DNA of 64,000 bases, counting the filler, from Candidatus Hydrogenedentota bacterium (GTDB lineage: Bacteria; JBFMHD01), in assembly GCA_040752395.1 (NCBI GenBank). It is 21 parts of 21 records of this genome, joined end to end, with 100 filler letters (N's around TTAATTAATTAA, not from the genome) between each part and the next. Parts side by side here need not be neighbours in the genome. Positions count along the whole stretch, not along the records: positions 14,670 to 31,472 come from JBFMHD010000034.1; 20 more parts are not named here. One strand, given 5' to 3'. Position 1 is the first letter of the stretch, and the number at the start of each line of letters is the position of its first letter. Below the pieces are notes generated by a model that did not search any database, had not been told where the DNA came from, and saw only the letters and a program-made list of their open reading frames with translations. The position numbers were made by a program, and so were the translations under genes. Of this stretch, positions 1 to 64,000 are shown piece by piece.

Positions 1-213
1 TATGAAAAGAGTCGTGAGTCGCAAGTCGTGAGTCAAAACAGGACTCGAGACTCAAGACTCAAGACTTTTCAGGAGGCTTTTGGCTTCGGGCTCCAGCCGG
101 CTGTAGTCCGTAGCCTGTAGCCTGTAACCTGTCCTGATACCTCTCACTTCTTCCGTTATCTTGCTTCTTGCTTCTACTTGATATTATTATAGTTACAAAG
201 TTTTTCAGAGGAG
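1..213 (+). repeat. Composite intergenic repeat, right part (GAGTC hairpin, GGCT/AGCC hairpin, TCTTGCT tract, TTTTTCAGAGGAG end)
   Basis: Near-identical to copies at 3414-3612, 28441-28785, 46025-46330 and 52290-52575. Confidence 0.97.
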
Positions 214-222
214 TATCTTTGA

Positions 223-912
223 ATGAGTAGTTTAACAGTAATAGTTCCCTCTCTTAACGAAGAAAAGAATATAGAAAATACTTTTAATCGTATCAATAAT
301 GTTGTACCAAAATACTTTGACGATTTTGAGGTCTTACTTTTTAATGATGGCAGCACTGATTCTACCAGTAATATAATCGAAAAAATAAAAGAGCAGAACA
401 AAGATAAAGTGAAAACAATACATCATTCTTTCCCTTGTGGACTCGGTTATGTTTATAAAAAAGGCCTTGAGATAGCTACAAAAGACTATGTGATAATGAT
501 ACCAGGTGATGACCAGATGCTTGAACAGGCTATGATAAATATCTTCGAGTGTAAAGCTAAAGCAGATATGGTTATACCTTATACCTCAAATCAATGGGTG
601 CGACCCCTTTTAAGAAGAGTCGTATCTACAATATATACGACTCTATTAAATATACTTTTCGGTTATAAAATTAGATATTATAATGGAACTGTGCTACATA
701 AACGCGAAATAATACAATCCATAAAGATAACAACAGACAGCTTCTTTTATCAAGCAGAAGCATTAATAAAACTTTTGGGTCATGGTAAAACGTTTATCGA
801 GGTCGGTGTCCCTATCAAGGAACGCGAGGGAGGCAAAACCAAGGCATTTAGTCTGAAAAATATCTACAATGTAATAAAAGACATCATTAAATTAAAATTT
901 TCTTTACTTTAA
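223..912 (+). CDS. Glycosyltransferase family 2 (DPM1-like)
   Basis: VIVPSLNEE, NDGSTD and PGDDQ motifs; GAGGAG from the repeat end lies upstream. Confidence 0.9.
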   Translation: MSSLTVIVPSLNEEKNIENTFNRINNVVPKYFDDFEVLLFNDGSTDSTSNIIEKIKEQNKDKVKTIHHSFPCGLGYVYKKGLEIATKDYVIMIPGDDQMLEQAMINIFECKAKADMVIPYTSNQWVRPLLRRVVSTIYTTLLNILFGYKIRYYNGTVLHKREIIQSIKITTDSFFYQAEALIKLLGHGKTFIEVGVPIKEREGGKTKAFSLKNIYNVIKDIIKLKFSLL

Positions 913-980
913 ATAAATAATCTGTTTTACTTTTTTATTATTTTGCTTTTTTCGTTATCTTTCTTATCCGGAGAATCGAA

Positions 981-1801
981 TTGGATTTTATTAAAAAAGA
1001 AGTTTTCTTTTTATTGGTTCTGTTTTATTCAATAAGTAGTTATGGGTTTGAAAGATTAAATAACAGTATTTTAATAGAGACCGGTAGAGTTGAATTCGAT
1101 AATACTATCAGATTTTTATCTTTTGATATAGCTGATGCTAATTCTTTTTGGGTTGTTGAGAATATTAAACTGGGGGTACCATACGAATTAAATATCGGTT
1201 TTAAACCTGTATATGAGTTTTCAAATAGGTTTAATGACGGCATAAGTGAGATTGAGATCTCACTTTATAAAAGAATATTTGACGAAAAGTTTCGTACACC
1301 TGGCCTTAATTTAAAAGGATTTTTAAAATTCGGTGGTAAAGAAGGTGTATATACAACAACATCTGAGGAAGATTTTGGTATCTTAGTTCATTTACATAAA
1401 AAATTAGAACGGGATTTAAATCTCGGTTTAGAACTCGGCGCTACTTTTAGGGGAGATAAACCGGGTAAAAGAATAGATACCTCTTTTGATTATTGTCTCG
1501 GATTAGAAAAAAAATTAAATAAAAATCTTGATTTCTCTGGTGAACTCTATGGAAACACATCTATCTATGATACCGGTGTTTCAATAATCTCTTTAGGTGG
1601 TGGTTTAAATTACAGACTTACTGATGCTTTTAAACTAAAGAGTTTTATAGGGCTCGGGTTAAATAAACGTGCTCCTGAGGTAGATAGCTCTCTTACTTTA
1701 ACCCTGGGTGTCACCCCGGAGATGGTTAAGAACCCGGTTGCGGAGTTGGATCGTTTGCTTGTCGGCCCGGATGATCCGGTCTATATCGAACGTTACCGTC
1801 G
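981..1801 (+). CDS. Outer-membrane beta-barrel/transporter-like protein (3' end truncated, probably chimeric)
   Basis: Signal peptide, alternating amphipathic strands, LGLNKRAPE motif typical of MetA-pathway-type barrels. Confidence 0.55.
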
Positions 1802-1901
1802 NNNNNNNNNNNNNNNNNNNNNNNNNNNNNNNNNNNNNNNNNNNNTTAATTAATTAANNNNNNNNNNNNNNNNNNNNNNNNNNNNNNNNNNNNNNNNNNN
1901 N
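1802..1901. other. Artificial contig linker (N-run/TTAATTAATTAA/N-run); first of 20 identical linkers
   Basis: The same 100-nt spacer with six-frame stops recurs at 3698, 5570, 7418, 9260, 11053, 12822, 14570, 31473, 33167, 34859, 36525, 38187, 39829, 41468, 43092, 44715, 46331, 47939 and 53342. Confidence 0.99.
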
Positions 1902-2283
1902 ATGCGTATCTGATACTCTACCACCAAAATATTTCTGTACCCATGGTAACCGTAACTGCTCGTCAATCTCAAGCAAACTGCCAGCCCCGTTTAAAGGTAG
2001 AAACATAATACTTCCGACAATGGTCCCTTTTTACTATTTTGGTTACTATGATATTTATGAGGCAACTGATAGTTTTTCTATATTTTCAAATAACAAAAAT
2101 CACTTTTAAAAAGAAAAGAAAAGAAAAGAAAAACGGCAAAGAGGCTTATCAGGTGCCTTACTTTATATATTATATCATTTTTTTCTATTTTTTTATAGGG
2201 TTATTTTTTGTTTTTTTATTGGATTGGGAATTTATAGTAGAATTTTCTTGATTAATATTATTGTAAAAAGATATATTCGACCT

Positions 2284-3174
2284 ATGTTAATTGATTTACA
2301 CTTACATTCTTATTATTCTGATGGTACTGATTCGCCTGATTATCTTATTCAGTCTGCTTTGAAATTGAACCTTAAAATTATCTCTATAACTGACCATGGT
2401 TGTGTAGAATCATATCTTCATACTTGTGCGGCAGCGCCACAAACCAGTTATGATATAAAAACTGCTGATATTGATGTAGAGCAAAAGATTCAAATAATAG
2501 CTGGTGTTGAGATTAACTGTGCTTCTGGTCTTGGCGAGGTTCATATACTTGGATATTATATTGACACAAATAATTCTGATCTGACCGCACTTTTAAATGA
2601 GATACAACATTATAGAGAGGAGCGCGCTTATGAGATGATTTTTAAGTTGAATACAACACAAAATATGAATCTCTCTATAAACGTACTTAAACAGCTCTTC
2701 CCGAATACCATCTCATTTGGTAAACCACATATAGGTTATCTTTTAAAGCATTATAATTATACTAAAAGCATAGAAGAATCTTTTGAAAGATATCTTGATA
2801 AAGGGATGCCGGGTTATGTTCCAAGGCATAAAGTTTTAGTGCCGAGGGCTTGTGAGATTATAAAGAAAGCTGGCGGTATACCGTTTTTAGCACATCCTTT
2901 AGAATTGAAATCATTGCAGACTGGGGTAAGGGTTTTAAAACATCTTGGTGTTATGGGTTTAGAATGTTTTTATAGTAAATATTCCAATCCTGCCCTGTCG
3001 TATGGAAATGCTAAAAATATAGTTGAGGAGCTTATTAGAACAGCAAGGGAGAACAAATTATTTATATGTGGTGGGAGCGATTATCACGGATGGTTAAAAG
3101 ATGTTAAATTTAATGGGGTTGACGTGCCGGCAAGTTATTTAAGAGAATGGATGAGATGTAATGTATATCAATAG
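2284..3174 (+). CDS. PHP domain metal-dependent phosphoesterase (TrpH/YciV-like)
   Basis: IDLHLHSYYSDG, ITDHG, GVEI, LAHP and GGSDYHG motifs; start moved to ATG 2284. Confidence 0.92.
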   Translation: MLIDLHLHSYYSDGTDSPDYLIQSALKLNLKIISITDHGCVESYLHTCAAAPQTSYDIKTADIDVEQKIQIIAGVEINCASGLGEVHILGYYIDTNNSDLTALLNEIQHYREERAYEMIFKLNTTQNMNLSINVLKQLFPNTISFGKPHIGYLLKHYNYTKSIEESFERYLDKGMPGYVPRHKVLVPRACEIIKKAGGIPFLAHPLELKSLQTGVRVLKHLGVMGLECFYSKYSNPALSYGNAKNIVEELIRTARENKLFICGGSDYHGWLKDVKFNGVDVPASYLREWMRCNVYQ

Positions 3175-3281
3175 ATTATGTAATCCGTCAGTTATTGGTG
3201 CGGTAGAATTTACTTAAGAAGCAAGAGGCAAGATGCAAGATTAAGGAAACACCACCGAAGAATGAGGGGATATATAGATTA

Positions 3282-3407
3282 TTATTTATGATTCTGTCTA
3301 TATTCTTTTTCTATTCTCTCTTTAATACTTCTTAAATGGTTCAGTTCGGTCTCCATCTCTTCGATACGTTTAGTGATATTTTTTATGAATTGTTCTAATG
3401 GGCTCAT
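3282..3407 (-). CDS. Small 41-aa coiled-coil protein (not in the ORF track)
   Basis: MSPLEQFIKNITKRIEEMETELNHLRSIKERIEKEYRQNHK; GAGGAG 6 nt before the ATG. Confidence 0.55.
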   Translation of the reverse strand: MSPLEQFIKNITKRIEEMETELNHLRSIKERIEKEYRQNHK

Positions 3408-3413
3408 AATTAT

Positions 3414-3612
3414 CTCCTCTGAAAAACATTGTAACTATAATAATATCAAGTAGAAACAAGAAGCAAGATAACGGAAGAAGTGAGAGGTATCAGGACGGGC
3501 TACAGGCTACGGGCTACGGACTACAGCCGGCTGGAGCCCGAAGCCCGGAGCCTGCTGAAAAGTCTTGAGTCCTGAGTCCTGTTTTGACTCACGACTTGCG
3601 ACTCTTTGACTC
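3414..3612 (-). repeat. Composite intergenic repeat copy
   Basis: Reverse complement of the modules at 1-213. Confidence 0.96.
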
Positions 3613-3828
3613 TATAGACCGATTCAGTGGTTAATGGGTGTAACCGTGGGTTTTGATTCTCTGTGTTTTGCGCTTCTTGGTTTTGGCATCAAAACCANNN
3701 NNNNNNNNNNNNNNNNNNNNNNNNNNNNNNNNNNNNNNNNNTTAATTAATTAANNNNNNNNNNNNNNNNNNNNNNNNNNNNNNNNNNNNNNNNNNNNCAC
3801 TTTTCCAATATTCCATCCCGACGTGTCG

Positions 3829-5284
3829 CATGAGCGTCAACTTAAAATAAGTTTTTGAGTAAAATTTTTTCTGTCGGTTCGTTTGTCATACTTACAGTAG
3901 TAAATAATTTGCGGTAATAGTTTTCTGATGTTATGTTCAAAAAACAAATCAATATTATCAGCAATAAATTGACATAGTTTGTAGAGACTAATAGAGCCGT
4001 CTTTAATTTTTGCAGTTGCGGTCAATACATTAATGTAAGTATGCACTTGAAAGAGCAGTATAAATATCAGCATCATATAAATAATGGCTTCAGTTCGTTC
4101 TTTAGTTAAAGAGCATCCTCTGGGAATAAGTCTTTGAATATGAAAATTGCTTTTCCAGCATTTGAAAATAATTTCTATTCTCCATCGTAACTGATAAATT
4201 TGCGCTATCTGAAGTGGACTAAATGTTTCTTGATCTTCTGTTGTTATAAATAAGAGGTAATCCAACATCTGATAATACTCTTTGCTGTGATTCAAGCGTT
4301 TATCTCTATTAAGTTTGGCTGCTCTTCTTTTTAGATTAGCTTTTTCTTCCGGTAATCTTAAAACAACTAATCTGACCTTCACTTTTTTCTTTTCACCAAT
4401 CAAAACCCATTGGTCAAACTTTCCTGTGGTTGATTTGAGTTGCTTAAGCAAATTTATTTGTTTACCTGTTTTACAATCATAAATGTTTATGCCATAGCGT
4501 AAACGGCTAATAAATAGAACATTATTTTCACTTAGTTTTTCGAGACTATCAAGTGTAAAATATCCCAAATCGCGTAAGACCAAGTCTTCTGATGTGGCAA
4601 TAGAGAGAATATCTTTGGCTTTTGATTGATCGTTATCTGTATAAGGCGTTATTTCAAAATAAACGAAGTTATCTGCAATTAAATCATATATGGCTTGTAT
4701 TTTCAATTGTGATTTTTTTTCACCACCACTTACATTACCGGGAAAACACCAACTCAACCATGCCGGCAATGTTATTACTGTGCTGTCTTGAACTAATATT
4801 CGTTTGATTTTCTTTGACAGCTTATTTTTCTTTACCTCTTTGGAAGTCTTTCTAATTTGTTGTTGTAATAGATCGGTTAAAATTAGAGTCAAAAATTTTA
4901 CAAATCGTGCATTTATTCTTTTCCATATAGCTTGCTTAGAAACAGTTTTACCGTTTATACGACAGTGTTGTCCTGCCCATAATTGAAAACTGTTACTGCC
5001 ATGCATAGCCATAAAAATAAATGCAATCAGTAATGACTTACCTGTCAATTTTTTATTTTTGCGTTGAGTAAAGTGACTGTTCTTTTCGTGTTTGTTGAAA
5101 GAAATCTTTTTGATTATTTGCTCAAAGTTGTTGTATTTTTGCTTTGGGTGATTGCGTATACTTTTGGATTTCATAAAATTCTCAGGTTTTATTTTATCTA
5201 AAAATACGCATTCCACCCCTCTTTTATCTCATTATTTTTCAATAAGTTAGCGGATGTTATCTCATAATTAAGTTGACGCCCATG
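3829..5284 (-). mobile_element. IS4-family (IS231-like) insertion sequence
   Basis: 17-bp terminal inverted repeats CATGAGCGTCAACTTAA (3829-3845) and TTAAGTTGACGCCCATG (5268-5284), 1 mismatch. Confidence 0.92.
3837..5216 (-). CDS. IS4-family DDE transposase
   Basis: QDST, RDLGYF and YQLRWRIEIIFKCWKS (YREK) motifs; ends LS-stop inside the IR. Confidence 0.95.
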   Translation of the reverse strand: MECVFLDKIKPENFMKSKSIRNHPKQKYNNFEQIIKKISFNKHEKNSHFTQRKNKKLTGKSLLIAFIFMAMHGSNSFQLWAGQHCRINGKTVSKQAIWKRINARFVKFLTLILTDLLQQQIRKTSKEVKKNKLSKKIKRILVQDSTVITLPAWLSWCFPGNVSGGEKKSQLKIQAIYDLIADNFVYFEITPYTDNDQSKAKDILSIATSEDLVLRDLGYFTLDSLEKLSENNVLFISRLRYGINIYDCKTGKQINLLKQLKSTTGKFDQWVLIGEKKKVKVRLVVLRLPEEKANLKRRAAKLNRDKRLNHSKEYYQMLDYLLFITTEDQETFSPLQIAQIYQLRWRIEIIFKCWKSNFHIQRLIPRGCSLTKERTEAIIYMMLIFILLFQVHTYINVLTATAKIKDGSISLYKLCQFIADNIDLFFEHNIRKLLPQIIYYCKYDKRTDRKNFTQKLILS

Positions 5285-5413
5285 CGCATTTGCGGGATGA
5301 ATATCTGAATTATATTGATGATATACGTGAATTTGTGAACGCAATAAAAGATGTCATCCCTCAATGAAAATATGCTGTTTTATTATTGATCAATTATAGT
5401 TTTGTCTATAGTA

Positions 5414-5563
5414 ATGTGGAAAATGTTACAACATCCTGAACCAGAAGATTTTGTATTGGCAACCGGAGAAACCCACAGCGTCCGTGAATTCTGTGAACTT
5501 ACTTTCAAAGAACTCGGTATAGAACTCGAATGGAAAGGAAAAAACGAAACCGTCCCAAAGTGA
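5414..5563 (+). pseudogene. gmd: GDP-mannose 4,6-dehydratase internal fragment
   Basis: [29 protein letters not shown]...IELEWKG is the typical Gmd C-terminal segment; no N-terminus. Confidence 0.75.
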
Positions 5564-5669
5564 TGCCTTNNNNNNNNNNNNNNNNNNNNNNNNNNNNNNN
5601 NNNNNNNNNNNNNTTAATTAATTAANNNNNNNNNNNNNNNNNNNNNNNNNNNNNNNNNNNNNNNNNNNN

Positions 5670-6339
5670 AGACGCTATGCATAACATCTTTGATTCTCAT
5701 CTTTGAATGTCCATATGTTCTTCTCGGCAGAACTATGGGAATCTCTTTTACCGAAATATTATTTAGATGAAGAATATATACACTTTCAAAAAAAAGAATA
5801 TCCTTTTGAATGGATAGTATTTAAAAATTCTCTTGGAATCTTATCTAATCTATAAAGTCTATATGCACCGGTTGAATCATAAGGCATTTTTAAAAATATT
5901 TTTGTTAATAAATGGCCTATCCAGGTTAATATTTTTCTACATATATTCCAACTTGCAAGACTATTTTTTTGTAAATACCGTGAACCCACTACCAGATCAG
6001 CTTCATCTGAATTCTTCATAAAATCCCTGATATATTCCGGTGAGTGTGTAAAACGCAATCCATTGTTATTAACTTTGTATAACCATTATCATATGCCCAT
6101 TTAATACCCTCCAAATGAGCACTTCCAATCCCCATCTTGCCTTCGCGATGAATAACATACACTTCGTCATATTTTTTTGCCAAATTGTCAAGAATCTCAC
6201 CGGTCCCATCAGGTGAGTTATCGTCTAAAAAAAGAATATCTAATGGGATATTTAAAACCATTATTTGTGTTAATATGTTTTCAACATTTTTTTCGTTATA
6301 AGTAGGTATAAATACAAGAGTTTTATTTTTCATTTCCAT
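5670..6339 (-). pseudogene. Polyprenol-phosphate mannosyltransferase-like GT2, frameshifted (possibly sequencing error)
   Basis: FIPTYNE, DDNSPDGTG and TMD in one frame; THSP...VVGSRY...DSTGAYR in another. Confidence 0.8.
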
Positions 6340-7273
6340 TCCTTAATTCATATTCCACTAATTTATTGATCATTTCTTCAAAATTAACTGATGGTTCCCA
6401 ACCTGTTTCATCTTTAAGTTTCTTAGGATTCCCTATTAATACTGATTTCTCCTTAGTTACTAAAGAATGATCTATTTGTAGGTATTTTTTAAAATCTAGG
6501 CCAACTTTTTTAAATGCATTTTCAGCAAATTCTTTTACTGTATGCTTTTTCCCAGTCGCAACAATATAATCTCCCGGTTGTTTAAGGCATAATATTTTAT
6601 GCATCGCTTTGACATAATCAGGCGCATATCCCCAATCTATCTCAGCATCTATATCTCCAAGAACTATTTTGTCTATCAATCCCCGGCTGATTTGTACTGC
6701 AGTCTTAATGATCTTTTTTGATACGTATTTATCCATTCTATAAATGGATTCATGATTGTAGAGTATGCCGCAAGACACAAATATAGTATATTGTTTTCTA
6801 TAGTATCTACACGTAAATATTCCTGTTGCTTTTGTTATGCCATAAACATTGTTTGGGTTTATGGCCGTTGTTTCGTCCTGAATACATGTTTCTGTATTTC
6901 CATATTATGAGAAGATGCTGCATAAAAGAGCTTGGTGATAGGTGATGCATGTTTTATTGCCTCTAGAAAATTGATTAGACCAAATACATTAATGTCAAAG
7001 CTCATTTTGAACAAATCCAAATCCTCGTTCTTCTTGTCCTGAGATGCATGGTGATAAGCTGCTAAATAGTATATTTCATCTGGGATAACTTTTCTGACAA
7101 GCTCAATGACCTCCTCAGCATTACAAATATTAATGGTTTTTTTCCCATTCCACCCCACTATGTCGTATGGCGTTTTGATCAATGCCGACTAATTTATAAT
7201 TTTGATTTAACAAGTAATCATACAAGAGTTTACCGTCCTGTCCATTGCTACCAACAATAATCGCTGTTTTCAT
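6323..7273 (-). pseudogene. GDP-mannose 4,6-dehydratase-like NAD-dependent epimerase, frameshifted
   Basis: MKTAIIVGSNGQDG start at 7273; PDEIYYLAA, FYAASS, GILYNHES and DWGYAPDYV split across frames; one shift lies at a poly-A run. Confidence 0.8.
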
Positions 7274-7417
7274 CTACCGATAATCTCTAATTTAGGCAGT
7301 GGGAACACTAATTTTCCACCACTATTTAAATAATTTTGCTCTCTTTCTATGATATTATCTTTAAAATGCCATGGTAGAACCATAAAATATTCCGGCTTCA
7401 TGGCCTTTGCCTCTGCC
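7270..7417 (-). CDS. NDP-sugar C-methyltransferase, C-terminal part
   Basis: KPEYFMVLPWHFKDNII...GGKLVFPLPKLEII motif; stop overlaps the next ATG. Confidence 0.75.
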
Positions 7418-7594
7418 NNNNNNNNNNNNNNNNNNNNNNNNNNNNNNNNNNNNNNNNNNNNTTAATTAATTAANNNNNNNNNNNNNNNNNNNNNNNNNNN
7501 NNNNNNNNNNNNNNNNNGAGAAAGGAAAAATGGGCTATATCACAGCAGCCCTGCCTACCGGCACCTGTCTACCCTGCCTACCGGACACCTGCCT

Positions 7595-9158
7595 GTTATG
7601 TAAAAAGTCAAGCACAAAATAGAAAAATAAAAAGTTCCTTTCGTTTTTACATTAATATATGAAAGAGATAAATCGGAATGATAAATTAATAATGATTTAT
7701 CTCTTTCCTTGTGTTGGGAAAATTTTATGTTTAAGAACAAAGTATAATTTTATTAAATATTATTCAACCTGTTATAAACAGTTCCCGATAATCACCGCAA
7801 CGAATTATCTGCGGTGTCGTGACTGCAAGAAGTAAATTAATATATAATGCGTTGCCGCAATCTGCCGAAGGCAAACTGTTATATTTTGTTGCAAGGCAAG
7901 TACAACGGTCAACACTAATTCAAAGAACAAATACCAATTAAAATTATACTAACTATATTTTATTGTACTACTGAATAAACGTATTCTTTTTCATTCTTCC
8001 AAACATAAATTATTCTACTTAAAAGTTTCTTTGCTATTCTTATTATGGCTTTTTGTTTACTCATTCTTCTTAAATAATTATTATAAGCAAGCGTTAAAGC
8101 AGGATCGTGTCTTATAGCTGTCCAAGCCGATTCTATTAACAGATAACGAAGATACCTATTACCCAGTATGCTTATTCCCAAAACATTATCTTTCTCGCCG
8201 GATGATCGCGTTGATGGGATTAAACCCAAATAACCGGCTAACTTATCTATACTCGAAAATCTTTCAATAGTAATCAGTTCTGCCAAAAGTGTTATTGCTG
8301 TAAGAAAACCTATTCCGGGTACACTTCTGAGTAACTTAATTTCTTTTTCTTTTCCCTGCTCAGTAAAATGATTTTTTATTGATTTTATTATTCGAGTTAG
8401 TCTGGTTCTTACCGTGATTAATTCTTCTATATAAATTTCTAACTGTTCTTTACCCATAGCATATTCAAAATTTAATTCTCGCAAGTGTTCTATAAATTTT
8501 CTTGACCAGTGTTTCATTTCACAATTCTCGGGTAATTTATGCCCATAAAAATTCAGATAACTCTTAATCTGGTTTTTTATTCGTGTTTGTTTTCTTACCT
8601 GCTGATATCTTAACCGACAGAGAGAACGTAGCTCTTGCTCTAATACTGTTGGAATATAAATCCCTCTAAACGAATCATTTCCCAATTCACGGGCTAATTT
8701 CCTTGAATCTACTTTATCTGTTTTCGTTAGTTTTTCTCTACTGCTGGTTGGTATTTCTGTCGGACTTACTACTTTGTTTTTAATCCCTTTTTCTGTCAGC
8801 TCTCTATGTATCCAATATCCGCTATAGCCGGCTTCATATACGCTATAATACTTACCTCCTGGATAATTTCTTTCCATATGTGAGATCAATTCTTTCGGGT
8901 CTGGATTCATTGAAAACGTTTTTAGTACCATTTTGTTACTTCTTATTGTTACCGTCCAGTTTCTTTTGTGTACGTCAATTCCTATATAAAACTGTTGATT
9001 GCTAAAGTCTAAATGCTTATTTTGTTTTTCCATAAGAGCTCCTTTGGTTTGTTTATTTAGTTTCCACTATAAACTTACGAAAGGATGCTCTTTTTTTTCT
9101 ACTATTTCCTTTACTTTCTTTTCCGTAAAATATCTGTTTTTTACTTTTTAAACATAAC
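7595..9158 (-). mobile_element. IS110/IS1111-family element with long downstream non-coding end
   Basis: Recombinase ORF; imperfect inverted ends GTTATGT..AAAAAGT (7595) and ACTTTTTAAACATAAC (9143-9158); boundaries inferred. Confidence 0.65.
7960..9033 (-). CDS. IS110-family DEDD recombinase/transposase
   Basis: YIGIDVHK, YEAG, KTDKVD, SVPGIG and SSGE motifs. Confidence 0.96.
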   Translation of the reverse strand: MEKQNKHLDFSNQQFYIGIDVHKRNWTVTIRSNKMVLKTFSMNPDPKELISHMERNYPGGKYYSVYEAGYSGYWIHRELTEKGIKNKVVSPTEIPTSSREKLTKTDKVDSRKLARELGNDSFRGIYIPTVLEQELRSLCRLRYQQVRKQTRIKNQIKSYLNFYGHKLPENCEMKHWSRKFIEHLRELNFEYAMGKEQLEIYIEELITVRTRLTRIIKSIKNHFTEQGKEKEIKLLRSVPGIGFLTAITLLAELITIERFSSIDKLAGYLGLIPSTRSSGEKDNVLGISILGNRYLRYLLIESAWTAIRHDPALTLAYNNYLRRMSKQKAIIRIAKKLLSRIIYVWKNEKEYVYSVVQ

Positions 9159-9412
9159 TTCTGCCGGTCAGGCAGGGGCAGGCGACAGGTAGAGGCAGGC
9201 GCCGCCCAACACAGCAATGCAGTTTTTAAAAATTAATGCCAATAATTTTATAATAATACNNNNNNNNNNNNNNNNNNNNNNNNNNNNNNNNNNNNNNNNN
9301 NNNTTAATTAATTAANNNNNNNNNNNNNNNNNNNNNNNNNNNNNNNNNNNNNNNNNNNNAGTGTAAAAAATATAATGTATTATAAAATAATGGTTTTACA
9401 GGAGGTTTTTAT

Positions 9413-10060
9413 ATGAGAAGTTTGATTATTTTATTAACAGCATTTGTGTTCGGCTTATGCTATTTTAACTATGGTCTTTTAGCAGAAGAAAAGCTTCATG
9501 AAAAGGAGATATGGAAGTTTAAAGCTCCATCAGAACAATCAAAAGATGTAGAAAAATCAGAACCTGCTGTAGAAGAACCAAAAGAAGCCCCAAAAACCGA
9601 AGAAGCAAAACCAGTTGAAGAAAAAGAAGTCAGTGAAGAAGAAGATACTGAGAAATTAGACGAAAAAAAGATCTGGGAATTTGAAGCACCATCAAAAGAT
9701 ATTAAAGAAGAAAAACCACTCGAAGAAAAGAGAAAAGAAGAAGTAAAACCTGCTTTAGAAAAGAAAGTTGAGACAAAAGAAGTACCAGTTCAACCAGCAG
9801 TATCGACTGCTAAAAAAGGTATAAAGGGATTTGTTATATCCATTGATGAAAATAGCATAGTTATTGTTGATGATAAAAATCAAAATCATTCATTCAAAAT
9901 TACTAAAGCTACAAAATTCATTGATGCGAATAAGGGTTCCGGGCTTGTTAAAGCCTCTGAGATTGAAGTTAACGAGAGGGTTAGAGTGGATTGTAAAGAG
10001 AACGAGCCTGAAAATGCTTATCAGGTAGTTCAATTAATCACGTCTCGTATAAAAAAGTAA
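9413..10060 (+). CDS. Secreted hypothetical protein with an E/K/P-rich linker and a C-terminal beta domain
   Basis: GGAGG RBS, signal peptide, long ORF. Confidence 0.75.
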   Translation: MRSLIILLTAFVFGLCYFNYGLLAEEKLHEKEIWKFKAPSEQSKDVEKSEPAVEEPKEAPKTEEAKPVEEKEVSEEEDTEKLDEKKIWEFEAPSKDIKEEKPLEEKRKEEVKPALEKKVETKEVPVQPAVSTAKKGIKGFVISIDENSIVIVDDKNQNHSFKITKATKFIDANKGSGLVKASEIEVNERVRVDCKENEPENAYQVVQLITSRIKK

Positions 10061-10246
10061 CTTATTGATTGCTGTATAAATAACAGGACTTGAGTCCATT
10101 CTGGTTTTTCTTGTTTCCGCATTTTGATATTTTTTTAGATGAGATGTGGAAAAATACCACATAAAAACTTTTTTTAAGTAAAAACTTGACTAAAATTTTT
10201 TTTCGATTAAAAATATAATACTTTTATTAATCTGGAGTAAAAGATA

Positions 10247-10777
10247 TTGAGTAATTTAGCTAAACAGATAAAAGAAATAACCGGCGAAAATGTTTATTTG
10301 TGTTATCAGTGTGAAAAGTGTTCAAGCGGATGTCCTGTTTCCGTGGAGATGGATCTTGTTCCGACGCAGATAATGCATAGCTGTCAGCTCAATCTTAAAG
10401 ATAAAATTTTTGATGCAAATACTATCTGGTTATGTGCTTCTTGCGAAACCTGTACCACAAGATGCCCGCAAGGTATAGATATAGCCAGGGTTATGGATGG
10501 TTTAAGAATAATCAGCCGACGCGAAAAAATCAAAGCAAAGATACCATCGGTCCCGCTCTTTTATAATCTTTCTCTTCTTTCGATTAGATTTGTTGGTAGT
10601 ATTTTTGAAGGACCTGTTGCAGGATTTATGAGGCTTTGCTCAGGCACAATTTTGAAAGATATGCCGCTCGCTATGGAGATGCTGAAAAAAGGCAAACTTA
10701 AAATATTCCCTAATTTCAGAAATATATTTAAAATAAACAGTGTTTTTAGAAAAGTTAAAAAATATGAGGAGTTTTAA
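10247..10777 (+). CDS. hdrC: Heterodisulfide reductase subunit C-like 4Fe-4S protein
   Basis: CYQCEKCSSGCP and IWLCASCETCTTRCP. Confidence 0.9.
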   Translation: MSNLAKQIKEITGENVYLCYQCEKCSSGCPVSVEMDLVPTQIMHSCQLNLKDKIFDANTIWLCASCETCTTRCPQGIDIARVMDGLRIISRREKIKAKIPSVPLFYNLSLLSIRFVGSIFEGPVAGFMRLCSGTILKDMPLAMEMLKKGKLKIFPNFRNIFKINSVFRKVKKYEEF

Positions 10778-10788
10778 AAAAGATAAAA

Positions 10789-11052
10789 ATGAGATACGCT
10801 TTTTATCCCGGATGTTCAATGCATGCAAGCGGACATGATTATCTCGAATCATTCATTGCCATATCCAAATATTTCGATATCGAGTTTGAAGAAGTTAGAG
10901 GCTGGACATGCTGTGCACCAGTCGCGGCTCATGGTGTGTCCCATCTCCTTTCAATCGCCGTACCTGCTGTCAATCTATCCATTGTTGAAAAAATGAACTA
11001 CAATACTGTCGTTGTTCCCTGCGCAGCCTGTTTCTCAAGATTCAAAGTTGCG
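10789..11052 (+). CDS. hdrB: Heterodisulfide reductase subunit B, 5' part
   Basis: YAFYPGCS, GWTCC and PCAACF (CCG domain); follows hdrC. Confidence 0.9.
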
Positions 11053-11155
11053 NNNNNNNNNNNNNNNNNNNNNNNNNNNNNNNNNNNNNNNNNNNNTTAA
11101 TTAATTAANNNNNNNNNNNNNNNNNNNNNNNNNNNNNNNNNNNNNNNNNNNNACA

Positions 11156-11446
11156 TTGACAAAAAGAGCTGTAAAACTTACTACTACTGCTGATATGAGT
11201 TTAGTTAGAGGAATTGCTATAGAAGATATTCTCGCCGGAGGAAAAGAAAAAAGAATAGCAAGAAGTGGAATAGTTTCTGCAAAAGTTCAAACTGGAGCAA
11301 CAGCAGTAACAATAGGAGATAAGTTAGGAACTTCTGCTAATTCTGGGAAATTAGGATTAGTTACTAATAATCCTGTTGCAATTGCATTACAGCCTGTAGC
11401 AGCGAATACAGATACTACGATAAAGGTTGATGTAAAGAGTTTGTAA
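11156..11446 (+). CDS. Phage capsid decoration/cement-like protein (5' partial)
   Basis: Small beta-rich G/A/T protein (GIA..., AVTIGDKL...GKL, VAIAL) in a phage-like gene order. Confidence 0.5.
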   Translation: MTKRAVKLTTTADMSLVRGIAIEDILAGGKEKRIARSGIVSAKVQTGATAVTIGDKLGTSANSGKLGLVTNNPVAIALQPVAANTDTTIKVDVKSL

Positions 11447-11545
11447 AAAAAATATTAGCTACAGAGGCATAAAGTTTAAATATCTTTATGTCCTCTGTGG
11501 CTAAAAGTTAGTAAATTATAAACTATAAAAAATAGGAGGTTAAAA

Positions 11546-11881
11546 ATGCAACTAATTTATTTTGACAATGCTAAAAAGAAAGGAATACCCCAATCACTTT
11601 CAGTTATGTTTAATGGAGAGACTTATAATTTCCCTTTAAATATTGAAGTGGATAATATAGATTCTCACATTGTAAAGGGGCTTATAGGTAATTGGGAGAA
11701 ACCAACAGATTGGGAAAAAGACATTCTTTTGGGTGTTACAACAAAAGATTGTCCCAGAAATAAGCTCTACACTATTGTAGATAATAGAATGGTAAATTTA
11801 TTTGAAACAATAGAAATAAAAAAAGAAGATAAAGAAGTTGTATCAGATATTGTAAAGGAACAAAATACAACTAAAAAATAA
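11546..11881 (+). CDS. Hypothetical phage protein
   Basis: AGGAGG RBS; co-oriented with phage-like neighbours. Confidence 0.6.
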   Translation: MQLIYFDNAKKKGIPQSLSVMFNGETYNFPLNIEVDNIDSHIVKGLIGNWEKPTDWEKDILLGVTTKDCPRNKLYTIVDNRMVNLFETIEIKKEDKEVVSDIVKEQNTTKK

Positions 11882-11898
11882 AAAAGGTAAAAAAGTTA

Positions 11899-12468
11899 GT
11901 GACACCCCAACAGATAATTGATAGAGCTAAAACTTTAATAGAGGCAGAAATAGAAGGAATTACAGACCCTACTTGGACTGCTGAAATGCTTGAGCAATGG
12001 TATCAAGATGCCCAAGATGATTTAATGCTTAAAGTTATAAACGAAAAATTATACTTTTTATATACTACTTCTACTACTATTACAACTTCTGGTGAATATG
12101 TAAGAGATGCAGATTTTGTTAAACTAATATTAGCTACACGGGTAAATAAACCGTGTTTTCCCAAAATGATAGAACAGAGTAAAAATAGTTTATTCAATGC
12201 AACAACAGAATTTCCAACCGTGCTTTTAAAGGAAGATAAGATTATTATAGAACCTCTTGATACTGTTGATGCACAAGTAATTTATATTAGAAAACCTAAA
12301 TTTGAATTAAATACAGAATCCGAAATACCCAAAGATTGGCAATATCTAATTCCTAATTATATTTGTGCAAAAGCATTGCAGAAGGATAAACAAGAGACTC
12401 GTGCAAGTTATTATAAATCTTTATTTGATGAAGGAATAGCAGTCATAAATGGAAAAAACAGCACTTGA
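11899..12468 (+). CDS. Phage head-tail adaptor-like protein
   Basis: MTPQQIIDRAK...WT..E..WYQDAQ, YIRKP and EIP..WQ..I..Y...KAL.KD pattern of adaptor proteins. Confidence 0.6.
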   Translation: MTPQQIIDRAKTLIEAEIEGITDPTWTAEMLEQWYQDAQDDLMLKVINEKLYFLYTTSTTITTSGEYVRDADFVKLILATRVNKPCFPKMIEQSKNSLFNATTEFPTVLLKEDKIIIEPLDTVDAQVIYIRKPKFELNTESEIPKDWQYLIPNYICAKALQKDKQETRASYYKSLFDEGIAVINGKNST

Positions 12469-12821
12469 AACAATATACAATCAGATAGTAATGGAAATAG
12501 GAGATGAATTAAAGACTAAATATCCACCTCAGTTTTATGTATTATTGATAAATAAGGCTATTAAATCTATATTTATATGGCTATTTCGGAAGGGAATAAT
12601 AACAGAAATTGCAACAGAAACAATTACTACTATAGTGGGACAGGAACAATATGATATTGCAGATGGAAAGACAGTAAGAATAGAAGATAGTAATAAGATT
12701 GAATTACCTCGCAAAGAGTTAGATTATAAATTTAATTATCTTACTAATGGATTACCTCAATATTATTTTGAATTAATACCTAAAATTGGTTTTATGCCAA
12801 AACCAGGTAGTATTTTAACAT
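12449..12821 (+). CDS. Second phage adaptor-like protein (3' truncated)
   Basis: LINKAIK, TI.GQEQY and G.PQYY...IGF.PKP pattern. Confidence 0.5.
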
Positions 12822-12921
12822 NNNNNNNNNNNNNNNNNNNNNNNNNNNNNNNNNNNNNNNNNNNNTTAATTAATTAANNNNNNNNNNNNNNNNNNNNNNN
12901 NNNNNNNNNNNNNNNNNNNNN

Positions 12922-13014
12922 GCTCTACACAAAGGATGAAAAACCAGATGTTTGTTTATCTTGCTTCTTGCTTCTACTTGATATCATTAGAGTTACAACG
13001 TTTTTCAGAGGAGG
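12922..13014 (+). repeat. Composite repeat, short variant lacking the GAGTC and GGCT hairpins
   Basis: GCTCTACACAAAGGATGAAAAACCAGATGTTTGTTTATCTTGCTTC...TTTTTCAGAGGAG, as at 35040-35133 and 52470-52575. Confidence 0.95.
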
Positions 13015-13024
13015 AATTAAGGAC

Positions 13025-14005
13025 TTGATAATCGTTACTGGTGGTGCCGGGTTTATTGGAAGTGCAGTTTGCTGGGGATTGAATAAAAGAGGCATTGATA
13101 ATATACTTATTGTAGATAGTTTAGGGGATGATGATAAATGGAAAAATATAAGAGGGCTGAAATTTTCAGATTATATTGAGAAAGATGCGTTTATAGAGAA
13201 GATAATTGAGGGTAAATTAGATTTCGCGATTGAAATTATATTTCATCTTGGAGCCTGCTCTGATACGCTATGTAGAGATGCAAGATTTTTTATTTTTAAT
13301 AATTATGAATATTCAAAAGAGCTTGCAATGTTTTGTATAAAGAAAAATATAAGATTTATTTATGCTTCCAGCGCTGCAACCTATGGCGATGGTGGGGCAG
13401 GTTATGAAGATGATGAAGACAGGTTAGAAACTTTGCGACCACTAAATATGTATGGATATTCAAAACAACTTTTTGATTTATGGGCTAAAAAACAGGGAAT
13501 TTTAAAAAACATAGTAGGGCTTAAATATTTTAATGTATTCGGACCAAATGAATATCATAAAGCCGAGATGAGGAGTAAAATATTAAAAGCATTCTATGAA
13601 ATTAAAGAAACAGGTAAAATAAAGTTGTTTAAGTCATACAGGAAAGAGTACAGAGATGGTTATCAGAAACGAGATTTTCTATATATAAAAGATGCGGTTG
13701 ATATGACTTTATTTTTTATGGATAAAATTGATAAAAATGGTATATATAATATTGGTGAGGGTAAAGCACGAGCATGGATAGATTTAGCAAATGCTGTATT
13801 TGGAGCTCTTGGGAAAAAGACCGAGATAGAGTTTATTGATATGCCAGAAGATTTAAAAGACAGGTACCAATATTTTACAGAAGCGGATATATCAAAGATA
13901 AGAAGAGCAGGATATAAAGAAAACATTATGTCTTTTGAGGATGCAGTTAAAGATTATGTCTGCAATTATCTGATCCATCATAAACATCTTGACTTTGCTG
14001 ATTAA
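13025..14005 (+). CDS. hldD: ADP-L-glycero-D-manno-heptose 6-epimerase
   Basis: IIVTGGAGFIGS, YASSAATYG, PLNMYGYSK, KYFNVFGPNEYHK and YQYFTEAD; TTG start inferred. Confidence 0.95.
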   Translation: MIIVTGGAGFIGSAVCWGLNKRGIDNILIVDSLGDDDKWKNIRGLKFSDYIEKDAFIEKIIEGKLDFAIEIIFHLGACSDTLCRDARFFIFNNYEYSKELAMFCIKKNIRFIYASSAATYGDGGAGYEDDEDRLETLRPLNMYGYSKQLFDLWAKKQGILKNIVGLKYFNVFGPNEYHKAEMRSKILKAFYEIKETGKIKLFKSYRKEYRDGYQKRDFLYIKDAVDMTLFFMDKIDKNGIYNIGEGKARAWIDLANAVFGALGKKTEIEFIDMPEDLKDRYQYFTEADISKIRRAGYKENIMSFEDAVKDYVCNYLIHHKHLDFAD

Positions 14006-14127
14006 AGGAGATAATATGTAAGACAAGCGGTCCGGCAAGTTTTTATCGCGACTGATCATCCTGAAGCCCGAGGTTCTGAAGATTCTCAAGTGAAATGAAA
14101 AATAACAAAGGATGGGGCACTCAAATT

Positions 14128-14569
14128 ATGAATAAAAGATATAATATAGACAAAATATTAAAAGGGATTGAAGAACTAAAAGAAAGCCAGAAGAAGACAG
14201 ATGAGCAGTTAAAGAGAACAGATGCAGAGATAGATAAACTTGCCAAGGAGGCAGATGAACGGTCAAAGAGAACAGATGATGAGATAGATAGACTTACTAA
14301 GAAGACAGATGCAGAGATAGAGAAAGTTAACAAGATGGTAGGTGATTTAACAGATGGCTGGGGTAAATTCGTAGAAGGGCTTGTTGAACCAGCTATCTGG
14401 GTGCTATTTAAAAGATTGGGTTATAAAATAAATAAGACATTACAGCGAGCGAGTTCAAATGTAAATGGTAGGAATTTAGAGATAGATATTCTTGCGATAG
14501 GTAAAAACAGGGATGGAGAAGATATAGTTTTAGTGATAGAGGTAAAAAGTAATTTAACAATAAGGGAAG
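14128..14569 (+). CDS. Coiled-coil plus PD-(D/E)XK nuclease-like protein (DUF3782-like), 3' truncated
   Basis: Repeated KTDxxI heptads, WGKFVEGLV, EIDIL...VIEVKS. Confidence 0.75.
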
Positions 14570-14669
14570 NNNNNNNNNNNNNNNNNNNNNNNNNNNNNNN
14601 NNNNNNNNNNNNNTTAATTAATTAANNNNNNNNNNNNNNNNNNNNNNNNNNNNNNNNNNNNNNNNNNNN

Positions 14670-15012
14670 AGAGTCGTGAGTCAAAAAACACAAAAAATCG
14701 GGAAAAACCGGAGAAAAACGAAAAAAAACTGGACGGTTCTGGTTTTTCTTGTTTCTGCATTCCGCATTCTTACTGATACTTCTCACTTCTCACTTCTTAC
14801 TTTTCAGAGTAGGCACAAAGGCACAAAGGCACAATTGAAAATTGAAGATTGGAAATTGTAAATTGCAAAATTAACGAAAAAACAACGGAGTGAAGGAGGG
14901 CAAATAGATTTGAAATTTGCAATTTGCACTTTACAATTTACAATGGAGCGAAGCGACAAGAGGCAAGAAGCAAGAAACGAAAAACCGCCGTAGTGGCGGA
15001 AGAACACCGCCC
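14670..15012 (+). repeat. Mosaic of several tandem 7-8-mer modules
   Basis: GAGTC, CTTCTCA, GGCACAAA, AATTGNA/TGCAATT and GCAAGAA units in series. Confidence 0.85.
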
Positions 15013-15082
15013 AGTAGAAATTTTATTGAAGACAGGTGGATTATGGCATAGTATAAGAATCTCAAGGGGGGGTGAATGCGCA

Positions 15083-15346
15083 ATGGCTTTTAAACCAAGA
15101 AAATTGATTTTGCTGTTTCTTTTTATTCTGGTTGCAGGAGCCGCGATCTATATAATCGACAAATATTATGGTGATTATATACTACGCGGAGATCTTGTTA
15201 AAATCAGAAAATTTTTATATTTCTGGAGAGACACAGGTAAAGAGATAAAAGAAGATTTAACAAAAGAAAGAGAACAGGTTGATAAGAAAAAGACAATACT
15301 TCAAGAAATGAAAATGGATTACGAAGAAAAAGATAAGTCAAAGTAG
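15083..15346 (+). CDS. Small single-pass membrane protein
   Basis: GGGGGGTG RBS, N-terminal hydrophobic helix, charged tail. Confidence 0.6.
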   Translation: MAFKPRKLILLFLFILVAGAAIYIIDKYYGDYILRGDLVKIRKFLYFWRDTGKEIKEDLTKEREQVDKKKTILQEMKMDYEEKDKSK

Positions 15347-15610
15347 ATTTGATTCTATAAGACGATATGTTATCGCTTGCGGGTTTGTTATTCTGACTTT
15401 CTATACTTTTGTTATCGTAATAGATGTTGATTTTAATTATATTTTAGCAAAAGATAGACAGAGAATAGCTAAATTGATAAGATATTACAATAAAATTAAA
15501 GATGATATAGAAAAAGATTTTACAGAAAAGAAAGAGGAAATTGATAAAAAGAAAGCTGTGCTTGATGAAATGAAAATGAATTATTAAAAGCCGCAAGTGA
15601 GGAATTATTT

Positions 15611-15826
15611 ATGGAAGGTATAGTTATAGGTGAAGAGGATTTAACTGAAATTTTATGGGATTTGCAGAAGTTACATTGGTATGCAAAAAAAGGTGGCAAG
15701 ATGGAACATTTGATACTATGCCTGGGAGAGATCCAGCAAAGTATCGATGATGTGATTAAAGGAAGAAATAAGACATATAGAAATATGAACTCAGCTATAT
15801 TGTCAAAAGAAGAAGGGGGTGAGTGA
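15611..15826 (+). CDS. Hypothetical protein
   Basis: GAGGA RBS, 71-aa ORF. Confidence 0.5.
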   Translation: MEGIVIGEEDLTEILWDLQKLHWYAKKGGKMEHLILCLGEIQQSIDDVIKGRNKTYRNMNSAILSKEEGGE

Positions 15827-16103
15827 GAGGAGTCGTCATGAGCGCTTTTGTGCTCTACACTATTGGGTTCTTGGGTTCTTGGGTTATTGCGTTTTTGCGT
15901 TCTAAATTCTGGTTGCTGACCCCCGATTTCTGCATTTTGTATTTTGAATTTTTTAAAGGATGTTGGCTTCAGGCTCCGGGCTTTTGGCTCCAGCCGGCTG
16001 TAGTCCGTAGCCTGTAGCCTGTAGCCCGTCCTGATACTTCTCACTTCTTCCGTTATCTTGCTTCTATTTGATATTATTAGAGTTACAATGTTTTTCAGAG
16101 GAG
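15826..16103 (+). repeat. Composite intergenic repeat copy (variant)
   Basis: GGAG-TCGT-CATGAGCGC left end, TTGGGTTC tract, GGCT/AGCC hairpin, TTTTTCAGAGGAG right end. Confidence 0.95.
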
Positions 16104-16108
16104 TATAA

Positions 16109-17623
16109 ATGATGAAAGTAAAAAAGTTTAAACCAAAATCAGATATCAAAAAATCTCAAACTAAAAGAAAAAAATTGAAGATTTTATTTGTTACAAGTGA
16201 GTCAGTACCTTTTGCTAAAACCGGTGGGCTTGCAGACGTTTCATTAGCCCTGCCCGCTCAATTAATAAAACAGGGATTAGATGTTCGAGTTATATTGCCT
16301 AAATATAAAAATATTGATGAAAAAAGAATAAAATTAGAGTACGTTGCTTGTAATATACCTGTAAAAATATCAGACCGTACAGAAAATATGGATATCTTAT
16401 CATCAACAATTAATCATACCAAATATTATCTTATAAAAAAAGATAAATATTATGATAGAGAAGAATTATATCAGACCAAAGAAGGAGATTATCCTGATAA
16501 TTGCGAACGGTTTACTTATTTCTCACGAGCTGTTTTAGAAGCACTAAAAGCTATTGATTTTAAACCAGATATCATTCATTGTAATGACTGGCAGACAGGA
16601 TTGATACCTGTCTATTTAAAAACACTATATAAAACCGATCACTTCTTTAATAATATAAAATCTGTCTTTACAATACATAATATCGCATATCAGGGGTTAT
16701 TCTGGTATCTTGATATGCATTTAACAGGACTTGACCAGGCACTTTTTACTTACGATAAACTTGAATTTTATGGTAAATTGAATTACCTGAAAGCAGGGAT
16801 AGTTTTTGCTGATAAAATAACTACAGTGAGTCAAAAATATATTGAAGAGATAAAGACTCCTGAGTTAGGATACGGACTTCATAATACAATCAAATATCGG
16901 GCAAACGATTTGACAGGCATTATTAATGGCGCGGATTATAATATATGGGATCCCCCAAAAGATGGATACATAGCTAAAAATTATACTATAAAATCAGTAA
17001 CACAAGGTAAAAAAGCCTGTAAAAAAGATTTACAAATCGTAGCTGATTTAAGTCTTAATGAGGATATACCACTTATAGGAATGATCTCACGTCTCGCTGA
17101 ACATAAAGGATTTGATATACTTTCTGAAGTAATTGATGAGATAATGAATCTGGGAGTAGAGTTTGTTTTATTAGGGACCGGGGAACAAAAATATTATGAT
17201 CTATTTACAAGGGTGAAAAGTAAACACCCTGATTACTGTAGTATAAATTTTATTTTTAATGATGAGCTTGCGCATAAAATAGAGGCAGGAGCAGATATAT
17301 ATCTTATGCCGTCACGATATGAACCCTGTGGCTTGAACCAATTGTATAGTATGAGATATGGCACTATACCTGTAGTGAGGGCCACGGGTGGATTAGCTGA
17401 TACTGTAAAACCAGTTGATATCAAGACAGGAGAAGGTACAGGATTTGTCTTTACAGAATATTCTAAAGAGGCTTTATTTAAAACAATTAAAGAAGCCGTT
17501 GAGTTATATAGAAACGATAAAAAATTCTGGTTAAAATTGCAGCAGAATGCTATGAGAGAAAATTTTTCGTGGGAGGTATCAGCTAAAAAATATATAGAAC
17601 TATATAGATCCCTTATTCAGTAA
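16109..17623 (+). CDS. glgA: Glycogen synthase
   Basis: PFAKTGGLADV, IHCNDWQTG, FTIHNIAYQG and SRYEPCGLNQL. Confidence 0.97.
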   Translation: MMKVKKFKPKSDIKKSQTKRKKLKILFVTSESVPFAKTGGLADVSLALPAQLIKQGLDVRVILPKYKNIDEKRIKLEYVACNIPVKISDRTENMDILSSTINHTKYYLIKKDKYYDREELYQTKEGDYPDNCERFTYFSRAVLEALKAIDFKPDIIHCNDWQTGLIPVYLKTLYKTDHFFNNIKSVFTIHNIAYQGLFWYLDMHLTGLDQALFTYDKLEFYGKLNYLKAGIVFADKITTVSQKYIEEIKTPELGYGLHNTIKYRANDLTGIINGADYNIWDPPKDGYIAKNYTIKSVTQGKKACKKDLQIVADLSLNEDIPLIGMISRLAEHKGFDILSEVIDEIMNLGVEFVLLGTGEQKYYDLFTRVKSKHPDYCSINFIFNDELAHKIEAGADIYLMPSRYEPCGLNQLYSMRYGTIPVVRATGGLADTVKPVDIKTGEGTGFVFTEYSKEALFKTIKEAVELYRNDKKFWLKLQQNAMRENFSWEVSAKKYIELYRSLIQ

Positions 17624-17684
17624 ATCATTTTTAATCTTTTATAATTTTGTTGACAATATATTCGTTATATAATAAAAATCAATT

Positions 17685-18488
17685 ATGAAACGGTTTGTTA
17701 TATTTTTAAGTAGTATTTTTGTTCTTCCAATTACTATTTTGGCTGACCCATGGGTTTTACCTAAGGGACAATCCTATGCTTTATTTTATTTTAGTATAGC
17801 TACTGTTGATAAATATTTTGACGATAATTCAGATGATATCAGATTAGCCGGTGATTTAAATATTTTAAAGGTAGCAGCTAATTATAGTGTTGGGATTAGA
17901 GACCATCTTGGAATTAGATTAGAAATCCCGTATTCTCGATGGGAGCGTGAATTTCCCGGCAATACAGACGTAAACAGTGGTATAGGTGATTCAGAGATTG
18001 ATTTAAAATACACCCTTGTAAAAAGAGATTTATATGCTGTAAGTCTTCTTTGTGGTATTAAAATACCAGGAAGTTATGAGGAGAATAAGATAAATTCGCC
18101 TGGTGATGGGAGTATTGATGTTCCTGTTGGCGTTAGTTTTGGTGGAGTATATCAGCAGTACTTTTATGATATAGATTTTATATACAGGTTCCGCTCTCAG
18201 GAACCACGGGATGAGGTTGAGATAAACATAGATGGTGGTATACGGCCAAGTGAGAACTTCTTATTAAAATTACATTACACAAAGGTTGATTCGTTTGGCG
18301 GAAAAGGTGTCAGTGATGCAAATTTCAGATACGAAGAACTTGAAGAGGATTTTGACAGAGGAGGAATTACTATTGATTTTATACCGGGTAATAAATGGGA
18401 TTTTTTTGTTGATTATACCTGGACTATTGATGGTCGAAATACACCTGAATTAGATTTGTTCACTTCTGGCTTTGGAGTTTCGTTTTAA
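17685..18488 (+). CDS. Outer-membrane beta-barrel protein
   Basis: Signal peptide, SGIGD..I.LKY motif, C-terminal Phe. Confidence 0.7.
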   Translation: MKRFVIFLSSIFVLPITILADPWVLPKGQSYALFYFSIATVDKYFDDNSDDIRLAGDLNILKVAANYSVGIRDHLGIRLEIPYSRWEREFPGNTDVNSGIGDSEIDLKYTLVKRDLYAVSLLCGIKIPGSYEENKINSPGDGSIDVPVGVSFGGVYQQYFYDIDFIYRFRSQEPRDEVEINIDGGIRPSENFLLKLHYTKVDSFGGKGVSDANFRYEELEEDFDRGGITIDFIPGNKWDFFVDYTWTIDGRNTPELDLFTSGFGVSF

Positions 18489-18664
18489 AGATCCACCATC
18501 TCTCTTGAGATTCTTCAGCCCTTCGGCCTTATTAATTCTTTTGGCTAATTACATAAAAATTATGAGATTTTTTAAGAAAAGGCAATATTATTCTTAATGG
18601 TAATGTTATTATTCTGTCTATAATTTTATAAAAAGTGTTTTCAAATTTATCTGGATAATTATGT

Positions 18665-18975
18665 CCTGACTTGTCCAGATTAGTGCGACACGGCTAATTT
18701 TTCAATAAAGTTAATATTTCATCAGATAATTCGGTCCGTATTATAACTTCTTCATTAGTAATAGTATTTAAAAGCCTTACGTCAGTAACTTTTTTCAACA
18801 GCTTGACTATTTTCTTTATTGATCTGCCTGTCTGTAGTTCAATATATTTACATACAGCAAGTGCCATAAAACAAATCAATATATGTGCCTCGATGGTTTG
18901 TCTCTTAAAATGATAGATTGGTCGCATAGCCAAATCACTTTTGGCGATTCTAAATACCTGTTCAACATGCCACAA
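18665..18975 (-). mobile_element. IS1634-family transposase 3' remnant with terminal CCTGA
   Basis: WHVEQVFRIAKSDL.MRPIYH...IEAHILICFMAL motif; CCTGACTTGTC end at 18665. Confidence 0.8.
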
Positions 18976-19294
18976 GTTATGATAGTGTGTGAGGTCTTTT
19001 TTAAACCCTGTTTATCGCATCTAAAGATGCTCACTATATTTTTTATTTTTTGTAATTTCAATATAATCAATATAATGTAAAGAGGGTTACAAGACCCGTT
19101 CTTTAGACTTTAGACCTGTCTTTAAAAAATGAGGTTTTAAAAGAGACCTGTAATGTGAGTCTTGACAATTCAGGCATTAGAGAAAGGGTTTTTCAGAGAG
19201 ACCTGTTATAAGCCTGTCCGGGCTAAAATAGCACTATTTATTTCTTGAATCTCTTTTTTTTATACTATATATTTTATTTGCAGAATATAAGATA

Positions 19295-20527
19295 ATGATA
19301 ATACCAAGAAATCGTCCAAATTTTGAATTTAAGGATTTATTAGAAATTTATCCGCGATTAATAAAGAATAGAGAAGTGATTGAGGAACAATGTATTGCTT
19401 CTTTGGAAAAAATTACTGGTTTTAAATATATTATTTTATTCCCATTTGCTCGAAGCGCTATTTACACACTACTAAATGCTCTTAATATAAAGGAGAAAGA
19501 GATAATTCTTCCGTCATATATATGCAAAGTTGTACCCCAAGCAGTACTTCTATCTCAGAATAGACCAGTATTTATTGACATTCTTGAGAAAGACTTTAAT
19601 ATTGATTTGTCACAGATTAAAACGAACATTAATCAAAATACAGGTGTAATTATACCTGCACTTATGTATGGTAATCCCTTAACTGATGATCTGGATACCG
19701 CTGTTTTACAAAAAAATAATATTTTACTAATAGAAGATGCTGCCATGGCATTTGGAAATAGAAACCTTCTTTCACTAAGATATCCATACAGTTGCGTAGT
19801 ATATAGTTTTAACATTGGTAAGATTATCTCTTCAATCGAAGGCGGTATGATTGCGACAAACAACAAGCAGATTTATGATAAGTTGAATCAATATATATAT
19901 AACAACATTCTGTCACAGGCGCTTTATGGTAAAGTTAGAATTATTTTGAAATATTTTACTATTCTTTTGTTTTTTAATGATTTTTTTTATAAACTTATTT
20001 ATTTATTAAGAAAATCAGAATATTTATCAACAAAAATCGCTCTTGATACATCGTTAAAAATTGATATTGATACTTTTAGAATAAAAAATATCTCCAATCT
20101 ACAGATGCTTTTATTATTGTCTCAAATTAAAAAGTTGGATTTTGAATATAAAAAGAGAGAAGAACTTTTCGATTATTTCAATAATAATTTTTCAATTATG
20201 GATGAGATACAGCTCCCTCAAAAAATAGATGGATCTTCCCTATCTCATTATACTTTAATAACTAAAAATATAAAAAGGGACTTTTTGAGGAAGGAACTTC
20301 ATAAGTCTGGCATAGAAACAATCCAGGCTTATGATTACTCGATACCTTATTTAAAAGAATATTCTAATTATAAAGGGGATAGAGAATACCCAGTTGCTTT
20401 ATATATTTCAAAGCATTCAATAACATTACCTTTTTATTATAGATTATCGTTTAAACAAGCTGAACATATTGTTAAAATGTGTAAAAAAATTATTTTATAT
20501 TCTAAACAAAAATCTTCCAATGTATAA
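19295..20527 (+). CDS. DegT/DnrJ/EryC1/StrS aminotransferase family protein
   Basis: IEDAAMAFG, YSFNIGKII...EGG and ITLPFY motifs. Confidence 0.9.
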   Translation: MIIPRNRPNFEFKDLLEIYPRLIKNREVIEEQCIASLEKITGFKYIILFPFARSAIYTLLNALNIKEKEIILPSYICKVVPQAVLLSQNRPVFIDILEKDFNIDLSQIKTNINQNTGVIIPALMYGNPLTDDLDTAVLQKNNILLIEDAAMAFGNRNLLSLRYPYSCVVYSFNIGKIISSIEGGMIATNNKQIYDKLNQYIYNNILSQALYGKVRIILKYFTILLFFNDFFYKLIYLLRKSEYLSTKIALDTSLKIDIDTFRIKNISNLQMLLLLSQIKKLDFEYKKREELFDYFNNNFSIMDEIQLPQKIDGSSLSHYTLITKNIKRDFLRKELHKSGIETIQAYDYSIPYLKEYSNYKGDREYPVALYISKHSITLPFYYRLSFKQAEHIVKMCKKIILYSKQKSSNV

Positions 20528-21182
20528 AATTAAAAATTATATTATAAAACTGATCTGGAAATTAACCTCAAACACCTCTAAACACGGCTTTCGTGAATTA
20601 AATATACCCAACATTATTATTGACGAGGTTTTAAAAGAATTTGGTAAAATTGAAAAAGATGATTTAATACTTGATGCAGGATGTGGTGGCGGTTTTTTAT
20701 GCAATTCTCTTGCTAAATTAAGTTATAAGGTTGTTGGGATAGATTATGTACTAAAATTTAATAAAAATTATAATGGTTCTTTTATAATATGTGATATAAA
20801 ACATCTACCATTCAAATCTTCGATTTTTGACAAGATAATCTGCTATAGTGTATTACAATATATAGGGCCTAAAGAAAATATTCTAAAAGTATTAAAAGAA
20901 TTTTATCGGATCCTGAAATCCGGTAAAAAAATATTTATCGGTGAAATTGTTACTCAAAAAGGATATTTTAATGACCATCTTATTAGTTCTGATATACCAA
21001 TAATTAGAAAAATATTATTATTCTTCTATTTAAATATTGTGTATCAATACTATTTTTATCCTCGAGATGAGTGGATAAGTATGTTTAATGAATTAAATTT
21101 TAAATATCATTTTGTACAGCAGGATACTCGTATGCCTTATCATAAAAATATGGTTCATTGTTTATTGGAAAAAAATGAGTAA
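20520..21182 (+). CDS. Class I SAM-dependent methyltransferase
   Basis: ILDAGCGGG, LPF...FD and RILKSG motifs. Confidence 0.88.
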   Translation: MYKIKNYIIKLIWKLTSNTSKHGFRELNIPNIIIDEVLKEFGKIEKDDLILDAGCGGGFLCNSLAKLSYKVVGIDYVLKFNKNYNGSFIICDIKHLPFKSSIFDKIICYSVLQYIGPKENILKVLKEFYRILKSGKKIFIGEIVTQKGYFNDHLISSDIPIIRKILLFFYLNIVYQYYFYPRDEWISMFNELNFKYHFVQQDTRMPYHKNMVHCLLEKNE

Positions 21183-21430
21183 TAAAATTCATAAAATAAA
21201 AAAAGAATTTTAGTTTTCTTTTTTTATCTTTCTGGCAAGGAAAACAGAATGTATATTATTACTTATTTTTTTATACTAATAAAATAATATTTCTTTTCAG
21301 TAATATTGTTAAACTGAAATTTTATGACATTTTTGACCTCATAATTACAGGTTCGTATATCAATTTTATCCTTCCAGGAATCGGCGAGATATTCAGGATA
21401 AGCGGTGTGGCGAAAAACTTGCAGGACTGC

Positions 21431-23548
21431 TCAGTTTTTAAATATTAATTTGCCGATACCGAGATTGCCAGCTGAATCCATAACTCGCACAGTTAAAGAA
21501 TGCATACCTGGTATTAAATCCTTCAAACAGATGTTAAACATAAAATCTTCAATCTTCGAATCAAGAACTTTATCAACCGGATAAACCATCCTCCAGTTAT
21601 CGCCATCAATCGAATACTCGATTTTAACGATGTTTGATAAATTATCTTTAGCTATGCCAGCAATTACAGCCTCAACCTTATTTTCGAGAAGACCAAATAA
21701 TAGATTTTCTACTTGTGGGTTTGTGTTATCGATAAGAAACTCCTTGCTCTCTTTTTCACTGGTCAATGATCTGTCCGGTGGCGTGCTCGGGAGATCAGAT
21801 GCTATAAGTTTAACTTTGTACCATCCGTCAGGGAAAGAAATCGTTGCTAAAGTATAGTAGTTCTGGGTGAGTTCCTGGGCGTTTTTAACAGGGTAGCCTA
21901 TCTCTGAATCTACTTCTTTTAAAAATAAAGAATATAGAAGATTATCATTATCAATATCTTCAACTACCCATGAAATTTTAACAAAATAAGATTTTCTAAC
22001 GTCGTCAATAGTAAAGGCTTTAGACTCATTTCCTTCGACTTTTAGCTCGCGGATACTTGGTTTATGGTTCTGACCAAGGACATAAAATTTTATATTATCT
22101 ATCTCTTCGTTTTTTTTCCATTCAAGAGCATATTGAAAAAATCTGCTATTTGGCAACTTGATTTTATATTCAGGTGGTTGTGATTCTAACCATTGTGACC
22201 ACGTGGGATCAAGCTCTTTAATATTTCCACAACGAACAAAAACCTTTGTAATATTTTCAGGTAAAACCTCAACTCTGCCTAATTCCGAAATACTACCAAG
22301 ATCAAATATCTTTGATTCATATCGTATCTTATCTTTCTCAAAATTAATATCTCTTACAAAATATATAAAAGCCGGGTTACCAGTTGTCAGTATTCTGATA
22401 TTGTTTTCATTGTCAGAAATAACATTCATTATACTTTGAACATTGAAATCCTTTAAAAGAGCAAACCTTCTTTCTTTTGGATATATTTGATAGACTTTAC
22501 CCTCAGGTTCAGTGCCGATATATAACGAAGAATCCTTGCCTCTGCTAATAGTAAGAATAGACTCATTGGGTATGAAAAGTGTTTTTTCTATACTTAATGA
22601 ATTAAGGTTTAATGTATATATCGAGCTGCCTGATACAACTGCTGGTGGTTTTATTTCTAACGGTTTTTTGGTTGGCGGGGGCTGCTCGAATGGGACAGTT
22701 TCAGAAAAAGATTGTAATGTCTGTAAACTTTTATCCATAGTCTGGGACTGTAATGCCTTGAAGAGCTCAAGTAATGCAGATTCTTGCTCGGCTCCTTCCT
22801 CTTTTTTAGAAATATCCTGTTTTGTTGATACACCATTTGCGACTATATATAATGTCGTGTCGGATATAAGTAATGATTTTATCTCTTTCTCTTCTAATTG
22901 ATACAACGTAGAAACACTATTATTTACAGGGTCGTATTTATATACACAACCATTATCCGACATACCGATATAAAGATATTTTTCATCACAGCAGAGCGAT
23001 AATATATTTTCACCCTTAAGAGATATAACTTCTCTTATTGTTTTACCATCAAATTCAAATAGTTTTCCAGCCGGACCGGTTCCTAAATAAACTTTATTTT
23101 TAAATATCGTGTATGACCATATAGAGATATTATCGAATTTGCATATTTGAGATAGCCCATCTGGTGTCAAAAGAAAGATGCAACCGTCAGGGATACCTGT
23201 GGCATAGATATTGCCATTACACTCGAATATTGCTGTTATAATGAGGTCGCTGGTGTCGAATTCTTTTATTATTTGATTATCTTTTATTACATAGATTTTT
23301 CCATCGTTTCCAGAGCCAACATAGGTGATATCATGTTTTGTTAACACAGACCACAAAACAAGTGATTTTAAAGAAATAAAATCAAAAATAATCGTGGGTG
23401 CTATCTTGCCGTCGCTATATATAGCAATGTTTTCAAGTTTACCCTGTAGAAAATCATTATAATCATCGTCTTTAAAAGAGCGAGTATTCAAAGCATTTAA
23501 AGAAGATACAATAAAAAATAAAGATATAATCATTAAACTTTTTTTCAT
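21431..23548 (-). CDS. Secreted beta-propeller plus C-terminal Ig/FN3-like protein
   Basis: Signal peptide, repeated YxGxG..GKxY blades, FFQY and EYSIDG..W motifs. Confidence 0.75.
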   Translation of the reverse strand: MKKSLMIISLFFIVSSLNALNTRSFKDDDYNDFLQGKLENIAIYSDGKIAPTIIFDFISLKSLVLWSVLTKHDITYVGSGNDGKIYVIKDNQIIKEFDTSDLIITAIFECNGNIYATGIPDGCIFLLTPDGLSQICKFDNISIWSYTIFKNKVYLGTGPAGKLFEFDGKTIREVISLKGENILSLCCDEKYLYIGMSDNGCVYKYDPVNNSVSTLYQLEEKEIKSLLISDTTLYIVANGVSTKQDISKKEEGAEQESALLELFKALQSQTMDKSLQTLQSFSETVPFEQPPPTKKPLEIKPPAVVSGSSIYTLNLNSLSIEKTLFIPNESILTISRGKDSSLYIGTEPEGKVYQIYPKERRFALLKDFNVQSIMNVISDNENNIRILTTGNPAFIYFVRDINFEKDKIRYESKIFDLGSISELGRVEVLPENITKVFVRCGNIKELDPTWSQWLESQPPEYKIKLPNSRFFQYALEWKKNEEIDNIKFYVLGQNHKPSIRELKVEGNESKAFTIDDVRKSYFVKISWVVEDIDNDNLLYSLFLKEVDSEIGYPVKNAQELTQNYYTLATISFPDGWYKVKLIASDLPSTPPDRSLTSEKESKEFLIDNTNPQVENLLFGLLENKVEAVIAGIAKDNLSNIVKIEYSIDGDNWRMVYPVDKVLDSKIEDFMFNICLKDLIPGMHSLTVRVMDSAGNLGIGKLIFKN

Positions 23549-25224
23549 CGCTTTACCTCACTCAATATCTGGATAGTGGTTATTAGACTTCCCTGAAGTA
23601 TCCAGGGGAGATCAATTCTGTATTGGATTGTTTCAAATTTTACCTTATTGAAAGTTGAATTTGTCTGTTTTAATATTTTTTTATACGTTGGAGGAAGATT
23701 TTTGAAAATTTTACCCTGATATTCTATCTGCTCAGAAGGTATAGTAAGCTCCACAACAATCTGATCCATTTTTGGCATATCATTAAAATAGTCTATATAT
23801 TGTTCAGTATTAAATGGGAGAGGTCTATTTGGTTCTGCTTCACCGCCTGATTTTAATGCTATAACTAATGACCTATTGTCTGGCAGATTATCGGGTAATT
23901 TAAAAGAAATCGGATGTAAGATAACATCGGATTGATTATAAGGTAATAATTTCAGAATAAAATTAACAGTATCTCCAGGGAAAACGCATCTCTCAGTAGG
24001 GATAACCTCGACGAGTCTCGCTGTATCCCGACCTGGTAGCTGTCCTATATCACAATTAACAGATGTTATTTCAATATCACTGTATGGACTCGAGACAGAT
24101 TGCAAGAAAAACATAAGTACATCAAGACTGAACCCGCTGTCCTGACTGAAAAATTTATCGTCAAGTTTTATTGTCTTACCATTATCAAGTTGTACTTTTA
24201 AAAGAACTTTTATAGTATTAGAACTCCTTTCATTTAAAGAGGAACTTATAGCTTCAAGTATTGAGATTAATATAAGTTTTGGAGAGAGATTTTTATGTTT
24301 AATGACCTCTGTATTAAAAGTATCACAAAAACCTGATTCGAGATTAGAGACATTTATTTTAACAGGGATCACAGGAGATTTAACATTTGATACCCCTGTT
24401 ATACAAGCGAGCCGGTCTCCTATGATAGCTCCAGCATCTTCTTTATATGCAGAGCCGAATTTAAATGATCTGCTTAAAGAAGAAAATATATAATCTATTT
24501 TAGCGAGAGAGTAGGGAATGTTTGTTTTACCAATCTCTAAGAAAGGGTGACCAAACGCAGCAATTGTATCGCCGTCCACGTATGTTACGGTTCCTATAGC
24601 ATCAAAACATATATCGCCCTTAATCAACCTCACAGCAAGTGCGCTACCAGGGTAGAGATTCCTGTCAGCCGGCATATCATTAATCTGTCCGCCTCCAAGG
24701 ATGGGCTCGAAACCATATTCTTTAAATAATTCTTTTGTGAACCCCAATGTTTTATTACTGATACCTGAAACCATTAAAGGTGTTTCAATTGGTTTCAAAT
24801 CTACTGAAGAAAGAGTATCAGAAGATGAGATATTTGTTATAGGTGTGCTGCTGCTTCTATTTATTTCTCTTAAAATATTTGTAATCGGTGTCACAGCACA
24901 GATCGGTTCCTTGGCAAAACCCCAGCCATAACCAACTGCACCGATGAGTCTGCCATTTATATAAATCGGGCTCCCGCTCATACCTGCTACGATACCTGAA
25001 TACTCAAGATTTTTTCCAGAACATTTTATAAGTATCAAATCCTGTTTTGGGAAAGCGTTCTCAATGAATCCTATTATCTCAACGTTAAATTTTTCAGGTG
25101 TAACACCTTCAAACACAGTAAGACCATAGCCCTTCATCCCGATTTTAAGCCAGCTTAATTCATCATCAAGTCCAGCTAATAAACTCGAAGTAAAAATAAA
25201 TAAGATAAGAAACATTTTTCGCAT
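23545..25224 (-). CDS. SpoIVB peptidase S55 domain protein
   Basis: GMKGYGLTVF, GIVAGMSGSPIY and AFGHPF motifs. Confidence 0.88.
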   Translation of the reverse strand: MRKMFLILFIFTSSLLAGLDDELSWLKIGMKGYGLTVFEGVTPEKFNVEIIGFIENAFPKQDLILIKCSGKNLEYSGIVAGMSGSPIYINGRLIGAVGYGWGFAKEPICAVTPITNILREINRSSSTPITNISSSDTLSSVDLKPIETPLMVSGISNKTLGFTKELFKEYGFEPILGGGQINDMPADRNLYPGSALAVRLIKGDICFDAIGTVTYVDGDTIAAFGHPFLEIGKTNIPYSLAKIDYIFSSLSRSFKFGSAYKEDAGAIIGDRLACITGVSNVKSPVIPVKINVSNLESGFCDTFNTEVIKHKNLSPKLILISILEAISSSLNERSSNTIKVLLKVQLDNGKTIKLDDKFFSQDSGFSLDVLMFFLQSVSSPYSDIEITSVNCDIGQLPGRDTARLVEVIPTERCVFPGDTVNFILKLLPYNQSDVILHPISFKLPDNLPDNRSLVIALKSGGEAEPNRPLPFNTEQYIDYFNDMPKMDQIVVELTIPSEQIEYQGKIFKNLPPTYKKILKQTNSTFNKVKFETIQYRIDLPWILQGSLITTIQILSEVKR

Positions 25225-25359
25225 ATTTAAAACATATAATATTTTCAAAACATTTGCAAGTTTAAAACCACATAACTACAAACTCCTTGACTTATTTTCT
25301 CCCAAAGTATAGAAAAAAGACAATGAATATTATTAAAATTGAGGGAGGAATACGGATAG

Positions 25360-26211
25360 TTGAGCAGATTGGATAATAAATTAATTGAAAAATTAAAAGA
25401 ATACTTTTACGGAAGAGAAGATGTTATAATGGCTTTTATTTTTGGGTCATATGCTACAAACCAGGTGCATTCTGAGTCAGATATGGACATTGCGGTTTAT
25501 TTCAAACCTGAATCATCACGTATGGTTGAAATAGAGACTGCAAAACAATACCAGAATGAAGATGAAATATGGGCAAGTGTGGAAAAGATATCGGGAATAA
25601 ACACAGATTTGGTTGTACTTAACCGTGCGCGCTCAACATTATCATTTAATATATTAAAAAAGGGGCTTCCATTATCTATAAAAGACAGGGATACATATTT
25701 AAAATTTTATTTGGCAGTAAGTGCTGAAGCAGAAGAATTCAGGGGATTTGTAAAGGATTATTGGGAGATTTACCAGAGGTCCCGGTCTTTATCTGATACT
25801 GACAAAACAAGATTAATGGAAATTCTGCATTTTATGGATACAGAAATAAAGGAATTTCCTTTATATAAAGAGATGGATTTTAAAAAATTTAAGAATGATA
25901 AATTTTTCAGAAGAAACGTCGAGAGATGGACAGAAACTCTGACAATGGCATTGATGGACACCGCGAAGATAATTATGTCGTCAAGCAATCAGGAGATGCC
26001 GGAAACTTACTATAATTGTCTGCTGGAATTCGGTATGTTTATAAAATTAAGCGAAGATGAAACCAGGCGATTGGCAGGATATGCGAAACTAAGAAACATA
26101 CTTGTGCACGAGTATCTCGACATCAGGTTCGGCAGAATCAGGGAATTCATAGACACTGCGTACCCTTTATACGTTGCAGTAATAGACAAAGTAAAAAAGA
26201 TGATAGAGTAA
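25360..26211 (+). CDS. Fused MNT nucleotidyltransferase-HEPN (DUF86) protein
   Basis: FGSYA...SDMDIAV in the N-terminus; RNILVHEY (Rx4H) in the C-terminus. Confidence 0.88.
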   Translation: MSRLDNKLIEKLKEYFYGREDVIMAFIFGSYATNQVHSESDMDIAVYFKPESSRMVEIETAKQYQNEDEIWASVEKISGINTDLVVLNRARSTLSFNILKKGLPLSIKDRDTYLKFYLAVSAEAEEFRGFVKDYWEIYQRSRSLSDTDKTRLMEILHFMDTEIKEFPLYKEMDFKKFKNDKFFRRNVERWTETLTMALMDTAKIIMSSSNQEMPETYYNCLLEFGMFIKLSEDETRRLAGYAKLRNILVHEYLDIRFGRIREFIDTAYPLYVAVIDKVKKMIE

Positions 26212-26246
26212 CAGTTTATAACAACTGTTAAGATGTGGCAGGCTGA

Positions 26247-27353
26247 TTATAAAATTTTGTCCCAGTATTTCAACACAGGGTCATAACCCATTGATTTTAT
26301 AGCTGCTACTACTTCTTCTATACACCGTTTATCTTCTACTTCAAATTGCTCGCCTTTTTTATCAGGATTAATGTACCCACCGGGTTCGGTTCTGCTACCA
26401 GCACTCATTCGCGTTATACCAAGTTTCATTAGATTATCTCTTAGAAATGGCGATTCCCGAGTAGATAAATTAATCCCTATATCAGGGAAAGTAATACGTA
26501 GAACTGTTATTAATTGAACTAATTCTTTATCACTCAGAGGATATGGTGGTTCAAAATTAGCGTAGGATGGACAGATACGAGGTACACTTACAGAAACAAT
26601 TGCTCTAAACCAGTGTTTTATCAGATATTTGATATGGAAGTATAAATAAATAGCTTCTTCCTGCCAGGTGTTCAACCCGAGTAATGAACCTATACCAATA
26701 AACCGTACCCCTGCGTAAGCTGCACGTTCAACTGTCTCTATACGAAATTTATAATCTTTTTTTCTACCACCAAGATGATAGTTCTTATAAATTTCAGGAT
26801 TGTATGTCTCCTGATAGCATACAACACCATCACAACCTATTGATTTGAGTACCTCATATTCATTTATTTCTAAAGGTTCAACCTCTATTGAGACAATCGA
26901 AAAATATCTATGTGCAATCTCAACTGACTTTTTTAAGTAATCAAGATTGATTATTTTTTTATGTTCACCACAAACAAGTAAAACGTCATCGAACCCTTTG
27001 CTTTTTAAATAACGACACTCTTTTTCTATCTCATCAAACTTTAACGTTTTTCTTTGTATTTTATTGGTTTGTGAATAACCGCAATAAACGCAGGTAGATA
27101 CACATTCATTTGATAGATATAAAGGGGCATAAAGCGAGATGGTCTTACCAAAACGTTTTATTGTAATCTTTTGTGAAGCTTGTGCCATCGCTTCAAGATA
27201 AGATATTGCATTCTCTGAAATTAAATATAAAAAATCAGTAAGAGATTGCACACCATCTTGAAGAATACTTTGTATGTCTTCTTTTTTTAAGTCTTTGATT
27301 TTATTTAGTTCTCTTTTTATATTAATAGTTTCTAATTCGTTATAAAAGCTCAT
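26247..27353 (-). CDS. thiH: 2-iminoacetate synthase (radical SAM)
   Basis: YAPLYLSNECVSTCVYCGY, YQETY, LSTRE and SAGSRTEPGGY; downstream of thiG. Confidence 0.95.
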   Translation of the reverse strand: MSFYNELETINIKRELNKIKDLKKEDIQSILQDGVQSLTDFLYLISENAISYLEAMAQASQKITIKRFGKTISLYAPLYLSNECVSTCVYCGYSQTNKIQRKTLKFDEIEKECRYLKSKGFDDVLLVCGEHKKIINLDYLKKSVEIAHRYFSIVSIEVEPLEINEYEVLKSIGCDGVVCYQETYNPEIYKNYHLGGRKKDYKFRIETVERAAYAGVRFIGIGSLLGLNTWQEEAIYLYFHIKYLIKHWFRAIVSVSVPRICPSYANFEPPYPLSDKELVQLITVLRITFPDIGINLSTRESPFLRDNLMKLGITRMSAGSRTEPGGYINPDKKGEQFEVEDKRCIEEVVAAIKSMGYDPVLKYWDKIL

Positions 27354-27402
27354 ATTTCAACATAGGGGCTTTGCCCGTTATAGCGTTCTTCACCTTCTAC
27401 TT

Positions 27403-27560
27403 CTCTGAAAAAGCTCGGAGTTCGGAGCTCGGATCTATTATTACGAACTCCTAACTTCTATCTTTTTCATCTTCTGTGCCTTTGTGCCTTTGTGCCTCTG
27501 TGCCTCTTTCGTTATCTTTCTTTCCGTTATCTTGCCTATTGCTTCTTGCTTCTTAACTAA
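27403..27560. repeat. Repeat mosaic between thiG and thiH
   Basis: CTCTGAAAAA, GGAGTTC/AACTCC hairpin, TTTGTGCC x4 and TCTTGCT tract. Confidence 0.88.
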
Positions 27561-27566
27561 CCCTAT

Positions 27567-28352
27567 CTATGAATGAGGGATTTCTAAAAAATCCGTTAAT
27601 GGAGAAGTTGGGGAAGCAAGATCGTGTTTTTTAGGTAGCCCTGATAGATAAGCGAGTCTGCCTGCATCGACTGCTTGATTAAATGCTTTTGCCAATCCTA
27701 CAGGGTCATGTGATGTTGCTATCGCTGTGTTAACAAGAACGCCGCTTGAGCCAAGTTCCATACACCGCATAGCATCTGATGGTCTACCAATACCGGCATC
27801 GATTATTACAGGTACATTTGATCTCTCAATGATTATTTTTATAAAATCCTCAGTCTGTATACCTTTATTAGTTCCGATTGGTGAGCCAAGTGGCATAACA
27901 CAAGCACAGCCAGCTTCTTCAAGCCGTTTTGCTAATACAGGGTCAGCATGTATATAAGGAAGTACAACAAAACCATCTTTAACAAGTTCTATAGAAGCCT
28001 GTAGTGTTTCAACAGGGTCAGGCATTAAATGGTAATTATCAGGATGTATCTCAAGTTTTATCCAGTTAAAACCACCTATTTCACGACATAGATGAGCGAT
28101 TCTAATAGCCTCAGATGAGGTAGTTGCACCTGAGGTATTGGGTACTACCCTGAATTTTGAGGTGTCTATGTAAGATAATATAGGATCAGACGTATCCTTA
28201 AAATTGACCCGTCTTAAAGCTACGGTAACAAAGCCAGGATTTACAGCCTCCAGGGTCTCTTTCATTACACTGCCAGATGCAAATTTGCCAGTACCTATAA
28301 ACAATCTTGAAGATAATTTACATCCAGCGATAATCAGATTGTCATCTATCAT
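27567..28352 (-). CDS. thiG: Thiazole synthase
   Basis: SRLFIGTGKF, PNTSG, WIKLE, MPLGSPIG and DAGIG; start moved to 28352 because the longer ORF runs into the repeat. Confidence 0.96.
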   Translation of the reverse strand: MIDDNLIIAGCKLSSRLFIGTGKFASGSVMKETLEAVNPGFVTVALRRVNFKDTSDPILSYIDTSKFRVVPNTSGATTSSEAIRIAHLCREIGGFNWIKLEIHPDNYHLMPDPVETLQASIELVKDGFVVLPYIHADPVLAKRLEEAGCACVMPLGSPIGTNKGIQTEDFIKIIIERSNVPVIIDAGIGRPSDAMRCMELGSSGVLVNTAIATSHDPVGLAKAFNQAVDAGRLAYLSGLPKKHDLASPTSPLTDFLEIPHS

Positions 28353-28438
28353 CTTTTGACTTCTCTCTTTAAGCGTTATAAATTCAGTTAGATAAAAGCA
28401 ACATAATTTTATTATGTCAATATAAAATCTTAGACCGT

Positions 28439-28785
28439 GGTCTCCTCTGAAAAACATTGTAACTCTAATAATATCAAGTAGAAGCAAGAAGCAAGATAAC
28501 GGAAGAAGTGAGAGGTGTCAGGACGGGCTACAGGCTACAGGCTACGGACTACAGCCGGCTGGAGCCAAAAGCCAAAAGCCTGCTGAAAAGTCTTGAGTCT
28601 TGAGTCTTGAGTCCTGTTTTGACTCACGACTTGCGACTCACGACTCTTTTCATATCATCTTTAGTTTTTCATCCTTTGTGTAGAGCGCAAAAACGCAAGA
28701 ACCCAAGAACCCAATAGTGTAGAGCGCAAACCGCGCTCATGTTGACTCCTTCGAAAAAGTTCGGAGTTCGGAGCTCGGAGCTATT
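28439..28785 (-). repeat. Full-length reference copy of the composite repeat (~310 bp plus an AACTCCG module)
   Basis: TTTTTCGAAGGAG, CATGAGCGC hairpin, TTGGGTTC tract, GAGTC hairpin, GGCT hairpin, TCTTGCT tract, TTTTTCAGAGGAGACC. Confidence 0.97.
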
Positions 28786-28978
28786 AATTTTCAACTGAGC
28801 AAAAATCATCTAAAAAAAGAAGAGGCGATTAAGAGACTGAAAACTATAAGGGGAAAAACCCACTTTAAGTTAAGTTCAAACACATGGAAACGAGAGAAAG
28901 TGTATGAAAGATAAATATTTTATAGACACCAACATCTTTTTTGATATGATATGAGCTGTGATTTCACTTGCTTAAAAG

Positions 28979-29911
28979 TTATAAGAAATTCGATTTGGGG
29001 TTATCTGCCTCTATAACTCCAAAGTCTATTTTTAATGCTTTTTGTGGACATAATGATACACAGATCCCGCAATAAATACAAGTTGAGTTCCCAAGTGATA
29101 TTTCCTTATCATTTTTGATTAAATTAGACACCTCTATACCCATCTGACAATTCTCATCACAGACTTTGCAATCACTACAATTACCAGTAGATGTAATCAC
29201 TGGCATGGAGGATCGTGAACCAACGTATTCCATAAATTGGGAAAGGGGGCATAGGAACCTGCAAAAAAATCTATTACCAATAAAGTAAAATAATAGAATA
29301 TTTAAAATAAAACCAATATAAAAATAAAATACTATTGAATAATGAATAATAAATTTTTTAAAAAGTTTGACATTCTGCTGTGAGAAACCAGTGTAGTAAT
29401 AGATAAAGATAAATAGCAGAGATAGGATCAAGAATAACCATCTTAGTTTAGTGAGAGAGTTGAATTTATTTGCTTTATGACTTTTTTTTCTAAAGATATC
29501 ACCCGATGTTTCAGAGAGTATTCCAAAAGGACAGAGATAAGAACAAAATCTTTTACCGTGTATAAAAATAACGATAGGTAAAACAACAAAGGTTATGAAT
29601 ACTGTTACGTAGAAGTAAAAATTATGTGAGCTGAACAAGATATTATCTAAAAAAAGCGGGTAGGGGATAGTTAAGCCGTAGCTATGCCAGTAGTCTTCAA
29701 AACCTATACCTTTAATTTTTATGGCGAATCTGAAAACAAGCTCAGGAATTATAAAGAATAGAAATATATGGGAACATAGAAGAAAAATATATCTGGTTTT
29801 CTGCAGCGGATATTGTTTCCATTTCCTGAAAGCTATCACCCAGAATATAAGAATTATGACGGCATAAATGAGAGCGATATAAAATCCGAATAAAGAGGAT
29901 AAGAGCCACAT
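28979..29911 (-). CDS. NapH/MauN-like membrane 4Fe-4S binding protein
   Basis: GKRFCSYLCP, RFFCRFLCP and two ferredoxin motifs. Confidence 0.88.
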   Translation of the reverse strand: MWLLSSLFGFYIALIYAVIILIFWVIAFRKWKQYPLQKTRYIFLLCSHIFLFFIIPELVFRFAIKIKGIGFEDYWHSYGLTIPYPLFLDNILFSSHNFYFYVTVFITFVVLPIVIFIHGKRFCSYLCPFGILSETSGDIFRKKSHKANKFNSLTKLRWLFLILSLLFIFIYYYTGFSQQNVKLFKKFIIHYSIVFYFYIGFILNILLFYFIGNRFFCRFLCPLSQFMEYVGSRSSMPVITSTGNCSDCKVCDENCQMGIEVSNLIKNDKEISLGNSTCIYCGICVSLCPQKALKIDFGVIEADNPKSNFL

Positions 29912-30021
29912 TATAAAAAATTATAAATAGTAGATTAGAAATTGTAAAGTTGTAATTGCTTATAAATAAGAAATAAGAAAGTGGAAATAACGGCAAAAGA
30001 ATGATAATAGATTTTTTCGGG

Positions 30022-30642
30022 TTATTGAACGCAGTGGGTTGAATAGGTTTTCCATGATGTGCGAAATAAGAAAGGGTATCTGAGTCCGAATCTTTGTAAA
30101 AAGATTATACTTTTTTTATCTGATGGGTAGCCTGAACCGCAATTACCATACCTTAACCTTATTTTATCGATTATTCTATCTCGGATAACTTTGGCAATGA
30201 TTGATGCTGCGGAACAGACAATATAATTCTCATCAGCTTTATGTTCTAAAATAATATCTTTAGATGGGAATAAATTATTGAGTTCTTGTAAGTATTGTTT
30301 GATATTTTTTACTGGTGAATCAATAAATGCAGTGGTAAAATTATGTTTTTTTAAGAGGGAGTAGATAATTCGCATCTCTAATTTGTTAAGATTATCACCA
30401 GGCATATTTATAGCAGAATCGATTATTCGAGGCATCACCTTAATATAATGATGAAATCTTGAGTTTTGCAATATTATATCGTATAAATATTCACGCTGTT
30501 TTTTTGTTAATTTCTTTGAGTCTTTAATTTTAAATAGCTTAAGCTTAGCTATATTACAAGGTTCAACCCAGACAGCGGCTACAACCATAGGACCAAGCAC
30601 AGGTCCCCTGCCAGCCTCATCTATACCAACAAAAATACTCAT
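30022..30642 (-). CDS. rnhB: Ribonuclease HII, archaeal/eukaryotic-type signature
   Basis: GIDEAGRGPVLGPMV, DSKKL, EHKAD, SAASIIAKV.RD, GSGYPSD and RTSWKT. Confidence 0.93.
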   Translation of the reverse strand: MSIFVGIDEAGRGPVLGPMVVAAVWVEPCNIAKLKLFKIKDSKKLTKKQREYLYDIILQNSRFHHYIKVMPRIIDSAINMPGDNLNKLEMRIIYSLLKKHNFTTAFIDSPVKNIKQYLQELNNLFPSKDIILEHKADENYIVCSAASIIAKVIRDRIIDKIRLRYGNCGSGYPSDKKSIIFLQRFGLRYPFLFRTSWKTYSTHCVQ

Positions 30643-30920
30643 AGAATTACAATATTTTATAATAAAAAATTTTTCAATAAAATACTTGACAAAATTTTAT
30701 AAAATGCGATATAATTAATTATTCAAAAATTGACGTAATAGTGGGTTATACATTTTTGTTGCAAATAAAGATATATTTTGAAACATAGCAAGTTATGATG
30801 AATAATTTAGTTAATCTTTATCTTACCTGTAATGTAAAATAAAGTTAAAAACATATTAAACTCTCAAGGCTTGTTAGGTTTTTGCCTCTCAAAAGCAAGG
30901 TGTAATAGGGTATTTAATCA

Positions 30921-31313
30921 ATGGGAATGATATGCAAAGATATTGAGATAGATGGAAAAAAGTTTTGGACATTGTTTGATACAGGTTCGAGAAATAATTA
31001 TATATTAAAAAAAGCAGCTTCTGGCAAACTGCAAATCGGTTTAATTAAAAAACAGAGTGTTTTACTTGGTGGCAAAGTGCATAGTGTTGAGAAGTTATGT
31101 ATTTTACAGGGGTTTATCAGAGGATATCCTATTCAAATGCATGCAAGAGTATTAGACGAGATTGGAATTGATGAAAGAGGTAAAGAGATTGAGATTCTAT
31201 TCGGTGCGTTATCGATGCAGGAATGGGGCATTGTTTTAGTGCCTGAAAAAGAGGCGCTTGATATGAGTCATTACCCAAAAGAGTTCATTGAGTTTTATGT
31301 TAGAGAAGGTTAA
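30921..31313 (+). CDS. Retropepsin-like aspartyl protease
   Basis: LFDTGS and ILFG...MQEWGI motifs. Confidence 0.7.
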   Translation: MGMICKDIEIDGKKFWTLFDTGSRNNYILKKAASGKLQIGLIKKQSVLLGGKVHSVEKLCILQGFIRGYPIQMHARVLDEIGIDERGKEIEILFGALSMQEWGIVLVPEKEALDMSHYPKEFIEFYVREG

Positions 31314-31316
31314 CTC

Positions 31317-31472
31317 GGAGTCGTCATGAGCGCGGTTTGCGCTCTACACTATTTGGTTATTGGGTTATTGGGTTATTGCGTTTTTGCGTTTTTGCGCTCT
31401 ACACAAAGGATGAAAAACTAAAGATGATATGAAAAGAGTCGTGAGTCGCAAGTCGTGAGTCAAAACAGGACT
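31317..31472 (+). repeat. Composite repeat, left part (runs into contig end)
   Basis: GGAG-TCGT-CATGAGCGCGGTTTGCGCTCTACAC...GAGTC hairpin. Confidence 0.95.
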
Positions 31473-31572
31473 NNNNNNNNNNNNNNNNNNNNNNNNNNNN
31501 NNNNNNNNNNNNNNNNTTAATTAATTAANNNNNNNNNNNNNNNNNNNNNNNNNNNNNNNNNNNNNNNNNNNN

Positions 31573-31711
31573 TCCAGCCGGCTGTAGTCCGTAGCCCGTA
31601 GCCTGTAGCCTGTCCTGACACCTCTCACTTCTTCCGTTATCTTGCTTCTTGCTTCTTGCCTCTTGCTTCTACTTGATATTATTATAGTTACAATGTTTTT
31701 CAGAGGAGACC
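31573..31711 (+). repeat. Composite repeat, right part, abutting the clpX stop codon
   Basis: CAGCCGGCTG hairpin...TTTTTCAGAGGAGACC. Confidence 0.95.
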
Positions 31712-32961
31712 TATGCTGATTCAACTTGTTTTTTGGCTACAAAAGTATATAATGGTTTTTTATTAGCCGTGATTACCTCTTCTGTTATAATAATTTTTTC
31801 AATATTTTTAAGAGTGGGTGCTTCAAACATAATATTTGTCATTATTTCTTCGAGGATAGCTCGTAGTCCACGAGCACCGGATTGTCGTTTTTGTGCTTTT
31901 TTTGCCACGGCTTTTATAGCATCTTCTTTAAGATAAAGTTTAATATTATCGAGCTCAAATAATTTTTGATATTGTTTTACTATGGCGTTTTTAGGTTCTA
32001 CAAGTATTCTACACAAAGCCTCTTCACTTAGTTCAGAGAGCGTTGCTATAACTGGCATTCTGCCTATAAATTCAGGTATAAACCCGTATTTTAACAAATC
32101 TTCAGGCTGGACATCACTTAGTATCTCACCTATGGGTTTTTCTTCCTGTTTTTTAATGACTGCGCTATAACCAATTAAGTTCTGGCCCTTTCGTTTCTCA
32201 ATAATTTTATCAAGTCCAACAAATGCTCCGCCACAAATAAAAAGAATATGTTCTGTATTTAACTGGATGTATTCCTGGTGGGGATGTTTTCTACCCCCTT
32301 GAGGCGGAACATTTGCTACGGTTCCTTCAAGAATTTTTAGTAAGGCCTGCTGGACACCTTCACCAGATACGTCTCTTGTTATAGATGGCGAATCGGTCTT
32401 TCTTGAGATTTTGTCAATTTCGTCTATATAAACTATACCGTGTTGTGCACGATTCACGTCATAATCAGCGGCCTGGACGAGTCGCAGTAAAATGTTCTCA
32501 ACGTCCTCACCAACATAACCCGCCTCAGTTAAAGGCGTAGCGTCTGTTATTGCGAAAGGTACGTCTAAAATTCTTGCAAGGGTTCTTGCAAGCAAAGTTT
32601 TACCAACACCTGTAGGACCTATAAGTAAAATGTTTGATTTTTCGAGTTCGACATCATCCTTTTTCTTTGGTGAATTAATTCTTTTATAGTGATTATACAC
32701 AGCAACCGAGAGCTTCTTTTTTGCGTTTTCCTGACCAATGACATATTTATCAAGTTCGTGTTTAATTTGTTCAGGTGTTTTAAGTTGGCCAAGTCCTGGA
32801 GCTGATTCTTCCCAGTCTTCTGAAATAATACTCTGGCAGAGATTTACGCATTCATCGCAGATATAAATACCAGGACCTGCTATAAGTTTCTTTACCTGAT
32901 TTTTAGGTTTACCGCAGAAACTGCAAAAAAAATCTTCTTTATTATCTCCGAAATTATACAT
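31711..32961 (-). CDS. clpX: ATP-dependent Clp protease ATPase subunit ClpX
   Basis: CSFCGK zinc finger, [19 protein letters not shown] and [10 protein letters not shown]. Confidence 0.98.
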
Positions 32962-33010
32962 AGATCGCTCCTCTCTCAAGATAAAAGTGGATAGTCCAGA
33001 GTCGTAAAAG

Positions 33011-33140
33011 AGGTCTCTTTTAAAAGTCGTTTTTCAGGCACAAAGGCACAAAGTTTTTTTAGGCTTTTTATATCCCTTTGTGCCTCTTTTGCCTTTAGCA
33101 CTTTGTAACCCATGAGCAAAATAGTGTTTTTCAGAGATCT
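33011..33140. repeat. MITE-like palindrome with GGCACAAA/TTTGTGCC arms
   Basis: AGGTCTCTTTTAAAA...TTTTTCAGAGATCT imperfect terminal IRs; related copies at 50749 and 19136-19204. Confidence 0.7.
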
Positions 33141-33266
33141 CATGACTTAGGACTGACGATTCAGGANNNNNNNNNNNNNNNNNNNNNNNNNNNNNNNNNN
33201 NNNNNNNNNNTTAATTAATTAANNNNNNNNNNNNNNNNNNNNNNNNNNNNNNNNNNNNNNNNNNNN

Positions 33267-34858
33267 TAATGCCTGGATAATATTTGATAAGATTAACCTC
33301 TTTTTCACAACTAACACCGATGTTTAGTTCAGGAACAATCTCTATCTCTCCTATCTCCAGAGAAACAAAATGTCCTTTGAATAACCCTTCATCAAAATCT
33401 GAGAAATTTATTTTTTCAGGAACAAGTTTTATATTAGAATTAGTTGTTAATGAAACCATACCCTTTCTTTTATTTAAATCGACACATCTATTACCGTAGC
33501 CATCCACGACCTCAAGGATAAGCTGGAAGATTTCACCAACTTTAATTTCATCAGGATAAGAGACGTTAACTTTAGCCGGTGGTCCGGGTGATACATAAAT
33601 CTTTCCACTCTCAAACCACACCTTACCTTTATCATCAAGAACCCTGAGCACTGTTTCACCAGCTCTATTAAAGAGGAGTTTGATTATGCCTGAGGTGTTT
33701 TTCAGTGTCAGATCACCTTCTTTTATCGGAACATCAACACCGCTTTTAGCATCAACAATTTTCAATTTTATCTCCTGGTCTTGTTTAGTAAGATTAGCAT
33801 ATTTATCAAGAACAAAGTATTGTATCTCCACAGGTTCAGCTGAAGGGTATGAGGTATTATAAGATAATTCAATACTTTGCGGGATATCAGGTAGTATTTC
33901 TATTTCTTCAGAATAACCGCGGCTTTGTGCATTTCTTTCAGCAACTACGAGTCGTGTCTTTTCAGCTATATAATATCTACCCTCAATTTTCGCCACACCA
34001 TTTATAAACTCACTGGAAGATATTACTGCAGGAATCATAACACCTTCACCAATGGATGATATCTCTACATCGTTGCCAAATTCTGAATATTTTGTTACAA
34101 GGTTATTAAACTCGTCATAGGCTTCAATCTTTATCGGGATATTATCTCCTGCTTTTGCGCTGTTGGGTAAAACAATTTTAAAATTATCAGTTCTGCCGGC
34201 AAAAATATTAACAGCTTCTGTCTTTGTCTCGATACCAGTTGTTATGTCTTTAACTGTAATTGTTATTTCGCCTGATTTTTCATAGACGGCCTCGATTTTA
34301 GCTCTGCCTCGTTTGAACTCAGATAACGGTACCAATGCGGGTGAAAATTTACCATCTCCCGAAGTGAATAATTCTACCGCCCCTTCATTTTCGCAGAAGC
34401 TTTCTATAACATTATCTGCAGCATCAAGAGCAGAGATATTCATAATAAAAGGTTCTCCTGAAAATATAATATCCTGTAACTCTATTTTAAATCGTTTCAA
34501 AGGGCCAAAATAAGAATTCAACGTTCTGCTCGTAGTTTTTAATCCTAAAGCAGGAGAGAATATCTCTATCTGAAATAAAGAAAGGCCGCTGTAAGTTGCT
34601 TTACCTTTGAATTCACCATCTATAAATTTATCAAGTGTTATAATCTCTGATGAAAATTTTTCTTCCATACCTGATATAATCTTAAGATATATCCGTGTAT
34701 CGCTTATCTCTTTTAATAATGGTTTCACATCAACTCGATTATTAAATTTATCAACAATATTAAGCTCGAATTCAAAAGCCTCACCTGAATAAACCTCATC
34801 CTTTATTACCTTGAACTCAAACCCTGCTGGTTTACCGGGTAAAGATATTATCTTCTCG
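33267..34858 (-). CDS. Large tandem Ig-like repeat protein (internal fragment)
   Basis: Repeated AG..F.I.I.A.D...N and F..G.A units. Confidence 0.75.
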
Positions 34859-35007
34859 NNNNNNNNNNNNNNNNNNNNNNNNNNNNNNNNNNNNNNNNNN
34901 NNTTAATTAATTAANNNNNNNNNNNNNNNNNNNNNNNNNNNNNNNNNNNNNNNNNNNNATCTACTCTTGACAGATTATAATAATATGATTTAGTGATCAG
35001 TTATAGT

Positions 35008-35133
35008 TAGAAGCAAGAGGCAAGATAATTGGGTTATTGCGTTTTTGCGCTCTACACAAAGGATGAAAAACCAGATGTTTGTTTATCTTGCTTCTACTTG
35101 ATATTATTAGAGTTACAAAGTTTTTCAGAGGAG
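35008..35133 (+). repeat. Composite repeat, short variant
   Basis: Matches 12922-13014. Confidence 0.93.
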
Positions 35134-35140
35134 ATCATTG

Positions 35141-35950
35141 ATGAGATATTTTATTAATTTTAGATTAGTACCTTTGATCGTATTATTATTTATCCTGGGT
35201 TGTTTTGGAGGAAAGATTATTGAGCGCCGACCCGACCCTGAAATCGAACGATTAAATCGTGAAATAGATGCTCTGGAATCTGCAAGAGATGAGGAGATAA
35301 CTAATATCTCTGATGAGAGTGAAAGAAGACTTAAAATTCTCTGGAAAGAACTTGAAAGACTTAAACAAAAACATAAAGATGAATTGGGCAACAATAAAGT
35401 TTTGTATGAACAGAAACTTAAAGAACTTGAAGAAAAAATAGTAGAATTACGAAAGAAAAATCTTGACGAACTTAAACAGCTGCAGATTGAAAAAGAAGCG
35501 CTTGAAAAAGAACTCGAAAAATATGCGAAAACAGGTGATGTAACTATTTTCAAAACTGATGAAGGCATCACTGTAAGGTTCCCGGATAGAGTTTTTTTTG
35601 ATTCAGGTAAAGCAGTTATTAAACCAGAAGGCAAAGAAGTACTTGATAAAGTTATAAATGTTATAAAAAAATTCCAGGAAAGAGAGATAAGAATCGAGGG
35701 ACATACTGATAATGTCCCCATTAATACTTATTTATTTCCTTCTAACTGGGAGCTCTCTACAGGTCGCTCAGTTGTTGTCTTGAGGTATCTTGTTGAAAAA
35801 GGGGGGGTTTCACCGTTAAAAGTTTCGGCTATTGGGTATGGAGAGTATCATCCTATTACAACAAATGATACTGATGAAGGTAGAGCAAAAAACCGCCGGG
35901 TTGATATTATATTTATATCTAAACAAGGAGAAGAAGACATAAGCCAGTAA
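35141..35950 (+). CDS. OmpA/MotB-family lipoprotein with coiled coil
   Basis: ILGC lipobox, FFDSGKA, IEGHTD, SNWELS.GR and KNRRVDI. Confidence 0.92.
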   Translation: MRYFINFRLVPLIVLLFILGCFGGKIIERRPDPEIERLNREIDALESARDEEITNISDESERRLKILWKELERLKQKHKDELGNNKVLYEQKLKELEEKIVELRKKNLDELKQLQIEKEALEKELEKYAKTGDVTIFKTDEGITVRFPDRVFFDSGKAVIKPEGKEVLDKVINVIKKFQEREIRIEGHTDNVPINTYLFPSNWELSTGRSVVVLRYLVEKGGVSPLKVSAIGYGEYHPITTNDTDEGRAKNRRVDIIFISKQGEEDISQ

Positions 35951-36300
35951 TGAAGAAAGTATTAATTGTTGAGGATGAAAATAATTTGTTAAAATTATAT
36001 GATATGGAGTTTAATGATGCAGGGTTTGAGGTCCACGGCTGCTCAACAAAAGCTGAAACACTCGAGTATCTGAAAAATAACAACCCCGATATTATTATTC
36101 TTGATATAAAGCTTCCTGATAATAAAGGATCCGAACTCCTTTTAAAAATAAAAGAAGTTAAAAATGAGATACCTGTTATTATTTATACCGCATATACTAA
36201 TCTACGGCATGACAGGAATTTCTGGGCAGCTGATGATTTTGTTATCAAATCAGGCGACATCTTTGAACTGATTACAAAAGTTAAAACTAAATTACTCTAA
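35950..36300 (+). CDS. Single-domain response regulator
   Basis: VLIVEDE, ILDIKLP, IYTAY and FVIKS. Confidence 0.92.
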   Translation: MKKVLIVEDENNLLKLYDMEFNDAGFEVHGCSTKAETLEYLKNNNPDIIILDIKLPDNKGSELLLKIKEVKNEIPVIIYTAYTNLRHDRNFWAADDFVIKSGDIFELITKVKTKLL

Positions 36301-36319
36301 TATCGGTCAGGTTACTTTT

Positions 36320-36524
36320 AGAGGCACAGAGGCACAAAGTATGAAAAAGATAGGAGTTAGGAGTTCGTAATAATAGCTCCGAACTCCGAACTTCGAACTT
36401 TTTCGAAGGAGTACCCATGAGCGCGGTTTGCGCTCTACACTATTGGGTTTTTGGGTTATTGGGTTATTGCGTTATTGCGTTTTTGCGTTATCTTGCTTTC
36501 CGTTATCTTGCTTCTTGCCTCTTG
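36320..36524 (+). repeat. Repeat mosaic plus composite-repeat left end
   Basis: GGCACAGA, GGAGTT/AACTCC hairpin, TTTTTCGAAGGAG-TACC-CATGAGCGC and TTGGGTTA tract. Confidence 0.95.
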
Positions 36525-36885
36525 NNNNNNNNNNNNNNNNNNNNNNNNNNNNNNNNNNNNNNNNNNNNTTAATTAATTAANNNNNNNNNNNNNNNNNNNN
36601 NNNNNNNNNNNNNNNNNNNNNNNNTTATTATTAATCTCCGTCAATCCAATAACCATTAGTGCGGTAAAATCGAACCATGTAGAAATTAAGTTCTTTTAAA
36701 TAAATGAGTTACAGACATGCTCTTAGCTTTTCTGGCTATGCGTCAGAAGTCAGGAATAATTTACCCGTTAGTTTAAACAGCCCTGACGGCGCGCAAACCT
36801 ACAAATACAATGACGCCGGTATGAGAACTAAAAAATATTATAGTAACGGTCATGACTACTATTTGCAGGACAATGCCGGCAATGC

Positions 36886-37426
36886 CCTGAGTTTTGACAA
36901 TTAGTGCGGTATGAGCATCCAAGGTTTTACCAATTCAGCAAAGGCTTAGGGGCCTCTGAAGCTTATTCAAAAAATTTTTGTGTAACGGGAGTTAATAAAT
37001 AGGATAAGGTAATAAGGTTTATTTAGTTGTTCTTAGTTCTTGTTACTAAGGTTAGAACATATAATATAATAAGGTTTGCCAAACGAGATTTAGTGACAGA
37101 ATAATTTCGAGGTTATCATCATCAGACGCATACCAATCTCTAAGATTAACAGAAGGCGGCTTGCATAAAGAAAACCTTATTTAAGTCAATAACCTTAGTA
37201 ACAAAAAGAACGTTGAAAACAATAACCTTATTCCCTTATTGTTTTGTTGTTTGTAACTTTTATTGGAGAAGAAATGATGAATGTTTTTTTGTGAGATTAT
37301 TGTTAATCTCTGAGAATCCACTAACAATTAGTGCGGTAAAATCGAACCATGTAGAAATTAAGTTCTTTTAAATAAATAAGTTACAGACATGCTCTTTGCG
37401 TTTTCGGATATGCGTCAGAAGTCAGG
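36886..37426. mobile_element. Non-autonomous IS1634-like element (CCTGA...TCAGG); a second right end lies at 36651-36754
   Basis: ~105-bp direct repeat at 36651-36754 and 37323-37426; ATTAGTGCG subterminal motif shared with the IS1634 end at 18665. Confidence 0.6.
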
Positions 37427-37661
37427 AGTAATTTCTAAATAGAATTAATGAAGGATGTCTTTTTCCCCATTTAGAAAGTAAATATCCAAAATCAGTATCA
37501 GCCGAAATTATTATTCTGTTTTCTTCATAAGCTACTTTAAATATATTTTCATCTGTAGAGGCATGTAGATTCAACTCACCAACATGCTCTGAGTCATATC
37601 CTAATTCATTTATAAGATTTGATAATTTACGGGAAAGATTATTGTCAACCCAAAATTTCAT
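37422..37661 (-). pseudogene. DUF5615 PIN-like toxin, truncated by the element end
   Basis: MKFWVDNNLS, TDENI and IISADTDFG; ORF stops at the TCAGG terminus. Confidence 0.8.
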
Positions 37662-37888
37662 TACATAGCTAAAGGAATTTCTCTGACCCTCATTACTTCA
37701 GACGCATATCGCAAAGCTTCAAATATATCATCCTTTTCTAACTCCGGGTGTTCATTCAGAATATCCTTAATTGAGTAACCATCTGCCAGCATCGCAATTA
37801 GAGTAGCAATCGGCATTCTCAAATTTCTTATGCATGGAACACCTCCCATTTTTTGGGGATCGATTGATATTCTTTTGTACTTTTCCAT
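37661..37888 (-). CDS. DUF433 antitoxin
   Basis: RISIDPQKMGGVPCIRNLR...HPELEKDDIFEALRYA. Confidence 0.92.
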   Translation of the reverse strand: MEKYKRISIDPQKMGGVPCIRNLRMPIATLIAMLADGYSIKDILNEHPELEKDDIFEALRYASEVMRVREIPLAM

Positions 37889-38292
37889 TGCTATTATCCA
37901 ATTTAACATAAAAATAATACATTTATCTTTTATAAAAATCAATCACCAATAAGATATATATTTTCCATCAACGGTGATGGTGCGACTCCAGATAAAATAC
38001 TTGGGACAAGCTATGACAGCCGACTTAAGAATTTGAGCTTCCGATAGTGTGATGTCCCATAAATAAGTATATGGAGAATTATAGATAAATTCTTTAAACA
38101 TGACCTCACTCTAATCTTTCTCCTAAGAGGAGAGAGACTTATTGGTAATAAAACGATAAATGATAATATTCTGTCAGAAAAATTATNNNNNNNNNNNNNN
38201 NNNNNNNNNNNNNNNNNNNNNNNNNNNNNNTTAATTAATTAANNNNNNNNNNNNNNNNNNNNNNNNNNNNNNNNNNNNNNNNNNNNTGAACA

Positions 38293-38449
38293 CTCTCGGA
38301 TAAAATTGAGCGTTGATTTTATTAGCCTTTCCGAGCAGATAATTCCTTCTTCACCCCCACCGAAGGAACAAGGATCAAGGTGCAAGGAACAAGATTACTC
38401 TACCTTGCTCCTTTCTCCTTGAACCTTGAACCTTATTTTTATCCGAGAG
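38293..38449. repeat. Palindromic element with CAAGG/CCTTG heptamer arms
   Basis: Perfect 13-bp IR CTCTCGGATAAAA/TTTTATCCGAGAG enclosing CAAGGNN x3 and CCTTGNN x3. Confidence 0.75.
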
Positions 38450-38608
38450 GCTTCATTTTGTCCATTTGTCCTCCACTTTCGCTCCTTAAGTTACATTCTG
38501 GCTCAACAACATTTTTGATACTAATATTCAAACTTACCTGTTGATAGCCGATGCCGAAAGTCGGCGGGTAACAGTCAGGTGTAGTATGTTGTTAGAAATG
38601 TTCTCCTC

Positions 38609-39163
38609 TTAAAATATTTCTGTCAGGCTAAAGGCTATATCTTTCAGCAATTCTGACCTGACTATATCCCCTACTTTATAATTACCAATCTCTTCATAAG
38701 CCTTGCCGGTATGAGAAAATATCTGAAGTGTCTTTTTATCTACATCGACTATCCAGTATTCTTGAACCCGATAGATCTCATAAAGTCTCTTTTTTAGCAG
38801 TTTATCTATTTTTTGGGTATAAGGAGAGGTAATTTCAATAATTAAATCAGGCACACCTTCGATGCACTTATCAGTAATGATAGACAACTTCGCAGTAGAG
38901 ATAAAAAATATATCTGGTTGAACTACATTCTCATCAGAAAAGACAACATCACAAGGGGCATAAAATACCTCCCCTAAATTACTTCTGGTAATAAATTCGT
39001 CAATAATTTTACCAAGTTTTCTTATAATCCTTTGATGATACGGAACTGGTGCTGGACTCATATAAACCTCCCCCTGTATTATTTGATACCTTTTCCCATT
39101 ATCGGGAAACTGGACATAATCTTGATATGTCCATTTTTCTTCCTCTGTGGCTACTGTTGACAT
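38609..39163 (-). CDS. Uma2-family endonuclease
   Basis: WTYQDY, MSPAP..HQ, VQPDI, PDLIIEI.SP and EYWIVD. Confidence 0.93.
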   Translation of the reverse strand: MSTVATEEEKWTYQDYVQFPDNGKRYQIIQGEVYMSPAPVPYHQRIIRKLGKIIDEFITRSNLGEVFYAPCDVVFSDENVVQPDIFFISTAKLSIITDKCIEGVPDLIIEITSPYTQKIDKLLKKRLYEIYRVQEYWIVDVDKKTLQIFSHTGKAYEEIGNYKVGDIVRSELLKDIAFSLTEIF

Positions 39164-40043
39164 TGATTTTCCTCCCTGCTTCTCTTAAAGTCTCCTGCAA
39201 GGTTTGAAAAACTTTGCAGGTAGTTGTTTTTTCACTATTTAAGAAGACACTATTACTATAATACACTTTTGCTTTACCAAATTAATCATACTTGTAATGA
39301 ATTATCAACTTAAAAAATCTTTTTTCATTTATTGACTCTCTCTATTTTCTTATTTCAATCTTAACAAAAAAAGAAGAATTTGTCAACAAAGTTTTTCACG
39401 AAACCAAAAAGACTCTAATCTTAATGGTTATGAAGAACAAAGATGCTATAAACATTTCGCCCTTACAGGGCTAACCAGTAATATTACATTCCATTAGCCC
39501 CGTAGGGGTAATATGTTTATAGAAAAGATTCAACACACAAAGTTAGCTCCAGAGGAGCGAAATATCAATTTATGGCATTCAGGCACGCTAACCACTTTTG
39601 AACATCAACTAAAGTGTCTGGTTAAGCCTATTCTAATGAGCATCATTGAGATTTCCAGGTTTAAAAGAACGAGATATATTGGTAACAACATTATCATACT
39701 CCTGGAGTTTCGTGAATTTTTTATGATTCCTTTTACCTTTAATCTTTGCGTTCTTTGCGGTCGATTTCTTTGCGTTCTTTGCGGTTAAAAAAGGATAAAT
39801 CGCAAAGGACACAAAGTAGTAACGCAAANNNNNNNNNNNNNNNNNNNNNNNNNNNNNNNNNNNNNNNNNNNNTTAATTAATTAANNNNNNNNNNNNNNNN
39901 NNNNNNNNNNNNNNNNNNNNNNNNNNNNTTATCCTCATCCTTATCCCCAGGGCACTCATCAGCCAGGGTATAAGAATGGGAGAGAAAGATAAACAAAAGA
40001 AGGGAAAAGATAAATTTGGTCATTTTTTTATTTATCTTCATTT

Positions 40044-40865
40044 CTAAACTGCCCTTTCTTTCTTTTCAAAATTTTTCAATTTATATAAATACTCCCCCAG
40101 ACATCCACCAATTACTCCACTTATAACAGGTATTAAAAAATCAATAATGAAATTAAGATAGCCTCTTGTTAAAACAGATTTAATTACAAGAAATCCTAGT
40201 ATACTTCCATATATCCAACTTTTCTGATGCGCTACCCATCCCATAAATAAACCACCAATTAAATAAGGAATAGAATTATAAATCATTATTATTGACCAAA
40301 AAGATGTGAATGGATTATTTGTCGGTTTAAGTATTGTCCAAAAAAGATAGGTTGCTAATAATTTGGTAATTACTATACCTGAAACTACAATCAATATTCT
40401 TTTTCTCCATTCTGTTTCTACAATATATTCTCCTAAGTATCCACTTAAAATCCCACTAAAAAGAGTTATTGTGAGTAAAAATGACTTATATAAATTAAAT
40501 CCAATTTTTGCATAATAACCTATATTCCCCGGTCTTTGAAATTCAGCATAACCCAATATTTCCATTTGTAGACATAATGCAATAAAAATTCCTGTTAGAA
40601 TAGTTGTCAAAACAACCGTTATACCTCCATACAACCACCCTTTCTTTTTAACTATCAGTCCAACTACTAATCCGCCTACAAATGAAGAAAAGCCATAGTT
40701 AAAAAAATCGATTAAGAAGGTTTTTATTTTTGATAATAAAGGTGTATAAATAGGACTAATTGTTTGATTTCCTATTGTTTCCGTTGTAATTATTAACCAT
40801 ATCGGTGGATTCAATAAGTATATTACCACCATTCCTGCAATTACACCCAAAATTTTTCTCCACAT
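40044..40865 (-). CDS. Multi-pass membrane protein with internal duplication (candidate Rhs immunity)
   Basis: Two GG...G....K.W.YG ... GYLGE units; directly follows the Rhs tip. Confidence 0.7.
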   Translation of the reverse strand: MWRKILGVIAGMVVIYLLNPPIWLIITTETIGNQTISPIYTPLLSKIKTFLIDFFNYGFSSFVGGLVVGLIVKKKGWLYGGITVVLTTILTGIFIALCLQMEILGYAEFQRPGNIGYYAKIGFNLYKSFLLTITLFSGILSGYLGEYIVETEWRKRILIVVSGIVITKLLATYLFWTILKPTNNPFTSFWSIIMIYNSIPYLIGGLFMGWVAHQKSWIYGSILGFLVIKSVLTRGYLNFIIDFLIPVISGVIGGCLGEYLYKLKNFEKKERAV

Positions 40866-40881
40866 TATTCTTCTATTATTT

Positions 40882-41320
40882 TTAAAATCTTGGAGGATTT
40901 TCTATACATGTAGGATATTCTCTTCCGGGTCCTCCCACTACAGTCCCTCCTGTTATCGCTGTAGCTGATTTTTCTTTCATTTCACGAATAAATGGTTCTT
41001 CTGTAACAATTTCCTCGGTTTTTGTTTTACATTCAACCTTATCACATTTCTTCTCACAACAAAATTGAGTTTTAATAATAGTTGTAACCTTCATCCCTCT
41101 GGTTCTAGAAACAAAATATCTTTCCCATATACATCGAGAATGATAAACAGGAAAATCAATAATAATAGCCTTGCAGAGTTCCCATGGGGTTACAGACCAT
41201 TCTGGAGGTTCTGTAGCACGAAATGTTACATTTGTTTTTGTCATAAGGGTTATACACCAGAGTCCATAAGGATCTATCAAATTTATAGGGTTATTGACAC
41301 AATAAGCATATAAATTTCTA
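40882..41320 (-). pseudogene. Orphan Rhs C-terminal toxin module
   Basis: NLYAYCVNNPINLIDPYGL core motif, then a ~125-aa Cys-rich tip; in-frame stop just upstream. Confidence 0.8.
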
Positions 41321-41567
41321 TATTTCGCTACCTTTGCGTTGGATTGCTTTATGATAAGATATTATATCAAAATATCAAAAACTTTTTCATAAAAATCCAA
41401 TTTTTATAAATTTTACCTTCCTTTTTCTCTTGATTATTCCCCTTAAAGACCTTCAAAGGGATAAATANNNNNNNNNNNNNNNNNNNNNNNNNNNNNNNNN
41501 NNNNNNNNNNNTTAATTAATTAANNNNNNNNNNNNNNNNNNNNNNNNNNNNNNNNNNNNNNNNNNNN

Positions 41568-42128
41568 ACTTATACTATCTTTTATTTCTAAATTATCTAA
41601 GATAACACTTAATCTATATTTATCACTTGTTACCATTTTTATTTTATTATTCCCTAATTCTAAATATATTCCACAAAATGGGATAAGTGTTTCATCCTGT
41701 GAGGCTGAAAATATAACCATTCTTATCATCTCTAGTAAAATATTTGAAAGAATTTTAAATTCTATATCCCATTTAATCTTTGGAAAGCTTGGAAATTCCT
41801 CAGGTGGTATTCCCATAAGATGAAATATAGAGCCTTTAGAACTTATTTTTGTTTTTAGATTATCTACATCTATTATAATTTCATCCTCTAAATTATTTAT
41901 AATCTCAGTAAGTTTTCTTCCTGGAAGGAGGATAGAACCATCTTTTTCTATATCTATTTTTTGTTTATATTTTATAGATATATTCATATCTGTCCCAATA
42001 GTTGTTAAATATCCATCTTTTGCTTCAAAAAAGAGATTATTTAATATAGGTATAGGCGATTTGATATTAGAAATCAAAGTTTTTTGAAGTTGATCCTGTA
42101 ATATCTCTTTTTTAGAAATTATTTTCAT
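41568..42128 (-). CDS. dnaN: DNA polymerase III beta clamp (5' part)
   Basis: PIPILNN, GTD, EEFPSFP and VTSDKYRL; downstream of dnaA. Confidence 0.92.
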
Positions 42129-42240
42129 AATAATAATAATAATGTGAAAATCTTAATAAGTCTACTTTTATTTTATATTTTAAATACTTATTATTAACAG
42201 CCATTTGTTAATAAAAATAATAATTTTTTTTATTAAAAGG

Positions 42241-43091
42241 TTATTCAGATATGCTTGTTGATAAATTATCTATTGTTATTTTTAGGTCTTTATTATATTG
42301 AAGTTTTTTTTCTATTTTATTACAAGCATAAAGGACGGTTGTATGGTCTTTTCCTCCAAATTCCCTTCCAATTTCAGGAAGGGAGAAATTTGTTAATTTT
42401 TTACAAAGATACATCGCAATATGCCTGGGAAGAATATTTGATGAGCTTCTATTTTTTGCTTTTATATCTTCAATTTTTATATTAAAGTATTTGGCTACTT
42501 TTTTTTGTATAGTGGATATAGAAATACTTAAATTCTCCTTTTTAGAGACCATATCCTTTAATATTCCCTCAATAATCTCAGGGGTAATTTTTTTTTCCTC
42601 TAATATATAGCGGGCAATTACCCTAATCATTACACCCTCTAATTCCCTAATATTGGTTTTTATTTTACCTGCTATAAAATGAAGGATATCCTCATCTATT
42701 TTTATATTTTCATTCTCCGTTATCCTTTTTAAAATTGCTATTCTTGTCTCCAGATCTGGTGGTTGAATGTCTGTCATTAAGCCACTTTCAAACCTTGATC
42801 TCAACCTTTCCTCAATAGTTGGAATATCCTTTGGTGGCCTATCAGAGGTTAAAACCATCTGCCTTCCCGATTCATAAAGGGTATTAAATGTATGGAAGAA
42901 TTCATCCTGTGTTTGCTCTTTTCCTTGCAAAAATTGAATATCATCAATTAAGAGGGTATTTATATTTCTATACTTTTCTTTGAATTTTAAAGGCTGATTA
43001 AATTGTATAGAATCAATAAACTCATTTGTAAATTGCTCGGTTGATACATAAATTATCTTTAAGGAAGGATTTTTTGAGAATATATGGCTTC
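42241..43091 (-). CDS. dnaA: Replication initiator DnaA (3' part)
   Basis: LIDDIQF, QDEFFHTFN, RLRSRF and FGGKDHTTVLYA. Confidence 0.97.
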
Positions 43092-43192
43092 NNNNNNNNN
43101 NNNNNNNNNNNNNNNNNNNNNNNNNNNNNNNNNNNTTAATTAATTAANNNNNNNNNNNNNNNNNNNNNNNNNNNNNNNNNNNNNNNNNNNNA

Positions 43193-43288
43193 GTGGTTTT
43201 ATCTATGCTCGGAGATGATGCTGTACCGCTTGGCGCAGTTGCACTCATTCATGACTACAAAGACCATAGGACACACACTCTCTGTTAA
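43193..43288 (+). CDS. ROK-family protein C-terminal fragment
   Basis: VVLSMLGDDAVPLGAVAL. Confidence 0.55.
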   Translation: MVLSMLGDDAVPLGAVALIHDYKDHRTHTLC

Positions 43289-43455
43289 GGTCTTCGCCGC
43301 GCAGCAAGAGTTGTTCAACATAATTATTGACATAACATTTCCATATGTTTTGTATTTTTTTTCTTGACATAAAATAAGAATTTAAATAAAATTAAACAAG
43401 AAATCTTTATCTATAAAAGATTGTTAAAGTTAAAAAGTTTTTCGAAGGAGGATTT

Positions 43456-43605
43456 ATGGATACTAAAGTTAAAACAAAAATCTGGGACAGAGATATGAAG
43501 GATGGCTCTGCTAATAATAATCAAAAAAATAAAGAGTGGCAGAAGCCCACTTTAGAAGATGTATCAGAAAAAATAATGGCTCAACCCTATATCAGATTTA
43601 CATGA
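43456..43605 (+). CDS. Putative RiPP precursor peptide, 49 aa (not in the ORF track)
   Basis: GAAGGAGG RBS; MDTKVKTKIWDRDMKDGSANNNQKNKEWQKPTLEDVSEKIMAQPYIRFT; WxKPxL motif; upstream of PqqD and radical SAM genes. Confidence 0.8.
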   Translation: MDTKVKTKIWDRDMKDGSANNNQKNKEWQKPTLEDVSEKIMAQPYIRFT

Positions 43606-43719
43606 TTCTTTTTTTCCATGATTACTTGAAGACAAGTTTTAGCATAACTTTTTTATTCTACATCCTAATATATAATAAAAATTTTTCATTTTAGTGGAAT
43701 ATAACTTCAGGGATTAGTA

Positions 43720-43968
43720 ATGATACTAAAAGACTATGTAAAAATAAGAGAGGAAAAGTTCGGGACTATTATTTTCGAAACACTTAAGGAAAAAGTGTTT
43801 GTAACTAATGAAATTGGTAAAAGGATTCTTAATATGCTTTTATCTGGAAATACTGTTGAAGAAATAATTAAAGACTTTAAAAGTTCATATGATGCAAACG
43901 AGAACGAAATAGAAAAAGACATAAGAGATTTTATCTCAGAGTTAAAGGATAAAGGTATTATTATTTAA
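43720..43968 (+). CDS. PqqD-family RiPP recognition element
   Basis: VKIREEKFG..., NEIG..I..L..G.TVEEI..., YD...IEKDI..FI..L...GII. Confidence 0.9.
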   Translation: MILKDYVKIREEKFGTIIFETLKEKVFVTNEIGKRILNMLLSGNTVEEIIKDFKSSYDANENEIEKDIRDFISELKDKGIII

Positions 43969-44043
43969 AACAACTGCTTTCTAACGAATATTTCACTAAC
44001 TATTCATCCTGAAACCCGAAAGGCTAAAGGATCTCAAGAAAAA

Positions 44044-44714
44044 ATGAAGGAGCAAATAAGTATAAACGATTTACGAGCACCAATCTTTATAGCCTGGCAA
44101 CTCAATTCAGCATGCAATTTAGACTGTCTCCATTGCTGTGAGGAATCCGGGCTCAGCATACCTGACGAACTAACTAAAGATGAAATAATTGATTTTATGA
44201 ATCAAATAAAGAGTCTTGATATTCCATATGTAGCTATTTCAGGTGGCGAACCGCTTCTTCACCCATATTTTTTTGATATATGCGACTTTTTTCATAAACA
44301 TAAAATAAGTCTTAAGATAGAAACCAATGGTGAATTTATAGACAATAAAATAGCTAAAAAATTTGCAAATCTTAAGCTTCGATCCGTTCAGGTTAGTCTC
44401 GATGGGGCTACCCCTCCTACACATGAAAAACTAAGGGTAATGGGTGACTGGAATAAAGTATTGGCAGCGTGTAAGAACCTTCTTAAAGAAGGAGTTAATA
44501 CAGAGATTGTATTTGTTCCTACAAAATTTAACATACAGGAGATCGGTGAACTGATTGATTTATCTTATAGTTTAGGTATCTATGGAGTTTATACAGGGAA
44601 GATTATGAGGGTTGGCCGCGCAGCACAAAATTGGGACATCCTGGCTCCATCTGAAAAAGATTATGAAACTTTTTTTGAGGTTCTTACTAAAAAGGTTGAT
44701 CAATATCAGGGGAA
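44044..44714 (+). CDS. Radical SAM peptide maturase-like enzyme (3' truncated)
   Basis: CNLDCLHC (Cx3Cx2C), SGGEPL, ETNG, QVSLDG and VGRA; PqqE/MftC-like. Confidence 0.9.
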
Positions 44715-44814
44715 NNNNNNNNNNNNNNNNNNNNNNNNNNNNNNNNNNNNNNNNNNNNTTAATTAATTAANNNNNNNNNNNNNNNNNNNNNNNNNNNNNN
44801 NNNNNNNNNNNNNN

Positions 44815-44971
44815 AACGCTGTAACTCTAATAATTCGGGCTACAGGCTACGGGCTACGGACTACAGCCGGCTGGAGCCCGAAGCCCGGAGCCTGAAGCCA
44901 ACATATCATCTTTAGTTTTTCATATATTGTGTAGAGCGCAACCCGCGCTCATGAGTACTCCTTCGAAAAAG
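44815..44971 (-). repeat. Composite repeat variant starting at the GAF gene stop codon
   Basis: TTTTTCGAAGGAG-TACT-CATGAGCGC...GGCT/AGCC hairpin; no GAGTC module. Confidence 0.94.
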
Positions 44972-46018
44972 TTAGGAAACATATTTTACAAGTGCAATTG
45001 CACATTGTTCAGCAAAAGTTTCAAAATATTTTAAATCTACTTCCTGAAATTTTCGTTCGAGATGTTTTTTATTATTAATGACCTCTATGACACCGAGTAT
45101 TTTATCCTCAAAAATCATCGGTGCACATATTACAGATTTGGTCTGAAACCCACTTATCTTATCAATTTTTCCTGTAAACCTTTGATCCTTCCTTACATCA
45201 CTAACTACTAAACTCTCTCCTGTCCTTGCCACATAGCCAGCGATACCTTCGTTAATTGAGATTCTTACATTTTTGAGTTTTTCACCTGCACTGCCTGTAA
45301 CTATATAAAAAACAAGTTCTTTTTTTTCTTTGAGTATAACAGAGGCGGCTTCACCGTTCATCAATTCAGAGGCTCTTTTTATTATTTTCAATATAAGTTC
45401 TTCGAGTTTTGTTTCTTTTGTTAAGTCTTTAGTATTGTCCATAAGTGTTTGAAGTTTTCTTGATTCCTGAATTATTTCATCTCTTAACCTGAAATTCTCC
45501 ACCACACAAGCCGCGAAATTAGATATTGTCTGTAATAACTCTATATCCTCAGCACTATAGGTAGCCTCACCCATTCTGTTAACCACTTCTATAACTCCAT
45601 ACATTGATTCTGCAAGATAAACCGGTACACATAAAATATTCGCAGCTTTATAATCAATCTCTCTTTCAATATATTCACAATATCTTTTATCTGCTTTAGG
45701 TGACTGAACTATCAATGGCTTGCCATTCTTAGCTACATTGCCAGCGATACCAACATTTATAGGTAATCTATACCCTTTTAAATGATCGGCTTTTATACCT
45801 TTGGTCACAGTAAAAATTAATTCGTCAGGATTTATTTTATCAATAAGAAGAAGCGAACCTGCATCTGCATTTAAGGCATCAATAACTATATCCATAACTT
45901 GATCAAGCACTTCTGTTACATCCATATTTTCAACAAGTATAAAACTCATTTTGTTAAGATACTCAAGTGCTCTTCGAAAATAATTTAACCTTTTCCGATA
46001 GACTTCTGTATCAGGCAT
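44972..46018 (-). CDS. Tandem GAF-domain protein with no output domain
   Basis: Two GIAG.VA..G...V.D.R...D ... CxP ... GVIEV.N repeats. Confidence 0.9.
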   Translation of the reverse strand: MPDTEVYRKRLNYFRRALEYLNKMSFILVENMDVTEVLDQVMDIVIDALNADAGSLLLIDKINPDELIFTVTKGIKADHLKGYRLPINVGIAGNVAKNGKPLIVQSPKADKRYCEYIEREIDYKAANILCVPVYLAESMYGVIEVVNRMGEATYSAEDIELLQTISNFAACVVENFRLRDEIIQESRKLQTLMDNTKDLTKETKLEELILKIIKRASELMNGEAASVILKEKKELVFYIVTGSAGEKLKNVRISINEGIAGYVARTGESLVVSDVRKDQRFTGKIDKISGFQTKSVICAPMIFEDKILGVIEVINNKKHLERKFQEVDLKYFETFAEQCAIALVKYVS

Positions 46019-46024
46019 AAGTAT

Positions 46025-46330
46025 CTCCTCTGAAAAACATTGTAACTATAATAATATCAAGTAGAAGCAAGAGGCAAGAAGCAAGATAACGGAAGAAGTG
46101 AGAGGTATCAGGACAGGCTACAGGCTACAGCCGGCTGGAGCCAAAAGCCCAAAGCCTGCTGAAAAGTCTTGAGTCTCGAGTCCTGTTTTGACTCACGACT
46201 TGCGACTTTTGACTCTTTTCATATCATCTTCAGTTTTTCAGACGTTGTGTAGAGCGCAAAAACGCAAAAACGCAATAACCCAATAACCCAATAGTGTAAA
46301 GTGCAACCCACGCTCATGAGTACTCCTGTG
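46025..46330 (-). repeat. Near full-length composite repeat copy
   Basis: All canonical modules present; right end 6 nt before the GAF gene ATG. Confidence 0.96.
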
Positions 46331-46430
46331 NNNNNNNNNNNNNNNNNNNNNNNNNNNNNNNNNNNNNNNNNNNNTTAATTAATTAANNNNNNNNNNNNNN
46401 NNNNNNNNNNNNNNNNNNNNNNNNNNNNNN

Positions 46431-46600
46431 CTTTGTGTAGAGCGCAAAAACCCAAAAACGCAATAACCCAATAACCCAATAGTGTAGAACGAAACCCGCA
46501 CTCATGAGTACTCCTTTGAAAAAGTTGATGAGTTCAGGAGTTCAAGAGTTACCTGTCTTCTAATTTTGAATTTTTTCAATCTTTGAATCTTTCAACTCTC
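46431..46600 (-). repeat. Composite repeat left end plus AATCTTT module
   Basis: TTTTTCAAAGGAGTACTCATGAG...CTCTACACAAAG. Confidence 0.9.
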
Positions 46601-46657
46601 TTCTTTATATCATATTTTTTTTCTCGTCAAATATTTTTATTTCTGTATAATTTTTCT

Positions 46658-47773
46658 ATGAAAATAAAAGTTTTATTTACCGAGTTAGCAGGTGAGGTTT
46701 ATGGTGGCGGTCAAAAGAGTCTGTATCTTTTAATTAAGTCATTAAATAGAAATGACTTTGAAAGCTTTCTTCTAACCGCAACAGCTGGGAGCCTCATAGA
46801 ATTATGTAGACCATACTGTAAGGATATAAAAGTACTTAATATCCCATTAAGAATGCGAAGCATTGTTTACCCTTTTATATTTAATTATAAAAAAGTTATA
46901 GAGGATATTATAAAACAGAGCGAGATAAGTATTATTCACTGTAACGATGTACAGACAGCTTTTTTATTTTCTATATTAAAACTATCAAATGTTAAAACAA
47001 TATATCATTGCAGAGTACCACATTCTCCAGGTTTTCTTAACAAAATCATAGATAAAATAATAGTAAAAAATATCAATAGAATTATAGCCGTATCAGATGC
47101 GACTGCAAAAAGATTTGAAAAGTATGATAAAAATAAAAAGATAGTAGTTATACCGAACGGTATTGATTTATCTTTATTCACTGATTTAAATAAAGATTTT
47201 TCCATTCATAAAAAATATTCTATAAAAGAAAGCGCTTTTATTATCGGTAGTGTCTCACGCATTATCTACGGCAAGCGCCAACACCTTCTTATCGAGGTTC
47301 TAAAAGATATCGTAAAAGATTATCCTGATACATATCTATTAATAGCTGGAAATTATAATGAAGATAAAAAATATTATAATTTTTTGCAAAATTTGATAGG
47401 TAAATATAATCTATCGCATAAAGTGATCTTTACTGATTTTGTAGAGAATACAGCTGATATATTAAAAAACATAGATGTTTTAAGTGTTTTTACCTATGGC
47501 GAGGCGATGTCGAGGTCAATACTTGAGGGTATGGCTTGTAAAAAACCGATTATCGCTTCAGATGACGGCGGTAACCCTGATATTATCAAGGATGAATATA
47601 ATGGTTTATTAGTAGAATTAGATAATTTAGATAAATATAAATTAGCTCTAAAAAGATTATTAAAAGATATAGATCTACGGAAAAAGTTGTCAGAGAATGC
47701 TTATATAACAGTTCAAAAATACACTATCAAAAACTCTACACATGAGATTGAAAATCTTTATCTATCTCTTTGA
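46658..47773 (+). CDS. Glycosyltransferase family 4
   Basis: GGGQ, AVS, IPNGID, EAMSRSILEGMA and GGNPDII. Confidence 0.92.
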   Translation: MKIKVLFTELAGEVYGGGQKSLYLLIKSLNRNDFESFLLTATAGSLIELCRPYCKDIKVLNIPLRMRSIVYPFIFNYKKVIEDIIKQSEISIIHCNDVQTAFLFSILKLSNVKTIYHCRVPHSPGFLNKIIDKIIVKNINRIIAVSDATAKRFEKYDKNKKIVVIPNGIDLSLFTDLNKDFSIHKKYSIKESAFIIGSVSRIIYGKRQHLLIEVLKDIVKDYPDTYLLIAGNYNEDKKYYNFLQNLIGKYNLSHKVIFTDFVENTADILKNIDVLSVFTYGEAMSRSILEGMACKKPIIASDDGGNPDIIKDEYNGLLVELDNLDKYKLALKRLLKDIDLRKKLSENAYITVQKYTIKNSTHEIENLYLSL

Positions 47774-48038
47774 CCACTGTATATTTTTTTCTTAAACTCC
47801 TATAAAAAGCGATACCAATCCCGGCTAATGCATATAAATTGCATATAACAAACATAGTCTGATAAAACCATTTTATCAGAATTATAATGAATAAAAAAGA
47901 GACCCAGATTAATCGCGTAGGGGTCCGTCGCCTGAAATNNNNNNNNNNNNNNNNNNNNNNNNNNNNNNNNNNNNNNNNNNNNTTAATTAATTAANNNNNN
48001 NNNNNNNNNNNNNNNNNNNNNNNNNNNNNNNNNNNNNN

Positions 48039-48213
48039 GCTCATGAGTACTCCTCTGAAAAAGTAAGAAGTGGGAAGTGAGAGGTATCATGACAGGCTAC
48101 AGGCTACGGACTACAGCCGGCTGGAGCCAAAAGCCTGAAGCCAACATATCATCTTTAGTTTTTCATCCTTTGTGTAGAGCGCAAAAGCGTTCGTGACGAC
48201 CCATCTGAAAAAG
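48039..48213 (-). repeat. Composite repeat, tandem variant
   Basis: One unit ending CTTCTTACTTTTTCAGAGGAG runs directly into the TACTCATGAGC start of another. Confidence 0.93.
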
Positions 48214-48215
48214 AG

Positions 48216-48878
48216 TTATATAATCTCTACCAAATCGCCATTATTCACATCAGCTGCGTTTGCCTCATCAGTATCAAGATGTAATTCCATTTTATGACCA
48301 TCACCTGCACGCACTACTATGTTTTCAAATAAAACCCCGCGTTTGCCGCAGACCCGGGCATTTACGATATCACCGTTCTTTAAACCAAATGCCTCGCTCT
48401 CAAGCAAAGAAAGATGTAGATGTCTTGCAGCGATTATAACACCCTCGTCAAGCTTAATCGTTTTATCATTAACATAAATAATGCAGCCACAAGAACCAGC
48501 AATATCGCCAGATAATCTAATCGGTGGTTTAATACCCAGAATAAACGAGTCTGTTTTTGATATTTCAACCTGGGTCCGGCCTCGACAGGGCCCGAGTACC
48601 CTTACATTCTGGATAAAACCTTGCGAGCCTATTAATGTAACTGTAAGTTTTGAAGCAAACTGACCCGGCTGACTCAATTCTCTTAAAACCTCAAGTTTAT
48701 AATCTTCGGACATTAGATACTTTAAATGTTCTTCTGATAGATGTAAATGTCTATTAGATATGCCTATGGGTACCAATTTTTTATCTGTGGTTCTTTTATC
48801 TTTCTCTTCTGTTTTAATTACTCCCAGACGTTTACTAACTTCTTTAACAATATTATCTATTATCTCTTTCTCATTCAT
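48216..48878 (-). CDS. pduL: Phosphate propanoyltransferase (BMC phosphotransacylase)
   Basis: PIGISNRHLHLS, LSQPGQFA, TQVEISKTD, ARHLH and HLDTDEANA; N-terminal amphipathic encapsulation-like helix. Confidence 0.95.
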   Translation of the reverse strand: MNEKEIIDNIVKEVSKRLGVIKTEEKDKRTTDKKLVPIGISNRHLHLSEEHLKYLMSEDYKLEVLRELSQPGQFASKLTVTLIGSQGFIQNVRVLGPCRGRTQVEISKTDSFILGIKPPIRLSGDIAGSCGCIIYVNDKTIKLDEGVIIAARHLHLSLLESEAFGLKNGDIVNARVCGKRGVLFENIVVRAGDGHKMELHLDTDEANAADVNNGDLVEII

Positions 48879-48934
48879 CTTTAATCCTGTTTTTATACTG
48901 TACAAGCGAAATTTCCTAATCTATCCTCTTTTTT

Positions 48935-49150
48935 TCTGATACTTCTTACTTCTTTCATTATCTTGCTTCTTGCCCCTTAAATTCGGTGTTTGGTTTTCGG
49001 TGTTCTGTTTACTGATAACCTTCTCCTATGAAAAGTTAAAAAACATCTCTTCGGGCTACAGGCTTCAGGCTACAGCCGGCTGGAGCTTGGAACCCGGAGC
49101 CCGGAGCTAACATATCATCTACTTTTTGCCTCTTGCCTCTTTCGTTATTT
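48935..49150. repeat. Degenerate repeat mosaic
   Basis: TCTTGC tracts and an inverted GGCTACA/CAGCCGGCTG module. Confidence 0.8.
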
Positions 49151-49228
49151 TACTATAATCATTCTTGATATTTTTGTCAAAATTTTTTAAACTTTACTTT
49201 ATAAGTCTATAACCAGCGTTTAAAGAGC

Positions 49229-50761
49229 TTGATTTTTATGTTTGATGCTGATTTGCTTGACAAAGTATTTATAAATTTTGAGGATGCAGCCCCTTCATTC
49301 GGTAAATTAGTCCCGCTAAAAATACCAAATATATTTAAAGATGGTTATATCGATTTAAATTTTGATAAAGCCGCCATAATAGATATATTTAATAAAGAAT
49401 TATTAAGAATAAAATCTAATAAAAATCCTCTTATAATTTGGGGAACCGATGAGCAGAGTATTATAACTGAATTAATCCCTTCTCGTTCTAACGATAAACC
49501 GATAATCTTTCTTGAGACAAACCCGATGTTCAAGGATATATTTATTTTACAAAATTTGGAACTTATAAATAGAAACAAAAATATCTATTTCATTGGAAGT
49601 GATTTGTATAATATCCTTTTTGTTAAACTCTCTGATCTTCTCTCAAATCACACCTCTATCCTCCCTGATTTTGATATCATCATTACACCCTCTGAATTAG
49701 AATACATTTTTCGTAATGATAAAAAACTCGGTTGTGTATTAAGATTTCTTATTGCATCACTACCTTCTAATTACTGGTCAACTGATTTTAATAGAGACAT
49801 AGAGCTAAAAAAGGTCCCGTTTATATATAGCCGATTAGAGGGACTTTTAAAATTAATAGTTCTTGCTTCTCCGGGGATCTCAACACTTAATATGCTGTAT
49901 GAAAATAGAGGTAGCCGACCGTCATACACTCAAAACCGCCAAACTACTAATTTTTCTAAAAAATTAATCCAAAGAAAATATAAAAAAGATAAAGTCTCTA
50001 TTATTATTCTTGCATGGAATCAATGGAGTAGCACAGAGAAATGTATAAAATCAATATTTAATTTTTCATATAATTATGATTTCGAGGTCATCGTAGTTGA
50101 TAATGCTTCAACTGATGATACACCTTCTAATTTAAAAAAATATCAAAGTATTTATCCGGCGTTAAAGGTAATAAGAGCAAGTGAAAATTTGGGTCCTGCA
50201 GGTGGCAGAGATTTAGGCACTCTTCATAGTAAAGGCGAATATCTTATTTATCTTGATAACGACACTGAGGCTTATTCTCAAACATGGATTTCAAATCTTA
50301 TACAAACATTAAAAGTACATCCATCAATTGGTGGAACAGGTGCGTTTGCAGTACTTCATACGAGTGACTCCACAGAAGATTTTGTTCAGATAGTCTTTAT
50401 ACCGGGTATCCCTATACCAGTAAACTGGGTTAGCAGTTATTGCTCTGCTTTTAAAAGGCAGGCGATTATAGATGCTGGTGGTTGGAGACCTGATTTATAT
50501 CATCTCTGGGGCTGCGAAGATTTTGCAATGGGTTATGCTTTACGTGATGCGGGCTGGATAACTGTCTCACCGCTATCTATAATTGAGGTAACTCATCTTA
50601 TCCAGCATCGTGAGGGATTTTATAGTTATGATTTTAATGAGACAGCTCGTAAAAATACAGAGTCTTTTAGAAAGATTTATGGTGAACGGCGAAGACTTAA
50701 AAATGCTGCGATCTCAAACGAAAAAGCGGTTTGTTCCCCACTTTTTTCAGGTCTTTTTTAA
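49229..50761 (+). CDS. Glycosyltransferase family 2 with N-terminal extension
   Basis: VSIIILAWN, VVDNASTD, YLDND and GCED. Confidence 0.88.
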   Translation: MIFMFDADLLDKVFINFEDAAPSFGKLVPLKIPNIFKDGYIDLNFDKAAIIDIFNKELLRIKSNKNPLIIWGTDEQSIITELIPSRSNDKPIIFLETNPMFKDIFILQNLELINRNKNIYFIGSDLYNILFVKLSDLLSNHTSILPDFDIIITPSELEYIFRNDKKLGCVLRFLIASLPSNYWSTDFNRDIELKKVPFIYSRLEGLLKLIVLASPGISTLNMLYENRGSRPSYTQNRQTTNFSKKLIQRKYKKDKVSIIILAWNQWSSTEKCIKSIFNFSYNYDFEVIVVDNASTDDTPSNLKKYQSIYPALKVIRASENLGPAGGRDLGTLHSKGEYLIYLDNDTEAYSQTWISNLIQTLKVHPSIGGTGAFAVLHTSDSTEDFVQIVFIPGIPIPVNWVSSYCSAFKRQAIIDAGGWRPDLYHLWGCEDFAMGYALRDAGWITVSPLSIIEVTHLIQHREGFYSYDFNETARKNTESFRKIYGERRRLKNAAISNEKAVCSPLFSGLF

Positions 50762-50994
50762 AAGTCGTTTTTTCAGGCACAAAGGCACATAATTTTTTTT
50801 AGAAAAATATTTAGAGTCATCGAGACCATCTAATTTCCCAGGATATATAATTAAAGCAGGCAAGAAAATCTATTAATTGAAATTGATTATAACCCAAAAC
50901 AAATATCATGACTACATAAAATGTTTAACACTTGACATTTCAGGAGAGAGAAGATAGAAGACAGAAAACAGAAGACAGGAGAGAGGATTAGATT

Positions 50995-52320
50995 GTGGAA
51001 TGTAGTATTGAAAAAGACAGACAATGTAAAGTTACTATTAATGTATCTTTGCCTTATGAAGAATATGCTGAAACATATAAGAAATCTGTCCAGAATGTGA
51101 AGAAAAATGCGCGGATTGATGGTTTCAGAAAGGGTAAAATACCTGAAAATATTTTACTAAAAAATTTTAGCTATGCTATCAGAGAAGACTTCCTTGATAA
51201 CATCTTTTCTTATATCATTGATAAAAGTATCTATCAGCAAAACTATAAAATCGTATCACCCCCTGTTATTTCTGATGTAAAATTTGATCCTGGTCAAACG
51301 CTGGAATGTAAGATATTAATCGAGACTAATCCAGAGGTCGAAATTAACGATTATAAAAAATTGCCTTTAACTAAATACCTGTATGAAATCTCTGACAAAC
51401 AAGTTGATGAATATATCGAACCAATCCTCGAAAGGTTCGTAACTTATATCCCTGTTAAAATCCGTCATTCTAAAGAAACCGATAGAATAAAGGTTGATCT
51501 TGAGGTGATCGATGAAGATAACAATAAAATCGTTGAGTTATCAGGTGAGAACCACATAATTACTCTGAATAAAAGCGGTGGTTTCTTTGATAAACTTATT
51601 GATTCTCTGATTGATGTACAACCTGGCGATATAAAAATTGTGCATTTGAGATTCCCACCTGATTACCCAAGGAAAGAGTACCAGAATAAAATGGTAACAA
51701 TAAAAGCTTATATCAAAGAGATAGAAGAGAAACAATTGCCACAGCTTAATGATGAACTTGTAAAAAAAATAAGTAACAAAAACAATGTTGAAGAATACAG
51801 AAAAAGTGTAAGAGAAATACTTTTAAAAACAGCTGAATTACAAATAAAACAGAGTCTCAAATCCCAGCTTACAGATTTATTAATAAAAAAGTTTGGTGAC
51901 TTTGAAGTACCTGAATCCTCAATTATTAGAAGAAAAGAATATCTACTCAACCGATTTAAAAAACATTTAGAAGAAGAAGAAAAAATTAGTTTTACTGACT
52001 ATCTGCAGAAGATAAATAAGACAAAGCAAGAGTTCGAAGATAACATTTTTAAAGAAGCAGAAAAACTTGTCAAACTTGACTATATATATTATAATATTAG
52101 TATAAAAGAGAATATTGTTGCATCTGAAGAGGATGTAAAAAAAGAGTTTTCACGATTAAGTATGTCTTATAATATACCTGTAGAAAAAATAAGTAAACGA
52201 TGTGAAAATACAGGCCTTATTGATGATTTAAAATTTGAGCTACTCAAAGATAAAGTAATAAATCTTCTTATTGAAAACGCCGATATTAAAGAGTCGAGAG
52301 TCGAGAGTCGTGAGTCGTGA
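50995..52320 (+). CDS. tig: Trigger factor
   Basis: IDGFRKGK ribosome-binding motif, FPPDYP, and LPQLNDE. Confidence 0.93.
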   Translation: MECSIEKDRQCKVTINVSLPYEEYAETYKKSVQNVKKNARIDGFRKGKIPENILLKNFSYAIREDFLDNIFSYIIDKSIYQQNYKIVSPPVISDVKFDPGQTLECKILIETNPEVEINDYKKLPLTKYLYEISDKQVDEYIEPILERFVTYIPVKIRHSKETDRIKVDLEVIDEDNNKIVELSGENHIITLNKSGGFFDKLIDSLIDVQPGDIKIVHLRFPPDYPRKEYQNKMVTIKAYIKEIEEKQLPQLNDELVKKISNKNNVEEYRKSVREILLKTAELQIKQSLKSQLTDLLIKKFGDFEVPESSIIRRKEYLLNRFKKHLEEEEKISFTDYLQKINKTKQEFEDNIFKEAEKLVKLDYIYYNISIKENIVASEEDVKKEFSRLSMSYNIPVEKISKRCENTGLIDDLKFELLKDKVINLLIENADIKESRVESRES

Positions 52321-52575
52321 GTCAAAACAGGACTCGAGACTCAAGACTTTTCAGCAGGCTTTTGGCTTTTGGCTCCAGCCGGCTGTAGTCCGTAGCCTGT
52401 AGCCTGTCCTGATACCTCTCACTTCCCACTTCTTACTTTTTCAGAGGAGTACTCATGAGCGCGGTTTGCGCTCTACACAAAGGATGAAAAACCAGATGTT
52501 TGTTTATCTTGCTTCTTGCTTCTTGCCTCTTGCTTCTACTTGATATTATTAGAGTGACAGCGTTTTTCAGAGGAG
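52290..52575 (+). repeat. Two composite repeat units in tandem
   Basis: GAGTC and GGCT hairpins, TTTTTCAGAGGAG, then TACTCATGAGCGC...TTTTTCAGAGGAG. Confidence 0.96.
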
Positions 52576-52581
52576 GATTTT

Positions 52582-52881
52582 ATGGAAGCATTAGGGATGA
52601 TAGAGACACGTGGTCTGGTGCCTTGCATTGAGGCTGCTGATGCTATGGTTAAAGCAGCGAAGGTGGTGCTTGTTAGTTATGAAAAGGTGGGGACAGGGCT
52701 TGTTACTGCCTTGATCCGTGGTGACGTAGCTGCTTGCAAAGCCGCAACAGATGCCGGCGCCGCTGCTGCTGAACGTGTTGGCGAATTGGTAAGTGTGCAC
52801 GTTATCCCAAGACCACACGAAGACGTTTTAAAAGTTTTCCCGGTTTCTTTACCTGAGGAAAAATCAGGAAAGGCTAGATAA
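52582..52881 (+). CDS. Bacterial microcompartment hexamer shell protein (EutM/PduA-like)
   Basis: [26 protein letters not shown] and VHVIPRPH. Confidence 0.96.
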
Positions 52882-52903
52882 TTCTTAAAAAAAGGATAAA
52901 TAA

Positions 52904-53197
52904 ATGAAAATAGGTAAAGTAGTTGGCACTGTTGTTGCTACAAGAAAAACTGAAAAACTTATTGGATATAAATTTCTCCTCGTTGAGATACTTAAAGCTG
53001 ACTCTACACCAACCGGAACTCACGTCGTTGCGGTAGATGTTGTTGATGCAGGTGCGGGTGAAGTGATACTTCTTGTTGAGGGCAGTTCAGCTCGTATGGC
53101 TATGCCTGTTGATGGCCTTCCCGTTGATGCTGCTATCTGTGCTGTGATTGACAGTATCAGAATAGGTGATAAAGAGATTAAATTTCAAAAAGATTGA
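52904..53197 (+). CDS. Microcompartment pentamer vertex protein (EutN/CcmL)
   Basis: GKVVGTVVATRK, VAVD.V.AG.GE, GSSAR and PVDAAI..VID. Confidence 0.95.
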   Translation: MKIGKVVGTVVATRKTEKLIGYKFLLVEILKADSTPTGTHVVAVDVVDAGAGEVILLVEGSSARMAMPVDGLPVDAAICAVIDSIRIGDKEIKFQKD

Positions 53198-53341
53198 GAT
53201 TGAAAGATTAAAAAATTAAAAGATACGGCAAGGAAGTGTATATTTTCGCTTTCTTTACTTTTAACTTTTGACTTTTTACTTTTAACTTGTCATAGGAGTT
53301 AGAAGTTAGGAGTTCGTAATAATAGCTCCGAGCTCCGAACT
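53192..53341 (+). repeat. AAAGATT / ACTTTT / GGAGTT-hairpin mosaic
   Basis: Near-identical inverted copy at 56756-56932. Confidence 0.92.
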
Positions 53342-53441
53342 NNNNNNNNNNNNNNNNNNNNNNNNNNNNNNNNNNNNNNNNNNNNTTAATTAATTAANNN
53401 NNNNNNNNNNNNNNNNNNNNNNNNNNNNNNNNNNNNNNNNN

Positions 53442-56400
53442 TGAATTTTCATCAGCCCAGTCACTATGAGGATAACCAGGATCCGCCGTTGTTACTCCGG
53501 GTGTGATATCATTAATACCTGGTTTGGCTGCAGAATGACGGCCATAATATATTATTCCGATAGAATCACCATTACTCACACCAAGTGTTGATAACGGGAT
53601 CCGAAACTCACCAAAGCCACTACTTACTGAAACTTTATAATCAGTTCCATCAACAAGTGAATATTCACTCGCCCAACTGCCATCAGTCTGAGACGCAACG
53701 TATCTTATCATACCTGAGAAATCATTTAATCCATAACCAATGTAACCCTCGACCCAGAAATCAGCTGCGTATTTGTAGCATCTTGTGTTGCCAGATGATT
53801 TCCATGGGTCGTATTCACAACCTGCAGGATATGTATCTGTAATGAATAAAAACCCATAATGAGCAGACTGCTGACTCTTATCAGTCTCTAAATCATAATG
53901 GTCACCCATCGCTTCCCAGCCTATGTACAAATAATTTATATCGTTTGTCACATAAATACTCTTGCATAAACCATCAGGGAATGTTTTACCGTCATCTCCT
54001 ACATCATCGCTATCCGGGGCACCTGTTGTTGTTGGTGGTACTGAACTTGAGGCAAGTGGGATACTACCCCAGGCAGCATCTTTTGTACCATCAATCGTTG
54101 GCGTAAATGGAGATGTGACAGTTGAATCAATTGTCATTATAGGCTCGGTACACCGTGTATAATAATATGCTCGCAGATTAGAGATCGCTTGATTTAAATC
54201 CGGGTATTGAATATAAGCTGATAGTGTCTGCGGATCTGTACCTGTTGGATTGGCATTCGGGCTGCTACCCCATAAATAACCATTTGCACCATTAAAGATA
54301 TAGTAAACTACTTTTATGGGTTTACTGCCACCTATATCATCCCACTTGATACTAAACTCTAATGTACCATTTGAGGTATGTTTTGCACCTGTACCATTCC
54401 ATGAACTACTGGACCATGCCCCACCAGTCCATTTCCTTAAATCTTTATACTCATTGCCGCTGCTTCCTGGGTCATACGGTGCATACATAAATACCCAGTC
54501 TGCTCGAAACGGTAAATTATGAGAACCATTCCAATCTACACTCGTATATGTCCCAAAATCATCTGTGCCTGTATCAATGTATAACATTATAACATCGTAT
54601 TCTGATGCAGAGGTAGTAAAGCTGCTTCCTCGATTACAAGCACCGTACAAAAAATCTACATCCCAGATTATGCGGAAGTCTGTAGGTCCAACCGCAGGTA
54701 GTTTCGCGGTATCAGGCCATTCACCTAATCCTGCATCAACATTTATTAAGACATCGACTACAGAGTTCGGCGGGAACGTATCTGATGAGTCATAATAATA
54801 ATAATAATAAGTAAACGTGACAGGCGGCGCAGCACCGCCACCAGGGTTCTTTGTCGGATACGAGGTCCAGACATCACCACTACTTTCATATTGTTGGAAC
54901 GCAAACACAGAAAAAGTATCAGGTTTACCTTGATTATTTGTAAGCCTGTCCCAGCGAAGCCGTACCTCAGTAACTTGAACCGCATTATATCCTATATATG
55001 CTTCACCAGTAAAAGATGCATTATCTTCAACAGTTGACCACGCACCACCACTATTCTGACGAAGATCATAGTAACCACCGTCCTCTATACATACAGCATA
55101 ATCCCATTTAGCATTATTACTGGTTGGTAAATTATGCGGCCCATACCAGGCTACTCCCACCCCACTTGTTCCTGAATTATTTATACAATCAAAATATACA
55201 AAAAAATCGCCATCAGAACCTCCATCACCTGCGTTTAGATCTTTATAATAATACCCGAAATATAATGATGTATCATCCCAGGCTAATAAAAATCTCAGGT
55301 TTTCAGATGAATCAAGCTCCATATATTCATCGCCCTTCCAATCTGATACACTCCCATCAATCGTAATAGTTTCCATATTTATTGTAATATATTTTGTATC
55401 AACCCATGCTTTATCAAATACTCGAACAGGTATCTGGTTCTCACCATAATTTAGTGATGAATATGCATTCGCATCAATCTTGAAATCCTGCGTATAGGTA
55501 TCAACATCTGTTGAAAAGATTGTGTACCATACATTGTTTACCTGGTACTGTGCGGTATCAAGTTGAGAGCCGATACCTCCATTCCCGAAATCAATATCAA
55601 GAAATGGCGTTTTATAAGCTGTATTACCTTTGAATACATAATAATTATCATTTAAGATAATGTTCGGGATTGCTGCATCTACCTGAAACTGGATATATTT
55701 CGTAGTTGTGGTATCAAAAGTTCCCTGACCCGGGATATTCACTATTGTAAAAGTACAGGCTTCTGAAGTATCCTGGACCGAATCAGTGGTAACAGTAAGC
55801 CCGAGCTCGGCACCACCTGATTGAGTAAAAATATCGCCATTATCAGTTACTGCTTGAATATCAAAATCATTGTTTTCAGGCGATGTTGTATTTGAGCCTT
55901 GAAAATATACAGTACAACCACTCCATGTCACATTTAAACTACTCTGCGTCCAGCCCCCAGAAACTATTCCGTAGTTATTTGAAAGATTACCGACTAATCT
56001 CAAATCATTTTCATAATTAAATGTGACACCGGACGGATTTTGTTCAAACCCATCAGATGCACCTGCTTCATCCACAACACGCATCTCAACAGGAATGCCG
56101 GTTGTTTCAAGTAAAGACCAGCCTATCTTAATCGCATAAGTACAGATCAGGGTCGTATATTGTAAAGTATAAGTGCAACTTGCGGTTACAAGGTCGTTAT
56201 ACGTATCACCTGTTGTTTCCGAAAACGCGCTTGTATTGCCGTGGTCAAAATAAAACATCACTGTGTAATAAGATGTGGCATCATATTTAAATCTTATATA
56301 CGTTGAGTCTATGCCTGATGCTGCGTCAGTACAGGGAGCGGTATTAGTGCAGGTACCGACAAAACTATATGTTTTACCCGGGTATGCATAATTAGTATCA

Positions 56401-56507
56401 TAGAGTGTAGAGATACTAAACGAAGCATTCCCCGGTATACCATAGAGTGAAGCTGCCTTTGTTAATAATAATAAACCTGCGATCAAAACTATAACTCTGT
56501 TTTTCAT
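53442..56507 (-). CDS. Large secreted multidomain protein with DOMON/CBM9-like repeats (3' truncated)
   Basis: Signal peptide; ITIDGSVSDW, INVDAGLGEW and PTIDGTKDAAW units followed by WD...LY.G and EFxI.W. Confidence 0.75.
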
Positions 56508-56755
56508 CTCTTACATTCACCCCGCACCTGCCCCCCCCCCAGCCTCTCTCCTCATACCAAAAAATAACCAGATTGAAAATGATGTTTTTAAAAGAACCCT
56601 TTGTTACACTACTAATCTGGTATGGTGTAAAACGATTTAGTTATTATAATAATTTTAATACTATTTAAAATTTTAATCAAGCAAAAATGAACTGAAATTG
56701 TAATGCCTCAGTCCACTACGGGTCTTGTGACCCTCACTACATGTCTTCATAAACT

Positions 56756-56932
56756 TCGAAAAAGTTCGGAGTTCGGAGCTCGGATCTATTATTACTAACT
56801 CCTAACTCCTAACTCCTATGACAAGTTAAAAGTAAAAAGTCAAAAGTTAAAAGTAAAGAAAGTGAAAATATACACTTCCTTGCCGTATCTTTCAATCTTT
56901 TAATCTTTTAATCTTTCAATCTTTGAATCTTT
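56756..56932 (-). repeat. Inverted copy of the 53192-53341 mosaic ending TTTTTCGAAG
   Basis: Shared core GATACGGCAAGGAAGTGTATATTTTC. Confidence 0.92.
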
Positions 56933-57009
56933 GTGCTTTTTTGCAAGCTGATCATCTATTTCAAATAGTTTTTCTTGACAATTATATCGCTATTTTATTG
57001 TATTCAAAT

Positions 57010-57399
57010 ATGAGAAAAATAACAAAATTATGGTTTAAAAGAAGTTTATATGATTATACTACTGCTAAAGCAATGTATAGAACAAAACGATATCTTTATG
57101 TTATTTATTGTTGTCATCAAACAGTTGAAAAATTATTAAAAGTATCTGTCATTGAAAAAACGAACAGGCCACCCCCATATTCTCATAATTTATTAAAATT
57201 ATTAAATCTAAGCGGTATAAAAAATAAAGTTCCTGAAAAATTTATAACATTAACTGAGTTCTTAAACCCATATTATCTTCCAACTAAATATCCAGATGTA
57301 AAACAAGAATTGTTAAAAATTATAAATAAAGCCATGTGTAAGAATATATTAAATATTACTGGAGAATTCGTTAAATGGCTAAAACGAAAGCTCAAATAA
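57010..57399 (+). CDS. HEPN domain protein
   Basis: CCHQTVEKLLK, PPYSHNL..L and Y...KYPD. Confidence 0.88.
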   Translation: MRKITKLWFKRSLYDYTTAKAMYRTKRYLYVIYCCHQTVEKLLKVSVIEKTNRPPPYSHNLLKLLNLSGIKNKVPEKFITLTEFLNPYYLPTKYPDVKQELLKIINKAMCKNILNITGEFVKWLKRKLK

Positions 57400-57716
57400 A
57401 AAAAAGTATAAAAAAATATTACAAACTTATAAAAGATAAATATAATATCAAATATATTATACTTTATGGGTCGTATGCTAATGGGCATCCGGGAGAATAT
57501 AGTGATATTGATTTAGCACTTATCTCTGATGATTTTTTTAAGGATTATGCAGAGACTCTTTATACGCTTTCTACAGCATGTAGAAAAGCCGATATTGATA
57601 TTGAACCGATAGTTTTTTCTGTAAAAGAGTTTGAAAGACCTGAATCAGCTTCTTTTATTTTTGAAATAAAAAAAACAGGAAAAATAGTCTTTAAATACCC
57701 TGATTTTGTTTTTTAG
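57375..57716 (+). CDS. MNT nucleotidyltransferase domain protein
   Basis: ILYGSYANG...SDIDLALIS; overlaps the HEPN gene. Confidence 0.9.
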   Translation: MAKTKAQIKKSIKKYYKLIKDKYNIKYIILYGSYANGHPGEYSDIDLALISDDFFKDYAETLYTLSTACRKADIDIEPIVFSVKEFERPESASFIFEIKKTGKIVFKYPDFVF

Positions 57717-57983
57717 TATAGTGTTCTCAATTTAAAAACGAAAACGAAAACTGGGACGGTTCTGTTTTTTTACTAATAATCATTAATACACCTCTTTTCA
57801 GTGATTCTACTTCTTTAACTAATTTCTGAATCGTAATTGGTTTACTCATAAAAAATAGTCCTCCGGTCTGTCTTGTCTTGCTTTTTGCTTCTTGATATCC
57901 CCTCAGTCTACTACAGGTCTTGTGACCCTCACTACATTGATATATTATATTGAAATTACGAAAAATAAAATCTGAAGCATAAG

Positions 57984-59591
57984 TTATGAGCTTATTGTTG
58001 GCGTTACAGCTGGTTGTTGTTTAATGAGCTTGCGTCGATCCATAAATAAAACAACCGGTGCAGCGATGAAGATAGAGGAATACGTGCCGGTAATGATGCC
58101 GATAATAAAAACAAGTGCGAAATTTTTTGTAGTTATTGGTCCGAAAAAATAAAGGGCTACTGCAGCAAATAAGGTAGTAAGTGAGGTAATCAGTGTTCTT
58201 GATAAAGTCTGTGAGATACTGAGATTAATAATTTCATCCATCGGTGCACGTTTACGTAGCCCTAAATTCTCTCTGATTCTGTCGTAAACCACTATGGTAT
58301 CATTCAGCGAATAACCTATTAAAGCCATTATCGAGGCTATTAGTGGGATATCAAATTCTTTTTCAAGGATGCTGACAAGTCCGGCAGTTAAAGTTATATC
58401 GTGTATAAGCGATAAGATTGCGCCGAGTGCAAAACTTAAATCAAATCTTACAACTATATACACGCCCATAACTAAGAAACTGAGTAAAATAATAGCCAGT
58501 GCTTGTTTTTTGAGCGTAGCGCCGATACTCGGACCAACGGTTTCATTACTACCTAAAACAAAATTGCCGAAAACAAAATTATCTTTGATATCTTTTATAC
58601 ATATCGGTCGGACGTCTTCAAGTTCCTCGATCTCTTGCATACCGCTATATAAACCGCCGATATTCGTTTTATGGATTATGAGTTTTCTTGCGGTCTGGAG
58701 ATTTAAATCTTTTAATATATCATAAAACTCTTTATAAATCCTGTCAGCCTCAGTATATTTCAAATATTCATCGAGTGTCATTCTATCTTCTAATGCTTCA
58801 TTAATGTTTAATTTAAGTTCTTCGGTCTGGAAGACTTTCTTCGTAGTAAACCGAAGCTGTAATCTATCAATACTCACTCCTTTTAGTTCTTCAAACCCGA
58901 GCAATTCATCAAGTTTTTCTATCCTTTTTTGATTTGTTATAATGTTCTGGAGATTATCAATTAGCCGTCGTGCCTGGAGTGAAGAGATAATCTCATTAAT
59001 CTCGTCGCTTGAGTTAATATAATTAATATCAAATTTATCAAGAGGTATGTCTTTAGCGAAGATAGTATGCATAATATTAAACAAGAGATGGCTTAACATA
59101 TTAGTATAAATACTTTTAGCGGTCTCTTCAAGTTGAACCAGCGGTGTTTTATTTATGTCAGGTAGAATCTGGTTAGGAAGATACGAATATCTTTTACTGA
59201 ATTCAAATACCACGTCTTGCGGTACTTTTTTAAAGATATCTTTCACGTCCTGCTCTGATATTATCCTTCCTTCTTCGCGTAAATCTCCTATTTCCTCGAT
59301 TGCATCATCGATATAAGAGAGACCTTTAATCTTAATAAAAAGTTCTTTATTATCACGAGACGTCTGTATATCACCTGAGATATTCTTTTTTAATAGTTCG
59401 TTTCTTATAATAGCTATTTCATTCACACTAACAGCTTTATCCAGCAGATATGTTATCTGTACGCCGCCTGTAAAATCAATACCGAGCTCAAGTCCTTTAT
59501 GTAAAACGATTGAGATGAGTCCTGCTAAAATAATTATACCTGATATAACAAAATTAATCTTGAATAATCGAGTAAAATTAAAGATCCGCAT
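57984..59591 (-). CDS. secF: Protein translocase subunit SecF with a large periplasmic insertion
   Basis: LGIDFTGG, ETVGPSIG, LIHD, GYSLNDTIVVYDRIRE and TLSRTLITS. Confidence 0.95.
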   Translation of the reverse strand: MRIFNFTRLFKINFVISGIIILAGLISIVLHKGLELGIDFTGGVQITYLLDKAVSVNEIAIIRNELLKKNISGDIQTSRDNKELFIKIKGLSYIDDAIEEIGDLREEGRIISEQDVKDIFKKVPQDVVFEFSKRYSYLPNQILPDINKTPLVQLEETAKSIYTNMLSHLLFNIMHTIFAKDIPLDKFDINYINSSDEINEIISSLQARRLIDNLQNIITNQKRIEKLDELLGFEELKGVSIDRLQLRFTTKKVFQTEELKLNINEALEDRMTLDEYLKYTEADRIYKEFYDILKDLNLQTARKLIIHKTNIGGLYSGMQEIEELEDVRPICIKDIKDNFVFGNFVLGSNETVGPSIGATLKKQALAIILLSFLVMGVYIVVRFDLSFALGAILSLIHDITLTAGLVSILEKEFDIPLIASIMALIGYSLNDTIVVYDRIRENLGLRKRAPMDEIINLSISQTLSRTLITSLTTLFAAVALYFFGPITTKNFALVFIIGIITGTYSSIFIAAPVVLFMDRRKLIKQQPAVTPTISS

Positions 59592-59676
59592 AACACTTCT
59601 TGTCCTCAGGTATTTCGTAGTTTGGCCGGGTCTGGAACTTGGTCCTGCGGCAGTTTCTTGCTTCTTGCTTCTATCT

Positions 59677-61287
59677 TCATATACTAATCCTCTGCATTCT
59701 GTTAGTTTGTAACATCCATATATAGACTGTTCGTGTTATGTAGATAGCAGTAATCATATTAGAAATGATCCCTATAGATAGTGTCACGGCAAACCCTTTG
59801 ATGGGTCCTGTACCGAATTGATATAAGATAGCAGCAGCGATTACTGTAGTAAGATTAGAATCAAAGATAGCATTAAACGCCATATCATATCCAGCGTCAA
59901 TGGATCCTTTTAATGTTTTCTTTTTGATCAGTTCTTCTTTAATTCGCTCATTAATGAGCACATTAGCATCGACCGCCATACCGACAGTTAAAATAATGCC
60001 GGCGAGACCTGGTAGCGTGAGAGTAGCATTAAAATAAGCAAGCCCGGCAAATATTAAAACGATGTTTAAAACGAGTGCGGCATTTGCAAGCATTCCTGAC
60101 CATTTATATCTAACGACCATAAATATAAAGATAAGAATTGCGGCGACTTCTAAAGCGAGGATACCTTTTTTAATAGAGTCCTGGCCGAGTGATGGTCCGA
60201 TACTTCGTTCTTCAGATATCTTCATAGGTGCTGGCAGTGCGCCGGCTCTCAATTTAATAGCTAAATCTTTAGCTTCTTCTTCTGTAAAATTACCTTCAAT
60301 AATTCCACGTTCTCGTATCCCTGCTCTTATTGTAGGTGCGGACACGACTTTGTTATCAAGCACGATAGCGAGCTGTTTATCTATATTATTTGAGGTTAGA
60401 TCGAAGAACTTATCAGCGCCTTCGCCACCGAACTCAAAACTCACAATAGGTTTACCGAAATTATCAAAGACTACTCTTGCATCTTTGAGGTCTTTAGCGG
60501 TCATTGCTGGTCTATCGTATATAAGTACTTTTTCTTTAAATTCTCTACCTGCTCGTTGTTCGACGATTTCTTCATATCTATAACCTGGTGGTGTTCGTCC
60601 TGCCTCAGCTTGTTTTTTAAGGTTTTCGTCATCAGATGCGAGATAGAATTCAAGCAGTGCTGTGTTCTGTATCAAATTTTTAGCTCTTCTTGGGTCGCGG
60701 ATGCCTGCAAGTTCAACAATGATCCTATTTTTACCCATAGGTCTGATAACAGGTTCAGAGACACCGAACTGGTCAACCCTGTTTCTTACAATCACGAGTG
60801 CACGTTCAGTAGTTTCTTCAATAACTTTTTGAAATTTATCCTCGTTAATACTTAAAAGCAGCTCGTTCTCGCTTATTTCGGTTTCGATATCAAAGACAGC
60901 GTCTTTTAAATCTACTTCTTTCTTAAATTTTCCAAGCATTCCGGGATGTCTCATTTTAATCAGCACTTTAGAAGCTTCTTTTATCTCGTATTCGAAATCG
61001 CAGCCTTTATCAAAGGCTTGGGATCTGAGTCTATCAATATCATAAGAGATAATATCCTGTCTTACACGTTCCACGTCTACTTCAAGAACGAGATGCATTC
61101 CACCCTGTAAATCAAGTCCAAGTGAGATAGTATTCTTTTTAAGCGATATCTCTTTTTCTAAAGTAAAATTCTCTCGTTCTTTAGCAGAGTAAAGAAAATA
61201 ATATCTTGTGGTTGGATAAAGAAACCATAAAGAGATAATAATAATAATAAAACATATCCCGATTCTAATCTGTAATCCTCTATCCAT
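59677..61287 (-). CDS. secD: Protein translocase subunit SecD
   Basis: LGLDLQGG, RVDQFGVSEP, LRAGALPA and GMAVDANVLINERI. Confidence 0.97.
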   Translation of the reverse strand: MDRGLQIRIGICFIIIIISLWFLYPTTRYYFLYSAKERENFTLEKEISLKKNTISLGLDLQGGMHLVLEVDVERVRQDIISYDIDRLRSQAFDKGCDFEYEIKEASKVLIKMRHPGMLGKFKKEVDLKDAVFDIETEISENELLLSINEDKFQKVIEETTERALVIVRNRVDQFGVSEPVIRPMGKNRIIVELAGIRDPRRAKNLIQNTALLEFYLASDDENLKKQAEAGRTPPGYRYEEIVEQRAGREFKEKVLIYDRPAMTAKDLKDARVVFDNFGKPIVSFEFGGEGADKFFDLTSNNIDKQLAIVLDNKVVSAPTIRAGIRERGIIEGNFTEEEAKDLAIKLRAGALPAPMKISEERSIGPSLGQDSIKKGILALEVAAILIFIFMVVRYKWSGMLANAALVLNIVLIFAGLAYFNATLTLPGLAGIILTVGMAVDANVLINERIKEELIKKKTLKGSIDAGYDMAFNAIFDSNLTTVIAAAILYQFGTGPIKGFAVTLSIGIISNMITAIYITRTVYIWMLQTNRMQRISI

Positions 61288-61290
61288 TGG

Positions 61291-62379
61291 TTAACCTTGT
61301 GCGGTTTTCATTTTTTCCCTGTTCAATCTGTCTTTATGTATATCGATGACCATTTCGATCTCGCTCTGTGTTAATCCTGTTTGTTTTGATATATACGAGA
61401 TATTATATCCTTTATTAGTAAGATTGATCACCTCTTCAATAACGTCATCTTCTTTTTCTTCTTGTTTTTCGATTAATGTTTCCGGGTGTTCTCTGGTAAA
61501 ATCTTCAATTTTCTTTTCAACTATCTCGTGGAATCCAAGCTCACCTTTATATTCCTGGTCCTTCTTTTCGTTCAGTATGGGTGTAACGCGGATATCTAAC
61601 TCGGTCTTTTCTTCTTTCTTCCATTTTAACAAATCCTCTGCTCCTTTTAATACCTCGTCTTTCTCCTTTATCTTTTCATCACTTTTTAAGACCTCTATCC
61701 TTTTTCGCCTTCTTTTCAGTTTATTTATTATTTTCGAGACAAAAGAGGCCAATGGTTTATAAATAAACTTCAATATTATCAAACAGAGTATAAATACAAA
61801 AGTATATTTCAGTGTCTTAAAAATCAGGCTCCATTTTCTTTCTTTCTGGAGCGTTTTTTTAAAATCATTAACGATAACCTCTGATAAATTGTTTTTATCT
61901 ACTGGTTCTTCTATTGCAATAGCGGGTGGTAGTGCGGCTGTACTTTTATCATCCGTGCTTTTTATTTCCTCTTTAATTTCTTCATATACCCCTGATAGCG
62001 GTTGTGTGTTTTCAGTTATTTCTTGTGTTTTTAGATCCTCTTCTTGTGTACGGGTGATAATTTCTTTCTTTTCATCGGTCCATAATTCGAGTTCGAGATT
62101 TCTGCGTTCTTCGAATTCTGGCAGTGCCAATTTTTTATAAACGCTTATATTGATATCTTCTTCTTTTGTTTTATATTCCTTTTTTTTCTTAATCGAGGTA
62201 GCAGGTTTTGTGGTTGTTGCTTCTTTAATCGTTTCTTGTGGAACCTCTTTTTCTTGATACGTGTCTTTTGTTTCATCAATAATATATTCATCGATTCTTG
62301 AATAGACCTGTGCTGCGAAAATAGGATTATTTATAAAGATAGCGAGCAAGATTGTATATAATACGATATTATTCTTCAT
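61291..62379 (-). CDS. Hypothetical membrane protein with C-terminal HTH-like end
   Basis: Signal peptide, one internal TM helix, G..I..ISKQTGL..SEIE. Confidence 0.7.
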   Translation of the reverse strand: MKNNIVLYTILLAIFINNPIFAAQVYSRIDEYIIDETKDTYQEKEVPQETIKEATTTKPATSIKKKKEYKTKEEDINISVYKKLALPEFEERRNLELELWTDEKKEIITRTQEEDLKTQEITENTQPLSGVYEEIKEEIKSTDDKSTAALPPAIAIEEPVDKNNLSEVIVNDFKKTLQKERKWSLIFKTLKYTFVFILCLIILKFIYKPLASFVSKIINKLKRRRKRIEVLKSDEKIKEKDEVLKGAEDLLKWKKEEKTELDIRVTPILNEKKDQEYKGELGFHEIVEKKIEDFTREHPETLIEKQEEKEDDVIEEVINLTNKGYNISYISKQTGLTQSEIEMVIDIHKDRLNREKMKTAQG

Positions 62380-62695
62380 ATGTGATTCCGAGAGCATCTA
62401 TTTTATCTTTTTCTTTATTTTTTGCTTCCAGCATTTTTGATTTTGCGATCTCAATATTATTTTTAAAAATTTCTACATCCGGGTCAAGTATCAGCGCTAT
62501 TTCGAACTCTCTGATAGCTTCAGTAAATTTACTTCTTCTGAGTAATTCAACTCCTGCTTCATTATGTTTAAATGCCGAGGTTATTCTGAACCTTGCAGTA
62601 GAATACCTTAAATAAGTAAAGATTAAAATAAAAACAAGCAGCGTGCAGCCACCAGTCAGAATAAACCACTCAGAATTAAATAACACATCAAACAT
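62369..62695 (-). CDS. Membrane-anchored TPR protein
   Basis: N-terminal TM helix; N..GV.L.....EAI.EF..AL.LDP. Confidence 0.75.
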   Translation of the reverse strand: MFDVLFNSEWFILTGGCTLLVFILIFTYLRYSTARFRITSAFKHNEAGVELLRRSKFTEAIREFEIALILDPDVEIFKNNIEIAKSKMLEAKNKEKDKIDALGITYEE

Positions 62696-62876
62696 AAATC
62701 TAATCGAGTCAAAAACGAGTCTTTCTTCGCCGACCTCCTTTTTTTAATTTAATATAAAATAATAAAATCTGTCCATAAAAAATTTCTTACTCAGGTATTC
62801 CATAAAGAACGTGTGAAAAAATTCAATTTGCAATTTGCAATCTTCAATTTCGAATATCTTGCCTCTTGCCTCTATA

Positions 62877-63857
62877 TCAGTACCATCTTAAAATCACAGA
62901 GCCCCAGGTCAGTCCTGCACCAAATGCGGTCATAGCGATAACCTTTCCTCTTTGAACTAATCCTTGTTTTTTTGCTTCAGCTAAAGCCATAGGGATACTT
63001 GCTGCAGATGTGTTACCAAACCTGTCAACGGTAACGTATACTTTTTCTCGTGGCAACTCGAAAAATTTTGCCAGTGTATCGATAATCCTTAAATTAGCCT
63101 GATGTGGGATAAATAAATCTATTTCGGACTTATCAATACCAGCTCTCTCTATAGCGCGTCTCATAGATTCACCCATATTCTTTACAGCGAATTTGAATAT
63201 CTCAGCTCCTTTCATTTTAATGGTATGTTCTTTATCTTTTAATGTTTTAGGTGTTGGTAGCTTTCGTGTTCCGCCTGCGGGTATATAAAGTAATTCTGTC
63301 TGTCTCCCGTCGCTACCTAAATCAGCACCAAGGATACCATATCCATTCGGCACCTCGCCAAGTATCACGCTGCCTGCGCCATCACCAAATAAAACGCACG
63401 TGGTTCTATCTTCCCAGTTCACAAATTTACTTAATAAATCAGTACCAACAACCAGTATTTTTTTATACATCCCTGAAAGAAAATAATTATAACCCGTAAC
63501 GATCCCGTATGAGAACCCCGCACATGCGGCCTGGATATCCATACAGACCGCCTTTGTATTATTTATTTTTGCCTGTAATATGCACGCGGTTGATGGGAAT
63601 ATCATATCCTGCGAACAGGTAGCAACAAATATAGCGTCAATATCTTCTGCTTGTATATCAGAGTCTTTAAGTGCATTGATTGTTGATTCGTAAGCAAGGT
63701 CGCTTGCTGCCTGATGGTCTTGTGATATTCTTCTCTCTTTGATGCCTGTTCTTGTAACTATCCATTCATCCGAGGTATCAACTATTTTAGCAAGATCATT
63801 GTTAGTCAGAATCTTTTCAGGCGAATAAGCACCTACAGCCAAAATTCCACAATTCAT
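62877..63857 (-). CDS. fabH: 3-oxoacyl-ACP synthase III
   Basis: RTGIKERR, AACAGF, LFGDGAG, PHQAN, GNTSAASIP and FGAGLTWG. Confidence 0.98.
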   Translation of the reverse strand: MNCGILAVGAYSPEKILTNNDLAKIVDTSDEWIVTRTGIKERRISQDHQAASDLAYESTINALKDSDIQAEDIDAIFVATCSQDMIFPSTACILQAKINNTKAVCMDIQAACAGFSYGIVTGYNYFLSGMYKKILVVGTDLLSKFVNWEDRTTCVLFGDGAGSVILGEVPNGYGILGADLGSDGRQTELLYIPAGGTRKLPTPKTLKDKEHTIKMKGAEIFKFAVKNMGESMRRAIERAGIDKSEIDLFIPHQANLRIIDTLAKFFELPREKVYVTVDRFGNTSAASIPMALAEAKKQGLVQRGKVIAMTAFGAGLTWGSVILRWY

Positions 63858-64000
63858 TTTCTAATACCGTCCTAACCCGAATAAATCGGAAAAGAAATTT
63901 TACCACAGAATAATCGAAAAAACAGAGACACGGAATTTTTTATATATTTTTCGGTGTCTCTATAATTCAGTGTCTCCGTGGTAAATATTTTTGCTAAAAA

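Follow-up and report, generated by a model that had tools for sequence, protein, structure and literature searches.

The stretch from 28442 to 28785 of the window, a 64,000-nt concatenation of contigs from a fragmented assembly, is occupied on the minus strand by a composite copy of a dispersed repeat. The source genome (G000; 2.84 Mb, 349 contigs, 34.8% GC, 93.8% complete) comes from a deep-branching, uncultured bacterium and is the only genome in its phylum; overlaps of 126 to 127 nt between its contigs showed it to be a k=127 assembly of mixed strains. The initial annotation had placed the copy at 28439-28785, and the module order that it gave, which reads on the minus strand, was recovered as follows:

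28442..28785, minus: focal composite copy (half of P, then T, A, B, C, D, E, F, G, H and T)
28442..28454, minus: fixed 3' terminus TTTTTCAGAGGAG, in most copies the host Shine-Dalgarno sequence (SD), at which host sequence resumes
28455..28480, minus: module H, an AT-rich, non-periodic tail with about 400 copies
28480..28499, minus: module G, (TCTTGCT)n, its unit being that of the arms of an intact four-helix-bundle gene on G000:C347
28500..28523, minus: module F, pyrimidine-rich, with TCTCACT-type units
28524..28583, minus: module E, mirror 7-mer arrays flanking a central palindrome
28589..28647, minus: module D, a (GAGTCGT)n/(GACTCAA)n hairpin (z -4.5)
28648..28679, minus: module C, a non-periodic linker between short TATGAAAA-like repeats, at which chains skip module C
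28680..28716, minus: module B, an 8-mer array flanked by two 11-nt direct repeats
28717..28740, minus: module A, a GC hairpin (z -4.2) whose opposite strand reads GTAG and then a palindrome (REP-like)
28746..28758, minus: internal T motif TTTTTCGAAGGAG, the head-to-tail joint between units
28759..28785, minus: right half of module P, (CTCCGAA)n
36343-36410: full module P hairpin

The focal copy is atypical in that no start codon lies within 13 nt of its end. Among 227 module D cores in the genome, 207 were identical, and most module H copies carried the extended -10-like sequence TGATAT(T/C)AT. The view that the modules are tandem heptamers held for part of them, other arrays being built of 8-mers. 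Likewise, modules D, A, and P folded strongly compared with shuffled sequences (z -4.2 to -4.5) and are hairpins as claimed, but module E folded weakly (z -1.0) and the last 80 nt of the repeat were less folded than shuffles (z +1.9). A short internal ORF, of 23 codons in the focal copy and 10 to 51 elsewhere, differs between copies in frame and length and was dismissed.

Full or partial copies were present on both strands at all the positions initially proposed:

1..213, plus: copy at contig start; ATG of a glycosyltransferase gene 9 nt past its end
3414..3612, minus: copy; ATG of a 41-codon ORF 6 nt past its end; second allele on G000:C148
12922..13013, plus: copy; TTG of a heptose epimerase gene 11 nt past its end; second allele on G000:C199
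15826..16103, plus: copy; glgA ATG 5 nt past its end
31317..31472, plus: 5' part of a copy, cut by the contig end
31573..31708, plus: copy facing the clpX 3' end and serving no real gene; an allele with other modules on G000:C321
35000..35133, plus: copy; start of a MotB/OmpA-family gene 4 nt past its end
36320..36524, plus: partial copy (K, P, T, A, B, G), cut by the contig end
44815..44973, minus: copy without modules B, D, F, and G, cut by the contig end
46025..46298, minus: copy; ATG of a GAF-domain gene 6 nt past its end
48039..48189, minus: copy chained head to tail at AGGAG, cut by the contig end
52288..52575, plus: two chained units that make up the entire gap between tig and a bacterial microcompartment (BMC) shell gene, whose ATG lies 6 nt past their end

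The trigger factor (tig) ORF at window 50995-52320 receives its last codons and its stop from the repeat. Open frames in module H make mechanical ORF calls run host genes into the repeat, as at window 27567-28487 and 35138-35950. Bacterial microcompartment genes (PduL-like, EutM-like, and CcmL/EutN-like) lie at window 48216-48905 and 52582-53197, and a 54-nt tandem repeat lies at window 14191-14311 within an ORF that had no NCBIfam match. The largest "repeat family" in the repeat listing of the window was discarded, being merely the N/linker spacer between concatenated contigs.

Genome-wide, 923 high-copy intervals covered 125.6 kb, or 4.4% of G000 (6.1% with a finer mask), and the core 16-mers of the repeat occurred 200 to 330 times each. 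The many additional copies that had been predicted thus exist: repeat intervals contain 196 of the 698 contig ends and, by a strict 12-mer test, 9 of the 42 piece ends in the window, where about ten had been estimated. Being dispersed and devoid of spacers, the copies showed no CRISPR features, in line with the initial annotation. The modules follow one another in a directed cycle, T-A-B-C-D-E-F-G-H-T, that also has shortcuts and side entries, and 275 contig-internal chains ending in the terminal motif followed 137 different module paths, an approximate count since the tokeniser breaks chains at gaps of >45 nt. Dropping and swapping of whole modules were thus observed as described, as was head-to-tail chaining of units (at 48039 and 52288). 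Branch points between modules fell on common stretches of 6 to 11 nt, at which modules are skipped or swapped. Copies ranged from ~35 to 480 nt (5th to 95th percentile, 50 to 335 nt), and minimal H-T copies without upstream modules made up 26 of the 275 chains. Length and divergence showed no overall trend (rho -0.06, n 251), the 31 shortest copies being more diverged. Other dispersed repeats join the network at low frequency, namely, a second GTAG-type palindrome, an IS-end-like element of ~100 nt, and 7/8-mer arrays of other units (window 56700-56760, 57840-57990, and 14900-14990; G000:C42, C80, and C288).

Two properties missed by the initial annotation are the polarity of the repeat and its constant 3' end, which is the Shine-Dalgarno sequence of the downstream gene. 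On the 3' side the end is fixed: after the T-run, CAGAGGAG followed in 283 of 404 H modules and near variants in most of the others, while 5' ends are scattered anywhere along the chain. We considered the 348 ends that are followed by unique DNA and have at least 200 nt left, and called an SD when a start codon opening at least 50 codons came 3 to 13 nt later. By this rule, 264 of the 348 ends are the SD of a host ORF. A start codon was found by the same rule at 6.6% of random places, at 15% of 704 non-repeat GAGGAG sites, and at 165 of 554 (30%) non-coding, non-repeat AGGAG sites, against which the repeat ends gave an odds ratio of 7.4 (p 9e-43). Counted from the genes, 348 of the 1067 SD-bearing ORFs, drawn from 2324 crude ORF calls, had the repeat directly upstream of the SD. 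The next gene shared the strand of the copy in 287 of 314 cases (91%).

The bases flanking the joint belong to the host on its downstream side. The two bases after AGGAG were G and T in 49% and 45%, respectively, of 289 copies, compared with 38% and 45% at 139 native sites, unlike the repeat's own continuation, which starts with T or A. No host ORF behind a repeat was found fused to the spacer and ATG that belong to the repeat itself. AGAGGAG at the joint is common to paralogues whether or not they carry the repeat, and in a small gene family whose products start with MEWVI, one member has a native AGAGGAG where others carry the repeat. This family has six copies (G000:C90, C291, C3, C298, C79, and C69) with different upstream contexts, three of which end in repeat modules. 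Two of the four tRNA genes that begin with GGAG were fused to the repeat at that GGAG, compared with 0 of 38 other tRNA genes (p=0.007), indicating that a sequence match, and not translation, sets the joint. At the left end, 50 of 170 copies began within 10 nt of the upstream stop codon, which in several copies belongs to the repeat match. The SD is therefore the junction between repeat and host sequence, and the host must use the last bases of the repeat as ribosome-binding site (RBS).

Copies also lie inside operons, 110 of them genome-wide. Sixteen operon-internal loci were picked by eye and 15 were fetched; by Pfam, 13 of the 15 had canonical operon neighbours on both sides of the repeat (nusG-rplK, rplM-rpsI, rpsB-tsf, ssb-rpsR, rplR-rpsE, ruvA-ruvB, gatA-gatB, gyrB-gyrA, atpB-atpE, prs-rplY, yidC-jag, flgF-flgG, and pilB-pilC). 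The gene orders of these 13 pairs are canonical. At the rplV-rpsC locus, the rpsC portion was too short to be scored by Pfam, and a locus guessed to be miaA-hfq turned out to be proC-hfq. The rplM-rpsI gap measures 227 nt here, compared with a median of 18.5 nt at the 74 measurable of 80 distant loci, of which 59 had gaps of 40 nt or less, while the 11 gaps of >60 nt look like N-terminal extensions of S9; the nearest rplM homologues are 49 to 61% identical and are usable only as a spacer reference. At G000:C13:6643-8307, the gap before a gene that by eye is rpoC-like contains a short remnant of an ORF similar to a nucleotidyltransferase antitoxin, which a repeat copy truncates.

These loci bear on the possibility, allowed for in the initial annotation, that the module mosaics are mis-assemblies. 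An assembly as fragmented as this one, made from mixed strains and with so many contig ends in repeats, could have turned a simpler repeat into chimeras, and one join does look chimeric: that of C107 to rpsC disagrees with C333, where the conserved order rplV-rpsC is kept, and may be an artefact. However, gene order was intact around the operon spacers, from which it follows that most mosaics are not mis-assemblies, with the C107 join as a possible exception. In addition, all 44 copies of 30 to 100 nt were distinct, and these copies are informative because copy and flanks fit in one 127-mer; several allele differences likewise fell within one 127-mer of unique flank. That the mosaics are largely assembly chimeras is thus extremely unlikely.

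Differences between coexisting strains showed how the repeat changes. Near repeats we counted 122 two-copy forks, 36 of them contig-tip forks, some of which are one locus seen from both sides. Some alleles differed in unit number. In C251/C61, module B is present in one allele and absent from the other, between its 11-nt direct repeats; in C136/C98, one allele has an extra whole unit bounded by two AGGAG ends; and in C122/C324, a patch is swapped, the two variants occurring 190 and 32 times elsewhere. C303/C314 differ by an inversion, C51/C298 by a 5' joint at 7 shared bases within an ORF, and C97/C119 by a 3-base joint in module H. One allele of C97/C119 lacks most of a gene through two successive joints at 3 to 9 shared bases, one of which ends inside H. 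Short-match deletions occur in unique DNA too. The repeat is thus still being reshuffled. Within module H, linkage between neighbouring sites up to 15 nt apart was strong (V 0.2 to 0.6), while between modules it was absent (F-H, C-F, C-H, and A-C; p 0.25 to 1.0), with the restriction that the samples are small (n 27 to 122) and that assembler chimeras can blur linkage. Taken together, the skips and swaps at branch points, the allele swaps, and the unlinked modules point to patchwork copying and not nesting. Of the initial proposal, the recombinational, non-coding family therefore stands, whereas the nested insertion of hairpin units is not supported.

With modest confidence, we favor the reading that the repeat is a selfish non-coding network, spread and reshuffled by ectopic gene conversion or template switching, which would need only short homology and would resolve at the SD. 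Small repeat families, a REP-like hairpin and the arms of four-helix-bundle cassettes without their gene among them, would first have colonised gene junctions. A strand starting in a shared piece, or in a few matching bases, would then copy another locus. On the downstream side it would have to rejoin by the SD, since copying beyond this point, the last sequence that nearly every gene has in common with the donor, would destroy the start codon. On the upstream side it could rejoin at any short match and would survive mostly at or after the stop codon. Repeated rounds would homogenise spacers to one tail ending in AGAGGAG and leave the 5' ends variable and the modules mixed. The analysis shows the polarity, the position of the SD, the insertion into conserved operons, the allele differences at short repeats, and the missing linkage; how the copying works chemically and what part host recombination plays in it are what we infer here. 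RecA, MutS, and RuvAB are present in G000. No match to SbcD was obtained, while 13 of 14 control genomes have one, and SbcC gave only weak P-loop hits, so that hairpins would be spared. As with all the machinery absences reported here, this rests on a ~94% complete assembly and is not proof.

Several observations weigh against conversion. An RNA- or protein-guided step could underlie the 91% sense orientation and the 7-fold enrichment at SDs; among the alleles compared, no clean pair of an empty and a filled form of one SD was seen; the minimal H-T copies need two short-homology joints or a later deletion; MutS should restrain exchange between diverged copies; and the C107-rpsC join is in conflict with conserved gene order, while C35/C285, C146/C309, and C208/C293 have different genes behind the same flank.

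The initial annotation had raised a link to four-helix-bundle genes, and five such loci (PF05635), two of them intact, were found in G000, flanked by D, G, K, and B units plus one heptamer unused in the chain. A PF05635 gene sits between D arms on C284, between G arms on C347, and between K arms on C92, module D being the empty version of the arms on G000:C284, whose gene is truncated. For module B, only a left arm was seen, at a PF05635 gene lying at a contig end, and no gene-filled version of modules E, P, F, N, or L was found in G000. Judged by these sequences, several modules are gene-less arms of heptamer- or octamer-flanked PF05635 cassettes. Related PF05635 genes elsewhere had inverted arms in 43 of 77 measurable cases (80 fetched), compared with 0 in distal-flank controls. 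A GxxExxY gene, also considered initially, was not found in G000 as either GxxExxY or PDDEXK_3.

One alternative is protein-assisted retro-homing, in which an RNA ending in AGAGGAG would be reverse-transcribed from the target SD and truncated at its 5' side at short matches, with the help of four-helix-bundle proteins. We take these proteins to be fold relatives of the accessory protein Avd of diversity-generating retroelements (DGRs). The fixed 3' end and variable, short-homology 5' end have the geometry of DGR homing, as outlined in parts of PMC3240598; the predominant sense orientation fits as well, as do the two intact PF05635 genes, whose arms match or are similar. Set against this, reverse transcriptase (RVT_1, PF00078) gave 0 matches in the 93.8% complete assembly, and rare changes in the repeat had no adenine bias (A 0.59%, T 0.49%, C 0.84%, and G 1.19% per base). 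In addition, a profile of 24 four-helix-bundle proteins recovered only XCC0516 and 2RLD from the PDB, and not Avd, and five other genomes with the G heptamer held simple arrays without a common SD tail (25 loci viewed, several overlapping). We regard retro-homing as rather unlikely. Similarly doubtful is a SINE-like or homing system, so far undescribed, in which a four-helix-bundle protein, together with either a polymerase of the host or a reverse transcriptase missing from the assembly, would drive AGGAG-anchored copy-and-replace; such a system would have rewritten the leaders of about one-third of the SD-bearing genes, ribosomal operons included, and would also make strain-level gene deletions and rearrangements.

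Movement by a transposase, as a MITE or REP/BIME family with nested insertions, would account for the high copy number, the hairpins, and the chains of unit length with their joints at AGGAG. REPs with a RAYT are the basis of BIMEs. The GTAG tag followed by a short palindrome was found in module A only, on the opposite strand, and by this tag and palindrome module A looks like a GTAG-REP. Yet the repeat has no terminal inverted repeats, no constant length, and no constant 5' end; as for a target-site duplication, a unit lying between two AGGAG ends was seen in one allele pair. Between modules, variants showed no linkage, and RAYT/Y1 transposase (PF01797) gave 0 matches in the 93.8% complete genome, although RAYTs can be lost. 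IS110 and IS4 transposase genes lie in the window at 7960-9033 and 3837-5216, each single-copy on its own contig of 1.7 to 1.8 kb; a link to them was rejected, as they have no sequence in common with the repeat. We consider transposition highly unlikely, and short-homology conversion continues to be the reading that we favor.

We also considered whether the repeat benefits the host as a portable expression cassette in the manner of the Neisseria repeat REP2, with H-T giving promoter and RBS and placing hundreds of genes under common control. The precedent is REP2 itself (in the sections of PMC3184786 that deal with it), and the idea would fit the position of the repeat upstream of about one-third of the SD-bearing ORFs. 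Module H, moreover, carries the -10-like motif, and two tRNA-Pro leaders (G000:C5:8806-8882, minus, and C304:3564-3639, plus) match its first 22 nt almost exactly; a third shows a partial match. H may accordingly be a captured tRNA promoter region, or the tRNA-Pro leaders may be partial conversions. Both positional tests of promoter donation were, however, negative, as neither the repeat (34/249 versus 85/582, p=0.75) nor the -10-like motif (22/33 versus 110/188, p=0.44) was enriched at divergent gene starts. A consensus scan did not yield the H motif, 96 of 292 tails lacked it, and copies lie mid-operon and before tRNAs. A promoter role of this motif is thus not supported. The repeat SD was predicted to be harder to open than native SDs (4.3 versus 2.4 kcal/mol, n 204 versus 102), and being more paired in silico, it was rejected as a better RBS. 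A regulatory benefit of the repeat is unsupported, and the adaptive cassette seems to us quite unlikely.

The repeat itself was confined to its own genome as far as we searched. None of 30 other genomes matched it, pattern scans found nothing in metagenomes or viral contigs, and a scan of GTDB with the own genome left out had no repeat among the matches listed. No match was obtained among plasmids and phages, and none in Rfam at or above the gathering threshold, a second search giving two chance-level hits only; the initial annotation had likewise recognised no named family. In the literature searched outside subscription journals, we found no description of an SD-terminated heptamer mosaic chain.

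The repeat explains both the fragmented assembly of a single-genome phylum and the over-extended start codons produced by gene callers. How REP2-like and common bacterial heptamer repeats originate and spread is presented as an open question in parts of PMC3184786 and PMC4692102. G000 is an extreme case in motion, in which ~1/3 of the SD-bearing genes, core translation operons included, take their RBS from the end of a repeat that is tied to four-helix-bundle cassettes of unknown function. It offers a testable rule, namely, that short-homology conversion resolving at the SD would let junk DNA take over translation starts without a transposase.

Among known systems, the Neisseria REP2 and Borrelia IR-A/IR-B repeats are likewise intergenic, lack terminal inverted repeats, have internal stem-loops, and lie directly upstream of unrelated ORFs, carrying their RBS, according to the passages on them in PMC3184786. 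In the same passages, REP2 measures 120 to 150 bp, has 23 to 26 copies, and includes promoter, RBS, and ATG, and the mechanism of its spread is given as unknown. In contrast, the repeat described here carries no ATG after the SD at which it ends, has some 350 SD-linked copies, varies in length from ~35 to 480 nt, consists of 7/8-mer modules, and sits inside operons. The PF05635 (S23p/IVS protein) cassettes, of which the Coxiella IVS has heptamers preceding its ORF (part of PMC4990558), use the same units as modules D, G, K, and B; here, however, four or more types of arm have been joined with unrelated pieces, giving a single polar chain whose constant tail bears the SD. BIME, NIME, and pneumococcal BOX elements are likewise modular intergenic composites whose module number varies between strains, but BOX has terminal inverted repeats and target duplications (parts of PMC3049150), and neither BOX nor BIME is known to end at a host SD. 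The TAACTGA heptamers of Beggiatoaceae also form sense-oriented arrays just upstream of starts, often of essential genes, but these are single-unit arrays, mostly without an SD (about 10% have one), as opposed to a multi-module, SD-ended repeat (sections of PMC4679880). DGR retrohoming is similarly a copy-and-replace process, in which the 3' joint is fixed and the 5' joint lies at short homology, the latter needing at least 8 bp of identity and possibly arising by template switching (passages of PMC3240598), while here there is no reverse transcriptase found, no template/variable repeat pair, and no adenine bias. The repeat thus works partly like Neisseria REP2 and the BIME/NIME mosaics and belongs to neither, and it is an extreme, still active variant of the RBS-bearing mosaic intergenic repeats.
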